From Candidatus Eiseniibacteriota bacterium (GTDB lineage: Bacteria; Eisenbacteria; RBG-16-71-46), in NCBI GenBank assembly GCA_963707915.1, contig OY970178.1, positions 800,001 to 864,000 of the forward strand: a stretch of 64,000 nucleotides of DNA, in the 5' to 3' direction. A program made the translations under genes and the position numbers. Each line of letters starts with the position of its first letter. Position 1 is the stretch's first letter. Of the stretch, positions 1-64,000 are shown piece by piece. The notes beneath the pieces were generated by a model. It was not told where the DNA came from and did not search any database. It saw nothing but the letters and a program-made list of their open reading frames with translations.

Positions 1-1
1 G

Positions 2-859
2 GGCATCTTCGAGGGGGTGACGCTCGGCACGCCCATCGCGTTGATGGTGCGCAACACCGATGCCCGCTCGCAGGACTACGAGGCCCTGCGCGATGTGTTC
101 CGCCCGGGTCACGCGGACTTCGCCTGGCAGCAGAAGTACGGGGTGCGCGACCACCGCGGCGGCGGGCGCTCCTCGGGGCGCGAGACCGTGGGCCGGGTGG
201 CCGCCGGGGCGCTGGCCCGGCTCGCGCTGGCCACGATCGGGGTGAGCATCGTCGGCGGGACCGTCCAGGTCGGCGACGTGGTGGCGGCCTGGCGCGACTG
301 GGACGAGGCCGGGCGCAACCCGGTGCGCTGCCCCGACCCCGCGGCCGCCGGCGACATGGCCCAGCTCATCGCCGCCGCCCGCGATGCGAAGGACTCGGTG
401 GGCGGCGTGGTCGAGGTCGTCGCCCGCGGCGTGCCCGCCGGCTGGGGCGACCCCACCATGGACCGCCTCGACGCCCTGCTCGGCGCCGCCATGCTCTCGA
501 TCCCGTCGATCCGCGGCGTGGAGATCGGCGACGGGTTCGCCCTCGCCGGGCGCCGGGGCTCCGAGAGCAACGACGTGCTCGAAGGCGGCCGCTACCTCTC
601 CAACCACGCCGGCGGGGTCTCGGGCGGCATCTCGAACGGCGCCGAGCTGGTGGTGCGCCTCGCGGTGCGGCCGGCCAGTTCGATCGGCCTGGAGCAGGTC
701 GCCGCCACCCAGGACGGATCGTCCACGCGGCTCGCCATCGAGGGCCGCCACGATCCCTGCATCTGCCCCCGCGTCGTGCCGGTGGCCGAGGCCATGCTCG
801 CCATGACCCTGATGGATGCGTGGCTGCGCCAGCGCGCGCTGCGCGGGCGCGAGCGCTGA
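2..859 (+). CDS. aroC: Chorismate synthase (5' end outside window)
   Basis: Motifs RPGHAD, RGGGRSSGRET, NHAGG..GGISNG and GRHDPC. Frame is open from the window edge (GIFEGVTLGTPI). Confidence 0.96.
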   Translation, partial: GIFEGVTLGTPIALMVRNTDARSQDYEALRDVFRPGHADFAWQQKYGVRDHRGGGRSSGRETVGRVAAGALARLALATIGVSIVGGTVQVGDVVAAWRDWDEAGRNPVRCPDPAAAGDMAQLIAAARDAKDSVGGVVEVVARGVPAGWGDPTMDRLDALLGAAMLSIPSIRGVEIGDGFALAGRRGSESNDVLEGGRYLSNHAGGVSGGISNGAELVVRLAVRPASSIGLEQVAATQDGSSTRLAIEGRHDPCICPRVVPVAEAMLAMTLMDAWLRQRALRGRER

Positions 860-1872
860 TGCTGCTCGCCATCCGCAGCGGCACCAGCGAGCCGGCGCTG
901 ACCGAGGTCGCGGCGCGCCTGCGGCTCGCCGGGCTCGCGCTGCACCGCACCGACCACGACGGCCGCGTGCGGCTCGCCGCGGTGGGCGACGACGCCGGGG
1001 TGGACTGGGACGCGGTGCGGCGCTGGCCCGCGGTCGAGAGCGTCGAGCCGGTCGCGGTGCCGTTCGAGCTCGCCTCGCGCGCGTTCCATCCGGCCGACAC
1101 GGTGTTCTCGGTCGGGGGTTGCGTCATCGGCGGCGAACGACTCGTCCTGATGGCGGGCCCGTGCTCGATCGAGGGGGAGGAGCAGGCCTTCACCATCGCC
1201 GCGGCGGTCGCGAAGGCCGGCGCGACGGTGATGCGCGGCGGGGCCTACAAGCCGCGCACCTCGCCCTACTCGTTCCAGGGACTGGGGGAGGAGGGCCTGA
1301 AGATCCTGCGGCGCGCCGCCGACGCGCACGGACTGGCGGTGGTCAGCGAGGTGATGGATCCCGCGCAGGTCGGGCAGGTCGCCCGCTACGCCGACATCGT
1401 GCAGGTCGGCGCGCGCAACATGCAGAACCTCTCGCTGCTGCGCGAGGTCGCGCGGGCGCAGAAGCCGGTGCTGCTCAAGCGCGGCATGGCCGCGACCATC
1501 GAGGAATGGCTGATGAGCGCCGAGCACGTGCTCTCGAACGGCAACCAGCAGGTCATCCTGTGCGAGCGCGGCATCCGCACGTTCGAGAGCTACACCCGCA
1601 ACACGCTGGACCTGAACGCCATCCCGGTGGTCAAGGAGCTCTCGCACCTGCCGGTCATCGTGGACCCGTCGCACGGCACCGGCATGCGCGACAAGGTCGG
1701 CCCGATGGCGCGCGCCGCCATCGCCGCCGGCGCGGACGGGCTCCTCGTCGAGGTCCACCACGACCCGGACCACGCGCTCTCCGACGGGCCCCAGTCGCTC
1801 CACCCCGCGCAGTTCGCGCGACTGGTGGAGCAGGTCCGCGCCATCGCCGGCGTGGTGGGGCGCAGCGTGTAG
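859..1872 (+). CDS. aroF: DAHP synthase, type I-beta, with N-terminal regulatory domain
   Basis: Motifs AGPCSIE, RGGAYKPRTSPYSFQGLG, GARNMQN and DPSHGTG. ATG overlaps the aroC stop (TGATG). Confidence 0.95.
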   Translation: MLLAIRSGTSEPALTEVAARLRLAGLALHRTDHDGRVRLAAVGDDAGVDWDAVRRWPAVESVEPVAVPFELASRAFHPADTVFSVGGCVIGGERLVLMAGPCSIEGEEQAFTIAAAVAKAGATVMRGGAYKPRTSPYSFQGLGEEGLKILRRAADAHGLAVVSEVMDPAQVGQVARYADIVQVGARNMQNLSLLREVARAQKPVLLKRGMAATIEEWLMSAEHVLSNGNQQVILCERGIRTFESYTRNTLDLNAIPVVKELSHLPVIVDPSHGTGMRDKVGPMARAAIAAGADGLLVEVHHDPDHALSDGPQSLHPAQFARLVEQVRAIAGVVGRSV

Positions 1873-2028
1873 GACGAAGGGGCGCGCACGCGCCTCCGCC
1901 GACGATGACGGAAGCTGCGGGGCGGTGGCCGTGAATGGCCGTGGCCGAGCGCACCGCGCCGCTGCCCGTCCGTGGCCATTCCCGCCCCCCCTCCGCACAC
2001 CACGCTTCGGCGCCGGGGCCGCGCCGCC

Positions 2029-2057
2029 TTGACAGCCTGCGCGCCTTCCGCTGTAAT
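2029..2057 (+). promoter_or_regulatory. Sigma70-type promoter for tRNA-Val/thrS
   Basis: TTGACA-N17-TGTAAT, 12 nt upstream of the tRNA. Confidence 0.75.
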
Positions 2058-2069
2058 CATCCGCTCCGT

Positions 2070-2146
2070 GGGCGATTAGCTCAGTTGGCTAGAGCACTTG
2101 CTCGACAAGCAAGGGGTCACTGGTTCAAGTCCAGTATCGCCCACCA
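2070..2146 (+). tRNA. tRNA-Val(GAC)
   Basis: Acceptor stem GGGCGAT/ATCGCCC, anticodon arm CTTGC-TCGACAA-GCAAG, T-loop GGTTCAAGTCC, encoded CCA. Confidence 0.97.
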
Positions 2147-2207
2147 TCTCCACCTGCGGCTGCCTGACCGGACTCCCGCCCGGTGAAGTCCCCGAAGGCG
2201 GCCCTGC

Positions 2208-2239
2208 GCCGGGCCCGGGCCCCGTATGCCCGTGCCGGC
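2208..2239 (+). promoter_or_regulatory. Putative thrS translational operator (tRNA-Thr anticodon-arm mimic)
   Basis: About 11-bp stem closing a 7-nt loop CC-CGT-AT. The G and T lie at -32/-31 from ATG 2256, and the hairpin is directly 5' of the GAGGA Shine-Dalgarno. Confidence 0.55.
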
Positions 2240-2255
2240 TCGAGGAACCCCAGCC

Positions 2256-4031
2256 ATGTCCAGCACCCAGGCCCCCGAGGATCGCCCCGACGTCTCCGGC
2301 TACCCCGGGGGCGAAGAGCTCTACCGGCTGCGACACTCCGCCGCGCACGTGCTGGCCAGCGCCGTGACCGAGCTGTACCCCGAGACCAAGGTCGCCGGCG
2401 GGCCGCCGGTCGAGAACGGCTTCTACTACGACTTCGCCCGGCCCACGCCGTTCACGCCCGAGGACCTCGAGCGCATCGAGGCCCGCATGCGCGAGATCGT
2501 CGCCGAGGACCGGCCCTTCGAGTACCTCGAGGCCACGCTGGAGGAGGCCCGCGCCCGCTTCGCCGCGGCGGGGGAGAAGTACAAGCTGCACTTCCTCACC
2601 CAGATCCCCGCGGGCGGCAAGGTCAGCTACTACCGCAGCGGCGCGTTCCTCGACCTGTGCCGCGGGCCGCACCTGGCGAGCACCGGGCAGATCAAGGCCT
2701 TCAAGGTCACCCACGTGGCCGGCGCCTACTGGCTGGGGAGCGAGCGCAACGAGATGCTCCAGCGCATCTACGGCACCGCCTTCGCGAGCCCGCAGGACCT
2801 CGACGAGCACCTGAAGCGCGTCGAGGAGGCGCTCAAGCGCGACCACCGGCGGCTGGGACGCGAGCTGGACCTGTTCTCGATCCACGAGGAGGTCGGCGCC
2901 GGGCTGGTCCACTGGCACCCCCGCGGCGGCATGCTGCGCCACCTGATCGAGGAGTTCTGGAAGGAAGAGCACCTGCGCCGCGGCTACCAGTTCGTCTACA
3001 CGCCGCACATCGCCAGCGAGCGCATCTACGAGATCTCCGGGCACCTCGAGAACTACGGCGACATCATGTACTCGCCGATGGACATCGACGGGCAGGCGTA
3101 CCGCGTGAAGCCGATGAACTGCCCGGGTCACATCATGATCTACCAGACCAAGAAGCACTCGTACCGCGACCTGCCGTTGCGCTACGCCGAGCTGGGCACG
3201 GTCTACCGCTACGAGCGCTCGGGCGTGCTGCACGGCATGGAGCGCGTGCGCGGCTTCACGCAGGACGATTCGCACATCTTCTGCACCCCCGAGCAGCTCC
3301 AGGACGAGGTGCTGGGCCTGCTCGACCTGATGGACCACCTGCTCAAGGCGTTCCACTACGAGTACGTCGCCTACCTCGCCACCCGCCCGGCGGAGAAGTT
3401 CCTCGGCACCGAGAAGGAGTGGGACTTCGCCACCGACGCGCTCAAGCAGGCGCTCGAGAAGCGCGGGCTGCCCTACCAGATCGACGAGGGGGGAGGGGCC
3501 TTCTACGCGCCCAAGATCGACGTCAAGCTGCGCGACGCGCTGGGGCGCGAGTGGCAGTGCCCGACCATCCAGGTGGACCTCAACCTGCCCAAGCGCTTCG
3601 GCGTCGAGTACACCGGGCCGGACGGCAAGGAGCACGAAGTCATCATGCTGCACCGGGCGCTGCTCGGCTCGATGGAGCGCTTCGTCGGCATCCTCATCGA
3701 GCACACCGGCGGTGAGTTCCCGGTCTGGTGCTCGCCCGAGCAGGCGGTCGTCATCCCGGCGAACTCGAAGGCCTTCGACTACGCCGCCGACACGGCGCGG
3801 ATGTTCAAGGCCGGCGGGTTGCGCGTCGAGGCCGACCTGCGCGACGAGAAGATGAACGCCAAGATCCGCGACGCCGAGATGATGAAGGTGCCCTACATGG
3901 TGATCGTGGGGCCGCGCGAGGCCGAGGCGGGCACGGTGGCCCCGCGGCGCAAGGGCCAGGGCCAGATCGAGGCGATGACCCGCGAGGCGTTCCTCGAGCG
4001 GGTGAAGAAGGAGACCCGGGAGCGCAGCTGA
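2256..4031 (+). CDS. thrS: Threonine--tRNA ligase (lacks N-terminal TGS domain)
   Basis: Motifs RHSAAH, DLCRGPH, RDHRRLG, KPMNCPGH, RVRGFTQDD and HRALLGSMERF. SD GAGGA precedes ATG 2256. Confidence 0.97.
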   Translation: MSSTQAPEDRPDVSGYPGGEELYRLRHSAAHVLASAVTELYPETKVAGGPPVENGFYYDFARPTPFTPEDLERIEARMREIVAEDRPFEYLEATLEEARARFAAAGEKYKLHFLTQIPAGGKVSYYRSGAFLDLCRGPHLASTGQIKAFKVTHVAGAYWLGSERNEMLQRIYGTAFASPQDLDEHLKRVEEALKRDHRRLGRELDLFSIHEEVGAGLVHWHPRGGMLRHLIEEFWKEEHLRRGYQFVYTPHIASERIYEISGHLENYGDIMYSPMDIDGQAYRVKPMNCPGHIMIYQTKKHSYRDLPLRYAELGTVYRYERSGVLHGMERVRGFTQDDSHIFCTPEQLQDEVLGLLDLMDHLLKAFHYEYVAYLATRPAEKFLGTEKEWDFATDALKQALEKRGLPYQIDEGGGAFYAPKIDVKLRDALGREWQCPTIQVDLNLPKRFGVEYTGPDGKEHEVIMLHRALLGSMERFVGILIEHTGGEFPVWCSPEQAVVIPANSKAFDYAADTARMFKAGGLRVEADLRDEKMNAKIRDAEMMKVPYMVIVGPREAEAGTVAPRRKGQGQIEAMTREAFLERVKKETRERS

Positions 4032-4051
4032 TGCGCAGTCACCGGTAGGAC

Positions 4052-4084
4052 GACGGTCCCGTGACCGACGGTCGCGGGACCGTT
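4052..4084. terminator. Hairpin between convergent thrS and hypothetical gene
   Basis: Inverted repeat GACGGTCCCGTGACC-GAC-GGTCGCGGGACCGTT. Confidence 0.55.
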
Positions 4085-4103
4085 CGCATGGGCGCGGGCA
4101 GCG

Positions 4104-4925
4104 CTATCGATACAGTGCCTTGATCTGCCCCCAGGTGCGGTTGCGGGCCGGCGTCGCGCAGCCGGTGCCGCTGAGGCAGGCCCACCGGAAGCCGGGCCAG
4201 TACGGCGAAGGCACCTGCCCCTGGTAGCCGCAGTTCCACGTCGCCGTGCTGGTGGGACCGTACTCGCCTTCCCATTCCGCCTGGCACGACTCCATCAGCG
4301 AGCCGGAGGTATAGGCGTTTACCTCCAACATCGCGATGCACATGGGGCGCCTGCATCCATTGCACGCGTCCTCGCCGCTGGTGTGCGAGTTGTCGATCAC
4401 CAGGCGGCACGCCTCGTACTGCCGGTGCGCAACCAGGGTCTCGGGCGCGGCGGGGAGGAACCCGAAGATCAGGCGCGCGCGCCCGGGCTGCGGAAAGTTG
4501 TAGGCTCCGATCGCTCCCCAGGAGCCCGCGGTGTACGCGCTCCGGCACGTCCCCGGTGGGATGGCGGAGAAGTCGGCGTCAACCGTCAGGGCCGATTGCC
4601 GACAGGCGCCTACGTTGTAGAGCTGCCACCAGTCCGGGAGTTGCGGATCGGAGGAGTCCTCGGGCGTCCGAACCTCGATCAGTCCGTCCAGGGCACTGAA
4701 GCCGGGCAGCGCTGCGTCGAGTTGGAACGAGACGACGAGAACCAGCGGGGCGGCGTCATTCGCATCGCAGGAGAAGATCTTGGAGTCGGCCCCGCCGTCG
4801 GCGGCGCACCGGTCCCAGGCGATTCGGGAGGTGCCGGCGAACGCGGGGGCGGAGGGCGTGAGCAGGGCGAAGCCCACGACCAGGAGCGAAACGGCTGATG
4901 CGCGTCTGGCGGTCTCAGGACGCAT
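4104..4925 (-). CDS. Secreted Cys-rich hypothetical protein with C-terminal TWGxIKxxY motif
   Basis: N-terminal signal peptide (basic start, hydrophobic core, AFA), about 10 Cys, ends TPARNRTWGQIKALYR. Confidence 0.8.
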   Translation of the reverse strand: MRPETARRASAVSLLVVGFALLTPSAPAFAGTSRIAWDRCAADGGADSKIFSCDANDAAPLVLVVSFQLDAALPGFSALDGLIEVRTPEDSSDPQLPDWWQLYNVGACRQSALTVDADFSAIPPGTCRSAYTAGSWGAIGAYNFPQPGRARLIFGFLPAAPETLVAHRQYEACRLVIDNSHTSGEDACNGCRRPMCIAMLEVNAYTSGSLMESCQAEWEGEYGPTSTATWNCGYQGQVPSPYWPGFRWACLSGTGCATPARNRTWGQIKALYR

Positions 4926-5042
4926 GCGGGTCTCCTCGCGAGGGGTCGGGTGGGTTCCCTGCGATCACGATAGCACCCGACCCGCATCCGAGATACCCGA
5001 AAAGGGGGCGGGAGCCCCGGGAAGCTGTCCCCCCGGGCCGAC

Positions 5043-5071
5043 TTGCGCCCGGCCCGGGCCCCCTGTAACAT
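5043..5071 (+). promoter_or_regulatory. Sigma70-type promoter of infC-rpmI-rplT operon
   Basis: TTGCGC-N17-TAACAT upstream of the leader. Confidence 0.6.
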
Positions 5072-5090
5072 GCCGCGTCACATAGCCTCC

Positions 5091-5260
5091 AAGCAGAAGC
5101 CCCGCGCTTCTCACCCCCGCAGGCCCAGGTGGCCTCGCTCAAGGGTCCATGGCGTCGCCCCGGCCGGGGCGCCCGCGCATCGCGCGGCTCCGGCGGTGGA
5201 CATGCAGTTCGACGCCGGGCGGGTCTTCCGACACGGAGGACCCGCCCGGCGTCTTCGTTC
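5091..5260 (+). ncRNA. Ribosomal protein L20 leader-like RNA with terminator hairpin
   Basis: AAGCAGAAGC..CGCTTCTCACC resembles the Firmicutes infC (L20) leader. A 20-bp hairpin at 5211-5253 is followed by TTCGTT, directly upstream of infC-rpmI-rplT. Confidence 0.65.
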
Positions 5261-5315
5261 CGGGGCAGCGCCGGCGGGACGTGGACCACTGCCCATCGGA
5301 ACGGAGGTGACCGCC

Positions 5316-5957
5316 ATTTCTGCTGTGAAACAACCTGAAGTCCGCGTCAACGAGCGCATCCGGGTACCGCAGGTCCGCGTGATCGGCGAGGACGGTTCCC
5401 AGATCGGCGTGCTGGCCACCCGCGAGGCGCTGGCGCTCGCGCAGTCCAAGGCCCTCGACCTGGTGGAAGTCGCCGCCACGTCCCGGCCCCCTGTCTGCCG
5501 CATCATGGATTACGGGAAGTTCAAGTACGAGCAGAACCGGCGCGCGCGCAAGGCCAAGAAGAAGCAGCACCAGATGCAGCTCAAGGAAGTGAAGATGCGC
5601 CCGAAGGTCGAGAAGCACGACTACGACTTCAAGATCGTGCACGCCCGCGAATTTCTCGCGGACCGCGACAAGGTGAAGCTCACGGTCACTTTCCGCGGAC
5701 GCGAGATCGCGCACCAGGACCTGGGCTACAAGCTCATCCAGCGCGCGATCGCCGACCTGGCGGAATTCGCGACCGTCGAATCGGCGCCGCGCTCGGAGGG
5801 CCGCACGCTGACCGCGGTCCTGATGCCGCGGCCCTCGAAGACCGGAGGCAAGGCCGACGACGCGGACGTCGCGGCCCCGCCGGCGAAGACCAGCACCCCG
5901 AAGGCTGCGGCCCCCAAGGCCGCGGCCCTGGCAGACACCATCACCCGCACACCCTAG
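5316..5957 (+). CDS. infC: Translation initiation factor IF-3 (ATT start)
   Basis: Motifs VRVNERI, LDLVEV, PPVCRIMDYGKFKYE, KEVKMRP and FRGRE. GGAGGTG SD lies 6 nt before in-frame ATT 5316. Confidence 0.96.
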   Translation: MSAVKQPEVRVNERIRVPQVRVIGEDGSQIGVLATREALALAQSKALDLVEVAATSRPPVCRIMDYGKFKYEQNRRARKAKKKQHQMQLKEVKMRPKVEKHDYDFKIVHAREFLADRDKVKLTVTFRGREIAHQDLGYKLIQRAIADLAEFATVESAPRSEGRTLTAVLMPRPSKTGGKADDADVAAPPAKTSTPKAAAPKAAALADTITRTP

Positions 5958-5966
5958 GAGTCCTGG

Positions 5967-6164
5967 ATGCCCAAGCAGAAGACCAACCGTGCGGCGGCCA
6001 AGCGCTTCAGCCTGACCGGAACCGGCAAGGCCAAGCGCGGCCACGCCAACCTCCGGCACGGCATGATCGCGAAGAACCGCACCGGCAAGCGGCGCCTGGT
6101 AGGCGTCGTCGTCGTCGCGGCCGTCGACCAGCCCCGCGTGCAGCGCATGCTCGGCAAGCGCTAG
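5967..6164 (+). CDS. rpmI: 50S ribosomal protein L35
   Basis: MPKQKTNRAAAKRFSLTGTGK; canonical position between infC and rplT. Confidence 0.96.
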   Translation: MPKQKTNRAAAKRFSLTGTGKAKRGHANLRHGMIAKNRTGKRRLVGVVVVAAVDQPRVQRMLGKR

Positions 6165-6242
6165 CCGTCACCGTCCTTCCGGTTCCACCAGTCCCGGCTG
6201 CGGGCGTCTCGGATGCCGCAGCGGGAGAGGAGATAGAACGCC

Positions 6243-6599
6243 ATGCCACGCGCAAAGACCGTCGTCCCCGGACGTGCCCGCCGCCGCAAGACCCTCAAGG
6301 CGGCCAAGGGCAATTTCGGCGGACGGCGCAAACTCATCAAGACCGCGATCCAGACCGTGCAGCGCGCGGGTCAGTTCGCCTACGAGCACCGGCGTACCCG
6401 CAAGCGCGAGTTCCGCCGGCTCTGGATCGTGCGCATCAACGCCGCGGCCCGCATCAACGGCCTCTCGTACAGCACGCTCATCGCGGGGCTCAAGCGCGCG
6501 AACGTGGACGTGAACCGCAAGCTCCTCGCCGACCTCGCGGTCCGCGACGCGGCGGCGTTCGCCAAGCTCGCGGAGGTCGCGAAGTCGGTGGCGGCCTAG
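6243..6599 (+). CDS. rplT: 50S ribosomal protein L20
   Basis: Motifs [23 protein letters not shown] and [10 protein letters not shown]. Confidence 0.97.
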
Positions 6600-6603
6600 C
6601 GCC

Positions 6604-7746
6604 GTGGAGCCGCGGCCACTGAACGCACCCGATCCGGGCTGGGGCACGGGCGATCCCTCCGCCCTGGTCCCGGAGCACGCCGCGCGGCGGGCCGAGCTCG
6701 AAGCGCTCGACCCCGCGCTGGCCGGGCTGTACGTGCGCGGCGCCGAGGGGCTGGCCGGAGCGGCCGACCTTGCCGCGCTCAAGGAGCGCGTCGTGGCCCT
6801 GCTCGGCCGCGAGCGCGGCGTCGTCACGCTCGCGCTCGCCGAGATCCCCGCCCTCGCCCCCGAGCAGAAGAAGGTCCGGGGCCGCGGGCTCAACCTGGCG
6901 AAGCGCTGGCTCGAGGAACTCGAGAAGGCGCAGCGCGCCCGGCTCGAGCTGGCCGCCGAGTCGCGCGAGGCGCTCGACGTCACGCTGCCCGGGCGGCGGC
7001 CGTGGGTCGGGCACGCGCACGTGCTGGCCCAGATCCGCGACGAGCTGCTCGACCTGTTCCACGGGCTCGGCTACTCGGTCTACACCAGTCCGGAGGTCGA
7101 GCACGACGAGTACAACTTCGCCAAGCTCAACTTCGGCCCCGACCACCCGGCGCGGGACGCGCACGACACCTACTTCGTCGGCCCCGACGTGGTGATGCGC
7201 ACGCACACCTCGCCGGGCTGGGTGCGCGCGATGGAGCAGCGCAAGCCGCCCCTGCGGCTGGTCTTCCCCGGGCGCGTCTACCGGGCCGAGCAGGTCGACG
7301 CCAGCCACATGGACCAGTTCCACCAGATGGACGGCCTGTTCGTCGATCGCGACGTCAGCCTGGCGGACCTGAAGAGCACGCTGAACACCTTCGCGCGCTC
7401 GATCTACGGGCCGAAGGTGCGCACGCGCATCATCCCGATCTACTTCCCGTTCGTCGAGCCGGGCGCCCAGCTCGACGTGGCCTGCGCGATCTGCGACGGC
7501 AGCGGGCGCACCAACCTGGGAGCGGGCGAACAGCGCTGCCCGGTATGCAAGGGCTCGGGCTGGAGCGAGCTGCTGGGCGCCGGCATGGTGCACCCGAACG
7601 TCTTCCGCGCGGTCGGCTACGACCCCGAGGAGGTCACCGGCTTCGCCTTCGGCATGGGCCTCGAGCGCATCGCGATGGCGCGCTACGGCATCCCCGAGAT
7701 CCGGCTGTTCCTGGAGAACGACCTGCGCTTCCTGCACCAGTTCTGA
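6604..7746 (+). CDS. pheS: Phenylalanine--tRNA ligase alpha subunit
   Basis: Motifs HPARDAHDTY, RTHTSP, FHQMDG, YFPFVEP, GAGMVHP and GFAFGMGLER. Contains a CxxC..CxxC insert. Start uncertain. Confidence 0.96.
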   Translation: MEPRPLNAPDPGWGTGDPSALVPEHAARRAELEALDPALAGLYVRGAEGLAGAADLAALKERVVALLGRERGVVTLALAEIPALAPEQKKVRGRGLNLAKRWLEELEKAQRARLELAAESREALDVTLPGRRPWVGHAHVLAQIRDELLDLFHGLGYSVYTSPEVEHDEYNFAKLNFGPDHPARDAHDTYFVGPDVVMRTHTSPGWVRAMEQRKPPLRLVFPGRVYRAEQVDASHMDQFHQMDGLFVDRDVSLADLKSTLNTFARSIYGPKVRTRIIPIYFPFVEPGAQLDVACAICDGSGRTNLGAGEQRCPVCKGSGWSELLGAGMVHPNVFRAVGYDPEEVTGFAFGMGLERIAMARYGIPEIRLFLENDLRFLHQF

Positions 7747-7797
7747 CCCGCGGGCCCGCCCCGGGCGGCTTCGCCCACGGGCCGTGAGAAGGATCCG

Positions 7798-10311
7798 ATG
7801 AAGCTTCCGCTGTCCTGGCTGCGCGACTGGATCGAGCTGGATGCCACCCCCGAGGCGCTGGCCGACGCGCTCACCCGCCGCGGCTTCTACGTCGAGGGCA
7901 TCGAGGCGCGCGGGCACTCCTACCCGGGCGTCGTCGTGGCCCGGGTGCTCGAGGTCGCGAAGCACCCCAACGCCGACAAGCTCTCGCTCTGCCGCGTGGA
8001 CGCGGGCGCGGGCGAGCTCGCCATCGTGTGTGGCGCGCCGAACGTCCACGCCGGCATGGTGGCGCCGCTGGCCACCATCGGGGCGAAGCTGCCCGGCGGG
8101 CTGGTCATCAAGAAGAGCAAGATCCGCGGCATCGAGAGCCAGGGCATGCTCTGCTCGGCGGACGAACTCGGCTTCTCCGACGACCACTCCGGCATCGTGG
8201 ACCTGCCGGCCTACCTCGGCGCCGCCGAGGGGCTCGTGCCGGGCCGGGCGCTCGACGAGCTGCTGCCCCCGCCCGACGCGGTGCTCGAGGTCGAGGTGCC
8301 GTTCAACCGCCCCGACGGGCTCGGCGTGGCCGGCCTGGCGCGCGAGGTGAAGGCCGCCTTCGGCCTGCCCTGGACCCCCGCGGCCGAGGAGCGTCTCAGC
8401 GCGCTGTGGCGTGGCGACGGTGAGTTCGACCTCGAGATCGGGGACCGCGAGGGCTGCCCGCGCTACATCGCGCAGGTGGTCGAGAACGTGCGGATCGGAC
8501 CGTCGCCGGGCTGGCTGCAGCGCCGGCTCGAGGCGATCGGCCAGCGGCCCATCAACAACGTCGTGGATCTCACCAACCTGGTGCTCTTCGAGTTCGGCCA
8601 GCCGCTGCACGCCTTCGACCTCGACCGGCTGGCGGGTCCCGCCATCCGCGTGCGCCGCGCCCTCGCCGGCGAGCGTTTCACCACGCTCGACGGCAAGGAG
8701 CGCACGCTCGACCCCGAGGTGCTGCTGATCTGCGACCGCGACCGGCCGGTGGCGATCGCGGGGGTGATGGGCGGCGCCGACAGCGAGGTCCGCAGCGGCT
8801 TCGCGGAGCCCGGCGCCACCGGCGCGCCGGCCCTCGGCGCCACCACGCGGCTGCTGCTGGAGTGTGCGTGGTTCCAGCCGCGCCGCATCCGCCGCGGCTC
8901 GCGCGTGCTCGGGCTCTCCACCGAGGCCTCGAAGCGCTTCGAGCGCGGGGTGGACCCGCGTGGCGGCGCTGCCGCGACGTCGCGCTTCCTGGCCCTGCTC
9001 GCCGAGGTCTCGCCGGGCATGACGCTGGGGCCGGCGGGCGAGCGCGCCCACGGCACGGCCGTGCCCGCTTCGCTCGTGCTGCGCGGCTCGCGGTGCCGGC
9101 GCGTCGTCGGCGTCGACTTCCTGCTCGAGGAGGCCACGCGCCACCTCGAGGGGCTGGAGTTCGAGGTCGAGCCGCGCGTCACCCCGGGCGCGTCCGGGTG
9201 GGAGCTCGCCGTCGCGGTGCCGAGCTGGCGCGCCGACGTCACGGTCGAGGACGATCTCATCGAAGAGGTGGCGCGCTCCCACGGTTACGACCGCATCCCC
9301 GAGACGCCGCTCGAGACCCGCGGCGCCTACGCCACTCGCAGCCCGCGCGAGCGCGGCATCGAGCGCGCCCGGCGCGCCATGCTGGCCCGCGGCTTCACCG
9401 AGGCCTGGACCGGCACGCTGGTCTCCGAGCGCGAGGCGATCGAGACCGCGGCCCTGCTGGGAGCCGCGCCCGACTCGCTGGTGCGCCTGCAGAACCCGAT
9501 GAGCCGCGAGGGGGAGGTGCTGAGGCCCAGCCCGGTCGCGGGGCTGCTGCGCGCCTGCGCGCACAACCTGCGCCAGGGCCTGCCCGCGGTACGGCTCTTC
9601 GAGGTCGGCACGGGCTTCGCCGCCGCCGCGCCCGCGACGGACCGCGCGGCGCTGCCGGTGGAGTCGCTGATGCTCGCCGCGATCGTGACCGGCCCCCGCT
9701 ACGCGCACGCCCACGATGCCGCGCAGCAGGCGGTGGACTTCGACGAGGCGAAGGGCCTGTGGGAGGCCTGGCTGGAGGAGATGAGCGTTGACACCCCCGG
9801 ATGGCGGGCCTATGCTGCGCCCGGCTGGAAACTCGGTGCCAGTGCGGAAGTTGCAGCACGGACTTCGCGCATTGGATGGGGTGGATGCCTGGGGCAGCCG
9901 CTGCTGCGCGGGGTGGACATCGAGGTCCCGGTGTACCTCTTCGTGGTGCATCTCGACCCGTTGTTCGAGGACCTTCCGGCGGCGCGCCGGGTGACGCTGC
10001 CGGGCCGGTTCCCGCCGGCGAATCGCGACCTCGCCTTCTTCGTGCCGTCGTCCCGGTCGCACCAGGAGGTCGAGCAGGTCCTGGCCCGCGCGGCGCAGCC
10101 GCCCGACGGGGAAGGGTCGCGACTCGCCTCGATCGAGTTGTTCGACGTCTACACCGGCCCCGGCACCCCCGAGGGCATGAAGAGCCTGGCGTACGCGCTC
10201 CGCTTCGAACACGCGGAACGCACGCTGCACGAGGCCGAGGTCCAGGCCATCCAGGACCGCATGGTCGAAGCCGTCACCCGCGAATGCCACGGGAGACTGA
10301 GAGAGAAATGA
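7798..10311 (+). CDS. pheT: Phenylalanine--tRNA ligase beta subunit
   Basis: Motifs HPNADKL, IVCGAPNV, SQGMLCS, GQPLHAFD, RFERGVD, DLIEEVAR and a C-terminal FDX-ACB domain. Confidence 0.96.
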   Translation: MKLPLSWLRDWIELDATPEALADALTRRGFYVEGIEARGHSYPGVVVARVLEVAKHPNADKLSLCRVDAGAGELAIVCGAPNVHAGMVAPLATIGAKLPGGLVIKKSKIRGIESQGMLCSADELGFSDDHSGIVDLPAYLGAAEGLVPGRALDELLPPPDAVLEVEVPFNRPDGLGVAGLAREVKAAFGLPWTPAAEERLSALWRGDGEFDLEIGDREGCPRYIAQVVENVRIGPSPGWLQRRLEAIGQRPINNVVDLTNLVLFEFGQPLHAFDLDRLAGPAIRVRRALAGERFTTLDGKERTLDPEVLLICDRDRPVAIAGVMGGADSEVRSGFAEPGATGAPALGATTRLLLECAWFQPRRIRRGSRVLGLSTEASKRFERGVDPRGGAAATSRFLALLAEVSPGMTLGPAGERAHGTAVPASLVLRGSRCRRVVGVDFLLEEATRHLEGLEFEVEPRVTPGASGWELAVAVPSWRADVTVEDDLIEEVARSHGYDRIPETPLETRGAYATRSPRERGIERARRAMLARGFTEAWTGTLVSEREAIETAALLGAAPDSLVRLQNPMSREGEVLRPSPVAGLLRACAHNLRQGLPAVRLFEVGTGFAAAAPATDRAALPVESLMLAAIVTGPRYAHAHDAAQQAVDFDEAKGLWEAWLEEMSVDTPGWRAYAAPGWKLGASAEVAARTSRIGWGGCLGQPLLRGVDIEVPVYLFVVHLDPLFEDLPAARRVTLPGRFPPANRDLAFFVPSSRSHQEVEQVLARAAQPPDGEGSRLASIELFDVYTGPGTPEGMKSLAYALRFEHAERTLHEAEVQAIQDRMVEAVTRECHGRLREK
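9788..9816 (+). promoter_or_regulatory. Putative internal sigma70 promoter inside pheT
   Basis: TTGACA-N17-TATGCT within a patch of atypical A/T-ending codons. Confidence 0.5.
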
Positions 10312-10604
10312 CCGACACCACGACGATGACGAAGGACCTGGATCGCCTGGCCGAGCGGGTCGAGAAGGCCGCCGCCGTGCTGCAGGCCCAGCGGGCCGAG
10401 CACGCACGCCTGCAGCGCGAGCGCGACCAACTCGCCGCGCGCGCCCAGGAACTCGAGCAGAAGCTGCAGGGGCAGGACCCGGCCGCGCTCCTCGCCGAGC
10501 TGCAGGGGCTGCGCCGGGAGCAGCGCGACTGGCAGGCGGAGCGCCGCGACGTGGCGCTGCGGATCGAAGCGCTGGTGACGAAGCTGGAGCGGATCGAGGG
10601 CTGA
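10308..10604 (+). CDS. Coiled-coil protein, ZapB-like
   Basis: 98-aa all-helical heptad protein between pheT (ATGA overlap) and zapA, matching the usual pheT-zapB-zapA-rny order. Confidence 0.7.
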   Translation: MTDTTTMTKDLDRLAERVEKAAAVLQAQRAEHARLQRERDQLAARAQELEQKLQGQDPAALLAELQGLRREQRDWQAERRDVALRIEALVTKLERIEG

Positions 10605-10624
10605 GCCCGTTCCCCGAGGACGCC

Positions 10625-10936
10625 ATGGAAGCCAAGACCCTGGTTCAGGTGCAGATCTTCGGTCAGAACTACACGATCCGCGGCGAGGCCGACCAGGGCT
10701 ACATCCTGGGGGTCGCGGCCTACGTGGACCGCAAGATGCAGGAGATCACCGAGAAGCTCCCCACGACCTCGATCTCGAGCTCCCTGTCGAAGATCGCGGT
10801 GCTCGCGGGGCTGAACATCGCCGACGAGTTGATGAAGGAGCGCGCGCAGCGCGAGCGGCTCGAGCAGCAGATGAGCACCCGCACCGCGCGGCTGAACGCC
10901 GTCCTGGACGAGATCCTCCAGGACACCACGAAGTGA
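10625..10936 (+). CDS. zapA: Cell division protein ZapA
   Basis: Motifs VQIFGQNYTI, VAAYVDRKM and AVLAGLNIADEL. Confidence 0.92.
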   Translation: MEAKTLVQVQIFGQNYTIRGEADQGYILGVAAYVDRKMQEITEKLPTTSISSSLSKIAVLAGLNIADELMKERAQRERLEQQMSTRTARLNAVLDEILQDTTK

Positions 10937-10963
10937 TGAGGGGGAGTCCCCGAGAGCCATCCC

Positions 10964-11181
10964 ATTCCCTGCCGTGCTCGTGATGTCGAACAGTTCTTGA
11001 ACCAACTCTCCTTTCAAAGGGGCCCCTGGTGGCCGGTGAAGCCAGGCCACGGCCCCCCGGGCACCACCCCGCGGTGACGCGGGGCGTCCGGGGAACGCGG
11101 TAGGCCGACCCGGTCGAGGGGGACCCACCTGGCTCGCCAGGTCTCAAGAACTCCACCACACACGGCATTTCGGCGGGGATT
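10964..11181 (+). ncRNA. ssrS: 6S RNA
   Basis: Complementary ends (TTCCCTGCCG / CGGCGGGGAT, GTTCTTGA / TCAAGAAC) form a long rod, in the classic zapA-ssrS position. Confidence 0.82.
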
Positions 11182-11364
11182 CATAGGCCCCGGCGCCCGT
11201 CACGCGCCCGGACCGGAGCAGGCGCCGCAGGACCATCGGAAGGCCGGAAGCACCCGGCCCGGGCCTGCGCGAGGGCGGGTCCGAGCGGACCCGCCGCCGC
11301 GCGGACCGCAGGGACGGGACCGCGCGGCCGACCGGGCCCCCTCGACGCCCTGCCGGGAGAGACC

Positions 11365-12927
11365 ATGAACCAGATGACCTGGATCGGCGGCGCCGCGGTC
11401 GGCGCCGTCGTGGCGTTCTACGTCGGATACCTCGTCCGCGCGCGGGCGGGGCGGAACAACCTCCAGAGCGCGGAGCACCGGGCCCGGACTCTGGTCGAGC
11501 AGGCCCAGGGCGAGGCCGAGGCCAGCCGCCGCAACGCCCTGCTCGAGGGCCGCGAGGAGGCCCTGCGCCTCAAGCAGCAGGTCGAGCGCGAGACCCAGGA
11601 GGCGCGCACCGCCCAGCTCGCCGCCGAGCGCGCCTTCCACGAGAAGGAGGCCGCGTTCAGCCGGCGGGTCGAGCTCATCGACAAGAAGGAGCGTGACCTG
11701 AAGCGCTCCGAGACCGAACTGCGGGACCGCGAGGCCACCGTGCAGGAGCGGGACGGCCAGCTCGACAAGCTGATCGCCGAGCAGACGGTGATGCTGGAGC
11801 GCATCGCCCGGATGAGCGCCGACGAGGCCCGCGCCCGCCTGATGGCCGAGGTCGAGAACGAGGCCAAGGCCGAGGCCGCCCGGCACGTCACCGAGATCCG
11901 CGAGAGCGCGCAGCGCAACGCCGAGCGCGAGGCGCGCAAGATCATCGGCCTCGCCATCCAGCGCTACTCCGCCGACCACGTCTCCGAGGTCTCGGTCTCG
12001 GTCGTCCACCTGCCCAGCGACGACATGAAGGGCCGCATCATCGGGCGCGAGGGCCGCAACATCCGCTCGTTCGAGGTCATCACCGGCGTCGACGTCATCA
12101 TCGACGACACTCCCGAGGCCGTCATCCTCTCGGGCTTCGACCCGGTGCGCCGCGAGATCGCCCGGCTCGCCCTGGAGCGCCTGGTCGCCGACGGGCGCAT
12201 CCACCCCGCGCGGATCGAGGAGGTCGTGGCCAAGGTCAAGACCGAGGTCGAGAGCCGCATCCACGAGCTGGGCGAGGTCGCCTGCCTCGAGGTCGGCATC
12301 GCCGGCATCCACGCCGACCTGCAGAACCTGCTCGGCCGGCTGCACTACCGCACGTCCTACGGCCAGAACATCCTGAGCCACTCGATCGAGGTCGCGCACC
12401 TCACCGGCATGATCGCCGTCGAGCTGGGATTCGACCAGAAGATGGCCAAGCGCTGCGGCCTGCTCCACGACATCGGCAAGGCGCTCGACCACGACCACGA
12501 GGGCACGCATCCGCAGCTCGGCATGGAGGTGGTGCAGCGCTACGGCGAACCGCAGCCGGTGATCGACGCCGTCGGCCACCACCACGACGACTACGCCGGC
12601 GGCAGCCTGTGGGCGGTGCTGGTCGCGTCCGCCGACGCCATCTCGGGCGCGCGCCCGGGGGCGCGGCGCGAGAGCCTGGAGGTCTACATCAAGCGGCTCG
12701 AGGCGCTCGAGAAGATCGCCTCCGGCTTCCCGGGCGTGGAGAAGTCCTACGCCATCCAGGCCGGCCGCGAGGTGCGCATCATGGTCGAGCACAACAAGGT
12801 GGACGACGGTCGCGCCCAGGTGCTGGCGACCGAGATCGCGCGCCGCATCGAGAAGGAGCTGCAGTACCCGGGCCAGATCCGCGTGACCGTGATCCGCGAG
12901 ACCCGGGCCGTGGACTACGCCAAGTAG
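11365..12927 (+). CDS. rny: Ribonuclease Y
   Basis: N-terminal TM helix, coiled coil, KH domain (MKGRIIGREGRNIR), HD domain (LLHDIGK) and ADAISGARPGARRE. Confidence 0.97.
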   Translation: MNQMTWIGGAAVGAVVAFYVGYLVRARAGRNNLQSAEHRARTLVEQAQGEAEASRRNALLEGREEALRLKQQVERETQEARTAQLAAERAFHEKEAAFSRRVELIDKKERDLKRSETELRDREATVQERDGQLDKLIAEQTVMLERIARMSADEARARLMAEVENEAKAEAARHVTEIRESAQRNAEREARKIIGLAIQRYSADHVSEVSVSVVHLPSDDMKGRIIGREGRNIRSFEVITGVDVIIDDTPEAVILSGFDPVRREIARLALERLVADGRIHPARIEEVVAKVKTEVESRIHELGEVACLEVGIAGIHADLQNLLGRLHYRTSYGQNILSHSIEVAHLTGMIAVELGFDQKMAKRCGLLHDIGKALDHDHEGTHPQLGMEVVQRYGEPQPVIDAVGHHHDDYAGGSLWAVLVASADAISGARPGARRESLEVYIKRLEALEKIASGFPGVEKSYAIQAGREVRIMVEHNKVDDGRAQVLATEIARRIEKELQYPGQIRVTVIRETRAVDYAK

Positions 12928-12937
12928 GGGAGGCCAC

Positions 12938-14632
12938 CTGAACATCCTCTTCATCGCCGACGTGATCGGCGCGCCGGGGCGCGAGGTGGTGAAGGCCCTG
13001 CTGCCGGCGCTGCGGGAGCGCTACGACGCGCACCTCGTCGTCTGCAACGTCGAGAACTCGGCGGGCGGCTTCGGCTTCAACCGCGAGTCGGGCGACGGCC
13101 TCGCCGCGGCGGGCGTGGACGTGTTCACCGGCGGCAACCACCTCTGGGACCGCAAGGAGAGCGCGGCCTACGTCGCCGAGGAGCCGCGCCTGGTGCGCCC
13201 GGCGAACCTGCCGCCCGGCACGCCGGGGGAGGGCTGGCGCGTCTTCCGCGCCGCCGACGGCACCACCGTGGGCGTGGTGAGCCTGCTGGGGCGGGTCTTC
13301 ATGAAGGAGGCCGACTGCCCCTTCCGCGCCGCGGACCGGGTGCTCGAAGAGCTCCGGGGCCGCTGCCAGGTGGTGTTCGTGGACTTCCACGCCGAGACCA
13401 CCGCCGAGAAGGTCGCCATGGGCTGGCACCTCGACGGCCGCGCGACCGTGGTGGTCGGCACGCACACCCACGTGCAGACCGCCGACGAGCGCGTGCTGCC
13501 CGGCGGCACCGCCTTCCTGTGCGACGCGGGCATGACCGGCGGATTCGAGTCGGTGATCGGCATGGACCGCCGCGCCGCACTCGCCCGCTTCCTCACGCTG
13601 CTGCCGCAGCGCCTCACGCCGGCGACCGGCGACCTGCGCCTGAACGGGGCGCTCGTCTCGGTGGACCCGGCGAGCGGCCGCGCGCTCGCGATCCGCCGCC
13701 TCGCGATCGCCCTGCCCGCCGCCGAACGGCCGGCGGGCCTGCGCCTGCTGGGCGGCGAGGAGCCCGCCTCGACCACGCGCATGGCGGTGCACGCCGGCGT
13801 GCAGGAGCTGCGCGCGGCCGGCGTGGTCCCCACCCTCGCGCTGGTCTCGGTGGGCGAGGACCCGGCCTCGCGGATCTACCTCCGGCGCAAGCGCGAGGCC
13901 TGCGCCGAGGTCGGCATCGAGACCCTGGCGGTGGCGCTCCCGGCGGGCAGTGACACCGCCGCGGTGGTGGAGCGCGTGCGCCGGCTGGGCGAGGACCCGG
14001 CGGTGCACGCCATCCTGGTCCAGCTCCCGCTCGCGCCGGACCCGGCTGCGCCGGGCGCCCCCGAGCCCCGGGCGGTCTTCGAGGCGATCCCGCCGTCCAA
14101 GGACGTGGACGGCTTCCATCCGGTCAACGCCGGCCGGCTCGCGACCGGCCTGCCCGGCTTCGTGCCCTGCACCCCGCTCGGCATCCTCGAGCTGTTGCGT
14201 TACTACGAGATCCCGCTCGCCGGTCGGCACGTCGTGGTGCTCGGCCGCAGCAACGTCGTCGGGCGCCCGCTCGCGACCCTGCTCTCGCGCAAGGGGGTGG
14301 ACGCCACCGTCACGCTCGGCCACAGCGCGAGCGGCCCGGCGCTGCAGGAGCTGGCCCGGCAGGCCGACGTGCTGGTGTGCGCGATCGGCGCCCCGGAGAT
14401 GGTCACCGCCGAGTGGGTCCGGCCCGGGGCCACCGTCGTGGACGTGGGCGTGCATCGCGTCGCCGATCCGACCCGGCGCACCGGTACCCGGCTCGCCGGC
14501 GACGTCGAGTTCGGCTCGGTCTCCAAGGTCGCGGGCGCGATCACCCCGGTGCCCGGCGGCGTCGGTCCCATGACCGTGGCGATGGTGCTCTCCAACACCC
14601 TGCTCGCCGCCTCGGGGACGCCCGGTCGGTAG
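12938..14632 (+). CDS. folD: Fusion of YmdB-family metallophosphoesterase (N-term) and FolD (C-term); probable CTG start
   Basis: N-half has NILFIADVIG, NVENSAGG, GNHLWD, DFHAETTAEK, GTHTHVQT and DAGMTG. C-half has VGEDPAS, ILVQLPL, KDVDGFHP, PCTPLG, GRSNVVGRP and TPVPGGVGPMT. No stop between them. Confidence 0.9.
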   Translation: MNILFIADVIGAPGREVVKALLPALRERYDAHLVVCNVENSAGGFGFNRESGDGLAAAGVDVFTGGNHLWDRKESAAYVAEEPRLVRPANLPPGTPGEGWRVFRAADGTTVGVVSLLGRVFMKEADCPFRAADRVLEELRGRCQVVFVDFHAETTAEKVAMGWHLDGRATVVVGTHTHVQTADERVLPGGTAFLCDAGMTGGFESVIGMDRRAALARFLTLLPQRLTPATGDLRLNGALVSVDPASGRALAIRRLAIALPAAERPAGLRLLGGEEPASTTRMAVHAGVQELRAAGVVPTLALVSVGEDPASRIYLRRKREACAEVGIETLAVALPAGSDTAAVVERVRRLGEDPAVHAILVQLPLAPDPAAPGAPEPRAVFEAIPPSKDVDGFHPVNAGRLATGLPGFVPCTPLGILELLRYYEIPLAGRHVVVLGRSNVVGRPLATLLSRKGVDATVTLGHSASGPALQELARQADVLVCAIGAPEMVTAEWVRPGATVVDVGVHRVADPTRRTGTRLAGDVEFGSVSKVAGAITPVPGGVGPMTVAMVLSNTLLAASGTPGR

Positions 14633-14636
14633 CCGC

Positions 14637-16002
14637 ATGGGCACGGCACCCGCGCCCGAGGGCATCCTCTCCGTCTCGGCCCTCACCGGCCTGATCAAGG
14701 GGACGCTCGCCGAGGCCTTCCCGGCCCTGTGGGTCAAGGGCGAGCTCACCGGCTTCAAGCGCTACGGGAGCGGGCACCTCTACTTCTCGCTGAAGGACTC
14801 GGGCGCGGTGCTGGCCTGCGTGATGTGGAAGGGCCGCACCGGGCGACTGGCCTTCGAGCCGCAGGACGGTCTCGAGGTCGAGGCCTTCGGCGCCATCTCG
14901 GTCTACGAGCCGCAGGGCCGCTACCAGCTCGTGGTGGACGAGATGCGTCCCGCCGGCGTGGGGGCGCTGCTGCTCGCCCTCGAGGAGCTGAAGAAGCAGC
15001 TCGCCGCCGAAGGGCTGTTCGACACGGCGCGCAAGCGCCCGCTGCCGCGCTTCCCCACGCGCGTCGGGCTGGTCACCTCGCCCTCCGGCGCGGCGGTGCG
15101 CGACCTGGTGACGGTGCTGCGCGCGCGCTGGCCGTCGATCGGGATCGTGCTGGCGCCGGTGCGCGTCCAGGGCGAGGGCGCCGCGCGCGAGATCGCCGAG
15201 GCGATCGAGCGCTTCGACCGCTACGGGCGCGTGGACCTGCTGATCGTCGGCCGCGGCGGCGGCTCGCTCGAGGACCTCTGGGCGTTCAACGAGGAGCCGG
15301 TGGTCCGCGCCATCGCCGCCTGCCGACTGCCCGTCATCTCGGCGGTCGGGCACGAGGTGGACGTCACGCTCGCCGACTTCGCCGCCGACGTGCGCGCGGC
15401 CACGCCCTCGAACGCCGCGGAGCTCGCCGTGCCGAGCCGCGAGGAGATGGCGCAGCAGGTCGCGCAGTGGAACGACCGGCTCGGGCGCGCGGCGCGGCAG
15501 TCGGCGGCCGAGCGCCGTCGCCGGCTCGACGCGCTCACCGCCCGCTACGGGTTCCGGCGGCAGGAGGAGGCCCTCGCGCACCTCCAGCAGCGCGTGGACG
15601 GGATGCTGGAGCGGCTGCACGGCGCCGTCCGGTCCACCGTCGAGCGCGCCCGGGATCGCCTGGCGCACGCCGCCGCCCGCTACGGCCTGCGCGAGTGGCC
15701 GCGCCTGCTCGCGATGCGGCGCGCCGACCTCGACGCGCTGCGCGGGCAGCTGGAGCGCCGCCATCGTCCGGTCGGCGCTGGCGCACCGCACCCGCGCCCT
15801 GGCGCTCGCCGACCGTCTCCGGGCGCTCTCGCCGCGACTGGTGCTCGAGCGCGGCTATTGCCTCGTGCACCGTCCGGACGGTACCTTCGTGCGTGCCGCC
15901 GCGACGCTGGCGGTGGGGGAGCTTCTCACGATCGAGTTCGCGCGCGGGGAGGCCGACGCGCGCGTCGAGCAGACCCGCCCGGGAGGGAAGGATGGCGCGT
16001 GA
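14637..16002 (+). CDS. xseA: Exodeoxyribonuclease VII large subunit (+1 frameshift near 15760)
   Basis: Motifs SGHLYFSLKD and GRGGGSLEDLWAFNEE. The C-terminal LSPRLVLERGY motif lies in the next frame, ending TGA 16000-16002. Confidence 0.92.
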
Positions 16003-16361
16003 CAGGAAGCCGGACGTGACCAGCGCTCCGGACGCCGCCTCGCTGAGCTTCGAGGAGGCCATCGAGCGGCTGCAGACGATCGTCGAGGAACTCGAGGGCG
16101 GCAGCCTGTCGCTCGAGGAGTCCATCGCCCGCTACGAGGAGGGCGTGAAGCTCTCGCGGCGGCTGACCCAGACCCTCGACCAGGCCGAGAAGCGCATCGA
16201 GCGCCTGAGCGCCGGCGCGGACGGCGAGCCCGTCACCGACGCCGATGGACCTCGAGGGCGAGCCCGCGGCGGAGCCCCGGCCCGCGGCCCGGCCGGCGCG
16301 CGAGCCCGCCAAACCCCAGCGCCGGGAGCCGGAAGGGTCCGTCGGCGAGCTGCCCTTCTGA
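15992..16361 (+). CDS. xseB: Exodeoxyribonuclease VII small subunit (+1 frameshift near 16238)
   Basis: SFEEAIERLQTIVEELEGGSLSLEESIARYEEG. The shifted tail ends ..GELPF-TGA overlapping the ispA ATG. Confidence 0.88.
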
Positions 16362-17287
16362 TGGCCGCCCGCGCGCAGCGCCGCCGGCCCGCCCCGGCGA
16401 AGCCCGTGTTCCTCCACCCGGCCCTGGCCGACGCCTTCGAGATCTACTTCAAGGACGCGCTCACCGAGCGCTGCGCCGGACCGCCGAGACTGCGCCAGGC
16501 GATGCGCTACGCGGCGCTGGGGCCCGGCAAGCGGGTGCGCCCGCTGCTCGTGCTGCTGTCCTGCGAGGCCGTCGCGGGCGACTGGTTCCACGCGCTGCCG
16601 GCGGCGGTGGCGGTCGAGTGCGTGCACGCCTTCTCGCTGGTGCACGACGACCTGCCCGCGATGGACGACGACGACTATCGCCGCGGCCGGCTCACCACCC
16701 ACAAGAAGTACGGCGAGGCCCTGGGCCTGCTCGCCGGCGACGCCCTGCTGGCCTTCGCCTTCGAGGAGCTGGCGATGCTCGAGGGCGCCGGCGTCCCGCC
16801 GTCCCGGGTGCTCGAGGCGGTGCGGCGGCTGGCGCGCGCCGCCGGCTCCGACGACCTGGTCGGCGGCCAGGCCCTCGACATGGCGGCCGAGGGACGACGC
16901 AAGGTGAGAGCGGCCGACGTCGAGGCCATCCACACGCGCAAGACCGGCGCGCTGATGGGCGCCTGCCTCGCGCTCGGCGCCATCGCCGGGGGCGCGGACC
17001 CGCGCACGGTCGCCGTGCTCGACGACGCCGGCCGGCTGTTGGGCCTGGTCTTCCAGATCCACGACGACCTGCTGAACGCCGGCTCGTCGCTGCGTAAGCT
17101 GGGCAAGCGCACCGGTACGGACGCGGCCCGCGGCAAGGCCACGTACCATCGCGCGGTCGGGAAGCCGGCGGCGCTGAGGAAGGAACGCGAGCTCCTGCGC
17201 TCCGCCCGGATCATCATCGAGGCGCACTGCGAGCACCCTGCCCGGTTGCTCGCGCTGCTCGACGCCCTCGCGGTGAGGGAGAAGTAG
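16361..17287 (+). CDS. ispA: Polyprenyl (farnesyl/geranylgeranyl) diphosphate synthase
   Basis: Motifs GKRVRP, HDDLPAMDDDDYRRG, GQALD, KTGAL and FQIHDDLLN. Confidence 0.92.
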   Translation: MAARAQRRRPAPAKPVFLHPALADAFEIYFKDALTERCAGPPRLRQAMRYAALGPGKRVRPLLVLLSCEAVAGDWFHALPAAVAVECVHAFSLVHDDLPAMDDDDYRRGRLTTHKKYGEALGLLAGDALLAFAFEELAMLEGAGVPPSRVLEAVRRLARAAGSDDLVGGQALDMAAEGRRKVRAADVEAIHTRKTGALMGACLALGAIAGGADPRTVAVLDDAGRLLGLVFQIHDDLLNAGSSLRKLGKRTGTDAARGKATYHRAVGKPAALRKERELLRSARIIIEAHCEHPARLLALLDALAVREK

Positions 17288-17501
17288 GGGCGTTCCGGCC
17301 CGTGCGCGCGGGCCGGTTCCTCCCCGCCCTCGAGTGCGTGCGCCCCGGTCCTCCGACCGGCGGCACCGTGCGATCCGTCTCACCCTCGCGGGCGGCGCGC
17401 CCGCCCGAGCGGGACTCCCCGACGCCGCCGGCCCGCCGCCGGGGCCGTGCGCGGCCCCCTTGCCGCCACCCGCGCTCGCCCTTATCTTCAAGGCCCCCCG
17501 C

Positions 17502-17990
17502 ATGGGGCGCGCTGGCCGACACCTGGCCGGCGTTCGCACGGGACCTCGAACAGGAGCCGACACCACGGGACCGTTCTGGATCGCCCTCATCATCGGGTTC
17601 ATCGTCCAGGGCTACAAGGGCCTGGCCTGGTACGTCAAACACCGCCGCTGGAACCTGCGGCGCTTCGTCGAGACCGGCGGCATGCCCTCGGCGCACGCGG
17701 CCGCGGTCTCGGCGCTCACCACCGCAGTCGGCCTGACCCAGGGGTTCGGCTCCGTCCTCTTCGGGGTCACGCTCTACTTCAGCCTCGTCATCATGTACGA
17801 CGCGGCGGGGCTGCGCCGCGCCGCCGGGAAGCAGGCCGTCATCCTGAACCGGCTGATCGAGGAGCACTTCGTCCACCCGCAGGCGGACACGCAGCGCCTC
17901 ATGGAACTGCTCGGTCACACGCCCTTCGAGGTCGCCGTGGGGGCGGTGCTGGGAGTGGCGAGCGCCCTGCTCTGGAACCTGGTCTTCTGA
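17502..17990 (+). CDS. Divergent PAP2 family protein (DUF212/YuiD-like); start uncertain
   Basis: Motifs TGGMPSAH, YDAAGLRRAAG and ELLGHTPFEV. Confidence 0.88.
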   Translation: MGRAGRHLAGVRTGPRTGADTTGPFWIALIIGFIVQGYKGLAWYVKHRRWNLRRFVETGGMPSAHAAAVSALTTAVGLTQGFGSVLFGVTLYFSLVIMYDAAGLRRAAGKQAVILNRLIEEHFVHPQADTQRLMELLGHTPFEVAVGAVLGVASALLWNLVF

Positions 17991-19888
17991 TGGGCCTGCT
18001 CGAGGGCATCCACTCGCCGGCCGACCTGAAGGAGCTCTCGCTCCCGCAATTGACCGCGCTCGCCGCCGAGCTGCGCCACATCATCATCCAGACCGTCGCG
18101 CGGCGCGCGGGACACCTGGCGCCGAATCTCGGCGTGGTCGAGCTGACCGTCGCCCTGCACCGCGTGTTCGACTCGCCCCGGGACCGGATCATCTGGGACG
18201 TCGGGCACCAGTGCTACACGCACAAGCTGCTCACCGGCCGCTACGAGCGCTTCGACACGCTGCGCACCGCGGGCGGCATCGCCGGCTACCCGCGCCGCGC
18301 CGAGAGCGAGCACGACCCCTTCGGGGCCTCGCACGGCAGCACCTCGATCTCCGCGGCGCTGGGCTTCGCCGTGGCGCGCGACCTGCGCGGCGGGAACGAG
18401 CACGTGGTGGCGGTGATCGGGGACGGCGCGCTCACCGGCGGGATGGCCTACGAGGGCCTCAACAACGCGGGCGAGCTGCAGAAGCGGCTCATCGTGGTCC
18501 TCAACGACAACGACATGAGCATCGCCCCCAACGTCGGGGCGATCGCGCAGTACCTGACCCGGCTCACCACCAGCCGCGTCTACCGGCGCTTCGAACGCGA
18601 CGTCTGGGACCTGCTGGGCAAGCTGCCGCCGGCCTGGCGCGCGCGCGAGGGCGCGCGCCGCATCAAGGAGGGCCTGCAGAACCTGGTGGTGCCGACCGTG
18701 CTGTTCGAGGAGCTGGGCTTCAAGTACTTCGGCCCCATCGACGGCCACGACCTCGAAGCACTGCTGGAGACGCTGGGCGACCTCAAGCGCTTCGAGGGCC
18801 CGACCCTGCTCCACGTCGTGACCACCAAGGGCAAGGGCTACGGCCCGGCCGAGGCGCACAAGACGCTGTTCCACGGCGTCGGCGTCTTCGACCCCGAGAC
18901 CGGCGAGGCCCTCAAGGGCGCGCGCCCGACCTACACCAGCGTCTACGGCGAGACCGTGCTCGAGATCGGCAGGCAGGTGCCGGAGACGGTCGCGGTGACC
19001 GCGGCGATGGCCGACAACACCGGCCTCAAGGCCTTCTCGCTCGAGTTCCCGCAGCGCTTCTTCGACGTCGGGATGGCCGAGGAGCACGCGGTCACGTTCT
19101 CGGCCGCGCTCGCCGCGAACGGCCTGATCCCGCTCGCCACGATCTACTCGACCTTCCTGCAGCGCGCCTTCGACCAGATCCTCCACGACGCCGCCGTGCA
19201 GGACCTCGCCATCGTCCTGGTGGTCGACCGCGCCGGGCTCGTGGGGGAGGACGGCGCCCCGCAGCACGGCGCGTTCGACCTCACCTACCTGCGGATGGTC
19301 CCGGGCATGACGCTGATGGCGCCCGCCAACGGCGAGGAGCTGCGCGACATGCTCTGGACGGCGGTGAGGATGCAGCCCGCCGCCACGGGACCGATCGCGG
19401 TGCGCTTCCCGCGCGCCCCGATCCCCGAGGCCAGCCTGCCCCGGCGGGCCCCGGCGCTGATCGCGCCCGGCACCGCGCTGCAGCTCCGCGCCGGGGGCGA
19501 CGTCGCGCTGATCGCCATCGGCACCATGGTGCTGCCCGCGCTGGCGGCCGCCGAGTTGCTCGCCGCGGAGGGCGTCTCGGCCACCGTCGTCAACGCCCGC
19601 TTCGTCTGCCCGCTCGACGAGCGGGTCATCACCGGGCTGGCCCGCTCGGTCGGACGCATCGTCACCGTCGAGGAGAACGTCCCGATGGGCGGCTTCGGCA
19701 GCGCGGTCAGCGAGTGCCTCGACCGCCACGAGCTCTCGGCGACGCCGTTGATGCGCCTGGCGCTGCCCGAGCGGTTCGTCGCGCACGGCAGGCGCGACGA
19801 GCTCCTGCAACAGGTCGGGCTCGACGCCGCGGGCATCGCCCGCCGGACCCGCGAGTGGGTCCGCACCCAGCAGCTGCACTTCTCATGA
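17990..19888 (+). CDS. dxs: 1-deoxy-D-xylulose-5-phosphate synthase
   Basis: Motifs WDVGHQ, GDGALTGGMAYEGLNN, YFGPIDGHD, YSTFLQRAFDQ and DRAGLVGEDG. Confidence 0.97.
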   Translation: MGLLEGIHSPADLKELSLPQLTALAAELRHIIIQTVARRAGHLAPNLGVVELTVALHRVFDSPRDRIIWDVGHQCYTHKLLTGRYERFDTLRTAGGIAGYPRRAESEHDPFGASHGSTSISAALGFAVARDLRGGNEHVVAVIGDGALTGGMAYEGLNNAGELQKRLIVVLNDNDMSIAPNVGAIAQYLTRLTTSRVYRRFERDVWDLLGKLPPAWRAREGARRIKEGLQNLVVPTVLFEELGFKYFGPIDGHDLEALLETLGDLKRFEGPTLLHVVTTKGKGYGPAEAHKTLFHGVGVFDPETGEALKGARPTYTSVYGETVLEIGRQVPETVAVTAAMADNTGLKAFSLEFPQRFFDVGMAEEHAVTFSAALAANGLIPLATIYSTFLQRAFDQILHDAAVQDLAIVLVVDRAGLVGEDGAPQHGAFDLTYLRMVPGMTLMAPANGEELRDMLWTAVRMQPAATGPIAVRFPRAPIPEASLPRRAPALIAPGTALQLRAGGDVALIAIGTMVLPALAAAELLAAEGVSATVVNARFVCPLDERVITGLARSVGRIVTVEENVPMGGFGSAVSECLDRHELSATPLMRLALPERFVAHGRRDELLQQVGLDAAGIARRTREWVRTQQLHFS

Positions 19889-20763
19889 GCCCGCGCCTGG
19901 GCCGCGTCGCCATCTCGGGCCACATCGGCCGGCCCGAGGTGCGCCGGGCCACCGCGCTGCTGCGCACGCGGCTCGCCCGGCGCGGCTGCGACGTCCGCGT
20001 CGAGCAGGCCCTGGCCGCCACCCTCGACCGCGAGGGGCAGCCGCTCGCCCGGCTCGCCGCCTGGTGCCAGCTGCTCGTCGCGCTGGGCGGCGACGGCAGC
20101 GTGCTCACCGGCGGCCGCGCGCTCGCCGGGCGCCGCGGGGTCCTGCTCGGGATCAACTTCGGCGGCCTCGGTTTCCTTGCCGCCGCGGAGCAGGGCGAGC
20201 TCGTGCCCGCCGTGGAGGCGGCGCTCGCGCGCGCCTGGCCGGTCGCGCCGCGCCGGCTGCTGCGCGCGCGGGTGCTGCGCCGCGGGCGGCCGGTGGCCCG
20301 GGCCTTCGCCATGAACGACGCGGTCGTCAAGGGCATGGGCGGGTACGCCGCCATCCACCTGCAGATGCGCGCCCTCGGCCAGGACCTCGGCCACCTGGTG
20401 GCCGACGGGCTCATCGCGGCGACCGCGGCGGGCTCGACCGCCTACTCGCTCTCGGCCGGCGGCCCGGTGCTCTCGCCCGAGGTGGAGGCCATCGTGGTCA
20501 CGCCCGTCTGCGCGCACTCGCTGGGCAGCCGCTCGCTCGTGCTGTCGCCGGACGACGAGCTGGCGCTGCGGCTCATCGGCTCGCTCGACCAGACCGTGCT
20601 CATGCTCGACGGGCAGGAGCACGTTCCGCTCGAGCCCGACGACGAGATCCGCATCCGCCTCGACCGCACCGCCGTGCGGGTCGTGCGCAACCCGGGCCGG
20701 CCCTTCGCGCACTCACTCCAGGTCAAGCTCGGCTGGCAGGGGAGTACGCGGCGGAGCATGTGA
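19885..20763 (+). CDS. nadK: NAD(+) kinase
   Basis: Motifs LGGDGS, GGLGFL and DGLIAATAAGSTAYSLSAGGP. Confidence 0.92.
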   Translation: MSPRLGRVAISGHIGRPEVRRATALLRTRLARRGCDVRVEQALAATLDREGQPLARLAAWCQLLVALGGDGSVLTGGRALAGRRGVLLGINFGGLGFLAAAEQGELVPAVEAALARAWPVAPRRLLRARVLRRGRPVARAFAMNDAVVKGMGGYAAIHLQMRALGQDLGHLVADGLIAATAAGSTAYSLSAGGPVLSPEVEAIVVTPVCAHSLGSRSLVLSPDDELALRLIGSLDQTVLMLDGQEHVPLEPDDEIRIRLDRTAVRVVRNPGRPFAHSLQVKLGWQGSTRRSM

Positions 20764-20765
20764 TC

Positions 20766-22448
20766 GTGCTCGAGCGCCTGGTCATCCGCGACCTCGTGCT
20801 GGTGGAGCGGGCCGAGGTGGAGTTCGGCCCCGGTCTCAACGTGGTGACCGGCGAGACCGGCGCCGGCAAGTCGCTCCTGGTGCAGGCCGTGGACCTGCTG
20901 ACCGGCGGCCGCGCCGACCCCGGCGTGGTGCGCGACGGCGCGAAGGCCGCGGTGGTCGAGGGCGAGTTCCGCCCGTCCGCGCGCGCCAACCTGCGGATCG
21001 GGCCGCTGCTCGCCGCCTGGGGCGTCGAGTACGACGGCGAGAGCCTCATCCTGCGGCGCGAGGTCCAGGCCGGCGGCAAGAGCCGCGCCCTGGTGAACCA
21101 GTCGGCGGTGACGCGCGGCGCGCTGCGCGAGCTCTGCGAGGCGCTCGCCGACCTCCACGGCCAGCACGAGCACCAGAGCCTGCTGCGCCCCGGCGCGGGA
21201 CTCGACACGCTCGACCGGCTCGCCGCGCTCGACGGCGAGAGCGCCCGCTACGCGCAGGCGCTGGCCGCCTGGCGCGCCGCCGCCGCGCAACTCGAGGCGC
21301 TCGAGCGCTCGCTGGCGACCCACGCCGAGCGGCGCGAGGAGATGGAACAGGCGGCGCGCGAGCTGGACGAGGCCCGCCTGCGCGTCGGCGAGGAGGAGGA
21401 GCTGCGGCGCGAGGCGACGCGCCTCGCCCACGCCGACCGCCTGCGCGAGCTGGTGGGGCACGCGCTCGACCGGCTCTCCGACGGCGAGACCCCGGCGGTG
21501 GACGCCATCGCCCAGGCCGCCCGCGCGCTCGAACAGGCCGCCGCCCTCGACCCGGGCCTGGCGGGTTCCCTGCCCGCGCTCGACGAGGCGCGCATCGCCA
21601 CCGCCGAGGTGGCGCGCACGCTCGGCGACTACGCGTCGCGCCTCGAGGCCGACCCGGCCGCGCTCGAGCAGATCGAGTCCCGGCGCGAACGGATCGCCCG
21701 CCTCGAGCGCAAGCACCGCCGCGACGTGCCCGGGCTGATCGCCTGGCGCGAGGAGCTCGCCCGCGAGCTGGCCACCGGCGCGGACGCCGTGGCCGCGCTG
21801 GCGGAGGCGCGCGCCGCCGCGCAGCAGACCCACGCCGGCTGCCTGGCCGCGGCACGGGCGCTGTCGCGCCGGCGCCAGGCGGCAGCGCGGGACTGGGGGA
21901 GGAAGCTCACGGGGGAGATGAAGCCGCTCGGGATGCCGCACGCCACCCTCGGCTTCCAGGTCGAGCCGGACGACCGCCCGGAGCCTGGATTCGGCGCGAA
22001 CGGGCTCGACCAGGTCGAGATCATGTTCGGCGCCAATCCCGGCGAGCCGGTGCGACCGCTCCAGAAGGTCGCCTCCGGCGGGGAGCTCTCCCGGTTGATG
22101 CTGGCTCTGAAGGTAGCGCTGGAAGCCCAAGACCCCGTTGACCTTCTGTTGTTCGATGAAGTGGATTCCGGGGTCGGCGGGGCGGTCGCCCAGGCGGTCG
22201 GTGAACGTCTCAAGCAGCTCGCCCGCCATCGCCAGGTCGTATGCGTGACCCACCTGCCGATGATCGCCGCGCTCGCCGCGCATCACTTGCGGGTCGACAA
22301 GTCCGTGACGGCCGGCCGCACGTTGGCGCGCATCGCCGCCATCGATGGCAGCGAGCGCGTCGAGGAGCTCGCCCGGATGCTGGCCGGCGACCGCGTCACC
22401 GACACGACGCGGCGGCAGGCGCGCGAACTGCTGGGGGCCGGCGCGTGA
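20766..22448 (+). CDS. recN: DNA repair protein RecN
   Basis: Motifs TGETGAGKS, HGQHEHQ, ASGGELSR, FDEVDSG and CVTHLP. Confidence 0.96.
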   Translation: MLERLVIRDLVLVERAEVEFGPGLNVVTGETGAGKSLLVQAVDLLTGGRADPGVVRDGAKAAVVEGEFRPSARANLRIGPLLAAWGVEYDGESLILRREVQAGGKSRALVNQSAVTRGALRELCEALADLHGQHEHQSLLRPGAGLDTLDRLAALDGESARYAQALAAWRAAAAQLEALERSLATHAERREEMEQAARELDEARLRVGEEEELRREATRLAHADRLRELVGHALDRLSDGETPAVDAIAQAARALEQAAALDPGLAGSLPALDEARIATAEVARTLGDYASRLEADPAALEQIESRRERIARLERKHRRDVPGLIAWREELARELATGADAVAALAEARAAAQQTHAGCLAAARALSRRRQAAARDWGRKLTGEMKPLGMPHATLGFQVEPDDRPEPGFGANGLDQVEIMFGANPGEPVRPLQKVASGGELSRLMLALKVALEAQDPVDLLLFDEVDSGVGGAVAQAVGERLKQLARHRQVVCVTHLPMIAALAAHHLRVDKSVTAGRTLARIAAIDGSERVEELARMLAGDRVTDTTRRQARELLGAGA

Positions 22449-23932
22449 CGGTCCGCGGCGGCCGACCTGCGAGCCCCGGGCGCGAGGAGTTCCGCGCGCT
22501 CGCGGCCGGCGGCCGGCTGGTCCCGGTGTCCCGCGACGTGCCCGCCGACCACGAGACGCCGGTCTCCGCCTTCCGCAAGCTCGACGACGGCGCGCATGCC
22601 TTCCTGCTCGAGAGCCTGGAGGGCGGCGAGAAGTGGGGACGGTTCTCCCTGCTGGGGAGCCGGCCCGCGGCGGTCTTCACCGCCCGCGGGGAGCGCTGCG
22701 AGATCCTCGAGGACGGCGTCACGCGCGCCTGCTCCGGCCGGCCGCTCGACGAGCTGCGCTCGCTGCTCGCGTCCCGGCAAGCCGTCGCCCTGCCGGGATT
22801 GCCGCGCTTCTGCGGCGGCGCGGTGGGCTACCTCGGCTGCGGCGCCGCGCGCTGGTTCGGCCGGGGCCCCGCGCGGGGGACGGCGGAGCCCGCGCCGCCC
22901 GATGCCGTGTTCCTGCTCACCGACGTCGTCACCGTCTTCGACCACGTCGCGCACACCGTCCGGGTCGTGACCCACGCGCGCGGCGGGGACGACCCCGGCA
23001 CGGCATGGGAGCGGGCGGTCGCGCGCCTCGACGCGGAGATCGCGCGGCTCGAGGTCCCGCAGGCGTGGCCGGCGACGGCCGCCGCGACGCCGCTCGCCGA
23101 GCCGGTTTCGTCGTCCACGACCGCGGAGTTCGCGGCCGCGGTCGAGCGCGCCCGGGAGCACGTCCGCGCGGGGGACGTGCTGCAGCTGACCCTGGCGCGG
23201 CGCCTGAGCGCCCCGGTGCAGGTCCCCGCCTTCGAGGCCTACCGGGCCCTGCGCCGGGCCGCTCCGTCCCCCTACGCCCACTTCCTTCGGCTCGGTGAGC
23301 TGTGCATCGCGGGCTCTGCGCCGGGCTCGCTGCTGCGGCGCGTGGAGGACGTGGTCGAGGCGCACGTCCTCACCGGTAGGCGGCCGCGCGGCCGCACGGC
23401 GGAGGAGGACCGCAGGCTGGAGGAGGAACTGCTCGCCGGGGAGCGGGAGCGCGCCGCCCACGCCCTGGGAGTGGACCTGGCGCGCAGCGACGTCGGCGAC
23501 GTCGCCGAGCCCGGCTCGGTCGGCACCTGCGGGTGGCTGGAGGTGGAGCGCCATTCGCCGGCGATGCACCTGGCCTCCAGCGTGCGGGGCCGGCCCCGGC
23601 CGGATGCCGGGCCTCTGGACCTGGTGCGGACCTGCTTCCCCGCAGGGAGCGACTGCGGCGTGCCCCGGGCGCGCGCCCTGGAATTGATCGCGGAGCTGGA
23701 GCCGGCGACACGCGGGATCCACGCCGGGGCGGTGGGATACTTCGACCTGCGCGGCGGCCTGGACCTGTGCAGCTCCGCGCGCGCGCTGGTCTTCACGCGA
23801 GGACGGGCCGAGTGGAGCGCCGGGGCCGTGATCGGCGCGGACACCGATGCCGAGGCGGCGTGGCGGGAGACCGTCGACCAGGCCCGCGCGCCCGGGCTCG
23901 CCCTCCAGCAGGCCGCGGGGACCGTGCGATGA
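22445..23932 (+). CDS. trpE: Anthranilate synthase component I homolog with degenerate active site
   Basis: Intact N-terminal ETPVSAF and FLLESLEGGEKWGRFS. Chorismate-binding motifs are altered: ERAAH, LTGRRPRG, PAGSDCGVPR, GIHAG, ETVDQA. Confidence 0.85.
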   Translation: MTVRGGRPASPGREEFRALAAGGRLVPVSRDVPADHETPVSAFRKLDDGAHAFLLESLEGGEKWGRFSLLGSRPAAVFTARGERCEILEDGVTRACSGRPLDELRSLLASRQAVALPGLPRFCGGAVGYLGCGAARWFGRGPARGTAEPAPPDAVFLLTDVVTVFDHVAHTVRVVTHARGGDDPGTAWERAVARLDAEIARLEVPQAWPATAAATPLAEPVSSSTTAEFAAAVERAREHVRAGDVLQLTLARRLSAPVQVPAFEAYRALRRAAPSPYAHFLRLGELCIAGSAPGSLLRRVEDVVEAHVLTGRRPRGRTAEEDRRLEEELLAGERERAAHALGVDLARSDVGDVAEPGSVGTCGWLEVERHSPAMHLASSVRGRPRPDAGPLDLVRTCFPAGSDCGVPRARALELIAELEPATRGIHAGAVGYFDLRGGLDLCSSARALVFTRGRAEWSAGAVIGADTDAEAAWRETVDQARAPGLALQQAAGTVR

Positions 23933-24519
23933 TCGGGGTCATCGACAACCACGGCGCCTTCACCGGCAGCCTGCTGCAGTGCCTCGCGACGCTCGGCGCC
24001 CGTCTCGAGGTCCACGACAGCGGCACGGTGTCGGCCGACGCGCTGGCCGCCCGCCCGCTCGCGGGCCTGGTCCTGTCCTGCGGGCCGGGGACGCCCTCGG
24101 CCGCGGGGGTCACGCTCGCGGCCATCCGCCGATTCGCCGGCCGCATGCCCATCCTCGGCATCGGCCTCGGCCACCACGCGCTGGCCGAGGCCTACGGCGC
24201 CCGCCTGGTGCCGGCCCCGCACCTCCTGCACGGCGCCAGCTGCCCGGTGCTGCACCGCGGACGCGGGCTCTTCGCCGGGCTCGACAACCCCTTCCCGGCG
24301 GCGCGCTATCATGCGCGGACCGTCGAGCGCGGGTCGCTTCCCGACGCGCTCCAGGTCGCGGCCTGGACCCCGACCGGGGAAGTCATGGGGCTGCGGCATC
24401 GCGATCACGACAGTTGGGGTGTACAGTTCGCGCCCCAGTCCATCCTGACCGGCCCGGGCCCGAGGCTCGTGGAGAACTTCCTCTCGCTGTGCCGACAACC
24501 AAGGGAGGTACCCCAGTGA
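23929..24519 (+). CDS. trpG: Anthranilate synthase component II (class I GATase) homolog lacking the catalytic triad
   Basis: Family fold is evident (VIDN, GPGTP, GEVMGLRH), but GVCLGHQ>GIGLGHH and QFHPES>QFAPQS. Confidence 0.85.
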   Translation: MIGVIDNHGAFTGSLLQCLATLGARLEVHDSGTVSADALAARPLAGLVLSCGPGTPSAAGVTLAAIRRFAGRMPILGIGLGHHALAEAYGARLVPAPHLLHGASCPVLHRGRGLFAGLDNPFPAARYHARTVERGSLPDALQVAAWTPTGEVMGLRHRDHDSWGVQFAPQSILTGPGPRLVENFLSLCRQPREVPQ

Positions 24520-25523
24520 TCCGAACGGCCATCGCACGCGCCGTGCTCCGCGAAGACCTGCCGCGGGAGCTGGCGCGCGCCAGCATGGTGCAGATCCTCG
24601 ACGGCGACGCCACCCCGGCGCAGATCGCCGCCCTCGCCGTGGCGCTCCGCATGAAGGGCGAGGCGCCCGAGGAGATCGCCAGCATGGCCGAGGCGATGCG
24701 CGAGCGCGTGCCGCCGCTCCGCACCAAGCGCACGCCGCTGCTCGACACCTGCGGCACCGGCGGCGACAACGCCGGCACGTTCAACATCTCGACCACCTCG
24801 GCCATCGTGGTGGCGTCGTGCGGGGTGGCGGTCGCCAAGCACGGCAACCGCGCGGTGTCGAGCCGCACCGGCAGCGCCGACGTGCTCGAGGCCCTCGGCG
24901 TGGGCCTCGACCTGACGCCCGGGAGCGCGGCGCGCTCGCTCGACCTGCTGGGCATCACCTTCCTGTTCGCCCCCAACTACCACGCCGCGCTGCGCCACGC
25001 CGCCGGCCCGCGCCGCGAGATCGGCGTGCGCACCATCCTCGACCTGCTCGGCCCGCTCACCAACCCGGCCGGCGCGCGACGGCAGTTGATCGGCGTGTTC
25101 TCCGACCGCCTGGTGCGCCGCATCGCCGAGGTCCTGAAGCTGCTGGGCAGCGAGCGCGCCTGGGTCGTGCACGGCCTCGACGGGCTGGACGAGCTGACGG
25201 TGCTGGGCCGCTCACACGTCGCCGAGCTGGACCGCGGCGAGATCCGCGAGTTCGAGGTGGACCCGGTGCCGCTGGGGCTCGCGCACCCCGACCGCAGCGG
25301 GATCGAGGGCGGCGACGCGCTCACCAACGCCGCGCGGATCCGCGCGGTGCTGGCGGGGGAGAAGGGGCCGGCGCGCGACATCGTCGCGCTCAACGCCGGC
25401 GGCGCGCTGGTGGTGGCCGGCGTGGTGGAGAACCTCGCCGCGGGCGTGGCCCAGGCCCAGGAGGCGATCGACAGCGGCCGGGCCGCGCGCAAGCTCGACG
25501 ACCTCCAGGCGTTCCGGGACTGA
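24516..25523 (+). CDS. trpD: Anthranilate phosphoribosyltransferase
   Basis: Motifs DTCGTGGD, TFNIST, KHGNRAVSSRTGSADVLE and DGLDE, all intact. Has its own GGAGG SD. Confidence 0.95.
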   Translation: MIRTAIARAVLREDLPRELARASMVQILDGDATPAQIAALAVALRMKGEAPEEIASMAEAMRERVPPLRTKRTPLLDTCGTGGDNAGTFNISTTSAIVVASCGVAVAKHGNRAVSSRTGSADVLEALGVGLDLTPGSAARSLDLLGITFLFAPNYHAALRHAAGPRREIGVRTILDLLGPLTNPAGARRQLIGVFSDRLVRRIAEVLKLLGSERAWVVHGLDGLDELTVLGRSHVAELDRGEIREFEVDPVPLGLAHPDRSGIEGGDALTNAARIRAVLAGEKGPARDIVALNAGGALVVAGVVENLAAGVAQAQEAIDSGRAARKLDDLQAFRD

Positions 25524-25546
25524 GCCCGGCCGGGGAGGGCACGACC

Positions 25547-26170
25547 ATGTTCTGCATCCGCTGCGGCAACGGCCTGCCCGACGAGGCGGCGTTCTGCCCG
25601 TCCTGCGGCGCTCCGGTCGCGAGCGTCCCGGACGCGGGCGGGTCCGCGGCCCCGCCCGCGGCGATCCCCGGACCGTGGAGCGCGGCGCCGGCCGCACCAG
25701 CCGCCGCCGTCACGACCCCGAGCTACGCGGGCTTCTGGCGCCGGCTCTGGAGCTACCTGATCGACCGCTTCATCCTCGGCGTCCTGTTCACCCCGGTCGC
25801 CTTCCTGGTCATCCTGCCGGTCGCGGCCAGCCAGTCGAGCGACTGGATGGACACCGACCTGCCGGGGGAGGCGATCGCTGCGGTGATGGGCGCGGTGCTC
25901 ACCGTGGTGTTCCTCGCGCTGCTGGCCAGCTGGCTCTACTACGCGCTGATGCAGAGCTCGTCGCGGCAGGCGACGCTCGGCCAGATGGCGCTGGGCCTGC
26001 GGGTCACCGACCTCGAGGGACGCCGCATCTCCCTCGGGCGCGCGAGCGGGCGCCTCTTCGCGACCGTGCTCACCGGAATGACCTTCGGGCTCGGCTACCT
26101 CGCGGTGCTCTTCACGTCGCGCAAGCAGACCCTGCACGACCTGGTCGCCGGCACCGTGGTGGTGCGCTGA
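25547..26170 (+). CDS. RDD family membrane protein with N-terminal zinc ribbon
   Basis: CxxC..CxxC, YAGFWRR..IDR, QATLGQMALGLRV and QTLHDLVAGT. Confidence 0.9.
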   Translation: MFCIRCGNGLPDEAAFCPSCGAPVASVPDAGGSAAPPAAIPGPWSAAPAAPAAAVTTPSYAGFWRRLWSYLIDRFILGVLFTPVAFLVILPVAASQSSDWMDTDLPGEAIAAVMGAVLTVVFLALLASWLYYALMQSSSRQATLGQMALGLRVTDLEGRRISLGRASGRLFATVLTGMTFGLGYLAVLFTSRKQTLHDLVAGTVVVR

Positions 26171-26269
26171 CCGGCGGCCGGGGGCCGGAGGGGCCCGCCG
26201 GCGCGCGAGGGGCCCGCGGCACGGGCGGCCGTCCGCTGCGCACCCCGCGTGACGGGGGTCCGCCCGCTG

Positions 26270-26278
26270 TGCTATAAA
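26270..26278 (+). promoter_or_regulatory. Extended -10 promoter for tRNA-Arg
   Basis: TGcTATAAA 11 nt upstream of the tRNA. Confidence 0.55.
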
Positions 26279-26289
26279 TCGCCGGTTGC

Positions 26290-26366
26290 GCGCCCGTAGC
26301 TCAATTGGATAGAGCGTTAGCCTCCGGAGCTAAAGGTTACAGGTTCAAATCCTGTCGGGCGTACCA
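26290..26366 (+). tRNA. tRNA-Arg(CCG)
   Basis: Acceptor stem GCGCCCG/CGGGCGT, anticodon arm TTAGC-CTCCGGA-GCTAA, T-loop GGTTCAAATCC, encoded CCA. Confidence 0.97.
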
Positions 26367-26381
26367 CCTCCTCCGCCCCCC

Positions 26382-27446
26382 ATGCCGGACATCCCACCCG
26401 TGACCCCCGATCCCGATCCGGAAGCGTCCGGCCTCCGTGGCTTCCCGGCCGCCGGCGACCACGCCGTGCGCGAGATGGCGGGCATGTTCGACCACGTCTC
26501 CGGCCGCTACGACCTGCTCAACTCGATCATGACGCTCGGGCAGGACCGCGCCTGGCGGGCCGCCCTGGCGCGCGCCGTCCCGGACTCCGCGCGCGTCGTG
26601 CTCGACCTGTGCACCGGCAGCGGCGTCTCGCTCGAAGGGCTGCGGCGCCCCGGCCGCGTCCTGCTGGGCGTGGACGCCAGCCTGCGCATGCTCGAGCTCG
26701 CCGCGGACGAGCACGGCCCGTGGGGCTGGGCCCCGCGCCTGGCTTGCGCCGACGCCTTCCGCCTGCCGTTCCGCGACGACGCGCTGGACGCCGTCACCAT
26801 CGCCTTCGGCATGCGCAACCTGCGTCCCCGGCCGGGAGCGCTGGCCGAGCTGGCCCGCGTGCTGGCGCCGGGCGGCACGCTGGTCGTGCTCGAGGCCACC
26901 GCGCCGCGCCCCGGCGTGCTCGCGCCCTTCCACCGGTTCTACGCGCGACGGATCATCCCGCTGCTGGGGCGCCTGTCGTCCGACCCGGTGGCGTACCGCT
27001 ACCTGAGCGGGTCGATCTTCGAGTTCGGCACGGGGGAGGAGTTCGAGCGCGACCTCGCGGCGGCCGGCTTCGGGATCGCCACGCGACGGGCGTACATGTT
27101 CGGTGCGGCCCGCCTGTGGGCCGCACAGAGACTGGCCGGGGCATCGGACGCGGCGTTGCGAATTGCCCGGTTCCCGGGCCCGGGCTCGGGCGATTTCGCG
27201 CAGGCCAGGCGTCTCCGGGCACTCGAGTGGCGCTGGTGGACGGTCACCCGCGCCGCCGTCTCGGCCGCCCTGACCGGGAGCCTGGTGTGGGCCCTGTTCA
27301 CATGGGTCAAGTGGCGCCCGCTGATGAACTTGGAGCCGTGGCAGGACCGCGCGCTCTGGGTCCTGATCCTCGCCGGCCTGGCGGGGTTCGGGATCCGCAC
27401 TCTCGCACTGGTGTTGCGATTGCTCGGCCCGCCCCCGACCGGCTGA
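26382..27446 (+). CDS. UbiE/MenG family methyltransferase with C-terminal two-TM extension
   Basis: Motifs MFDHVSGRYDLLN, VLDLCTGSG, TIAFGMRN and YRYLSGSI, followed by two hydrophobic helices. Confidence 0.85.
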   Translation: MPDIPPVTPDPDPEASGLRGFPAAGDHAVREMAGMFDHVSGRYDLLNSIMTLGQDRAWRAALARAVPDSARVVLDLCTGSGVSLEGLRRPGRVLLGVDASLRMLELAADEHGPWGWAPRLACADAFRLPFRDDALDAVTIAFGMRNLRPRPGALAELARVLAPGGTLVVLEATAPRPGVLAPFHRFYARRIIPLLGRLSSDPVAYRYLSGSIFEFGTGEEFERDLAAAGFGIATRRAYMFGAARLWAAQRLAGASDAALRIARFPGPGSGDFAQARRLRALEWRWWTVTRAAVSAALTGSLVWALFTWVKWRPLMNLEPWQDRALWVLILAGLAGFGIRTLALVLRLLGPPPTG

Positions 27447-27460
27447 CCCGACCGGCGTGG

Positions 27461-27476
27461 TGGCACACGCGTTGCG
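27461..27476 (+). promoter_or_regulatory. Sigma54 -24/-12 promoter upstream of GGDEF gene
   Basis: TGGCACACGCGTTGCG fits TGGCAC-N5-TTGC with exact GG-N10-GC spacing, and is intergenic. Confidence 0.72.
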
Positions 27477-27617
27477 TGGTTTCAGCGGATTCTGACCCAA
27501 TCGTGGAGGCCAGGCAGTCCCGGCCTCCGGACCCGTGTGTGGGGAAAACCGCGCGGCAGCGGAGGCGCGGGCACCACGGGCGGGGATCACGAATCGGCCC
27601 ACGGCCCGGGAGCCCCG

Positions 27618-28646
27618 ATGGTGTCGCGAGAGAAAGCCCTCGAAGAACTGCTCGGTCTCACGGGCAGGCCGGGGCCGAGCACGCGCGCCGAACTGCTCCA
27701 GCGCGTCCTCGAGACCACGCTCAGCCTGGTCGAGGCCGACGGTGCGACGCTGGTCGCACCCCACCAGGGCCGTCTCGAGCGCCTGGCGGCCACGCCGGAG
27801 CACTGCGACCTGCCGCCGCAGGAGGCCCCCCGGCGCGGCAGCGAGTTCACCCGCCTGCTGGTGCACGTCAGCCGGCCGCTGTGCATCCCCGACCTGGCCG
27901 CCGACTCGCGCGTCGAGGAGAGCGACGCCTGCCCCGAGGTGGATGCGGGCCCGGCCCTGATGGTGCCGATGCGGCGCCGCGAGCACGCGTCCGGCTACCT
28001 GGCGGCGTTCCGCTCGCGCGGCGCCCCGGTCTTCACCGCCGCCGACGCGCGCCAGCTCTCGCTGCTCGCCGCGTGGACCGCGATGGGGCTCGAGAACCTG
28101 CGGCTCTGCGAGAGCGTCGAGAAGCTGGCCGTCACCGACGACCTGACGCAGGTCTACAACTACCGCTTCCTCAAGATGGCGCTGAAGCGCGAGCTCAAGC
28201 GCTCGATGCGCTTCGGGCAGGAACTCGGGCTCGTCATGCTCGACGTCGACAACCTGAAGGGCTACAACGACCGCAACGGGCACCTGCGGGGGTCCTACCT
28301 GCTGCGCGAGATGGCGGCGTTGCTCGCCCGGCAGGTCCGCTCCTTCGATCTCATCGCCAAGTACGGCGGCGACGAGTTCACGCTCATCCTGCCGCAGACC
28401 GGCATCGACGGGGCGATGGTGGTCGCCGAGCGCATGCGCCGCGCGGTCGAGGAGCACGCCTTCCCGCTGGAGGACGCCGGGGTCATCACCATCAGCCTGG
28501 GGGTCGCGATCGCGCCACACGACGCGGAGGACGGCCAGACTCTCCTGCGGATGGCCGACCAGGCCCTCTACGTGGCGAAGCGGCAGGGCAGGAACCGGGT
28601 GCTGACCTACCGGAACGTGACGGACCAGGCAGGCACGCTTCGTTGA
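27618..28646 (+). CDS. GAF-GGDEF diguanylate cyclase
   Basis: GAF domain, TDDLTQVYN, DVDNLK, I-site RSFD and intact GGDEF. Confidence 0.93.
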   Translation: MVSREKALEELLGLTGRPGPSTRAELLQRVLETTLSLVEADGATLVAPHQGRLERLAATPEHCDLPPQEAPRRGSEFTRLLVHVSRPLCIPDLAADSRVEESDACPEVDAGPALMVPMRRREHASGYLAAFRSRGAPVFTAADARQLSLLAAWTAMGLENLRLCESVEKLAVTDDLTQVYNYRFLKMALKRELKRSMRFGQELGLVMLDVDNLKGYNDRNGHLRGSYLLREMAALLARQVRSFDLIAKYGGDEFTLILPQTGIDGAMVVAERMRRAVEEHAFPLEDAGVITISLGVAIAPHDAEDGQTLLRMADQALYVAKRQGRNRVLTYRNVTDQAGTLR

Positions 28647-28672
28647 CCCTCCGGAGCAGGAGTCGGTAGACT
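28643..28672 (+). promoter_or_regulatory. Putative sigma70 promoter for acyltransferase-aminotransferase genes
   Basis: TTGACC-N18-TAGACT. Confidence 0.45.
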
Positions 28673-28824
28673 GCCACCGGCCATGTCTGGATGGCACGGA
28701 TGCACCCGGGCGCGATGGGCCCGGCTCCAGGATCGAGAGGCAGGAACCCGATGGCGGACAGCGTCGGCATCGCGGCGGCGGACGGCACACCCGTTCGCCC
28801 GGCCCCGGCCGGGCAGGAGGCAAC

Positions 28825-29583
28825 ATGACCAGCGTCGTCCACCCGAGCGCCACGCTCGGCGCCGGCACCACGATGGGAGAGGGCTGCGTCATCGGTGCGA
28901 ACGTGCGGCTGGGGACCGGTTGTCGCCTCGCGCACCACGTCGTGATCCACGAGGGCACGGTGATCGGGAACGACGTGCGCATCGACGACCACGCCTCGCT
29001 CGGCAAGCTGCCGATGAGGGCCGCCAACTCCGCCACCACGACGGAGCAGGAACTGGCCCCGCTCCAGCTCGGCGACACCTGCATCGTCGGCACCGGCGTG
29101 GTGCTCTACCGCGGCGCCACGATCGACGCCCGCGTGCTGATCGCGGACCTGGCGACGGTGCGGGAGAACGTCTCGATCGGGCGCGGCACCATCGTGGGAC
29201 GCGGCGTGACGGTCGAGAACGTCTGCACCATCGGCCGCTACTGCAAGCTCGAGAGCGAGTCCTACATCACCGCCCACTCGACGCTCGAGGACCGCGTGTT
29301 CGTCGCTCCGGGCGTGCTGTGCTCGAACGACAACTTCGTCGGGCGCACCGCCGAGCGTTTCAAGCACTTCAAGGGGCTCATCGCGAAGAAGGGCGCGCGC
29401 CTCGGCGTGGGGACCGTCTACCTGCCCGGCGTGACCATCGGCGAGGACGCGATGGTGGCGGCCGGCTCGGTCGTCTCGCGCGACGTCCCGCCGCGCATGA
29501 TCGTCATGGGCCGTCCGGCCAAGCCGTTGCGGCCGGTGCCGGCCGAGCAGCTGCTCGAGAACCAGGGCTGGGTGGATTCCTAG
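28825..29583 (+). CDS. Hexapeptide-repeat (left-handed beta-helix) N-acyltransferase, WbpD-like
   Basis: Repeated [LIV]G hexapeptides, SNDN and GSVVSRDVP; adjacent to a sugar aminotransferase. Confidence 0.88.
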   Translation: MTSVVHPSATLGAGTTMGEGCVIGANVRLGTGCRLAHHVVIHEGTVIGNDVRIDDHASLGKLPMRAANSATTTEQELAPLQLGDTCIVGTGVVLYRGATIDARVLIADLATVRENVSIGRGTIVGRGVTVENVCTIGRYCKLESESYITAHSTLEDRVFVAPGVLCSNDNFVGRTAERFKHFKGLIAKKGARLGVGTVYLPGVTIGEDAMVAAGSVVSRDVPPRMIVMGRPAKPLRPVPAEQLLENQGWVDS

Positions 29584-29623
29584 TCGGACCGACGTCAGAA
29601 AGGACGATGGCATGGGAGGGGAG

Positions 29624-30742
29624 TTGTCGAAGACCGCGATGAACGTGCCGCTGCTGGACCTCACCGCGCAGTACGCGACCATCCGTGCGGACGTGGACGC
29701 CGCGGTGCGCGCGGTCATGGAGTCCGCGCGCTTCATCGGCGGCCCCGAGGTGAGCGGCCTCGAGCAGGAGGTGGCGCGCTACTCGCAGTGCGCGCACGGC
29801 GTGGGCTGCGCGTCGGGCACCGACGCGCTGCTGCTCGCTCTCTGGGCGCTCGGCGTCGGCCCGGGCGACGAGGTCATCACCTCCGCGTACACGTTCTTCG
29901 CCAGCGCCGGGGTCATCACCAACAACGGCGCCACCCCGGTGTTCGTGGACATCGACCCGCGCACCTACAACCTGGACCCGCTCAAGCTCGAGGCCGCGTT
30001 CACGCCGCGCACCAAGGCGGTGATCGCGGTGTCGCTCTACGGCCAGTGCTGCGACGTCCCCGCCATCAAGGCGGTCTGCGACCGGCACCAGGCGTTCCTC
30101 ATCGAGGATGCCGCCCAGTCCATCGGCTCGGAGTGGGAGGGGAAGCGTTCCGGCTCGATGAGCGACTTCGGCGGGTTCTCGTTCTTTCCCTCCAAGAACC
30201 TCGGCGGCGTGGGCGACGGCGGCATGGTGGTCACGCAGAGCGAGGAACTCGCCGAGCGGATCCAGCTGCTGCGCGAGCACGGCTCCAAGCCCAAGTACTT
30301 CCACTCGCTGGTCGGCACCAACTCGCGGCTCGACGCGCTGCAGGCGGCGGTCCTGCGGGTCAAGCTGCGGCACCTCGACCGCTGGAGCGAGGGCCGGGCG
30401 CGCAACGCCGCCCTCTACAACAGCCTGTTCGAGGGCTCGCGCGTGGTGCGGCCCTACCACGACCCGCGCACGCGTCACATCTACAACCAGTACGTGGTCC
30501 GCGTCCCGAAGCGGGACGAGCTGAGGGCGTTCCTGACCGAGCGGACCATCGGCAACGAGGTCTACTACCCGGTGCCGCTCCATCTCCAGAAGTGCTTCGC
30601 CTCCCTCGGCTACAAGGAGGGCGACATGCCCGGCGCGGAAGCCGCCGCGCGGGAGACCATCGCCCTGCCGATCTACCCCGAATTGACGGAGGAGCAGATC
30701 CGCTACGTGGCCGCCGCGGTCCGGGAGTTCGTGGACTCGTAG
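29624..30742 (+). CDS. DegT/DnrJ/EryC1/StrS family nucleotide-sugar aminotransferase
   Basis: Motifs SGTDAL, EDAAQSIG, SFFPSKNLG and NSRLDALQAA. Confidence 0.94.
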   Translation: MSKTAMNVPLLDLTAQYATIRADVDAAVRAVMESARFIGGPEVSGLEQEVARYSQCAHGVGCASGTDALLLALWALGVGPGDEVITSAYTFFASAGVITNNGATPVFVDIDPRTYNLDPLKLEAAFTPRTKAVIAVSLYGQCCDVPAIKAVCDRHQAFLIEDAAQSIGSEWEGKRSGSMSDFGGFSFFPSKNLGGVGDGGMVVTQSEELAERIQLLREHGSKPKYFHSLVGTNSRLDALQAAVLRVKLRHLDRWSEGRARNAALYNSLFEGSRVVRPYHDPRTRHIYNQYVVRVPKRDELRAFLTERTIGNEVYYPVPLHLQKCFASLGYKEGDMPGAEAAARETIALPIYPELTEEQIRYVAAAVREFVDS

Positions 30743-30928
30743 CGACCGATCGAGGTTCTCCGGCGCGTTCCGGCTCCCCGCCCTGAGTGGACGCGACCGG
30801 CCGAAGACCATCTGCCGCACCGGCCGAGCCCCGTGGCCGGCGCGGCGCGCCGGAACGACGGACGCGCGTCGACCGCCCCCCCAGGGCGGGCGGTGGAGCG
30901 CCCGGCGGTCCGGCCGGTCCGGTCATCC

Positions 30929-32902
30929 ATGCCTGAAGACCAGCGCGAGTCCCTGCGCGAGCTGATGCGCCGGGTGGACGAGGTCCGCGGCCTCTCGGGA
31001 CACCCCGAGGGCCGGCTCGCCATCGACCCCGGTGACGCCGGCGCCCTGCGTGGGACGCTCGCCGAGCTCGTCGAGGAGCTCGAGACCAGCCATCGCCGCC
31101 TGATCGAGACCAACGTGCAGCTGGTCTCGCTGCGCGAGGTCGCGAGCCGCATGGTGAACACCGTCGACGCGGGGGAGACCACGCGGACGGTGGCGCGCTA
31201 CCTGACCCGCGCGTTCGGCTTCGAGGAGGTCTTCCTGCTGCTGCTCGACCGCGAGAAGGAGCGCCTGGCCGGCACCTGGATGCGGGACGGGCGCGACCGC
31301 GGCGTGACCCTCGAGCTGCCGGTGCTGGGGGAGCAGGGCGCCATCCCGCGCGCGCTGTGGCTCAACCGCACGGTCGCGCTCCACTCCGCGCAACGCCATC
31401 CCGCGGCCCTGCTGCCCGAGGGGCACCCGCTGCAGGAGACGCTCGCGGACCTCGGGGCGATGGTCATCGTGCCGCTGCAGCGCAGCCGCACCCTGGGGAC
31501 GGGCGAGCCGAACCGCGAGCCGTGCGACGGGCGCTGCATCGTCGGCGACGCCGCCCTGCTCGCCCCGCCGCCCGGCGCCGAAGCCGCGACCTGGGCCGCC
31601 GACCGCGAACAGCGCCAGCGCCGCTGTCTCCACTGCGACTCGCTGCCGCTGCTCGGCGTGCTCGGCGTGGCGCGCCCCGGGCACGGGCACGCCGGGGGCC
31701 CCGCCGGGCCGTTCCAGGCGTCCGACGTCACCATGCTCGAGTCCATCGCGCTCTCCATCGCCCCGATGGTCGAGAACGCCAGCCTCACCCACGAGCTGCG
31801 CCGCAGCGAACGCTTCCGCGAGCACGTGCTGGACAGCATGGCCGGCGCGCTGGTCGCGGTGGACCTGCGCGGCGCGGTGCTCACCTTCAACCACGCGGCC
31901 GCGGAGCTGCTCGGCTTTCGCGAGGCCGACGTGCTGGGCCACCCCTTCGGCGAACTGGTGGGGGTGGACGGCGACGCCGCGCTCCAGTCCACGCTGGAGC
32001 ACGGCAACGAGGCGCTGCGCGAGGAGGTCATGCTGCGCGCGCGCGACGGCACGCCCGTGCCGGTGAGCCTCACGACCTCCCTGCTGCGCGACGAGAAGCG
32101 CGCCGTCTACGGCGCCATCGCCACCTTCGTCGACCTGACGCCGCTGAAGCGCGCCGAGGAGCGGGCCCGCCAGCTCGACCGGCTGGCCGCGCTGGGGCGC
32201 TTCACCTCGAGCGTGGCGCACGAGATCCGCAACCCGCTCACCGGGATCGCGGCGGGGGTGCAGTACCTCGCGCGGGGCATCCCGCCGGCGGACCCGCAGC
32301 GGGAGAACCTCGAGTTCATCCTGAAGGAGATCCGCCGGCTCGACCACATCGTGCAGGACCTCTTCGACATCACCCACCCGCGCGGGCTCCAGCTGCTGGC
32401 CCGGCCGGTCGACGAGGCGGTGCAGCGCGCCGTCCAGTGCCTCGCGGCGCTGTGCGACACGCGCGGCGTCACCGTGGCGGTGGAGCTGGCGCCCCGCACC
32501 CCGCCGGTCCCGCACGACTCCGACCAGATCGAACAGGTGCTCATCAACCTGCTCAAGAACGCGGTCGAGGCCTCGACGCCCGGTGGCACCGTGCGCGTGC
32601 GGGTCGAGTCGACGCCCGCGGCGACCCGCGTGCGGGGCGCCGCCCGCCCCGGCCCCGCGCCGGGCGCGCCCGGCGTCCAGGTCCACGTCGAGGACGACGG
32701 CTGCGGCATCGCGCCGGAGGCCCGGCATACCCTGTTCGAGCCGTTCTTCACCACCAAGCCCAACGGGACCGGGCTCGGACTCTACATCAGCCACGACATC
32801 GTCAAACGCCACGGCGGCCGCCTGGCGGTCAGCAGCGAGCCCGGACGGGGCACCACCTTCACGGTGGAACTGCCCCTGGAGAACCACGGAGGGAACCCAT
32901 GA
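30929..32902 (+). CDS. Cytoplasmic GAF-PAS sensor histidine kinase (NtrB-like)
   Basis: H-box AHEIRNPL, QVLINLLKNA, DDGCGI, FFTTK and GTGLGL. No TM helix seen. Confidence 0.93.
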   Translation: MPEDQRESLRELMRRVDEVRGLSGHPEGRLAIDPGDAGALRGTLAELVEELETSHRRLIETNVQLVSLREVASRMVNTVDAGETTRTVARYLTRAFGFEEVFLLLLDREKERLAGTWMRDGRDRGVTLELPVLGEQGAIPRALWLNRTVALHSAQRHPAALLPEGHPLQETLADLGAMVIVPLQRSRTLGTGEPNREPCDGRCIVGDAALLAPPPGAEAATWAADREQRQRRCLHCDSLPLLGVLGVARPGHGHAGGPAGPFQASDVTMLESIALSIAPMVENASLTHELRRSERFREHVLDSMAGALVAVDLRGAVLTFNHAAAELLGFREADVLGHPFGELVGVDGDAALQSTLEHGNEALREEVMLRARDGTPVPVSLTTSLLRDEKRAVYGAIATFVDLTPLKRAEERARQLDRLAALGRFTSSVAHEIRNPLTGIAAGVQYLARGIPPADPQRENLEFILKEIRRLDHIVQDLFDITHPRGLQLLARPVDEAVQRAVQCLAALCDTRGVTVAVELAPRTPPVPHDSDQIEQVLINLLKNAVEASTPGGTVRVRVESTPAATRVRGAARPGPAPGAPGVQVHVEDDGCGIAPEARHTLFEPFFTTKPNGTGLGLYISHDIVKRHGGRLAVSSEPGRGTTFTVELPLENHGGNP

Positions 32903-34326
32903 GCAAGGCCAACATCCTCGTGGTGGACGACCAGGAGTCGATCCGCCACTTCGTAAGCAAGGCGCTCGGCGACGAGGGCTACACGGTCCAGTCCACGGGC
33001 TGCCTGCGCGACGCCCGCCAGGTGCTCGACCACGACGTCCCCGACCTCGGCATCTTCGACGTCAAGCTGCCGGACGGGACCGGCATCGACCTGCTGCGCG
33101 AGGTCAAGCGGGCGCACCCGGAGATCCCGATCATCCTGATGACCGCCTTCGGGGAGATCGAGACGGCGGTCGAGGCGATGAGCGCCGGGGCCTACTGGTT
33201 CGTGAAGAAGCCCTTCCAGAACGAGGAGCTGCTGGCGCTCGTTGCCCGTGCGCTCGAATCGCAGAAGCTGTGGCTCGAGCTGCGGCGCCTGCGCAACACC
33301 GCCTTCACCGACGAGGACTACCTGCACTCCTCCAGCCCGCGCATGCAGGAGTGCTACGCCATCGCCGAGCAGGTGGCGCGCGGCGACACCACCAGCGTGC
33401 TGATCGAGGGGGAGAGCGGCACCGGCAAGGAGTACTTCGCCAACCTCATCCACCGGATGAGCGGCCGGCACGACAAGCCGTTCGTCGAGATCAACTGCGC
33501 CGCGATCCCGAGCGAGCTGCTCGAGAGCGAGCTGTTCGGCCACGAGAAGGGCGCCTTCACCGACGCCCGCGCCCAGAAGCAGGGCCTGCTCGAACTGGCG
33601 AACGGCGGCACGCTCTTCCTGGACGAGATCGGGGAGATGAGCGCCATGCTCCAGGTGAAGCTGCTGCGCGTCCTCGAGCGGCGCACCTTCAAGCGGGTCG
33701 GCGGGATGAAGGACATCTCGGTCAACGTGCGCATCATCTCGGCCACCAACGCCGACCTCGACCGCTCCGTGCAGGAGGGCCGGTTCCGCGAGGATCTCTA
33801 CTACCGCCTCAAGGTCGTGCCCCTCTTCGTGCCGCCGCTGCGCGAGCGCAAGGAGGACATCCTGCCGCTCTCGCGCCTGTTCATGGACCGCTACGCGCGC
33901 CAGTTCCGAAAGGCCTTCCGCGAGATCGGCCCCGCCGCCGAGCGCGTCCTGCTCGACTACCCGTGGCCCGGGAACATCCGCGAGCTCAAGAACATGTTCG
34001 AGCGCACCGTCCTGCTGGAGACCGGCGAGCGCCTCGAGCCGCACCACCTCAAGCTGGGCACGCGTCCCCCGGCGGACGCCGAGCTCAGCGTGGGGCAGAA
34101 GCTCGACGAGTTCCTCAACGGCTCGGCGCTGGCGGAGGGCATCCCCTTCGAGGACCTGATCGAGCAGGCGGAGCGCGCCTTGATTCTGCGTGCCTCGTGT
34201 GCTACGAACTGGAACCAGTCGAAGACGGCGGAGCTTCTCCAGCTGAAGCGCGACAAGCTGCGCTACCGCATGAAGCTCTACCAGATCAGCGGTCCCAAGG
34301 AAGGAGCTTTGGCTCCGGCGGAGTAG
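32899..34326 (+). CDS. Sigma54-dependent response regulator (NtrC family)
   Basis: REC domain, GESGTGKE, ESELFGHEKGAFTDA, FLDEIGE, WPGNIREL and Fis-type HTH. Confidence 0.95.
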   Translation: MSKANILVVDDQESIRHFVSKALGDEGYTVQSTGCLRDARQVLDHDVPDLGIFDVKLPDGTGIDLLREVKRAHPEIPIILMTAFGEIETAVEAMSAGAYWFVKKPFQNEELLALVARALESQKLWLELRRLRNTAFTDEDYLHSSSPRMQECYAIAEQVARGDTTSVLIEGESGTGKEYFANLIHRMSGRHDKPFVEINCAAIPSELLESELFGHEKGAFTDARAQKQGLLELANGGTLFLDEIGEMSAMLQVKLLRVLERRTFKRVGGMKDISVNVRIISATNADLDRSVQEGRFREDLYYRLKVVPLFVPPLRERKEDILPLSRLFMDRYARQFRKAFREIGPAAERVLLDYPWPGNIRELKNMFERTVLLETGERLEPHHLKLGTRPPADAELSVGQKLDEFLNGSALAEGIPFEDLIEQAERALILRASCATNWNQSKTAELLQLKRDKLRYRMKLYQISGPKEGALAPAE

Positions 34327-34374
34327 GTTTCCACGTCGCTTTCCCTGCGTTCCCAGGCCGGCCTTCTCGCCCTG

Positions 34375-34857
34375 GTGGCGGCGCTGCTCGGCGTCGGCTC
34401 GTGCGGCTACACCACGAGCCCGGCCTTGCTGCCGTCCCACCTGAAGACCGTGGCCATCCCGGTGTTCGAGAACGCCACGACCGAGTACACCCTCGAGCAG
34501 GACGTCACGAACGCGGTCGTCGAGCGCTTCGTGAAGGACAACCACCTGCGCGTCGTGGACGAACGCTCGGCCAACGCCGTCATCCGCGGCAAGCTCACCG
34601 GCTACAAGAACGCGGTCTTCGGCTTCTCCGCCGCCAGCCGCGCGCAGGAGTACCGCGTCACGCTGACCTGCTCCGTGGTGTTCAAGGACCTCGTGAAGAA
34701 CCGCGAGATCTGGAACGAGCCCGAACTGGTCAAGACGGCCAACTATTTCGTGGTGGACGTGCCGGGGGACTCGGCGCGCACGGAGCTCGATGGACGCAAG
34801 GAAGCCATCGCCAAGATCGCCGACGAGATCCTCACCCGCTCGGTCGAAGGCTGGTAG
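34375..34857 (+). CDS. lptE: LptE family lipoprotein (true start probably slightly upstream)
   Basis: Lipobox-like VGSC-GY and TVAIPVFEN; located next to holA and leuS. Confidence 0.8.
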   Translation: MAALLGVGSCGYTTSPALLPSHLKTVAIPVFENATTEYTLEQDVTNAVVERFVKDNHLRVVDERSANAVIRGKLTGYKNAVFGFSAASRAQEYRVTLTCSVVFKDLVKNREIWNEPELVKTANYFVVDVPGDSARTELDGRKEAIAKIADEILTRSVEGW

Positions 34858-35923
34858 CCCGGCGGCGGCCGGAGCGGAGCGTCCCGCCGGCGCCCGGAGC
34901 GCGGGCGCCGCGCCGAAGCGCCCCGCCGCGGCCCGCGCGAGCGCGGCACCGGCCGGGCGCCGCGCCGCCGCGGACGGGCTCGAGCTGATCGAGCGCTTCC
35001 GCCGCGGCGATTTCCCCGCCACGCTCTACATCGAAGGGCCGAGCGAGTCCCTCAAGGCGGCCCTGCTCGCCGAACTGCGCCGGGCCTGGGCCCGCACCTG
35101 CCCCGAGGCACCGCTGGCGCGCGTCTTCCGCGCGGCCGAAGCCGGCGTCGAGGAGATCCTCGCCGCCTTCCAGGGCGCTTCGCTGTTCAGCCCGCGCGAC
35201 CTCATCCTGGTGCTCGAGGTCGAGGACCTCGGCCGCAGCGAGAAGCGCGTGGCCGCGCTGGCCGCCGGGCTGGCGACCCCGAGCGGCGGGTCGTGCCTGG
35301 TGCTCCACGAGTCGGAGGCCGACACGTTCCGCAAGTCGCTCGAGCCGCTGCGCGCCGCCTGCTCGCTGCACTGGAACGCCGAGCGGCCCGGCCGGCCGGA
35401 ACTGCTGCGCTGGGGCCAGCGCCGGCTCGCCGCCGCCGACCTCGACGTCGAGCCGGGCGTGGTCGAGGTCGTGGCCGACGCCTGCGAGGGCGATCCGCTC
35501 ACGTTCTTCAACGAGCTCGAGAAGCTCGACGTGGTCGCCCCGCTCGCCGACGGCCGCCGGCGCATCACGCGCGCGACCGCCGAGGCGATGCTCAAGCCGG
35601 TGCTCGGGGCGGACCTGCCCGACTACCTCTCCGCGGTGGCCCTGGGCCGCCCCGAGCAGGCCCGCCGCGCGCTCGCCCGGCTGCTCACGGCCGGGGCCGG
35701 CGAAGGCACGGTGATGTTCGCCCTGGCGAACCTGGTGGGCGGGGCGCTGGGGGGCTGGGCGCGGCACCGGGAGCTGAGCGCGGCACTCGCCCGGCGGTGC
35801 CCGCCGCGCGAGCTGGCGCGCGCGCTGGACGCCGTCTACCGCGCGGAGGCGGCCTGGAAGGGCGGCCGCGCCGACGTGGTCGCGGTGCTCGAGCAGGCGA
35901 CCCGGACGGTCTGCGGGGGCTGA
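34790..35923 (+). CDS. holA: DNA polymerase III delta subunit (divergent); start uncertain
   Basis: Motifs LYIEGP, SLFSPR and NELEKL; lptE-holA-leuS neighbourhood. Confidence 0.75.
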   Translation: MDARKPSPRSPTRSSPARSKAGSPAAAGAERPAGARSAGAAPKRPAAARASAAPAGRRAAADGLELIERFRRGDFPATLYIEGPSESLKAALLAELRRAWARTCPEAPLARVFRAAEAGVEEILAAFQGASLFSPRDLILVLEVEDLGRSEKRVAALAAGLATPSGGSCLVLHESEADTFRKSLEPLRAACSLHWNAERPGRPELLRWGQRRLAAADLDVEPGVVEVVADACEGDPLTFFNELEKLDVVAPLADGRRRITRATAEAMLKPVLGADLPDYLSAVALGRPEQARRALARLLTAGAGEGTVMFALANLVGGALGGWARHRELSAALARRCPPRELARALDAVYRAEAAWKGGRADVVAVLEQATRTVCGG

Positions 35924-36024
35924 GGCCGGGCGGCGCGGGCCGCGCCCGGCGTGACTCCACCCGCTCCATGCCGTAGTCTCCGGCGTCCCGATGCGCGCCG
36001 CTTCCCTCAACCTCCCAAGAGCCC

Positions 36025-38505
<2,481 letters not shown>

Positions 38506-38604
38506 GCCGGGGCCCGCGCCGCCGCACGCGGGGGAGGCGCTGTCGGCCCGGCCCGGGTAGCAGAAGCCACCCGGGAACCGGCTTGGTGGGCTGGTCCAGC
38601 GTTA

Positions 38605-38632
38605 GGTTGACATAATTACACTTATGCGACAT
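38605..38632 (-). other. dif: XerC/XerD dif site (chromosome dimer resolution)
   Basis: Reverse strand reads ATGTCGCATAA-GTGTAA-TTATGTCAACC (11-6-11), close to E. coli GGTGCGCATAA-TGTATA-TTATGTTAAAT. It is intergenic and lies at the gene-strand switch. Confidence 0.85.
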
Positions 38633-38733
38633 ATGCTCGGATCCGCTCCTCCCGGCTCCTGAGCCCCCTGGGGAGTTCCTCCCGGGACCCGCCAGCCGCT
38701 CTCCCGCCTCCCGGATGGACCCATGTCCGTGCC

Positions 38734-39075
38734 CTAGGCCTTCGTTCCGCCCCGGTAGAGCCGGATCTGCACCTTCTCCAGCGTGGCGAGCCCCTCGACG
38801 ATGGCGGCGTCCACCAGCGGCATGAACGCCTCGATCCGCTCGCGCGTGTCCACGATCTCGATCACCACCGGCAGATCCTCGGAGAGCCTCAGGATCTTCG
38901 CGGTGTGCAGCCGGCTGTGGGCCCCGAAGCCCTCGATCCCGCGCAGCACCGTGGCCCCGGCCAGCCCCGCCTCGCGGGCCTTCAGCACCAGCCACTCGTA
39001 CAGCGGCTTGCCGTCGTACCGGTCGCCCTCGCCGATGAAGATGCGCAGCAGGTGGCCTTCCTCCGGGAGCTTCAT
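38734..39075 (-). CDS. DUF190 (PII-like) protein
   Basis: Motifs LRIFIGE, GLAGATVLRGIEGFG and LSEDLPVVIEIVD; typical crcB partner. Confidence 0.92.
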   Translation of the reverse strand: MKLPEEGHLLRIFIGEGDRYDGKPLYEWLVLKAREAGLAGATVLRGIEGFGAHSRLHTAKILRLSEDLPVVIEIVDTRERIEAFMPLVDAAIVEGLATLEKVQIRLYRGGTKA

Positions 39076-39076
39076 C

Positions 39077-39463
39077 TCAACCTCCCCATGCCAGGCGGGC
39101 CATCACCGCACCGGCCCAGACCGCGCCCAGACCGCCCACGACCTGCAGGCCGGCCGACAGCGTCGCGGCCCCGACCTGCCCGTCGCGCAGCAACTGGAAC
39201 GTCTCGTAGCCGAACGTCGAGAACGTGGTGAAGCCACCGAGCACGCCGGCGAACAGGAACGCCCGCGTGGTCCCCGAGAACACCCCGCGCGATTCCGCCA
39301 GGCCGGCCAGCAGGCCGATCGCCAGGCAGCCCGCGACGTTCACGGCGAGCGTCTCGAGCGGGAACGACCAGCCGCTGCGGAGCCGGCCGATGAGCCCGCC
39401 CACCGCGTAGCGTCCCATCGAGCCGAGGGCGCCCCCCAGTCCCACCAGCCACATTCTCTCCAA
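39077..39463 (-). CDS. crcB: Fluoride efflux channel Fluc/CrcB
   Basis: Motifs GGALGSMGRY, TLAVNVAG and GVLGGFTTFSTF. AGGAGG SD precedes TTG 39463. Confidence 0.95.
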   Translation of the reverse strand: MERMWLVGLGGALGSMGRYAVGGLIGRLRSGWSFPLETLAVNVAGCLAIGLLAGLAESRGVFSGTTRAFLFAGVLGGFTTFSTFGYETFQLLRDGQVGAATLSAGLQVVGGLGAVWAGAVMARLAWGG

Positions 39464-39476
39464 TGGACCTCCTGCA

Positions 39477-39552
39477 AACAAAAGACCCCTGCCTTTCGTG
39501 GCAGGAGTCATCAGCCCCGCGGGGCGGTTCGAGGCGAACCCCATCGCCTATT
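39477..39552 (-). ncRNA. Fluoride riboswitch (crcB motif) with overlapping terminator
   Basis: Minus strand reads GGCGATGGGGTTCGCC..AACCGC..GCTGATGACTCCTGC, then hairpin GACTCCTGCC/GGCAGGGGTC and TTTTTGTTT. Confidence 0.93.
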
Positions 39553-39645
39553 CTGTGGTCCTCACGGTAGCGCGCCCGCGACACGCGCGCAAACGCGCCT
39601 CCCTCCCGCGGCCTTCGCGGCCGACCTGAGGTGGTGCCTTCCCGG

Positions 39646-40326
39646 CTATTCCCCGAAACGGTAACGAAGCAGCGTCCAGAGCGCCGCGACGCCGTCCGTC
39701 CAGCGGACCTTCTTGCCCTCCGCCAGGGTCCGCCCGCGGTAGCGGATGGGCACCTCGTGGATGCGCACGCCGCGCCTGCGGACACGGGCCGTCACCTCGG
39801 GGCAGAACTCGAAACGGTCGCAGCGCAGCGGCAGGCTGCGGAGCAGGTCGGCGCGGAACGCCTTGTGGCACGTGGCCTCGTCCGTGATCCCGGCCCCGTA
39901 GAGCAGGTTCGCCGCGCCGGTCAGGAGATGGTTCGCGATCCGGTTCGCCGGCCTCATGCCCGTGATGGACCCGCGGAAGCGCGAGCCGTAGACCACCTGC
40001 GCCTCGCCCCGGACGATGGGCCCGACCAGTTCGGGGAACTGCGCGGGATCGTATTCCAGATCGGCATCCTGGATGACCACGACGTCCCCGGTCACCAGCG
40101 CGATCCCGGTCCGGATCGCGGCGCCCTTGCCCGCGTTGACCGGCTGGTAGCAGGTCACCAGCGGGCCCCGCCGCTTCTCCGCCTCGAGCAGCTCGCGGGT
40201 CCGGTCCGTGGAGGCGTCGTCCACCACGATGATCTCCTTCTCGATGTCCACCCGCCGGACCGCGTCCACGACCCGGACGATGTGCCGTTCCTCGTTGAAG
40301 CAGGGGATGATGACGGAGAGCTTCAA
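39646..40326 (-). CDS. GT2 glycosyltransferase (DPM1-like)
   Basis: Motifs LSVIIPCFNEE, VVDDASTD, NAGKGAA, IQDADLEYDP and VYGSRF. Confidence 0.92.
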   Translation of the reverse strand: MKLSVIIPCFNEERHIVRVVDAVRRVDIEKEIIVVDDASTDRTRELLEAEKRRGPLVTCYQPVNAGKGAAIRTGIALVTGDVVVIQDADLEYDPAQFPELVGPIVRGEAQVVYGSRFRGSITGMRPANRIANHLLTGAANLLYGAGITDEATCHKAFRADLLRSLPLRCDRFEFCPEVTARVRRRGVRIHEVPIRYRGRTLAEGKKVRWTDGVAALWTLLRYRFGE

Positions 40327-40574
40327 GGGAGGCTCGGGGTTGGCGTCCGCGCACGGTCGCGCCCGGACCCACCGGGCGGGCGAAGGGAGCATCTGGCATC
40401 ACGAGCCTACCCGCGGTCTCCCTGCCGCGCAACGGACGACGGCCGCGGGCCCCCGGCGGCGGCGGCCGTCGCCCCGCCCGGGGACGTTCCGCGCGCGGCG
40501 CGTGGGGGCGCGTGACCGCGCCGGGTGGGCTATGCTGCCCCCGGGCCCGAAGCGACCCGGGAGGTGACCGACCG

Positions 40575-41933
40575 ATGCGATCCGTGAACCCCGTGAACGG
40601 CGAGTCGATCCGCGAGTACGCGGAACACGACGAGGACGAGGTCGCCCGTCGCCTCGAGCTCGCGGGCGCGGCGTTCTTCGACTGGAGCCGGCGCCCGGTC
40701 GCGCAGCGCGTGGCGCCGCTGCGCTCCCTGGCGGCCGTCCTGCGCGACGGCCTGGCGTCCCACGCGGCGCTCATGACCGCCGAGATGGGCAAGCCCATCG
40801 CCCAGGCGGAGGCGGAGGTCGAGAAGTGCGCGGCCACCTGCGAGTGGTTCGCCGAGCACGCGGAGGGCCTGCTCGAGCCCGAGCCCGCGGCCACCGAGGC
40901 CACTGCCAGCTGCGTGCGCTTCGACCCGCTCGGCGTGGTGCTCGCGGTCATGCCGTGGAACTTCCCGTTCTGGCAGGTGATCCGTTGTGCCGCGCCGGCG
41001 CTGGCCGCGGGGAACCCGGTCGTGCTCAAGCACGCCTCGAACGTCCCGGGCTGCGCGCTCGCCCTCGAGGAAGCGTTTCGCCGGGCCGCCTTCCCGCCCG
41101 GTGCGTTCACCGCGCTGCTCGTCCCCGCGCGCGCGGTGGGCGAGGTCATCGCCCACCCGGCGGTGCGCGCGGTCTCGCTCACCGGCAGCGAGGCGGCGGG
41201 CCGGCAGGTGGCGGCGCTGGCCGGGGCCTCGCTCAAGCGGACCGTGCTCGAGCTGGGTGGCTCGGACGCCTTCGTCGTGCTGGCCGACGCCGACGTCGAG
41301 CACGCCGCACGCCAGGCGGCGCTGGCCCGCACCATCAACAACGGCCAGAGCTGCATCGCCGCCAAGCGCTTCATCGTCGAGGCGCCGGTCGCGGCGCGCT
41401 TCGAGGCGTCGTTCATCGCCGCCATGGCCGCGCTGCGCGTCGGCGACCCGCGGGACCGCGCGGTGCAGGTGGGCCCGCTCGCGCGCCCCGACCTGGTCGA
41501 CGAGTTGGAGGGCCAGGTGCGGCGCACGGTGGAGGCCGGGGCCGAACTGCGCCTGGGCGGCGCGCGCCGGGCGGGACCGGGCTGCTTCTTCCCCCCCACC
41601 GTCCTCACCGGCGTCGAGCCCGGGATGGCGGCCTTCGAGGAGGAGACCTTCGGCCCGGTCGCGCCGGTGACCCGCGCCCGCGACGCCGGGCACGCGCTCG
41701 AGCTGGCGAACCGCTCTCGCTACGGCCTCGGCGCCAGCCTGTGGACCGCCGACCTCGAGCGCGCCCGCGCGCTCGCCGCGGGGCTCGAGGCCGGCGCCGT
41801 CTTCGTCAACGAGACCGTCAAGTCGGATCCGCGGGTGCCCTTCGGCGGGGTGAAGGATTCGGGCTACGGCCGCGAGCTGGGGGCCTTCGGCCTGCGCGAG
41901 TTCGTGAACGTCAAGACGGTCTGGGTGAGATAG
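40575..41933 (+). CDS. NAD(P)-dependent aldehyde dehydrogenase (succinate-semialdehyde dehydrogenase-like)
   Basis: Motifs MPWNFPFWQ, LTGS, ELGGSD, GQSC, EETFGP and PFGGVKDSGYGRE. Confidence 0.93.
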   Translation: MRSVNPVNGESIREYAEHDEDEVARRLELAGAAFFDWSRRPVAQRVAPLRSLAAVLRDGLASHAALMTAEMGKPIAQAEAEVEKCAATCEWFAEHAEGLLEPEPAATEATASCVRFDPLGVVLAVMPWNFPFWQVIRCAAPALAAGNPVVLKHASNVPGCALALEEAFRRAAFPPGAFTALLVPARAVGEVIAHPAVRAVSLTGSEAAGRQVAALAGASLKRTVLELGGSDAFVVLADADVEHAARQAALARTINNGQSCIAAKRFIVEAPVAARFEASFIAAMAALRVGDPRDRAVQVGPLARPDLVDELEGQVRRTVEAGAELRLGGARRAGPGCFFPPTVLTGVEPGMAAFEEETFGPVAPVTRARDAGHALELANRSRYGLGASLWTADLERARALAAGLEAGAVFVNETVKSDPRVPFGGVKDSGYGRELGAFGLREFVNVKTVWVR

Positions 41934-41971
41934 CACGCGCCCCGGGCCGGTCTCCGGCCCGGGGCGCGTGC
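41933..41971. terminator. Perfect 18-bp inverted repeat between convergent genes
   Basis: GCACGCGCCCCGGGCCGG-TCT-CCGGCCCGGGGCGCGTGC. Confidence 0.7.
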
Positions 41972-41992
41972 GCCGTCAGCGCAGCCGCCCGC

Positions 41993-44134
41993 TCACGCGC
42001 TCCACATGTAGGCCCCGTACGAGGCGTCGGGCACGGAGAAGCGCACCAGGTCCGCGGCGGGCAGGCTCTCGACCGGCACGCCGCCCTGCATGAGCTGCAC
42101 CAGCAGGTCCACGTTGTCGCCCGCCTTCAGCCCCAGGCCCGCGAACGGCAGCCCCAGCTCGAGCACGGTCCCGACGTGGCACTCGCAGCCCGGCATCGGC
42201 GCCGCCGCGGCGCCATCGGCGCGACAGACGACCGGACGGGCGCCCGGCTCGAGCCCCTGGATCATGACCCGGACCGGGTGCGGCGCCAGGAAGTCCAGCA
42301 GCAGGTCGTACTCCGCGCCCGGGGGCGCGTTCGAGACGAAGTCGAGCCGCAGGTAGAAGCGCGCGTCGTCGTAGCCGAAGTACAGGTCGCGCCCGATCCC
42401 CGCGTCGCGGTGCATCGAGCCGCCGCCCGCGCCCAGCAGGTGACGCCCGGCCGCGTACCACTCGTAGAAGTGCGTCGGCCGGCCGTCGATCGTCGGGCGC
42501 ACGAAGCCCAGCGGCTGCGTGGCCAGGTCCGGCCGGTGGGTGAAACGCGAGACCGCGACCTGCAGCCAGCTCGGAGCGGGCAGCCCGGCACGCTCGTAGA
42601 CGGCCTGCAGGTGCTCGCGGAAGATGCGGTCGAAGAGCCCCTTGTCCTCGGTGTAGTGGTCCTCGCCGAACCACCAGAACCAGTCCGACCCCTCGGCCGC
42701 GTAGAGCGACTCCCACGCGCCCGGACAGTCCTCGGGCGTCCGGCGCGCCTCGACCAGCGCGCGGCGCGCGCGGGCCAGCAGCTCCCAGGCCCGGTTCTTC
42801 TCGGGATGCCCGATCCAGATGTGGAAGTCGGCGTCGATCCAGGAGCCGGAGTGCAGGTCGCGCAGCTCGGCCGCGGCGGGCGCGGCGGCCAGCACCTCGG
42901 AGGGCGTCACGGTGCGGATGTCGGGCGCGGCCTCGAGCGCGCTGTAGAGCGCCTCCAGGAACGGTCCGCCGTCCGCCGGGTAGTTCTCCCAGCAGTTCTC
43001 GCCGTCGAGGATGACCGAGACCAGCGGACGGCGCCCCGGGACGGACTGCTCGCGGGCGATGCGACGCAGGCGCCCGATGAAGTCGGCCACCGCCTCGGCG
43101 GTCTCCCAGTGGTAGTAGACGAAGCCGATGCGGTCCGAGAGCTCCCGATCGCGGAAGAAGAAGTCCACCGGCCCGGCCGCCGTGCGGTAGCGCCACGGCT
43201 GGTAGAGCGCCGGGTGGTGGCGCTCCCCCGGCGGCAGCGACTGCCACAGCACGCCCTCGTCGGTGGCGAGCCAGCGCACGCCGGCGCGGGCCGCCATCTC
43301 CACCGCCTCCGGGCTCACGCTGCCCTCCGGCGGCCACATCCCCGCCGGGCGGACGCCGAAGGCGCGCGCGTGCCGGTCGAACGCGCGCTGGATCTGGCGC
43401 TCGGCGTCCTCCGGAGCGGCGAACAACTCGCCCGGCATCGCGATCTCGGGGCGCGCGCGCCGCGCCGCGCGGGAGTCCACCAGCAGCGGCAGGATCGGGT
43501 GGTAGTAGGCCGACTCCGACAGCTCGACCTGCCCGCGCTCCGCCAGCGCCCGGTAGGCCGGGATCACCCGGGCGACGATGCGGGAGTAGAGCGCCAGCAG
43601 GCCGTCACGGTGCTCCTCGAGGAAGTCCCCGTTCGAGGCGACCGCCGCGGCCGCCTCGGGCTCCCCGAGCAGCACCGGGTCGAGCCAGGCGAGCAGGAAC
43701 CAGCACTCGAGCGCCAGGATCTCGGTGAAGGTCGGCTCGCTGGCGCCGCTGCTCCGCGCCCGCGCGACCCGCAGGCCGAGCGCCCGGTACCGCGGCCAGC
43801 GCTCCAGCGCGTGCCGCGGGGCGGCCGAGCAGCGCGAGAGGACCGTCGCGCGCTCACCGTCGGTCAGCCCCTCGACCGGCCGGGCAAGCAGGTCGAACAG
43901 GCTCTCGCGGCCGCCGGCCGCGGCCTCGTCGAGCTGGTCCAGCAGCGAGGGCACGAAGTTGAACGTGGCGTGCACGCCCGGGTGGGCCTCGAGGTGCAGG
44001 GCCATGTCCAGGTAGTCCTTGGTGGCGTGCAGGCGCACCCACGGAAGCAGGGCCCGGCCCTCGCGGGGACTACGGTAGTCCGGTTGGTGGTGATGCCAGA
44101 GGAATAGCAGGTCGACCGGGGGCTGCTCGCTCAA
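41993..44134 (-). CDS. Glycoside hydrolase family 57 (amylopullulanase-like)
   Basis: Motifs WHHHQP, HPILPLL, WPPEG, DGENCWE and AEGSDWFWW. Confidence 0.93.
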   Translation of the reverse strand: MSEQPPVDLLFLWHHHQPDYRSPREGRALLPWVRLHATKDYLDMALHLEAHPGVHATFNFVPSLLDQLDEAAAGGRESLFDLLARPVEGLTDGERATVLSRCSAAPRHALERWPRYRALGLRVARARSSGASEPTFTEILALECWFLLAWLDPVLLGEPEAAAAVASNGDFLEEHRDGLLALYSRIVARVIPAYRALAERGQVELSESAYYHPILPLLVDSRAARRARPEIAMPGELFAAPEDAERQIQRAFDRHARAFGVRPAGMWPPEGSVSPEAVEMAARAGVRWLATDEGVLWQSLPPGERHHPALYQPWRYRTAAGPVDFFFRDRELSDRIGFVYYHWETAEAVADFIGRLRRIAREQSVPGRRPLVSVILDGENCWENYPADGGPFLEALYSALEAAPDIRTVTPSEVLAAAPAAAELRDLHSGSWIDADFHIWIGHPEKNRAWELLARARRALVEARRTPEDCPGAWESLYAAEGSDWFWWFGEDHYTEDKGLFDRIFREHLQAVYERAGLPAPSWLQVAVSRFTHRPDLATQPLGFVRPTIDGRPTHFYEWYAAGRHLLGAGGGSMHRDAGIGRDLYFGYDDARFYLRLDFVSNAPPGAEYDLLLDFLAPHPVRVMIQGLEPGARPVVCRADGAAAAPMPGCECHVGTVLELGLPFAGLGLKAGDNVDLLVQLMQGGVPVESLPAADLVRFSVPDASYGAYMWSA

Positions 44135-44161
44135 GGCGTCCTTCCCGTGCGGCCGGCCGCG

Positions 44162-44827
44162 TCAGCGCGGCGCGGCGGCCAGCTCTGCCCGCAACACGCG
44201 GGCGCGATTCGCGTAGGAGGTCTCCCCGAACTCGTCGACCAGCCGCTTCAGCCTCGCCTCGGCTTCGTTCGGCTGGTTGGTCTGCCGGTAGCACCGGGCG
44301 GCCGCGTAGAGGAACTCCGCCGACGACTCGCGATCGAACTTGCCCACCAGTCCCTCGTAGACCGGCGCGGCCTCCTTGAACTGCAGGTCGCTCTCGAGCG
44401 CATAGGCGAAGCTGCGGCGCACGGCGTCGGCGATGAGTCCCGACTTCTGCTTCGCCAGGTAGGTCCGGTACTCCGCGACCGACTCCTTGAACTTCCCGAG
44501 CCAGAACAGGTCGTCCCCCGCCAGCCGGTGCGCGTCGATGCCGCTCGGGCTGTTGGGCCACTGCTCGGCCACCTGCCGCGCGACGGGGAGCGAGCGGTCG
44601 TAGGCGCCCTGCCAGAAGAACAGGTTCGCCTCGGCCAGCTTCCCGGCCGCCTGTTCCTCGTCGGCCGCGCGCGCACGCAGCGTGAAGAAGGCCCCCACGC
44701 CCACCACGGCGATCACTCCCAGGCCGATGAGGATCATCCGCCCGTACTGCGCCCAGCGGGAAGTAATCGAGTCCAGGAGCTTTGCTCCCGGATCCTCGAG
44801 TCGAGCTGACTCTCGCTCTAACGTCAA
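44162..44827 (-). CDS. Membrane-anchored TPR protein (YfgM-like)
   Basis: Single N-proximal TM helix followed by TPR helices. Confidence 0.8.
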   Translation of the reverse strand: MTLERESARLEDPGAKLLDSITSRWAQYGRMILIGLGVIAVVGVGAFFTLRARAADEEQAAGKLAEANLFFWQGAYDRSLPVARQVAEQWPNSPSGIDAHRLAGDDLFWLGKFKESVAEYRTYLAKQKSGLIADAVRRSFAYALESDLQFKEAAPVYEGLVGKFDRESSAEFLYAAARCYRQTNQPNEAEARLKRLVDEFGETSYANRARVLRAELAAAPR

Positions 44828-45046
44828 GGCACTCCTCCGGTTCGAAGGACGGGCTCAACCTCGGAGCGAGGTCGAGTGAATGGCTGCGAATGGGGAACCT
44901 TATCCCGCGGCCGCGTGACCGTCAAGCCCCGCCCCGGCCAGGCGAGCGCCGGGGCGCGGACACGGGTCCGGGCACCGGCCGAAGGCCGGTCGCGGGCGCG
45001 TCCGCACTCCGCCGGCTTCCGATCCGTGCATGCCCCGCTGCCCCGT

Positions 45047-46105
45047 TCACGGCGCGCAGCGCACGCACGCCACCGCCCCGTGCACGCGCACCAGCATCTC
45101 CGCCCGGGCCCCGCACGACGGGCACGTCGGCAGGTCGGGGCGGCCCCGCGCCACGTCCACCAGGCTCTTCAAGCGCACGTGCACCGCCCCCAGCCGAAGT
45201 TCCTGCTCCAGGTCCGCGACCGGCCAGGCCCACTCCGACAGCCCCCACACGCGCATCTCCGTCCGGATCGCCCAGCGCCCGCGCACCTCCGCCGCGCGCC
45301 GGTCCCACTCGAGCTTGATCGACGTGCTGTCGCCCTGCTCGATCTCCACCTCGTCCGCGCTCGAGGTCCGGCGCCGCAGCCTCTCCTGCTCCTCCTCCAG
45401 CCGGGCGGTGAAGAACGCCCCCAGCCGCTCGAGCTCGCCGTCGCGCAGCCGGCCCATCTGCTGCTCCCACTCCTGCTCCCGCTCGCCCAGCAGGCGCTCG
45501 AAGTGGGCGCGCGTGACCTCCATCCAGCGCGCGCGCTGCTCCGGCTCCAGTTCCTCCTCCATCTGGTAGAGACCGTCGCGGGAGCGCACGTCCGGCACCT
45601 CGGGTGCGCTGTGCCACTCGAGCAGTTCGCCCGTGGGCCCGATCAGGACCACCCACGGCTCCTGCCAGGGCAGGCCGCCCCAGCGCGTCGCCACCGCGTG
45701 GAACGAGACACGTCGCTCGTAGCGCACCGGTCCCAGCCGGGCCGGCCCCCACGACAGCCCGCGCAGCTTGCAGACCGTCGCCAGTCCTTCCTCGCTCACC
45801 CCGGGCACGTGCGCCAGGGCCGTGCGCCGCGTGAGCACCGGCACCTCCATCGCCGCCTCGAGGATGCGCCGGCCGCCGCTGCTGCCCGGGGCGGTGAACC
45901 ACGCCCCGCGCGGCAGGGTCGCGCGCAACGGGTCGAAGACGAGGCGTACGCGCTGGCGGCGCCAGCGGCGACGGAGCGGTTCCGCCAGGTCCACCTCCCA
46001 GTCGCCACGCGCGGCCGGCTTGACCGTGCAGCCCTCGGACTCGAGCCAGTGCCCCACGAACTCGCGCCACTCCGGCGGCAGGCTGGGGGGCGGCGCGGGC
46101 GACAT
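45047..46105 (-). CDS. YqhG-like hypothetical protein with coiled coil and C-terminal CxxC..CxxC
   Basis: Directly downstream of the SNF2 gene, with AAGGAGG SD. Acidic coiled coil (ELERLGAFF) and terminal CPSC..CVRC. Confidence 0.65.
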   Translation of the reverse strand: MSPAPPPSLPPEWREFVGHWLESEGCTVKPAARGDWEVDLAEPLRRRWRRQRVRLVFDPLRATLPRGAWFTAPGSSGGRRILEAAMEVPVLTRRTALAHVPGVSEEGLATVCKLRGLSWGPARLGPVRYERRVSFHAVATRWGGLPWQEPWVVLIGPTGELLEWHSAPEVPDVRSRDGLYQMEEELEPEQRARWMEVTRAHFERLLGEREQEWEQQMGRLRDGELERLGAFFTARLEEEQERLRRRTSSADEVEIEQGDSTSIKLEWDRRAAEVRGRWAIRTEMRVWGLSEWAWPVADLEQELRLGAVHVRLKSLVDVARGRPDLPTCPSCGARAEMLVRVHGAVACVRCAP

Positions 46106-46188
46106 GCCGGTCCCCTCCTTCGTCCCCGGCCCGCGGCGCGCGTCGGCGCTCCGGGCCACCGAGCCCTTGCGGTCCCGCCGCGGGGGGC

Positions 46189-48132
46189 TCACGCCTCGTC
46201 CTTCTCGGTCACCGACGGGAACAGCCAGTCCTCCGAGTCCTTCTGCTGCTGGTAGAGCCGGTGCGCCACGACCAGGTGCTGGGCCAGTTCGGCGAACTTG
46301 CGCTTGCGCATCCGCGGGTTGGTGGACTCCGTCCAGCGCCGGAAGACCTCGTCCTCGAACGAGCCTGCGGACTGCCACGCACCGAGGATCTCCTCCATCT
46401 CGCCCACCACCAGCTCGAACATGCGGATCTTGCGCTCGAGGATCTCGAGCACGTACGCCTCGATGGTGCCGCGCGCGGCCAGGTTGATGACGCGGACCGG
46501 GTGGCGCTGCCCCAGGCGGTGGACGCGCCCGATGCGCTGCTCCACGCGCATCGGGTTCCACGGCAGGTCGTAGTTGATGACGATGCGCGCGAACTGGAGG
46601 TTGCGCCCCTCGCCGCCCGCCTCGGTGCTCACCAGCACCGGCGAGACCGTGCGGAAGTGCTCGAGCGCCTCCTCCTTCTCGCGCCAGCCCAGCTCGCCGT
46701 GGAAGACCGACGGCTCCACGCCCGAGGCCACCAGCGCGGCGACGATCGCGTCCTGGGTGGCGCGGAACTGCGTGAAGATGATGGCCTTCTCCCCGCCGAG
46801 CCCGCCCAGCACGCGCTGCAGCGTGCGCAGCTTCGACGGGATCGCCGAGACCGCCTCCGCGCGCGCGGCCAGGATCTTCAGGCGCCTCGGGTCGAGTCCG
46901 TCGGGGCGCGCCGTCAGCCGCTCGAGCGTGGCGCGCGCCGCGGCCCAGGACGAGCCCATCTCCTTCTGCAACACCATGAGCGTGAAATAGTGCGGGCGGC
47001 CGGGCCCGCCGTGCTCGCCGTGCACCGCGTCGGCCACGAACTCGCTCACCTGCCGGTAGAGGCCGCGCTCGGCGGCGGTCTGCGCCACCCAGCGGGTCTC
47101 CACCTTGCGCGGGGCGAAGACCAGGTCCGTGTCGCCGCGCCGCGTGCGGATCATGACCACCTTGAGCAGGTTGCGCAGCCGCGGCGTGTTGCGCGGCGTG
47201 CGCTTGTCGTGACCGGAGAGGAAGTCGCGGCGGAACTGCGAGAAGGTGCCCACCGTCCCGGGCCGGGTCAGCGTCACCAGGTTGTAGAGCTCGCGCATGT
47301 CGTTCTGCACCGGCGTGGCGGTGCAGAGCAGCAGGTAGCGCGGGTTCAGGTCGTTCACGAACCGCCAGCCCAGCGTGAGGTGGTTGCGCAACCGGTGGGC
47401 CTCGTCCACCACCACCATGTCGTAGTTGGCGCCGCGCACGCGGCGCCGGTGGCGCTCGTGCCGGGCGGTCTCCAGCGAGGAGATCACCAGCGGGTGGCGG
47501 CCCCACTGTCCCACCGGGCCGCGCGAGACCACGAAGTCGAGCTCGAACTTCTCCCACAGCTCGGCCCGCCACTGCTCGCAGAGCGACGCCGGCACCAGCA
47601 CCAGCACGGTCCGCGTCGCGCCCCGCAGCAGGTACTCCTTGATGACGATCCCGGCCTCGATGGTCTTGCCCAGCCCCACCTCGTCCGCCAGGATGGCGCG
47701 CCCGTTGAGGTCGCGCATGACCTTCACGCAGGCGGTGATCTGGTGGGGGAAGCGCTCGACCCCCCGCAGCGAGTCGAGCGAGATGAGCCGGTCGGTGCCC
47801 GCCCAGCCGGACCAGCGCTCGGCCTGCGAGTGCAGCTCGAAGCGCGGCGCCGGCACCGACCGGCCGCACTGCCAGGACTCCAGCAGCCGGTCGCCCTGCG
47901 CGTGCCAGGCCCGGGTGGCGGCGACGCTCCTTCCCGGCGTCGGCGCGGGCGCGCCCGCCTCCACCACGGTCCACTCGCGCTGCGCCGAGAGACGACGGAG
48001 CTGGCCGTCGAAGACGACCTCCAGCACCTCGCGGCCGCGATCGGTGTGGACCTCGACCACCAGGCCCTCGCCGAACTGCGGATGGCGCAGCCGCTGGCCG
48101 ACCTCGTAGGCGAGGGGCTTCGTCAACTCCAC
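46189..48132 (-). CDS. SNF2/RapA-group ATPase (YqhH-like) with N-terminal Tudor-like domain
   Basis: Motifs ILADEVGLGKT, VDEAH, TATPVQN, STEAGGEGRNLQ and DLPWNPMRVEQRIGR. N-terminus reads VGQRLRHPQFGEG. Confidence 0.92.
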   Translation of the reverse strand: MELTKPLAYEVGQRLRHPQFGEGLVVEVHTDRGREVLEVVFDGQLRRLSAQREWTVVEAGAPAPTPGRSVAATRAWHAQGDRLLESWQCGRSVPAPRFELHSQAERWSGWAGTDRLISLDSLRGVERFPHQITACVKVMRDLNGRAILADEVGLGKTIEAGIVIKEYLLRGATRTVLVLVPASLCEQWRAELWEKFELDFVVSRGPVGQWGRHPLVISSLETARHERHRRRVRGANYDMVVVDEAHRLRNHLTLGWRFVNDLNPRYLLLCTATPVQNDMRELYNLVTLTRPGTVGTFSQFRRDFLSGHDKRTPRNTPRLRNLLKVVMIRTRRGDTDLVFAPRKVETRWVAQTAAERGLYRQVSEFVADAVHGEHGGPGRPHYFTLMVLQKEMGSSWAAARATLERLTARPDGLDPRRLKILAARAEAVSAIPSKLRTLQRVLGGLGGEKAIIFTQFRATQDAIVAALVASGVEPSVFHGELGWREKEEALEHFRTVSPVLVSTEAGGEGRNLQFARIVINYDLPWNPMRVEQRIGRVHRLGQRHPVRVINLAARGTIEAYVLEILERKIRMFELVVGEMEEILGAWQSAGSFEDEVFRRWTESTNPRMRKRKFAELAQHLVVAHRLYQQQKDSEDWLFPSVTEKDEA

Positions 48133-49535
48133 AGCGCGGCCTCCTCGCCCGGCGCGGGGATCCTCACCTCGGCCCCCACCCGCTCGCGCAGCAGGCCGGC
48201 CAGCGTCTCCGCGGCGCCGGCCTCGCCGTGCACCAGGAAGATGCGCCGCGGCGCGGGATCGAGCCGGCCGACCCAGTCGAGGATCTCGGCCTGGTCGGCA
48301 TGGGCGCTGAAGCCTTCCAGCGAGGTCACCTCGCAGAGCCGCCGGGTGGGCTCGCCGAAGATGTTCACGACCTCGGCGCCGTCGCGCAGGCGGCGCCCCA
48401 GCGTGCCCTCGGCCTGGAAGCCCACGAACAGCACGGTGTTCTTCGGCTCGCCCAGCCCGAAGCGCAGGTGGTGGAGGATCCGGCCGCCTTCGCACATCCC
48501 CGAGCCGGCGATGATGATGCACGGCTCGGTGCGCTCGTTGAGCGCCTTGGACTCCTCGGCGCTGCTCACGTAGCGCAGCCGCGCGAAGCCGAAGGGCGCG
48601 CCGCCGTGGTTCACGAAGGCGTCGTGCGTCTCGGCATCGAAGCACTCGGGGTGCTGCCGGTAGACCCCGGTCGCGACCCGCGCCAGCGGGCTGTCCACGA
48701 AGATCGGGACGTCGGGCACCGCGCGGCGGCCGATCAGCTCGTGCAGGGTCGCCACCAGCTCCTGGGTCCGGCCCACCGCGAACGAGGGCACGATCAGCCT
48801 GCCCCCGCGCCCGAGCGTGCGCGTCGCGGTCTCCTGCAGCGCCCGGACGTTCTCCTCCTCGGGCGGGTGCAGCCGGTCCCCGTACGTGCTCTCCAGCACC
48901 AGCACGTCCACGCCCGGAGGGACGTCCGGGTCGCGCAGGATGGGCCGCCGGTAGCGCCCGAGGTCCCCCGTCATCCCCAGCCTCAGCGTGCGCCCGCCGG
49001 CGCGGAACTCGAAGGTCGTGATCGCCGAGCCCAGGATGTGGCCGGCGTCCCAGAACTCGACCTCGACGCCGTCGGCCAGCGGCCACGGTTCCCGGTAGTC
49101 GTGCGTCTCGAAGCGCTCGAGCGTCGGCACCACGTCGGCCGGCCGGTAGAGCGGCTTGCGGGGCGCCTGCTGCTTCGCCCGCCCGCGCTTGTTCACGTGC
49201 TCGAGATCGCGTTCCATCAGGAACGCGCTGTCGGCCAGCAGCGGACGCGCGAGGTCCGCGGTGGCCGGGGTGAGGTGGATCCTGCCGCCGAACCCCTGGC
49301 GGACCAGCGTCGGGAGGTTCCCGCTGTGGTCGAGATGCGCGTGCGAGAGCACCACCCCTTCGAGCTCCGCGGGCGCGAAGGCGAACGTGCGGTTCACCCG
49401 GTCCGCGTCCTCGCGGTGGCCCTGGTAGATCCCGCAGTCGAACAGCCAGGAGCGGGCGCCGAAGCGCACCAGGTGGCGCGACCCGGTCACGGTGCGGGCC
49501 GCGCCCTGGAAGGAGACGGCGAGGGGCAGCGTCAT
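48123..49535 (-). CDS. MBL-fold beta-CASP ribonuclease
   Basis: Motifs VTGS, SHAHLDH, AGHILGS, GDLG, ESTYG, SGMCEGGRI, FSAHAD and LVHGE. Confidence 0.94.
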   Translation of the reverse strand: MTLPLAVSFQGAARTVTGSRHLVRFGARSWLFDCGIYQGHREDADRVNRTFAFAPAELEGVVLSHAHLDHSGNLPTLVRQGFGGRIHLTPATADLARPLLADSAFLMERDLEHVNKRGRAKQQAPRKPLYRPADVVPTLERFETHDYREPWPLADGVEVEFWDAGHILGSAITTFEFRAGGRTLRLGMTGDLGRYRRPILRDPDVPPGVDVLVLESTYGDRLHPPEEENVRALQETATRTLGRGGRLIVPSFAVGRTQELVATLHELIGRRAVPDVPIFVDSPLARVATGVYRQHPECFDAETHDAFVNHGGAPFGFARLRYVSSAEESKALNERTEPCIIIAGSGMCEGGRILHHLRFGLGEPKNTVLFVGFQAEGTLGRRLRDGAEVVNIFGEPTRRLCEVTSLEGFSAHADQAEILDWVGRLDPAPRRIFLVHGEAGAAETLAGLLRERVGAEVRIPAPGEEAALWS

Positions 49536-50191
49536 CAGAGGCTCGCGTAGAAGATCAGGCCGGCCGAGGCCTGCAGGTCGTGGTTCACGCCGTGGCCGAG
49601 GAAGACCGCGTGGTAGCGCGCCCCGAAGTCGAAGGCCATGCTGGTCCAGAAGAAGCGCTCGACGCCGACCCCGACGCTGAGGTACGTCCCGTCGCTCAGC
49701 GGGAACTCGTGCTCGCCGTCGTTCAGGCCGAACGTCGCGCGCGCGATCCCCCCGCCCACGCTCAGCATCTTCACCACCTTCGTGCGGGTGCCGAACATCT
49801 GGTAGACGTCCAGGCCGTAGAGGCCGAGGTGGACCCGCTGGTAGGCGAACTCGTCCTGCGGCTTCATGATCTTCCCGTCGAACAGGTCGACCTGGTCCCC
49901 CGGGCGCACGTCGAGGCCGTGGCTCTCGAACGACAGGCCGATGGCGCGTTCGTAGCGCATCCGGTAGCGGAGGCGCACCGCCATGCCCGGACCGCTGCCG
50001 AACTGGTCGCCCACGGTCCCGTTGTCGAGCAGCGTGCCGTAGAGGCCACTGAGGCCGACCCCGACCTGGCCGGGCCGGGGCAGCACCACCACCGACTTGG
50101 CGTGCGCCGTGCCGGCCGCGACGGCCCCCAGCGCCGCGCCGACGACGAGCACCACCGCGGCCATGGTCCGGATGTGAACGGTACTGCGCAT
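49535..50191 (-). CDS. Putative outer-membrane beta-barrel protein
   Basis: Signal peptide ending AHA, alternating amphipathic strands and aromatic C-terminal strand (AGLIFY). Confidence 0.65.
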   Translation of the reverse strand: MRSTVHIRTMAAVVLVVGAALGAVAAGTAHAKSVVVLPRPGQVGVGLSGLYGTLLDNGTVGDQFGSGPGMAVRLRYRMRYERAIGLSFESHGLDVRPGDQVDLFDGKIMKPQDEFAYQRVHLGLYGLDVYQMFGTRTKVVKMLSVGGGIARATFGLNDGEHEFPLSDGTYLSVGVGVERFFWTSMAFDFGARYHAVFLGHGVNHDLQASAGLIFYASL

Positions 50192-50219
50192 GCGAGACTC
50201 CTTCCTGAAGCGATGACCC

Positions 50220-51182
50220 TCAGGCTCGAGGGTGGAAGGTGCGGTGCACCTCCCGGAGATAGGCCCGGTCCAGATGAGTGTAGATCGCGGTCGTCGCCAC
50301 CGAGGCGTGGCCCAGCAGTTCCTGCACCACCCGCAGGTCGGCGCCGCCGACCAGCAGGTGGGTGGCGAACGAGTGCCGCAGCAGGTGCGGGTGGACGCGC
50401 CCGGCGATCCCCGCGGCGCGCGCGTGGTCCCGCAGGATCTTCCAGAATCCCATGCGCGAGAGCCCGCGTCCACGCGCGTTGGCGAAGACGAAATCGTGGC
50501 GCTCGCGCCGCACGAGGAGCGGACGCGCGCGCTCGAGGTACCCGCGGAGCTCGCGTTCGGCGGCGCGGCCGAAGGGCACCGAGCGCTGCTTGTCGCGCTT
50601 CCCGGTCACCGTGACGAGCCGGTTCGCGAGGTCGAGGTCGGCACGCTTCAGGCCGCACAGCTCCGAGACGCGCAGCCCGCTGCCGTAGGCCAGCTCGAGC
50701 ATCGCGCGGTCGCGCATCCGCAGCGGCTCGTCGCCCGCCGGCTGGGCCAGCAGCGTCGCCACCTCCTCGACCGACAGCGCGCGCGGCAGGCGGCGCTCGC
50801 CGCGGGGCGCGGGCAGGTCGTCCAGCGGTCCGGCCGCCTTCCCCGCGCCGCGCGCGAGCCAGGCGTGGAAGCCGCGCAGCGCCGAGCGCCGCCGCGCGAC
50901 GGTCGCGCCCGAGCGGCCCTGCTTCAGCAGCCGCGCGAAGTAGCCGTCCACGAACGTGGAGCTCACCTCGCCCCAGCCCGCGAGCCCGTGGTGGACCGCG
51001 AAGGCGCGGTAGTCGGTGAGGTCCCGGGCGTACGCGTTCACGGTGTTGTCGCTGAGCCGGCGCCCGGCGCGCAGCTCCTCCAGGAAGCCGTCGAGCGGGC
51101 CGTCCAGCGCCGGCAGCACGGCGGGCCGCGGACGCCTGGCGGGACGGCGGGCCACCGGCGGCGCCGCCAGCTTCGGACTCAT
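50220..51182 (-). CDS. xerD: Tyrosine recombinase XerD
   Basis: Motifs RDRAMLELAYGSGLRVSEL, SRMGFWKIL, HPHLLRHSFATHL, VQELLGH and TAIYTH. Confidence 0.9.
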   Translation of the reverse strand: MSPKLAAPPVARRPARRPRPAVLPALDGPLDGFLEELRAGRRLSDNTVNAYARDLTDYRAFAVHHGLAGWGEVSSTFVDGYFARLLKQGRSGATVARRRSALRGFHAWLARGAGKAAGPLDDLPAPRGERRLPRALSVEEVATLLAQPAGDEPLRMRDRAMLELAYGSGLRVSELCGLKRADLDLANRLVTVTGKRDKQRSVPFGRAAERELRGYLERARPLLVRRERHDFVFANARGRGLSRMGFWKILRDHARAAGIAGRVHPHLLRHSFATHLLVGGADLRVVQELLGHASVATTAIYTHLDRAYLREVHRTFHPRA

Positions 51183-53066
51183 GCCGGCCTCCCCCGCGAC
51201 CCGGCCGCCGCGCCGACGGCGGGCGCGCCGCGCGTCCCGGCAGGTCCCGTCGCCGGCCGGCCGCGCAGCCGCGCGGCCACGCGCTCCGCCAGCGCAGGCG
51301 GGACGTGCGCCTGCCGCGCGATCTCCTCCGGCCCCGCTCCGGCCAGCGCCGCGACCGAGCCGAAGGCCTTGAGCAACGCCGCCCGGCGTGCCGGCCCCAC
51401 GCCCGGCACGTCGTCCAGCGCGCTGGTGAGCCGGGCGCGCCCGCGGAGCTTGCGGTGGTAGGCGAGCCCGAAGCGGTGGGCCTCGTCGCGCAGCCGCTGG
51501 AGCGCGCGCAATGCGGGGCTGCGCCGCGGCAATGTCAGTGGCGCGCCCGACTCGCGCACCACGGTCTCCTCGCGCTTGGCGAGCCCGATCAGCGGCACCG
51601 GCCGGGTCGCCACCCGGTCGAGCGCGGCGCGCGCCGCGCGGACCTGGCCCTCGCCGCCGTCCACCATCACCAGGTCGGGTCGCGGCTCCTCCCCCGACTC
51701 GACCCGCGTCCAGTAGCGCTCGACCCCCTCGGCGATCATGGCGAAATCGTCGGGGCCCGGCCGGCGGACGCGCATGCGCCGGTAGAGCCCGGTGCGGGCC
51801 CGCCCGTTCTCCGACGCCACGACCGCGGCCACCGCGCCCTCGTCCCCGAGGTTCGAGATATCGAAGCACACCATCCGCCACGGCGGCTCGGCGAGCGCCA
51901 GCGCCTTCTGCAGCTCCAGCAGCTCGGGTGAGAAGCGCGCGCGCCGCCCGGCCGCGCGCGCCGCCCGGTCCTCGAGCGCGTGCGCCGCGTTGCGCTCCGC
52001 CGAGCGGAGCAGGGCGAGCGCGCGGCCGCGGTGCGGCACCCGCAAGTCGACCCGGTGGCCGGCGCGGGCGCCGACCGCCTCGAGCGTCACCTCCGCGTCG
52101 GCCGGAAGGACGGCCACGACGATCCGCGCCGGCACGGCCGCGCCCGCGAGGTAGTGCTGCGCCAGGAACTGCTGCAGGAGCTCCTCGTCCCCGAGGGTGT
52201 CCGCGCGGTCCAGCACGCGCGTCTCCTTGCCCACCACGCGCCCCCCGCGCAGCAGCAGCGCCGCGACCGCCGCGTGGCGGCCGTGGCGCGCGAGCCCCAG
52301 CACGTCGGTGTCGCGTCCGGTCGGGCTCACCACCCGCTGCGGCACGCGCGCCCGCTCGAGCAGTGGCGATCTGGTCGCGCAGCCGTGCGGCCTCCTCGTA
52401 GCGGCGGTCCCCGGAGGCATCTCCCATGCGCTCGCGCAGCGCGTGGAGCAACTCGACGTCGCGTCCGGTGAGGAAGAGCAGCAGCCCGTCGACGATGGCG
52501 CGATACGACTCCGGGGTCACGCCCGAACGCGTCGTGCACGGCCCCGCGCAGCGCCGGATGTGGTAGTAGAGGCAGGGCCGGTTCGCGCGGCGGTACTCCT
52601 CGAAGTTGCGGCAGGTCCGCACCGGGAAGATGCGCCGCACCTCGCGCAGCGTGCGGCGCAGGTGCTTGACATCGGTGTACGGTCCGAGATAGCGCGCCCC
52701 GTCGCCACGCACCTGGCGGGTGACCGACAGGCGCGGGTATTCCTCCTGCACGCTCAGCCGGACGTAGGGGAACGACTTGTCGTCCTTCAGGAGCACGTTG
52801 TAGTGCGGGCGGTGCTGCCGCACCAGGGTCGCTTCGAGCAGCAGGGCCTCGGCCTCGGTGTCGGTGAGGATGCTGTCCAGGTCCACCGCCTCGGCCATCA
52901 ACTCGCGCAGGCGGGGGTGCGAGTTCTCACCGTTGAGGTAGGAGCGGACCCGGGAGGACAGGCTCTTGGCCTTGCCGACGTACAGCACCCCGCCCTGGGG
53001 GTCCTTGAAGAGGTAAACCCCCGGCAGAGCGGGCAGATTCTTCACTTTGTCGCTCAGAGCGCTCAA
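51179..53066 (-). CDS. uvrC: Excinuclease ABC subunit C (+1 frameshift near 52364)
   Basis: GIY-YIG part (PGVYLF, YVGKAK, YEEAARLRD) is in one frame; FDISN, DGGEGQ, RLRDEAHRF and HhH are in the next. Confidence 0.93.
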
Positions 53067-53178
53067 AAGGCCTCCCCAGGGACCACGGAGGGTCGCTCGA
53101 AGAAGACACGGTACACCTGCCGCCGCCACCCTCAAAGCGCCTTCTTCGCTCCGACCGCCTCCGCCGGCCCGCCCCCGC

Positions 53179-53208
53179 TTGACACCCTCCGCACCCCGGC
53201 CGTAACGT
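53179..53208 (+). promoter_or_regulatory. Sigma70-type promoter for rpsT
   Basis: TTGACA-N18-TAACGT upstream of an AGGAGG SD. Confidence 0.55.
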
Positions 53209-53251
53209 ACTCGCCTCTTTTCCTTTGCAAGCCGTCCCCAAGGAGGAACGA

Positions 53252-53509
53252 ATGCCGCATCACAAGTCCGCGGCCAAGCGCGTCAAGACCAACGAGAAGG
53301 CCCGCGTGAGCAACATCGCGGTCAAGAGCCGCATGCGGTCCGCCGTCAAGGCCGTGCGCTCCGCCACGAAGAGGGCCGAGGCCGAGACCGCCCTGAAGGC
53401 GGCCATCTCGATCCTCGACCGCACCGCCGCCAAGGGCGTCATCAAGAAGGAGACGGCCAGCCGCCAGAAGTCGCGCCTGGCGTCGTTCGCGGCCAAGCTG
53501 CCGGCCTGA
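53252..53509 (+). CDS. rpsT: 30S ribosomal protein S20
   Basis: Motifs MPHHKSAAKR, KSRMRSAVK and KGVIKKETASRQKSRL. Confidence 0.96.
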   Translation: MPHHKSAAKRVKTNEKARVSNIAVKSRMRSAVKAVRSATKRAEAETALKAAISILDRTAAKGVIKKETASRQKSRLASFAAKLPA

Positions 53510-53642
53510 ACCCGGTGCGCCGGGGCCGCGGCAACGTGGCCAGCCACCGCACCGAGCTCTTCCTCCGGCCGCCGGCGTCACCCGCCAGGCGGCCGGTTCG
53601 TTCGACGCCGCGCCGCCCGCGGCGCCCCGCCGGGCGGGCCGC

Positions 53643-54422
53643 TCAGCCCGGTCCGCTCCCCGCGTCCAGCACGTCCTCGAGGGTGTAGAGCCCCGGAGCC
53701 GCGCCCGCCGCGAAGCGCGCGGCGGCCAGCGCCCCGTGCGCGAACGCCACGCGGTCCTGCGCGACGTGCCTCAGCTCGAGCCACTCCCCCTCGCCGGCCA
53801 GCAGGACCGCGTGGTCGCCGACCCAGGAGCCGCCGCGCACCGAGTGCACGCCGATCTCTCCCGCCGGGCGCGGGCCCGTCCGCCCCGGCCCACGGCCGAA
53901 ACGCGGGGCCCCGCCCTCCGCACCGCGGCACGCGGCCGCGTCCGCCGCGAGCGCGAGCGCCGTGCCCGAGGGGCTGTCCAGCTTGAGCCGATGGTGCCGC
54001 TCGACGATCTCGACGTCCCAGCCGGGCGGCAGCGCCGCCAGCGCCGTCCGGAGCGCGCGGCGCAACACGGTCACGCCGAGGCTGAAGTTGGCCCCGCGCA
54101 CCACCGCGACGCGCTGCGCGGCCGAGCGCACCGCCGCCTCCTGCGCGGGGTCGAGCCCGGTGGTGCCCGAGACCAGGGCCGCCCCGCGGCCCGCGCACAG
54201 CGCGGCCAGCCCCGCGCAGGCGGCCGAGTCGGTGAACTCGACCACCACGTCGCCGTCGCCGATCACCGCGGCGGCGTCGGCGCTCCATCCGGCCGCACCC
54301 GCGGGGTGGCCGGTCGCGAGGTCCACGCGCGCCTGGATGACGAAGCCCGAGCTTCCCGCCACCGCCTCCTCGACCGCGCGTCCCATGCGCCCGGCGGCCC
54401 CCGCCAGCACCAGCCGGATCAT
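53643..54422 (-). CDS. dapB: 4-hydroxy-tetrahydrodipicolinate reductase
   Basis: Motifs GAAGRMG, GTTG, ANFSLGV and ERHHRLKLDSPSGTA. Confidence 0.94.
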   Translation of the reverse strand: MIRLVLAGAAGRMGRAVEEAVAGSSGFVIQARVDLATGHPAGAAGWSADAAAVIGDGDVVVEFTDSAACAGLAALCAGRGAALVSGTTGLDPAQEAAVRSAAQRVAVVRGANFSLGVTVLRRALRTALAALPPGWDVEIVERHHRLKLDSPSGTALALAADAAACRGAEGGAPRFGRGPGRTGPRPAGEIGVHSVRGGSWVGDHAVLLAGEGEWLELRHVAQDRVAFAHGALAAARFAAGAAPGLYTLEDVLDAGSGPG

Positions 54423-55312
54423 GGCTGCCGCCCCTGCGCCGGGGCGAGCGGGACGCCGGCCGACCCCGCGGCCGCCAGGATCGCCGCCTCGCTCGCGGGC
54501 TCGACCGGTACGAGCGGCAGCCGCAGTTCGTTCGCGATCAGCCCCATGGCGGCCAGCAGGAACTTCACCGGGCCGGGGTTCGACTCGATGAACAACGCGC
54601 GGAACAGCGGCAGCAGCCGGCGGTGGATCGCCTCGGCCTCCCGCACCCGCCCGGCACGGGCGTGGTCGCACAGCGCCCGCATCTCGCGCGGCGCCGCGTT
54701 CCCGACCACCGAGACCACCCCGGCGGCCCCGACCGCGGCCATCGGCAGGGTGAGGGAGTCGTCGCCGCAGAGCAGGGTCAGGTCGGTCCGCGCGCGCACC
54801 TCGCTCGCCTGGTCGAGCGAGCCCGAGGCCTCCTTGACCGCCACGACGTTGGGCAGGCCCTGCAGCTGCGCCAGCGTGGCCGGCAGCGTGTTCGTCCCGG
54901 TCCGGCCGGGGACGTTGTAGAGCACGAGCGGGAGCCGCGTGCTGCGCGCCACCGCCGTGAAGTGCGCGACCTGGCCCCGCGGCGTGGGCTTGTTGTAGTA
55001 CGGGGTCACGATCATCGCCCCGTCGAGCCCGCACTCCTCGGCGACCCGGGTGAGCGCGATCGTATCGGCGGTCGAGTTGGTGCCGGTGCCCGCCACCACC
55101 GGGATCCGCCCGCGCACGCGTTCCTTGGCGAAGCGCCACAGCTCGCGGCGTTCCTCCACCGTGCAGGTCGCCGCTTCCCCCGTCGAGCCCGAGACCACCA
55201 GGCACTCGGCGCCGCCGTCGAGCAGGAAATCCAGGAGCCGCGCGGTCGCGTCCCGGTCCACCGCGCCGTCCCGGAACGGCGTCACCATCGCCACCGTGAG
55301 TCCTTCGAACAT
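54419..55312 (-). CDS. dapA: 4-hydroxy-tetrahydrodipicolinate synthase
   Basis: Motifs GSTGE, PYYNKP, YNVPGRTG, KEASG and ESNPGPVK. Confidence 0.96.
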   Translation of the reverse strand: MFEGLTVAMVTPFRDGAVDRDATARLLDFLLDGGAECLVVSGSTGEAATCTVEERRELWRFAKERVRGRIPVVAGTGTNSTADTIALTRVAEECGLDGAMIVTPYYNKPTPRGQVAHFTAVARSTRLPLVLYNVPGRTGTNTLPATLAQLQGLPNVVAVKEASGSLDQASEVRARTDLTLLCGDDSLTLPMAAVGAAGVVSVVGNAAPREMRALCDHARAGRVREAEAIHRRLLPLFRALFIESNPGPVKFLLAAMGLIANELRLPLVPVEPASEAAILAAAGSAGVPLAPAQGRQP

Positions 55313-55356
55313 GATGACCTCCGAAACCCGGCCGGCCGGCACGCCGCGGGCCGTCG

Positions 55357-56184
55357 CTAGGGCTGCTCCCACGTCCCGGTGAACGCCACCTCGGCGGGGC
55401 CGGTGAGCCACACGTCGTGCCCCTCCTCGACCACCTCGAACGATACCACCAGCACGTCGCCGCCCGCGGTGCGGACCTCGACCGGGGAACCCGCGCCCTC
55501 GCCCGCCGCCCACAATGCCGAGGCGATCGCCCCGCTGCCGCAGGCCAACGTCTCGGCCTCGACGCCCCGCTCGTAGGTGCGCATGGCGAGGCGGGCCGGG
55601 CCGCCGGCCGCGGCGGCCGTCCGCGCGACGAAGTCCACGTTGGTGCCCGCGGGGGCGAATCGAACGTGCCGCCGCAGCTCCGCGCCCCATTCCGCGACCG
55701 GTACCGGCGCCAGCTGCGCGACCTCGGTGACGAAATGGGGAACACCGACGACGAATCGTCGGCCCGTGAACGTCCGCGCGGCGGCCGCGATCGTCTCGGG
55801 CCCGCCGGGGGCGGCCACCCGACCGAAGTGCAGCTCGATCGCCCCGTCCGCCGTGCGCCGGGCGTCCTGCACGCCGGCCCCGCTGCGGAAGCGCACGACC
55901 CCGCCGCGGCCCAGCCCGCGTTCCAGCGCGAAGCGCGCCAGGCAGCGCGCGCCGTTGCCGCAGAACTCGGCCCGCCCGCCGTCCGCGTTGTGGTAGCGCA
56001 TCGCGAAATCCAGCTCCGGGTCGCGCTCGAGCAGGAGCGCGCCGTCCGCGCCCACGCCCCGCCGCCGATCGCACAGGCGGCGCAACAGCGGGTCGGCCGG
56101 TTCGGGCAGGAACGGCTCGCGGTGGTCGACGACCACGAAGTCGTTGCCCGCACCGTGCATCTTCACGAACGGGATCACGGTCAC
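55357..56184 (-). CDS. dapF: Diaminopimelate epimerase
   Basis: Motifs KMHGAGNDF, FCGNGARC and TYERGVEAETLACGSG. Confidence 0.95.
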   Translation of the reverse strand: MTVIPFVKMHGAGNDFVVVDHREPFLPEPADPLLRRLCDRRRGVGADGALLLERDPELDFAMRYHNADGGRAEFCGNGARCLARFALERGLGRGGVVRFRSGAGVQDARRTADGAIELHFGRVAAPGGPETIAAAARTFTGRRFVVGVPHFVTEVAQLAPVPVAEWGAELRRHVRFAPAGTNVDFVARTAAAAGGPARLAMRTYERGVEAETLACGSGAIASALWAAGEGAGSPVEVRTAGGDVLVVSFEVVEEGHDVWLTGPAEVAFTGTWEQP

Positions 56185-57221
56185 GGGCCGGCCACCCCCC
56201 AGCGCCGGAGCACCAGGCGCACGTCGGCGATCGCCTGCGCCGGCGCCAGCGCGTAGTGCTCCAGTTCGCTCGCCGGCTCGGCGTCCATGCGCCAGGCCCG
56301 GTTGCCGTCCGCGTCGCGCCACGCGCGCACCTGCCACTTCCCGGCCGCCAGCTTGAGGTCGAACGTCCCCCCCTCCCCGGCCTCCACCAGCACCCGTCGC
56401 GTGGTGTCCTCCTCGGCGACGGCGATCACGCGCAGCGTGCCGAGGGAGTCCCCGGTCGGGTCCGTCACGATCCCGCGCACGTGCGCCGGGGCCCGCGGGT
56501 CCGCGACGTCCAGCGCCAGGCCCCGTACGACCGGCTGGGCGACCGTCAGCTCGATGGTCGTGTCCGCCGGCGCGAGCACGTCGCGGTCGGGCTCGAACGA
56601 GCGGTTGCGGTTGAGGTCGGCGAAGGCCCACAGCCGGTAGCTCCCCGGGACCGGCAGGCCGGGGATGCGGAAGCGACCCTGCTCGTCGGCGAGCCCCAGG
56701 GCGTCGAAGTCGCTCGCCGTCGAGTCCGGCGCGCGGCCGGCGCTGTAGCACCACAGGTAGGTGCCCGCGACGTCGAAGCCGCGTGCCTCGATCTTCCCCT
56801 CCAGCACGCCGGGCGGGAAGCTGTCGGCGGTGCTGAAGACCACGGTGAAGCCCGAGGTCATCGAGTTCCCGTGCCGGTCGCGCGCGGACGGCCCCACGAA
56901 CAGCGTGTAGGTCTGGTTCGCGCGCATCGAGTCCTCCAGCACCAGCGTGAGCTCCCGGCCGCTCCAGCGCCGCTGGCGGATGCCCAGCCGCGGCGCGAGC
57001 GAGACGGCATCGCCCGTGGCGCGCGGCTCCATGCCCTCGCTGAACGTCACCGAGAGGCGCGCGTCCAGCGGCACGCGCGCCTGCCCGGAGTCCGGCGAGC
57101 AGGACACCACGGTCGGCGGCACCAGGTCCGGCGGGCCCCCCGAGGGCGCGCCCTTGCGCGCGCAGCCCGCCAGGACGAGCAGCAGCGCGGCGGCGCCCGC
57201 GGTGCGGACCGCGCGGATCAC
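56181..57221 (-). CDS. Lipoprotein with Ig-like (Big_5-type) domain
   Basis: Lipobox LAGC followed by A..PSGGPPD..PP, Ig-like strands and DLNRN/DADGN loops. Confidence 0.78.
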   Translation of the reverse strand: MIRAVRTAGAAALLLVLAGCARKGAPSGGPPDLVPPTVVSCSPDSGQARVPLDARLSVTFSEGMEPRATGDAVSLAPRLGIRQRRWSGRELTLVLEDSMRANQTYTLFVGPSARDRHGNSMTSGFTVVFSTADSFPPGVLEGKIEARGFDVAGTYLWCYSAGRAPDSTASDFDALGLADEQGRFRIPGLPVPGSYRLWAFADLNRNRSFEPDRDVLAPADTTIELTVAQPVVRGLALDVADPRAPAHVRGIVTDPTGDSLGTLRVIAVAEEDTTRRVLVEAGEGGTFDLKLAAGKWQVRAWRDADGNRAWRMDAEPASELEHYALAPAQAIADVRLVLRRWGVAGP

Positions 57222-58105
57222 CGCGCCCTCGGATGCGCCTGCTCGTAGGCCTGCAGGAGCCGGCTCCGCGAGACGTGCGTGTAGACCTGGGTCGTGGCCA
57301 GCGAGCGGTGTCCCAGCATCTCCTGGATCGCCCGCAGGTCGGCCCCCCGGTCCAGCATGTGGGTGGCGAACGAGTGGCGCAGCGCGTGCGGCGTCACCCC
57401 GAGCCCGCGCGCCACGTCCACCAGCCGGCGCCGCACGACGCGCTGCACCGTGCGGCCCGAGAGCCGCAGCCCCGATGGACCGGTGAAGACCGGCTCGTCG
57501 CCGCGCACCGACCGCGGCCGCGCGGCGAGGTACTCCTCGAGGGCGCGCAGCGCGCCGTCGCCCACCGGCACGATCCGCTCGCGCCGGCCCTTGCCCCGCA
57601 CGCGCACCAGCCCCGCGCCGCGGTCCACGTCGCCACGGTTGAGCCCCACCAGCTCCGACAGCCGCAGCCCCGAGGAATACGCCAGCTCCAGCAGGGCGCG
57701 ATCGCGCGGCGCCACCCGGTCGTCGGCCGCGGCCAGCCGGTCGAGCGCCTGCTCCAGGTCGACCGCCGGGAGCGTGCGCGGCAGCCGCTTCGGCCGGCGC
57801 GGGAAGGGGATCGCCCGCGCCGGGTCCAGCGCGATCACGCCGCGCCGCAGGCAGAAACGCGAGAAGCTGCGCCAGGCGGCCAGCGCGCGGGCCGCGCTCG
57901 AAGCCGAGTGGTGGGCGAGATGGAGCCCGTGCAGCGCGTGCTCGAGCAGCTCCCGCGTCCACCTGGCGGGCGGCACCGGGCCTCCCGCGCCGGCGGCGAG
58001 GTCCAGCACCCGCGCGACGTCGCGCCGGTACGCCGCCAGGGTGTGGGGAGAGGCGCGGCGCTGCGCGCCCAGCTCGCTCAGGAACGCTTCGAGCGCGTCA
58101 CGCAC
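57218..58105 (-). CDS. xerC: Tyrosine recombinase XerC
   Basis: Motifs SPHTLAAYRRD, YSSGLRLSEL, GKGRRERIVP, TPHALRHSFATH and TTQVYTH; directly downstream of topA. Confidence 0.9.
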   Translation of the reverse strand: MRDALEAFLSELGAQRRASPHTLAAYRRDVARVLDLAAGAGGPVPPARWTRELLEHALHGLHLAHHSASSAARALAAWRSFSRFCLRRGVIALDPARAIPFPRRPKRLPRTLPAVDLEQALDRLAAADDRVAPRDRALLELAYSSGLRLSELVGLNRGDVDRGAGLVRVRGKGRRERIVPVGDGALRALEEYLAARPRSVRGDEPVFTGPSGLRLSGRTVQRVVRRRLVDVARGLGVTPHALRHSFATHMLDRGADLRAIQEMLGHRSLATTQVYTHVSRSRLLQAYEQAHPRAR

Positions 58106-60548
58106 CGACGGGTTCCGGCTCGCTCGCGTAGAGGCAGCCGGGCTTCACGCAGCGCAACGTGCGCCCCTTGCGCGAGAGCTTCTCGGTCAGGAAGGGGGTG
58201 CCGCACTTCGGGCAGGGCCCGGCGACCGGCTTGTCCCAGAACGCGAATCGGCACTTCGGGAAGCGATTGCAGCTGTAGAACACCTTGCCGCGCTTGCTGC
58301 GCCGCTCGGCGATCTCGCCTTCGCCGCACTCGGGGCACGGGATGCCCAGCGTGGGCTTGCGGGTGTAGTCGCACTCCGGCCGGCGGACACAGGAGATGTA
58401 GCGGCCGAACGGCCCCGTGCGCTCCACCAGGCCCGCGCCGCACTGCGGGCAGGTCCCCGCCACCGGCACCGGCGGCTCGGGCGGCTCGAGCGGCTCGGTG
58501 TACTTGCACTTGGGGTAGCCCGAGCAGGCGCGGTAGGCGCCGCGCCGGTTGAAGCGCATGCGCAGCGGCTTGCCGCACTCGGGGCAGGACTTGTCGGTGA
58601 GCTCGCCGCCGGTCGACGGCGCCTTGCCCGAGCGTTCGAGGTCGAGCACCAGGGGCTCCCAGACGTCGCGCACCACCTGGTGCCACTCCTGGCGGCCCTC
58701 CTCGACCTCGTCGAGCTCGTCCTCCATTCGCGAGGTGAACGCCACGCTGAAGATGTCCGGGAAGCTCTCCACCAGCGCGCGGTTCACCGCCATGCCGAGG
58801 TCGCTCGGCACCAGCCGGCCCTTCTCGCGCGCCACGTACTCGCGCGAGGTGATGGTGCCGACGATCGTGGCGTAGGTGCTCGGCCGGCCGATGTCCTCCT
58901 CCTCGAGCGCCTTCACCAGCGAGGCCTCGCTGTAGCGCGGCGGCGGCTGCGTGAAGTGCTGCTCGGGCCGCACCGGCACGGCGTCGGCGCGGATCGCCTC
59001 GCGCGCGACCGCGAGGTCGAGCCCGGCCGAGAGCTCGGGCAGGCTCGAGCCGTTCTCCTCGTCCTCCTCGTCGAGCCCGTAGAGCTTCTGGAAGCCCGCG
59101 AACTTGAGCACCCGCCCGGTGGCCCGGAGCCCCAGCCGCCCGGAGACGATCTCGGCGGTCGTCGCCAGGTACTCGGCGGAGGCGGCCTGCGAGGCCACCG
59201 CCCGCTTCCAGATCAGGTCGTAGAGCCGGTACTGCTCCTCGCTCAGCTCGCCGCGCAACGATTCGGGCGTGCGCTCGACCGCGGTCGGGCGGATGGCCTC
59301 GTGCGCGTCCTGGGCGCCCTTCTTGCCGCGGAACTGCCGCGGGCTCCCGGGCACGTAGTCCGGTCCGAGGGCCCGCTTCAGCCACTCGCGCATCTCGCCG
59401 ATCGCCTCGCCCGCGAGGCGCGGCGAGTCGGTGCGCATGTAGGTGATGAGGCCCACGCCCGCCACGCCTTCGTAGAGCTGCTGCGCGATCTTCATGGTGC
59501 GCTGGGCGGTGAACCCCAGCCGGTTGAAGGCGGTCTGCTGGAGCGTGCTGGTGATGAACGGCGCGCGCGGGTGCACCTGGCGCGGCTGGGTCTCGACCGT
59601 CTCGACGCGCGCCGGCGCGCCGGCCAGCTCCACCGCCAGCGCCTGCATCCGCTCGCCCGCGTCGGCCCCGCGCAACTGCTGTTGCTCGAGCTCCTCCTCC
59701 CCCACGCGCACCAGCCGCGCGGTGAAGCGGGCGCCCTCCGGCGTCTGGAAGTCGGCCTCGAGCGTCCAGTACTCCTCGGGCCGGAAGGCGCGGATCTCCG
59801 CCTCGCGCTCGCAGACCAGCCGCAGCGCGACGCTCTGCACCCGCCCGGCGCTCAGGCCGAAGTAGAAGCGCTTCCACAGGAACGGGCTCACCTTGTAGCC
59901 CACCAGCCGGTCGAGCACGCGCCGCGCCTGCTGCGCGTTCACCAGGTTCAGGTCGATGGCGCGCGACTCGTTCAGCGCCTGCTTCACGGCCCGTTCGGTG
60001 ATCTCGTTGAAGGTGAGCCGCTCGACCGTGCCGGTCACCGACTTGAGCGCGTTGGCGAGGTGCCAGGCGATGGCCTCGCCCTCGCGGTCCGGGTCGGGCG
60101 CGAGGTAGATCCGGGTCGCGGCCCGCGCCGCGGAACGGATCTTCGCAAGCACCTTCGCCTTGGAGGGCAGCGGGACATACGTGGGCTCGAAGTCGTTGTC
60201 GACGTCGACGCCGAGGTCGCGCTTCGGCAGGTCCATGATGTGACCGTTCGAGGCCAGCACCGTGAACCCGCGACCCAGGAACTTGGTGAGCGTGCGGCTC
60301 TTGGTCGGGGACTCGACGATGACCAGCGCCCTGCCGGCGCCGCGCGCCTGCCCGCCGTCCGGCTCCGGCGCGGCCACCCGGGTGGCACCGGCCTTCGCCC
60401 GCGGCCGCCGGGCGGCCGGCGCGGCCGGCGCGGCGCTGCGGCTCTTCGCCGCGGAGCGCGGCTTCCTCGCCGGTGCCGCGGCGCTGCCGTCCGCCGCGGC
60501 GGCGGGCCGCTTCGTCACCTTCCTAGTGCGCGACGTCGAGGTCGCCAT
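58098..60548 (-). CDS. topA: DNA topoisomerase I
   Basis: Motifs IVESPTK, DPDREGE, SAGRVQS, ITYMRTDS, GRPSTYA and C-terminal zinc ribbons. Confidence 0.97.
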   Translation of the reverse strand: MATSTSRTRKVTKRPAAAADGSAAAPARKPRSAAKSRSAAPAAPAARRPRAKAGATRVAAPEPDGGQARGAGRALVIVESPTKSRTLTKFLGRGFTVLASNGHIMDLPKRDLGVDVDNDFEPTYVPLPSKAKVLAKIRSAARAATRIYLAPDPDREGEAIAWHLANALKSVTGTVERLTFNEITERAVKQALNESRAIDLNLVNAQQARRVLDRLVGYKVSPFLWKRFYFGLSAGRVQSVALRLVCEREAEIRAFRPEEYWTLEADFQTPEGARFTARLVRVGEEELEQQQLRGADAGERMQALAVELAGAPARVETVETQPRQVHPRAPFITSTLQQTAFNRLGFTAQRTMKIAQQLYEGVAGVGLITYMRTDSPRLAGEAIGEMREWLKRALGPDYVPGSPRQFRGKKGAQDAHEAIRPTAVERTPESLRGELSEEQYRLYDLIWKRAVASQAASAEYLATTAEIVSGRLGLRATGRVLKFAGFQKLYGLDEEDEENGSSLPELSAGLDLAVAREAIRADAVPVRPEQHFTQPPPRYSEASLVKALEEEDIGRPSTYATIVGTITSREYVAREKGRLVPSDLGMAVNRALVESFPDIFSVAFTSRMEDELDEVEEGRQEWHQVVRDVWEPLVLDLERSGKAPSTGGELTDKSCPECGKPLRMRFNRRGAYRACSGYPKCKYTEPLEPPEPPVPVAGTCPQCGAGLVERTGPFGRYISCVRRPECDYTRKPTLGIPCPECGEGEIAERRSKRGKVFYSCNRFPKCRFAFWDKPVAGPCPKCGTPFLTEKLSRKGRTLRCVKPGCLYASEPEPVGA

Positions 60549-61022
60549 ACGGCATCTCGCTGGAGGTCTCGGAGTCCAGCTCCAGCACCACGCTGGCAGC
60601 CGCCTCTCGGGCCATCGCCAGGCTCACCGGGTGCATGCCGCTGCCCGCGAGCAGGTCCACCACGCGCTCGAACTGCCCCGCGTCCAGCGTGCCGCTGCCC
60701 CGCAGCCCGAGCAGGTAGCCCCACGCGTCGGTGCCGAGCGACTCGCGTTCCTCGGCGCTCAGCACCCGCAGGACCTGCCCCGCGGGCGCGGCGACCTCCG
60801 TCGCGAGCAGGTCGGCGGCCGCCGGGGCGCCGCTCCACGACGTGTACTCGAGCGAACGCAGCACCCATGCCGCCGCGGCCATGTCGTCGGCCGCCAGCGC
60901 GGGATCCTGCAGCGCCGCCACCAGCGCGTCGAGCGCCAGCGCGTCGCCCTCGGCGTGGCGCTCCAGCTGCTCCGCCAGGGTCGCCAGGAGCTGGCGCACC
61001 CGCGCGGTCGGCCGTTCCTCGC

Positions 61023-61026
<4 letters not shown>
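60523..61026 (-). CDS. smg: Smg / DUF494 family protein
   Basis: [22 protein letters not shown]...QFERVV; upstream of topA as usual. Confidence 0.75.

Positions 61027-64000
<2,974 letters not shown>

Follow-up and report, generated by a model that had tools for sequence, protein, structure and literature searches.

In enteric bacteria, tryptophan inhibits anthranilate phosphoribosyltransferase (AnPRT) only when the latter is complexed with anthranilate synthase (AS), according to PMC10464499. The locus described here likewise encodes the three protein families involved (TrpE, TrpG and TrpD) as neighbouring genes, and inhibition of the transferase within a complex is, by analogy, the kind of role that we propose for the altered TrpE and TrpG proteins found there (TrpE' and TrpG'). 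However, enteric TrpE and TrpG are active, with TrpG fused to TrpD, whereas TrpE' and TrpG' are catalytically dead, stem from separate but overlapping genes, and may form a complex with TrpD. A comparable arrangement is found for HisZ, an inactive histidyl-tRNA synthetase paralogue regulating the short ATP-phosphoribosyltransferase HisG. Like TrpE'G' as proposed here, HisZ is a selected dead homologue with an amino-acid site kept and a PRPP-dependent transferase as its partner, but it is an old paralogue with proven complex and role, while TrpE' and TrpG' are young, displaced orthologues in one subclade with a putative role. In ammonia-dependent carbamoyl-phosphate synthetase I, a dead glutaminase-like domain has, like TrpG', kept the class I amidotransferase fold after loss of the catalytic Cys; that domain belongs to an active synthetase, whereas TrpG' has a synthase partner that is itself dead. 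In E. coli PabB, a member of the same fold family with structures (1K0E, 8RP0) among the homologues found, a TrpE-type tryptophan site persists as a vestige occupied by a structural Trp, so that the allosteric pocket is retained for a non-regulatory use; unlike TrpE', PabB itself is active.

The overall situation resembles xenologous operon displacement, with a complete, apparently foreign trp operon present and the native trpF/B/A deleted. Displaced genes are normally lost, whereas here two or three are kept as conserved dead proteins and the native trpD stays fully active, unlike the usual outcome. Still under selection beside an intact TrpD, the displaced TrpE and TrpG look like retained pseudoenzymes, not decaying junk.

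Lost catalytic residues beside an intact TrpD

The window, i.e. the whole stretch of 64,000 nucleotides that was analysed, originates from a Candidatus Eisenbacteria genome and contains the features listed in Table 1.

Table 1. Features of the recN-trp region, given in positions of the window
Feature	Position	Strand	Description
recN	20760..22448	+	Pfam SMC_N/AAA_23; start coordinate approximate
trpE'	22445..23932	+	495 aa; anthranilate synthase component I orthologue, catalytic and Mg/chorismate residues replaced
trpG'	23929..24519	+	196 aa; class I glutamine amidotransferase orthologue without triad
trpD	24516..25523	+	335 aa; anthranilate phosphoribosyltransferase, motifs intact
zinc-ribbon/RDD-family membrane protein gene	25547..26170	+	Pfam RDD 88.7 bits, Zn_Ribbon_1
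deletion scar	26171..26381	.	relatives: trpC-trpF-trpB(-trpA) at same place
ubiE/COQ5-type methyltransferase gene	26382..27446	+	Pfam PF01209 122 bits

An earlier note on this DNA had described full-length trpE' and trpG' frames with 4-bp overlaps from recN to trpD, and coordinates and junctions bear this out (GTGA at 22445-22448 for recN/trpE', ATGA at 23929-23932 for trpE'/trpG', GTGA at 24516-24519 for trpG'/trpD). It was also right that no trpC/F/B/A follows trpD; instead, the RDD gene, the methyltransferase gene and, after these, a GAF-GGDEF gene are found. In relatives, recN lies 5' of trpE in every locus examined, the RDD gene sits between trpD and trpC in gene order, and synteny shows the methyltransferase gene to be conserved on the right-hand side of the former trp operon. 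Long open frames are present in all six frames of the source genome.

The replacement of the entire glutaminase triad, noted previously, could be confirmed in the TrpG' translation, with Gly79 (GGC, 24163) in place of Cys in GVCLGHQ, Ala168 (24430) and Gln170 (24436) in place of His and Glu in FHPES, and additionally DNHGAF in place of DNYDSF. TrpG' scores 152 bits versus 121 for the subfamily model and remains under all equivalog cut-offs. For TrpE', every sequence statement on altered Mg/chorismate motifs holds: SSPE reads SAPG (E294G, codon 23324), AEH reads AAH (E338A, codon 23456), IAGTRPRG reads LTGRRPRG, GAPK reads GVPR (K408R), GVYAG reads GIHAG and EWEETLNKG reads AAWRETVDQA (E472A and K479Q), with N348S as a further change. 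The matching positions are canonical in 27/27 orthologous TrpE of related genomes, and E294 and E338 in 57/57 related TrpE protein clusters. TrpE' reaches 355 bits versus a TIGR00564 cut-off of 517.7, and its predicted model (pLDDT 88.6) superimposes on Mtb TrpE 5CWA with a TM of 0.91.

TrpD, in agreement with the previous description of intact motifs, is strongly conserved and well above its family cut-off (395.6 bits versus 199). Four changes are fixed in the clade (V174I/F175L/N176D, codons 25035-25043, plus A296G), all at sites invariant in the aligned functional relatives. Three of them sit 2-4 residues past the Arg of the G-x-R-T motif, which by its motif is presumably the counterpart of Arg164 of SsAnPRT. 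Arg164 of SsAnPRT recognises anthranilate, as given in PMC10520873. The trpD gene is intact in 7/8 copies of the dead clade, the eighth (G004) carrying a 1-bp insertion, and trpG' is intact in 8/9 copies with the whole gene covered, the ninth, again from G004, showing 1-bp insertions at the 3' end; these insertions in trpG' and trpD may represent real decay. The 3' end of trpG' contains the Shine-Dalgarno sequence of trpD (AAGGGAGG), and since trpD has this strong Shine-Dalgarno of its own, there is no obvious need for upstream translation.

Subclade distribution and a second trp operon

Among 30 genomic loci, three are dead (G000, G004 and G005) and 27 canonical, the 27 related genomes all having canonical trpE-G-D at the same locus, followed by trpC-F-B. 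The lesions are confined to one subclade, comprising these three genomes, 10 metagenome contigs and 25 protein clusters (P0005-P0029) which share the same altered TrpE motifs; the next-best TrpE clusters examined (P0030 onward, 57 used) are canonical. Within the 23 core TrpE' clusters, E294G and E338A occur in 22/23 each and S404C, K408R and E472A in 23/23 each, and all nine TrpG' copies of the dead clade have Cys replaced by Gly. Lesions common to the whole subclade are not random, and the comparison of orthologs at the recN locus that the earlier note had recommended thus yielded identical lesions instead of different ones. In the NJ tree, the dead clade forms one monophyletic group on the side of the native Eisenbacteria sequences, apart from the second operon described below (100/100 for each split). 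TrpE' and TrpG' were found in every dead-clade member seen, a count with an ascertainment bias, since loci were collected via similarity to TrpE' and lineages without it could not be found.

The search for a second trpEG and for trpCFBA, likewise recommended, revealed that the genome has, at a distance of 0.95 Mb, a further complete trp operon with canonical motifs (op2). It is carried by the dead subclade, though not by G004, and displays an omega of 0.04-0.09 (G000 versus G005). The TrpE of op2 shares 65-75% identity with sequences whose labels read Gammaproteobacteria, Acidobacteria or Planctomycetota, and approximately 50% with native TrpE; its grouping with non-Eisenbacteria sequences points to horizontal acquisition. 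As op2 has its own trpD, the need for the native TrpD beside it is unexplained. Native trpF/B/A are absent in 5/5 loci in which the region is visible. Native trpC' is absent in 3/5 and survives in 2/5 at the scar position (contigs L069 and L070), where it has lost its catalytic residues too; the NJ topology implies that at least two and probably three lineages have lost the gene altogether. In G004 neither trpC, trpB nor op2 was found. The earlier note missed this context, i.e. the putatively horizontally acquired op2, the loss of native trpF/B/A and the dead trpC'.

The allosteric LLES-X10-S region, which had been called nearly canonical and in which LLES is indeed intact, is the best-conserved part of TrpE' (L54, E56, S57, R66 and S68 in 23/23, G65 in 22/23). 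Three pocket positions have changed state; the changes recorded in the pocket are M278>G/A/S, N273>A, N167>H and H432>Y, with D440 being D or E and the new H167 and Y432 fixed in 23/23. Since the altered positions are important for Trp inhibition elsewhere, canonical Trp binding by TrpE' appears doubtful.

Selection and competing explanations

Omega values were obtained by maximum likelihood with our own GY94-F3x4 code on NJ topologies, dS being near saturation on the stem. In a 3-taxon fit, omega was 0.154 for TrpE', 0.170 for TrpG' and 0.039 for TrpD, versus 0.040, 0.032 and 0.026 for the active orthologues (2ΔlnL versus omega = 1: 218, 90 and 166). The 9-taxon branch model gave background, stem and crown values of 0.049, 0.152 and 0.136 for E, 0.042, 0.161 and 0.146 for G, and 0.032, 0.064 and 0.043 for D. 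For E and G, a crown value of 1 was rejected (2ΔlnL 437 and 153), as was equality of crown and background (51 and 31), while the D crown was not different from background in this model (2ΔlnL 1.6). Across tests, omega thus amounts to about 0.11-0.17 for TrpE' and TrpG' versus 0.03-0.05 for active orthologues, a constraint roughly threefold weaker, yet far from neutral; NG86 omegas are higher (0.36-0.46).

No stop occurs in any complete trpE' or trpG' copy, and no gap among G000, G004 and G005 over 495 + 196 codons. In the 5-taxon crown, with a neutral-scaled tree length of 5.8 substitutions per codon, about 12 (TrpE') and 4.6 (TrpG') nonsense hits are expected even when the third-position composition, with its extreme GC bias, is taken as the neutral target; 0 are observed. 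The alternative of decay under relaxed selection, which the earlier note had left standing, does not survive: shared lesions, low omega and the lack of stops and indels in complete copies reject simple decay under GC pressure. TrpE'G' thus looks like a retained pseudoenzyme pair, with genes that overlap an intact trpD as reported.

In the ancestor of the dead subclade, TrpE, TrpG and, where present, TrpC lost their chemistry residues, and trpF/B/A were deleted. Since then, TrpE' and TrpG' have been kept under purifying selection as full-length, foldable proteins next to a fully intact TrpD. We propose a model, with about even chances of being correct, in which the present genes are the remains of a displaced native operon, recN-trpE-G-D-RDD-trpC-F-B-A, whose part in tryptophan synthesis was taken over by a complete foreign op2, and in which TrpE' and TrpG' persist as a non-catalytic, anthranilate-synthase-shaped complex made with TrpD from overlapping frames. 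This complex might bind a ligand and regulate or stabilise the still-active TrpD, while anthranilate itself would be supplied by op2. Its role may be that of a Trp/chorismate sensor or of a TrpD scaffold, as suggested before; the well-kept allosteric motif speaks for this, and the changed pocket positions speak against canonical Trp binding. The Shine-Dalgarno sequence of trpD and the second trpD in op2 likewise weigh against the model.

The main rival, which we consider possible, holds that TrpE', TrpG' and TrpC' lost their use once op2 had taken over and are expressed relics without positive function. Still produced from the dxs-nadK-recN-...-trpD operon, they would be under selection solely to avoid damage through misfolding, aggregation or polarity on trpD, until removed by a clean deletion of the kind already seen for trpF/B/A and, in some lineages, for trpC'. 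This reading is kept alive by trpC', whose omega of 0.163 resembles that of TrpE' and TrpG' and which was nevertheless deleted in several lineages, apparently independently; an omega near 0.15 is therefore no proof of indispensable function. Relaxed constraint is further visible from 97 formerly conserved sites which are now variable and from the upward drift of GC1 (0.73 to 0.80) and GC2 (0.48 to 0.58) in trpE' and trpG', and in a mid-operon position only precise deletions are harmless. However, 32 sites that used to be invariant have become fixed for a different residue, including the pocket residues D403, C404, R408, S458, V462, T467 and A472 (21-23/23), and the fixation of H167 and Y432, the presence of both proteins in every clade member seen over the long crown, and the constraint continuing on the G004 branch without op2 (omega 0.109, omega = 1 rejected at 2ΔlnL 47) likewise argue against mere relics.

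Some of these observations would also fit a neofunctionalised TrpE'G' not tied to TrpD, with the remodelled former active site (new Asp, Cys, His and Arg residues) or the altered allosteric pocket binding another small molecule, so that the pair would serve some other process as a sensor, a binding protein or a new enzyme. Clade-conserved new residues (D403 22/23, C404 and R408 23/23 each), new His residues (H426 and H446 17/23 each, H370 15/23) and the persisting constraint in G004, which is without trpC, trpB and op2, favour this reading. We regard it as unlikely, since fixation is incomplete for several of the new residues, the family's Mg ligands and general acid have been lost, and there is neither a new domain nor a new gene neighbour; moreover, the stem displays no positive selection (omega 0.15, omega = 1 rejected at 2ΔlnL 28, with dS saturated).

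Plain pseudogenes in neutral decay, kept open solely by the rarity of new stop codons at 75% GC, are highly improbable. Amino acids do drift GC-ward, and open frames are long throughout this genome, but each test rejects omega = 1, the lesions are identical throughout the clade, indels are missing over the 495 + 196 codons compared in three species, as are the expected nonsense events, and formerly conserved sites stay conserved more often (219/316) than formerly variable ones (66/179). Least probable of all is a still-active anthranilate synthase using unconventional residues or ammonia, since the SPE general acid Glu is G and the AEH Glu is A (22/23 each), E472 is A in 23/23, K479 is lost, the glutaminase triad is gone in 9/9 copies and scores lie under all equivalog cut-offs, even though the complete fold is confidently predicted and T312 of IAGT (17/23) and H375 (22/23) are kept.

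Lesions and gene order at the recN locus

In the window, recN, trpE', trpG' and trpD (E' and G' denoting the catalytically dead trpE and trpG) are joined by 4-bp overlaps, and an RDD/zinc-ribbon gene, a ubiE-type methyltransferase gene and a GAF-GGDEF gene lie 3' of trpD, with no trpC, trpF, trpB or trpA downstream of it. The earlier note had read the absence of these four genes and a list of TrpE' and TrpG' lesions from the sequence; the three other genes stand there instead, and every change was found at its codon. At ~73–77% GC, open stretches several hundred codons long overlie one another in all six frames of the window, so that ORF length alone is uninformative here. The product of the ubiE-type gene matches Pfam over residues 32–244 of 354 and carries a hydrophobic-looking C-terminal extension of ~100 residues.

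Locations of the features discussed in the text
Feature	Location	Strand	Remark
recN/trpE' overlap	window 22445-22448		GTGA
trpE'	window 22445-23932	+	495 aa; translation
trpE'/trpG' overlap	window 23929-23932		ATGA
trpG'	window 23929-24519	+	196 aa; translation
Shine-Dalgarno of trpD	window 24500-24507		AAGGGAGG
trpG'/trpD overlap	window 24516-24519		GTGA
trpD	window 24516-25523	+	335 aa; translation
ubiE-type methyltransferase	window 26382-27446
Second trp operon (op2)	G000:C1:1756571-1764300		L001, L006, L050, L061
pabB-like gene	G000:C1:2491647-2493166	-	L002, L005
Junction of op2 flanks	G004:C2 ~28568-28649
trpC'	L069:8393-9202		after RDD gene
trpC'	L070:5687-6496		after RDD gene
Membrane-protein ORF, ~550 codons	L144:7052-8710		G004, after RDD gene, before ubiE
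Membrane-protein ORF, ~550 codons	L069 ~9200-10700		after trpC', before ubiE

Following the comparison with TrpE and TrpG HMMs suggested in the earlier note, we found that TrpE' retains the chorismate-binding fold (PF00425, 194.9 bits) and the N-terminal AS domain (PF04715, 85.3 bits) and scores under the cut-off of all 25 equivalog models listed (355.3 vs 517.7 for TIGR00564, 382 vs 693 for NF010086). The LLES motif is intact, and the replacements are E294G (SPE), E338A (AEH), K408R, Y426H, E472A and K479Q. We take the Glu of SPE to be the general acid of TrpE, and the Glu of AEH and the C-terminal ExxE..K to be Mg-binding. The G294/A338/A472/Q479 state occurs in 19–23 of 23 clusters of the dead clade, as we call the subclade with lesions, and the canonical residues in 56–57 of 57 relatives. 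Among the 23 core clusters, the new residues C404, R408, T467 and A472 are found in all, G294, A338, S348 and D403 in 22, and S458 and V462 in 21.

TrpG' likewise keeps its fold (PF00117, 125.9 bits), TIGR00566, a subfamily model, being the only one that it passed (152.3 vs 121.05). The Cys-His-Glu triad is replaced by G79, A168 and Q170, and DNYDSF reads DNHGAF. Across the nine dead-clade copies Cys>Gly is universal, His is changed to Pro in eight and to Ala in one, and Glu to Gln in eight and to His in one. Of the 27 functional relatives, 26 have a readable, canonical Cys motif and 26 a canonical FHPES, the exceptions being a locally garbled frame in G019 (Cys motif) and a truncation in G022 (FHPES). 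The garbling in G019 (L015) spans alignment columns ~75–115, the TrpD N-terminus is missing there too, and a frameshift in this 9-contig assembly is the probable cause.

TrpD, which the earlier note had described as intact, lies well over its equivalog cut-off (395.6 vs 199.05, TIGR01245) and contains GTGGD, KHGNR, SSRxGSAD and DGLDE, presumably the functional motifs of the enzyme. Its strong Shine-Dalgarno sequence is located within the final trpG' codons and is kept in all dead-clade members aligned, which accounts for the conserved REVPQ tail of G'. Four changes, V174I, F175L, N176D and A296G, are fixed in the clade where the functional relatives aligned show no variation. The first three sit 2–4 residues past the Arg of G-x-R-T, which we equate with Arg164, the anthranilate-recognising residue of the Sulfolobus enzyme. 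I-L-D was present in 6/6 dead-clade copies aligned and in all 7 copies read, whereas V-F-N occurs in every functional relative aligned and also in the TrpD of op2, the second, complete trp operon. The anthranilate-recognition role of Arg164 in Sulfolobus AnPRT is described in the excerpted text of PMC10520873.

Distribution of the lesions and displacement of the native operon

A TrpE match was obtained in 35/41 genomes searched; the other six comprise three same-class genomes and three of the same genus that are incomplete and have trpD at a contig start. Among 30 loci fetched, altered TrpE motifs occur only in the genome under study (G000), G004 (80% identity) and G005 (74%). The remaining 27, with 46–61% identity and two same-genus species among them, are canonical at each TrpE motif; they include G026, an unpublished genome on which no claim rests. 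In a large protein collection, all 25 clusters from P0005 to P0029 (65–100% identity) show altered motifs, with a sharp change to canonical sequences from P0030 onward. At least ten metagenome contigs (L062–L071) also belong to the dead clade, located via E' similarity, so that lineages without E' are invisible in this sample. In each of the 13 dead-clade loci, several of them partial, the E' part forms a single stop-free reading frame. In NJ trees (Biopython, 100 bootstrap replicates) the dead clade is monophyletic and joins native Eisenbacteria TrpE in 100/100 replicates; this position, together with the recN-trpE-G-D order in all loci, establishes orthology of TrpE' with TrpE.

Going by the source names attached to related proteins, the 3.62-Mb single-contig genome G000, whose stretch C1:800001-864000 is the window, belongs to Candidatus Eisenbacteria. 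It has three chorismate-binding genes: trpE' of the window, a pabB-like gene beside a GATase, and the op2 trpE at 1.757 Mb. Searching for a second trpEG and for trpCFBA, as the earlier note had advised, thus yielded a complete operon, trpE-trpG-trpD-trpC-trpF-trpB-trpA followed by a DAHP-synthase-like gene; the motifs of the operon are canonical. Its TrpE is 65–75% identical to proteins labelled Steroidobacteraceae, Povalibacter, Acidobacteria or Planctomycetota, shares only ~50% identity with native Eisenbacteria TrpE and falls on the opposite side of the tree; judged by sequence, op2 was probably acquired horizontally. G005 has an intact op2, the syntenic site of G001 lacks it, and in G004 it is cleanly missing, the flanks meeting within ~80 bp. 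Relative to G005, op2 of G000 shows two 1-bp insertions, one at the trpE 3' end (giving an apparent E-G fusion) and one in mid-trpG. The first of these is missing from an otherwise identical 316-base short-read contig found in a public run, and on that ground we consider both insertions to be probably errors of assembly; across the trpG site only the contig of a relative was obtained, which does not have the extra base either. None of the public sequencing runs contains G000 (shares 0.10–0.15). The pabB-like gene (214.9 bits) and the adjoining GATase (126.5 bits, which exceeds the TIGR00566 cut-off) are likely a PabA-PabB pair or fusion that could be a source of active amidotransferase.

The functional relatives G001 and G010 display recN-trpE-G-D-RDD-trpC-trpF-trpB at the locus, and G019 and G020 the same order with the RDD gene not seen. 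The truly redundant trpF, trpB and trpA are gone from the dead clade, missing in 5/5 loci with the region visible. Behind the RDD gene, ubiE follows directly in G000 and L065, and a 553-codon ORF precedes ubiE in G004, trpC' (the dead native trpC) being absent from all three; in L069 and L070 trpC' survives. It is catalytically dead, with EIK>GIL/RVL, KDF>DDL/DDV, NNRDL>GSREP and ESG>WSV; five residues of catalytic motifs are lost, yet both copies score as IGPS (158 and 145 bits). The membrane-protein ORF of ~550 codons seen before ubiE in G004 and L069 is missing at that spot in G000, L065 and L070.

In G004, which still has E', G' and D, the profile search returned no IGPS match and no TrpB match over the cut-off; as op2 is absent as well, this organism may be a tryptophan auxotroph. 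Its own branch has an omega (dN/dS) of 0.11 for E' and 0.03 for D. Single-base insertions at the G' 3' end, at trpD codon ~51 and in ubiE (L144, L161) may be errors or the onset of decay after op2 loss. An ORF-wise survey of ~40 kb located G004-specific frame breaks in trpD and ubiE only. Blastn gap counts were dropped as a gauge of assembly quality, because alignments of diverged sequences contain gaps that offset one another.

Purifying selection on the pair

We estimated omega by maximum likelihood with our own GY94-F3x4 code, both in 3-taxon fits of the dead clade (G000/G004/G005) and of active orthologues (G002/G001/G010) and in a 9-taxon branch model with bounds, where crown denotes the dead-clade branches and stem the branch leading to them.

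Maximum-likelihood omega and likelihood-ratio statistics (2dlnL)
Gene	Fit	omega	2dlnL
E	3-taxon	dead 0.154, active 0.040	vs omega=1: 218
G	3-taxon	dead 0.170, active 0.032	vs omega=1: 90
D	3-taxon	dead 0.039, active 0.026	vs omega=1: 166
E	9-taxon	background 0.049, stem 0.152, crown 0.136	crown=1: 437; crown=background: 51
G	9-taxon	background 0.042, stem 0.161, crown 0.146	crown=1: 153; crown=background: 31
D	9-taxon	background 0.032, stem 0.064, crown 0.043	crown=1: 377; crown=background: 1.6 (not significant)

Purifying selection has retained the E' and G' proteins throughout a sizeable clade, and TrpD is retained at full stringency. The independent pairs L069–L070 and G000–G005 agree with the fitted values, and op2 genes range from 0.04 to 0.09. 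NG86 gave higher omegas, 0.36–0.46 for E'/G' vs 0.10–0.17 for active pairs, which we trust less than the ML values because GC3 is ~0.95. No gap separates G000, G004 and G005 over the 495 codons of E' and 196 of G'. Of 316 formerly conserved sites 219 are still conserved, compared with 66 of 179 formerly variable ones. Since GC1 and GC2 rose in E'/G' and 97 once-conserved sites are now variable, constraint was relaxed, not lost. Reading the 66 'gained' sites as new constraint was rejected, the dead clade being younger than the comparison set. E' and G' combine two marks of a HisZ-like pseudoenzyme, loss of catalytic residues and purifying selection across the clade.

Selection on the proteins does not by itself specify a role, and the pair may consist of expressed relics that are merely kept harmless. 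The strongest argument for such relics comes from trpC', which is equally dead, shows the same omega (0.163 between L069 and L070, with no gaps) and yet was lost by independent deletion in several lineages, numbering at least two and probably three on an NJ topology without support values. Simple decay under relaxed selection, the alternative raised in the earlier note together with dN/dS and shared versus random lesions as its tests, can be discarded along with a unitary pseudogene (omega ~1, private lesions, stops or frameshifts): omega is 0.11–0.17 with omega=1 rejected in the ML fits, the same altered motifs recur across the whole dead clade, and no nonsense event was observed over the 5-taxon crown, against 12 (E') and 4.6 (G') expected when the neutral target is set by third-position composition.

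A possible role beside TrpD

From their sequences, the displaced orthologues E' and G' should be unable to catalyse their reactions. We infer that they survive as a non-catalytic partner of TrpD, which would regulate or stabilise it via the conserved allosteric module. A precedent is enteric AS-PRT, in which, according to the excerpted text of PMC10464499, tryptophan inhibits the transferase solely when in complex. We mapped the TrpE' pocket by alignment with TrpE of M. tuberculosis, taking the allosteric residues as named in the excerpted text of PMC6437058. LLES-X10-S is near-invariant in the dead clade (L54, E56, S57, R66 and S68 in 23/23, G65 in 22/23), and three pocket positions changed and then became fixed or small (N167>H and H432>Y in 23/23, M278>G/A/S). 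On this evidence selection acts on the pocket, though probably not for canonical tryptophan binding. An AlphaFold model of TrpE' (pLDDT 88.6, pTM 0.90) superimposes on Mtb TrpE (5CWA) with a TM of 0.91; as its input alignment held active homologues, it indicates merely compatibility of sequence and fold.

The more specific proposal, that displaced AS (in some lineages together with IGPS) became a ligand-sensing subunit controlling native TrpD through a remodelled Trp-type pocket, appears unlikely to us at present. If true, the sensing E'G'-TrpD would be a natural counterpart to HisZ-HisG, still young and observed shortly after operon displacement had given rise to it. Precedents are known both for pseudoenzyme subunits, HisZ being one, and for the displacement of operons via horizontal transfer; to our knowledge, selection-kept bacterial pseudoenzymes have rarely been documented, and full-text searches on anthranilate synthase pseudoenzymes and on Eisenbacteria tryptophan yielded no description of a dead TrpE/TrpG pair. 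The origin is datable here: orthologues that are still active, descendants that are dead, the foreign operon that took over and intermediates of gene loss can all be compared, and the rise of regulatory dead subunits like HisZ becomes testable with cloned genes. Confirmation of E'G' as a TrpD regulator would raise the standing of the finding. Public sources label the E' proteins 'anthranilate synthase component 1', so genome-based metabolic reconstructions of Eisenbacteria would credit tryptophan synthesis to genomes like G004, the same-genus genome in which neither trpC nor a full trpB nor op2 turned up and whose possible auxotrophy would escape annotation.
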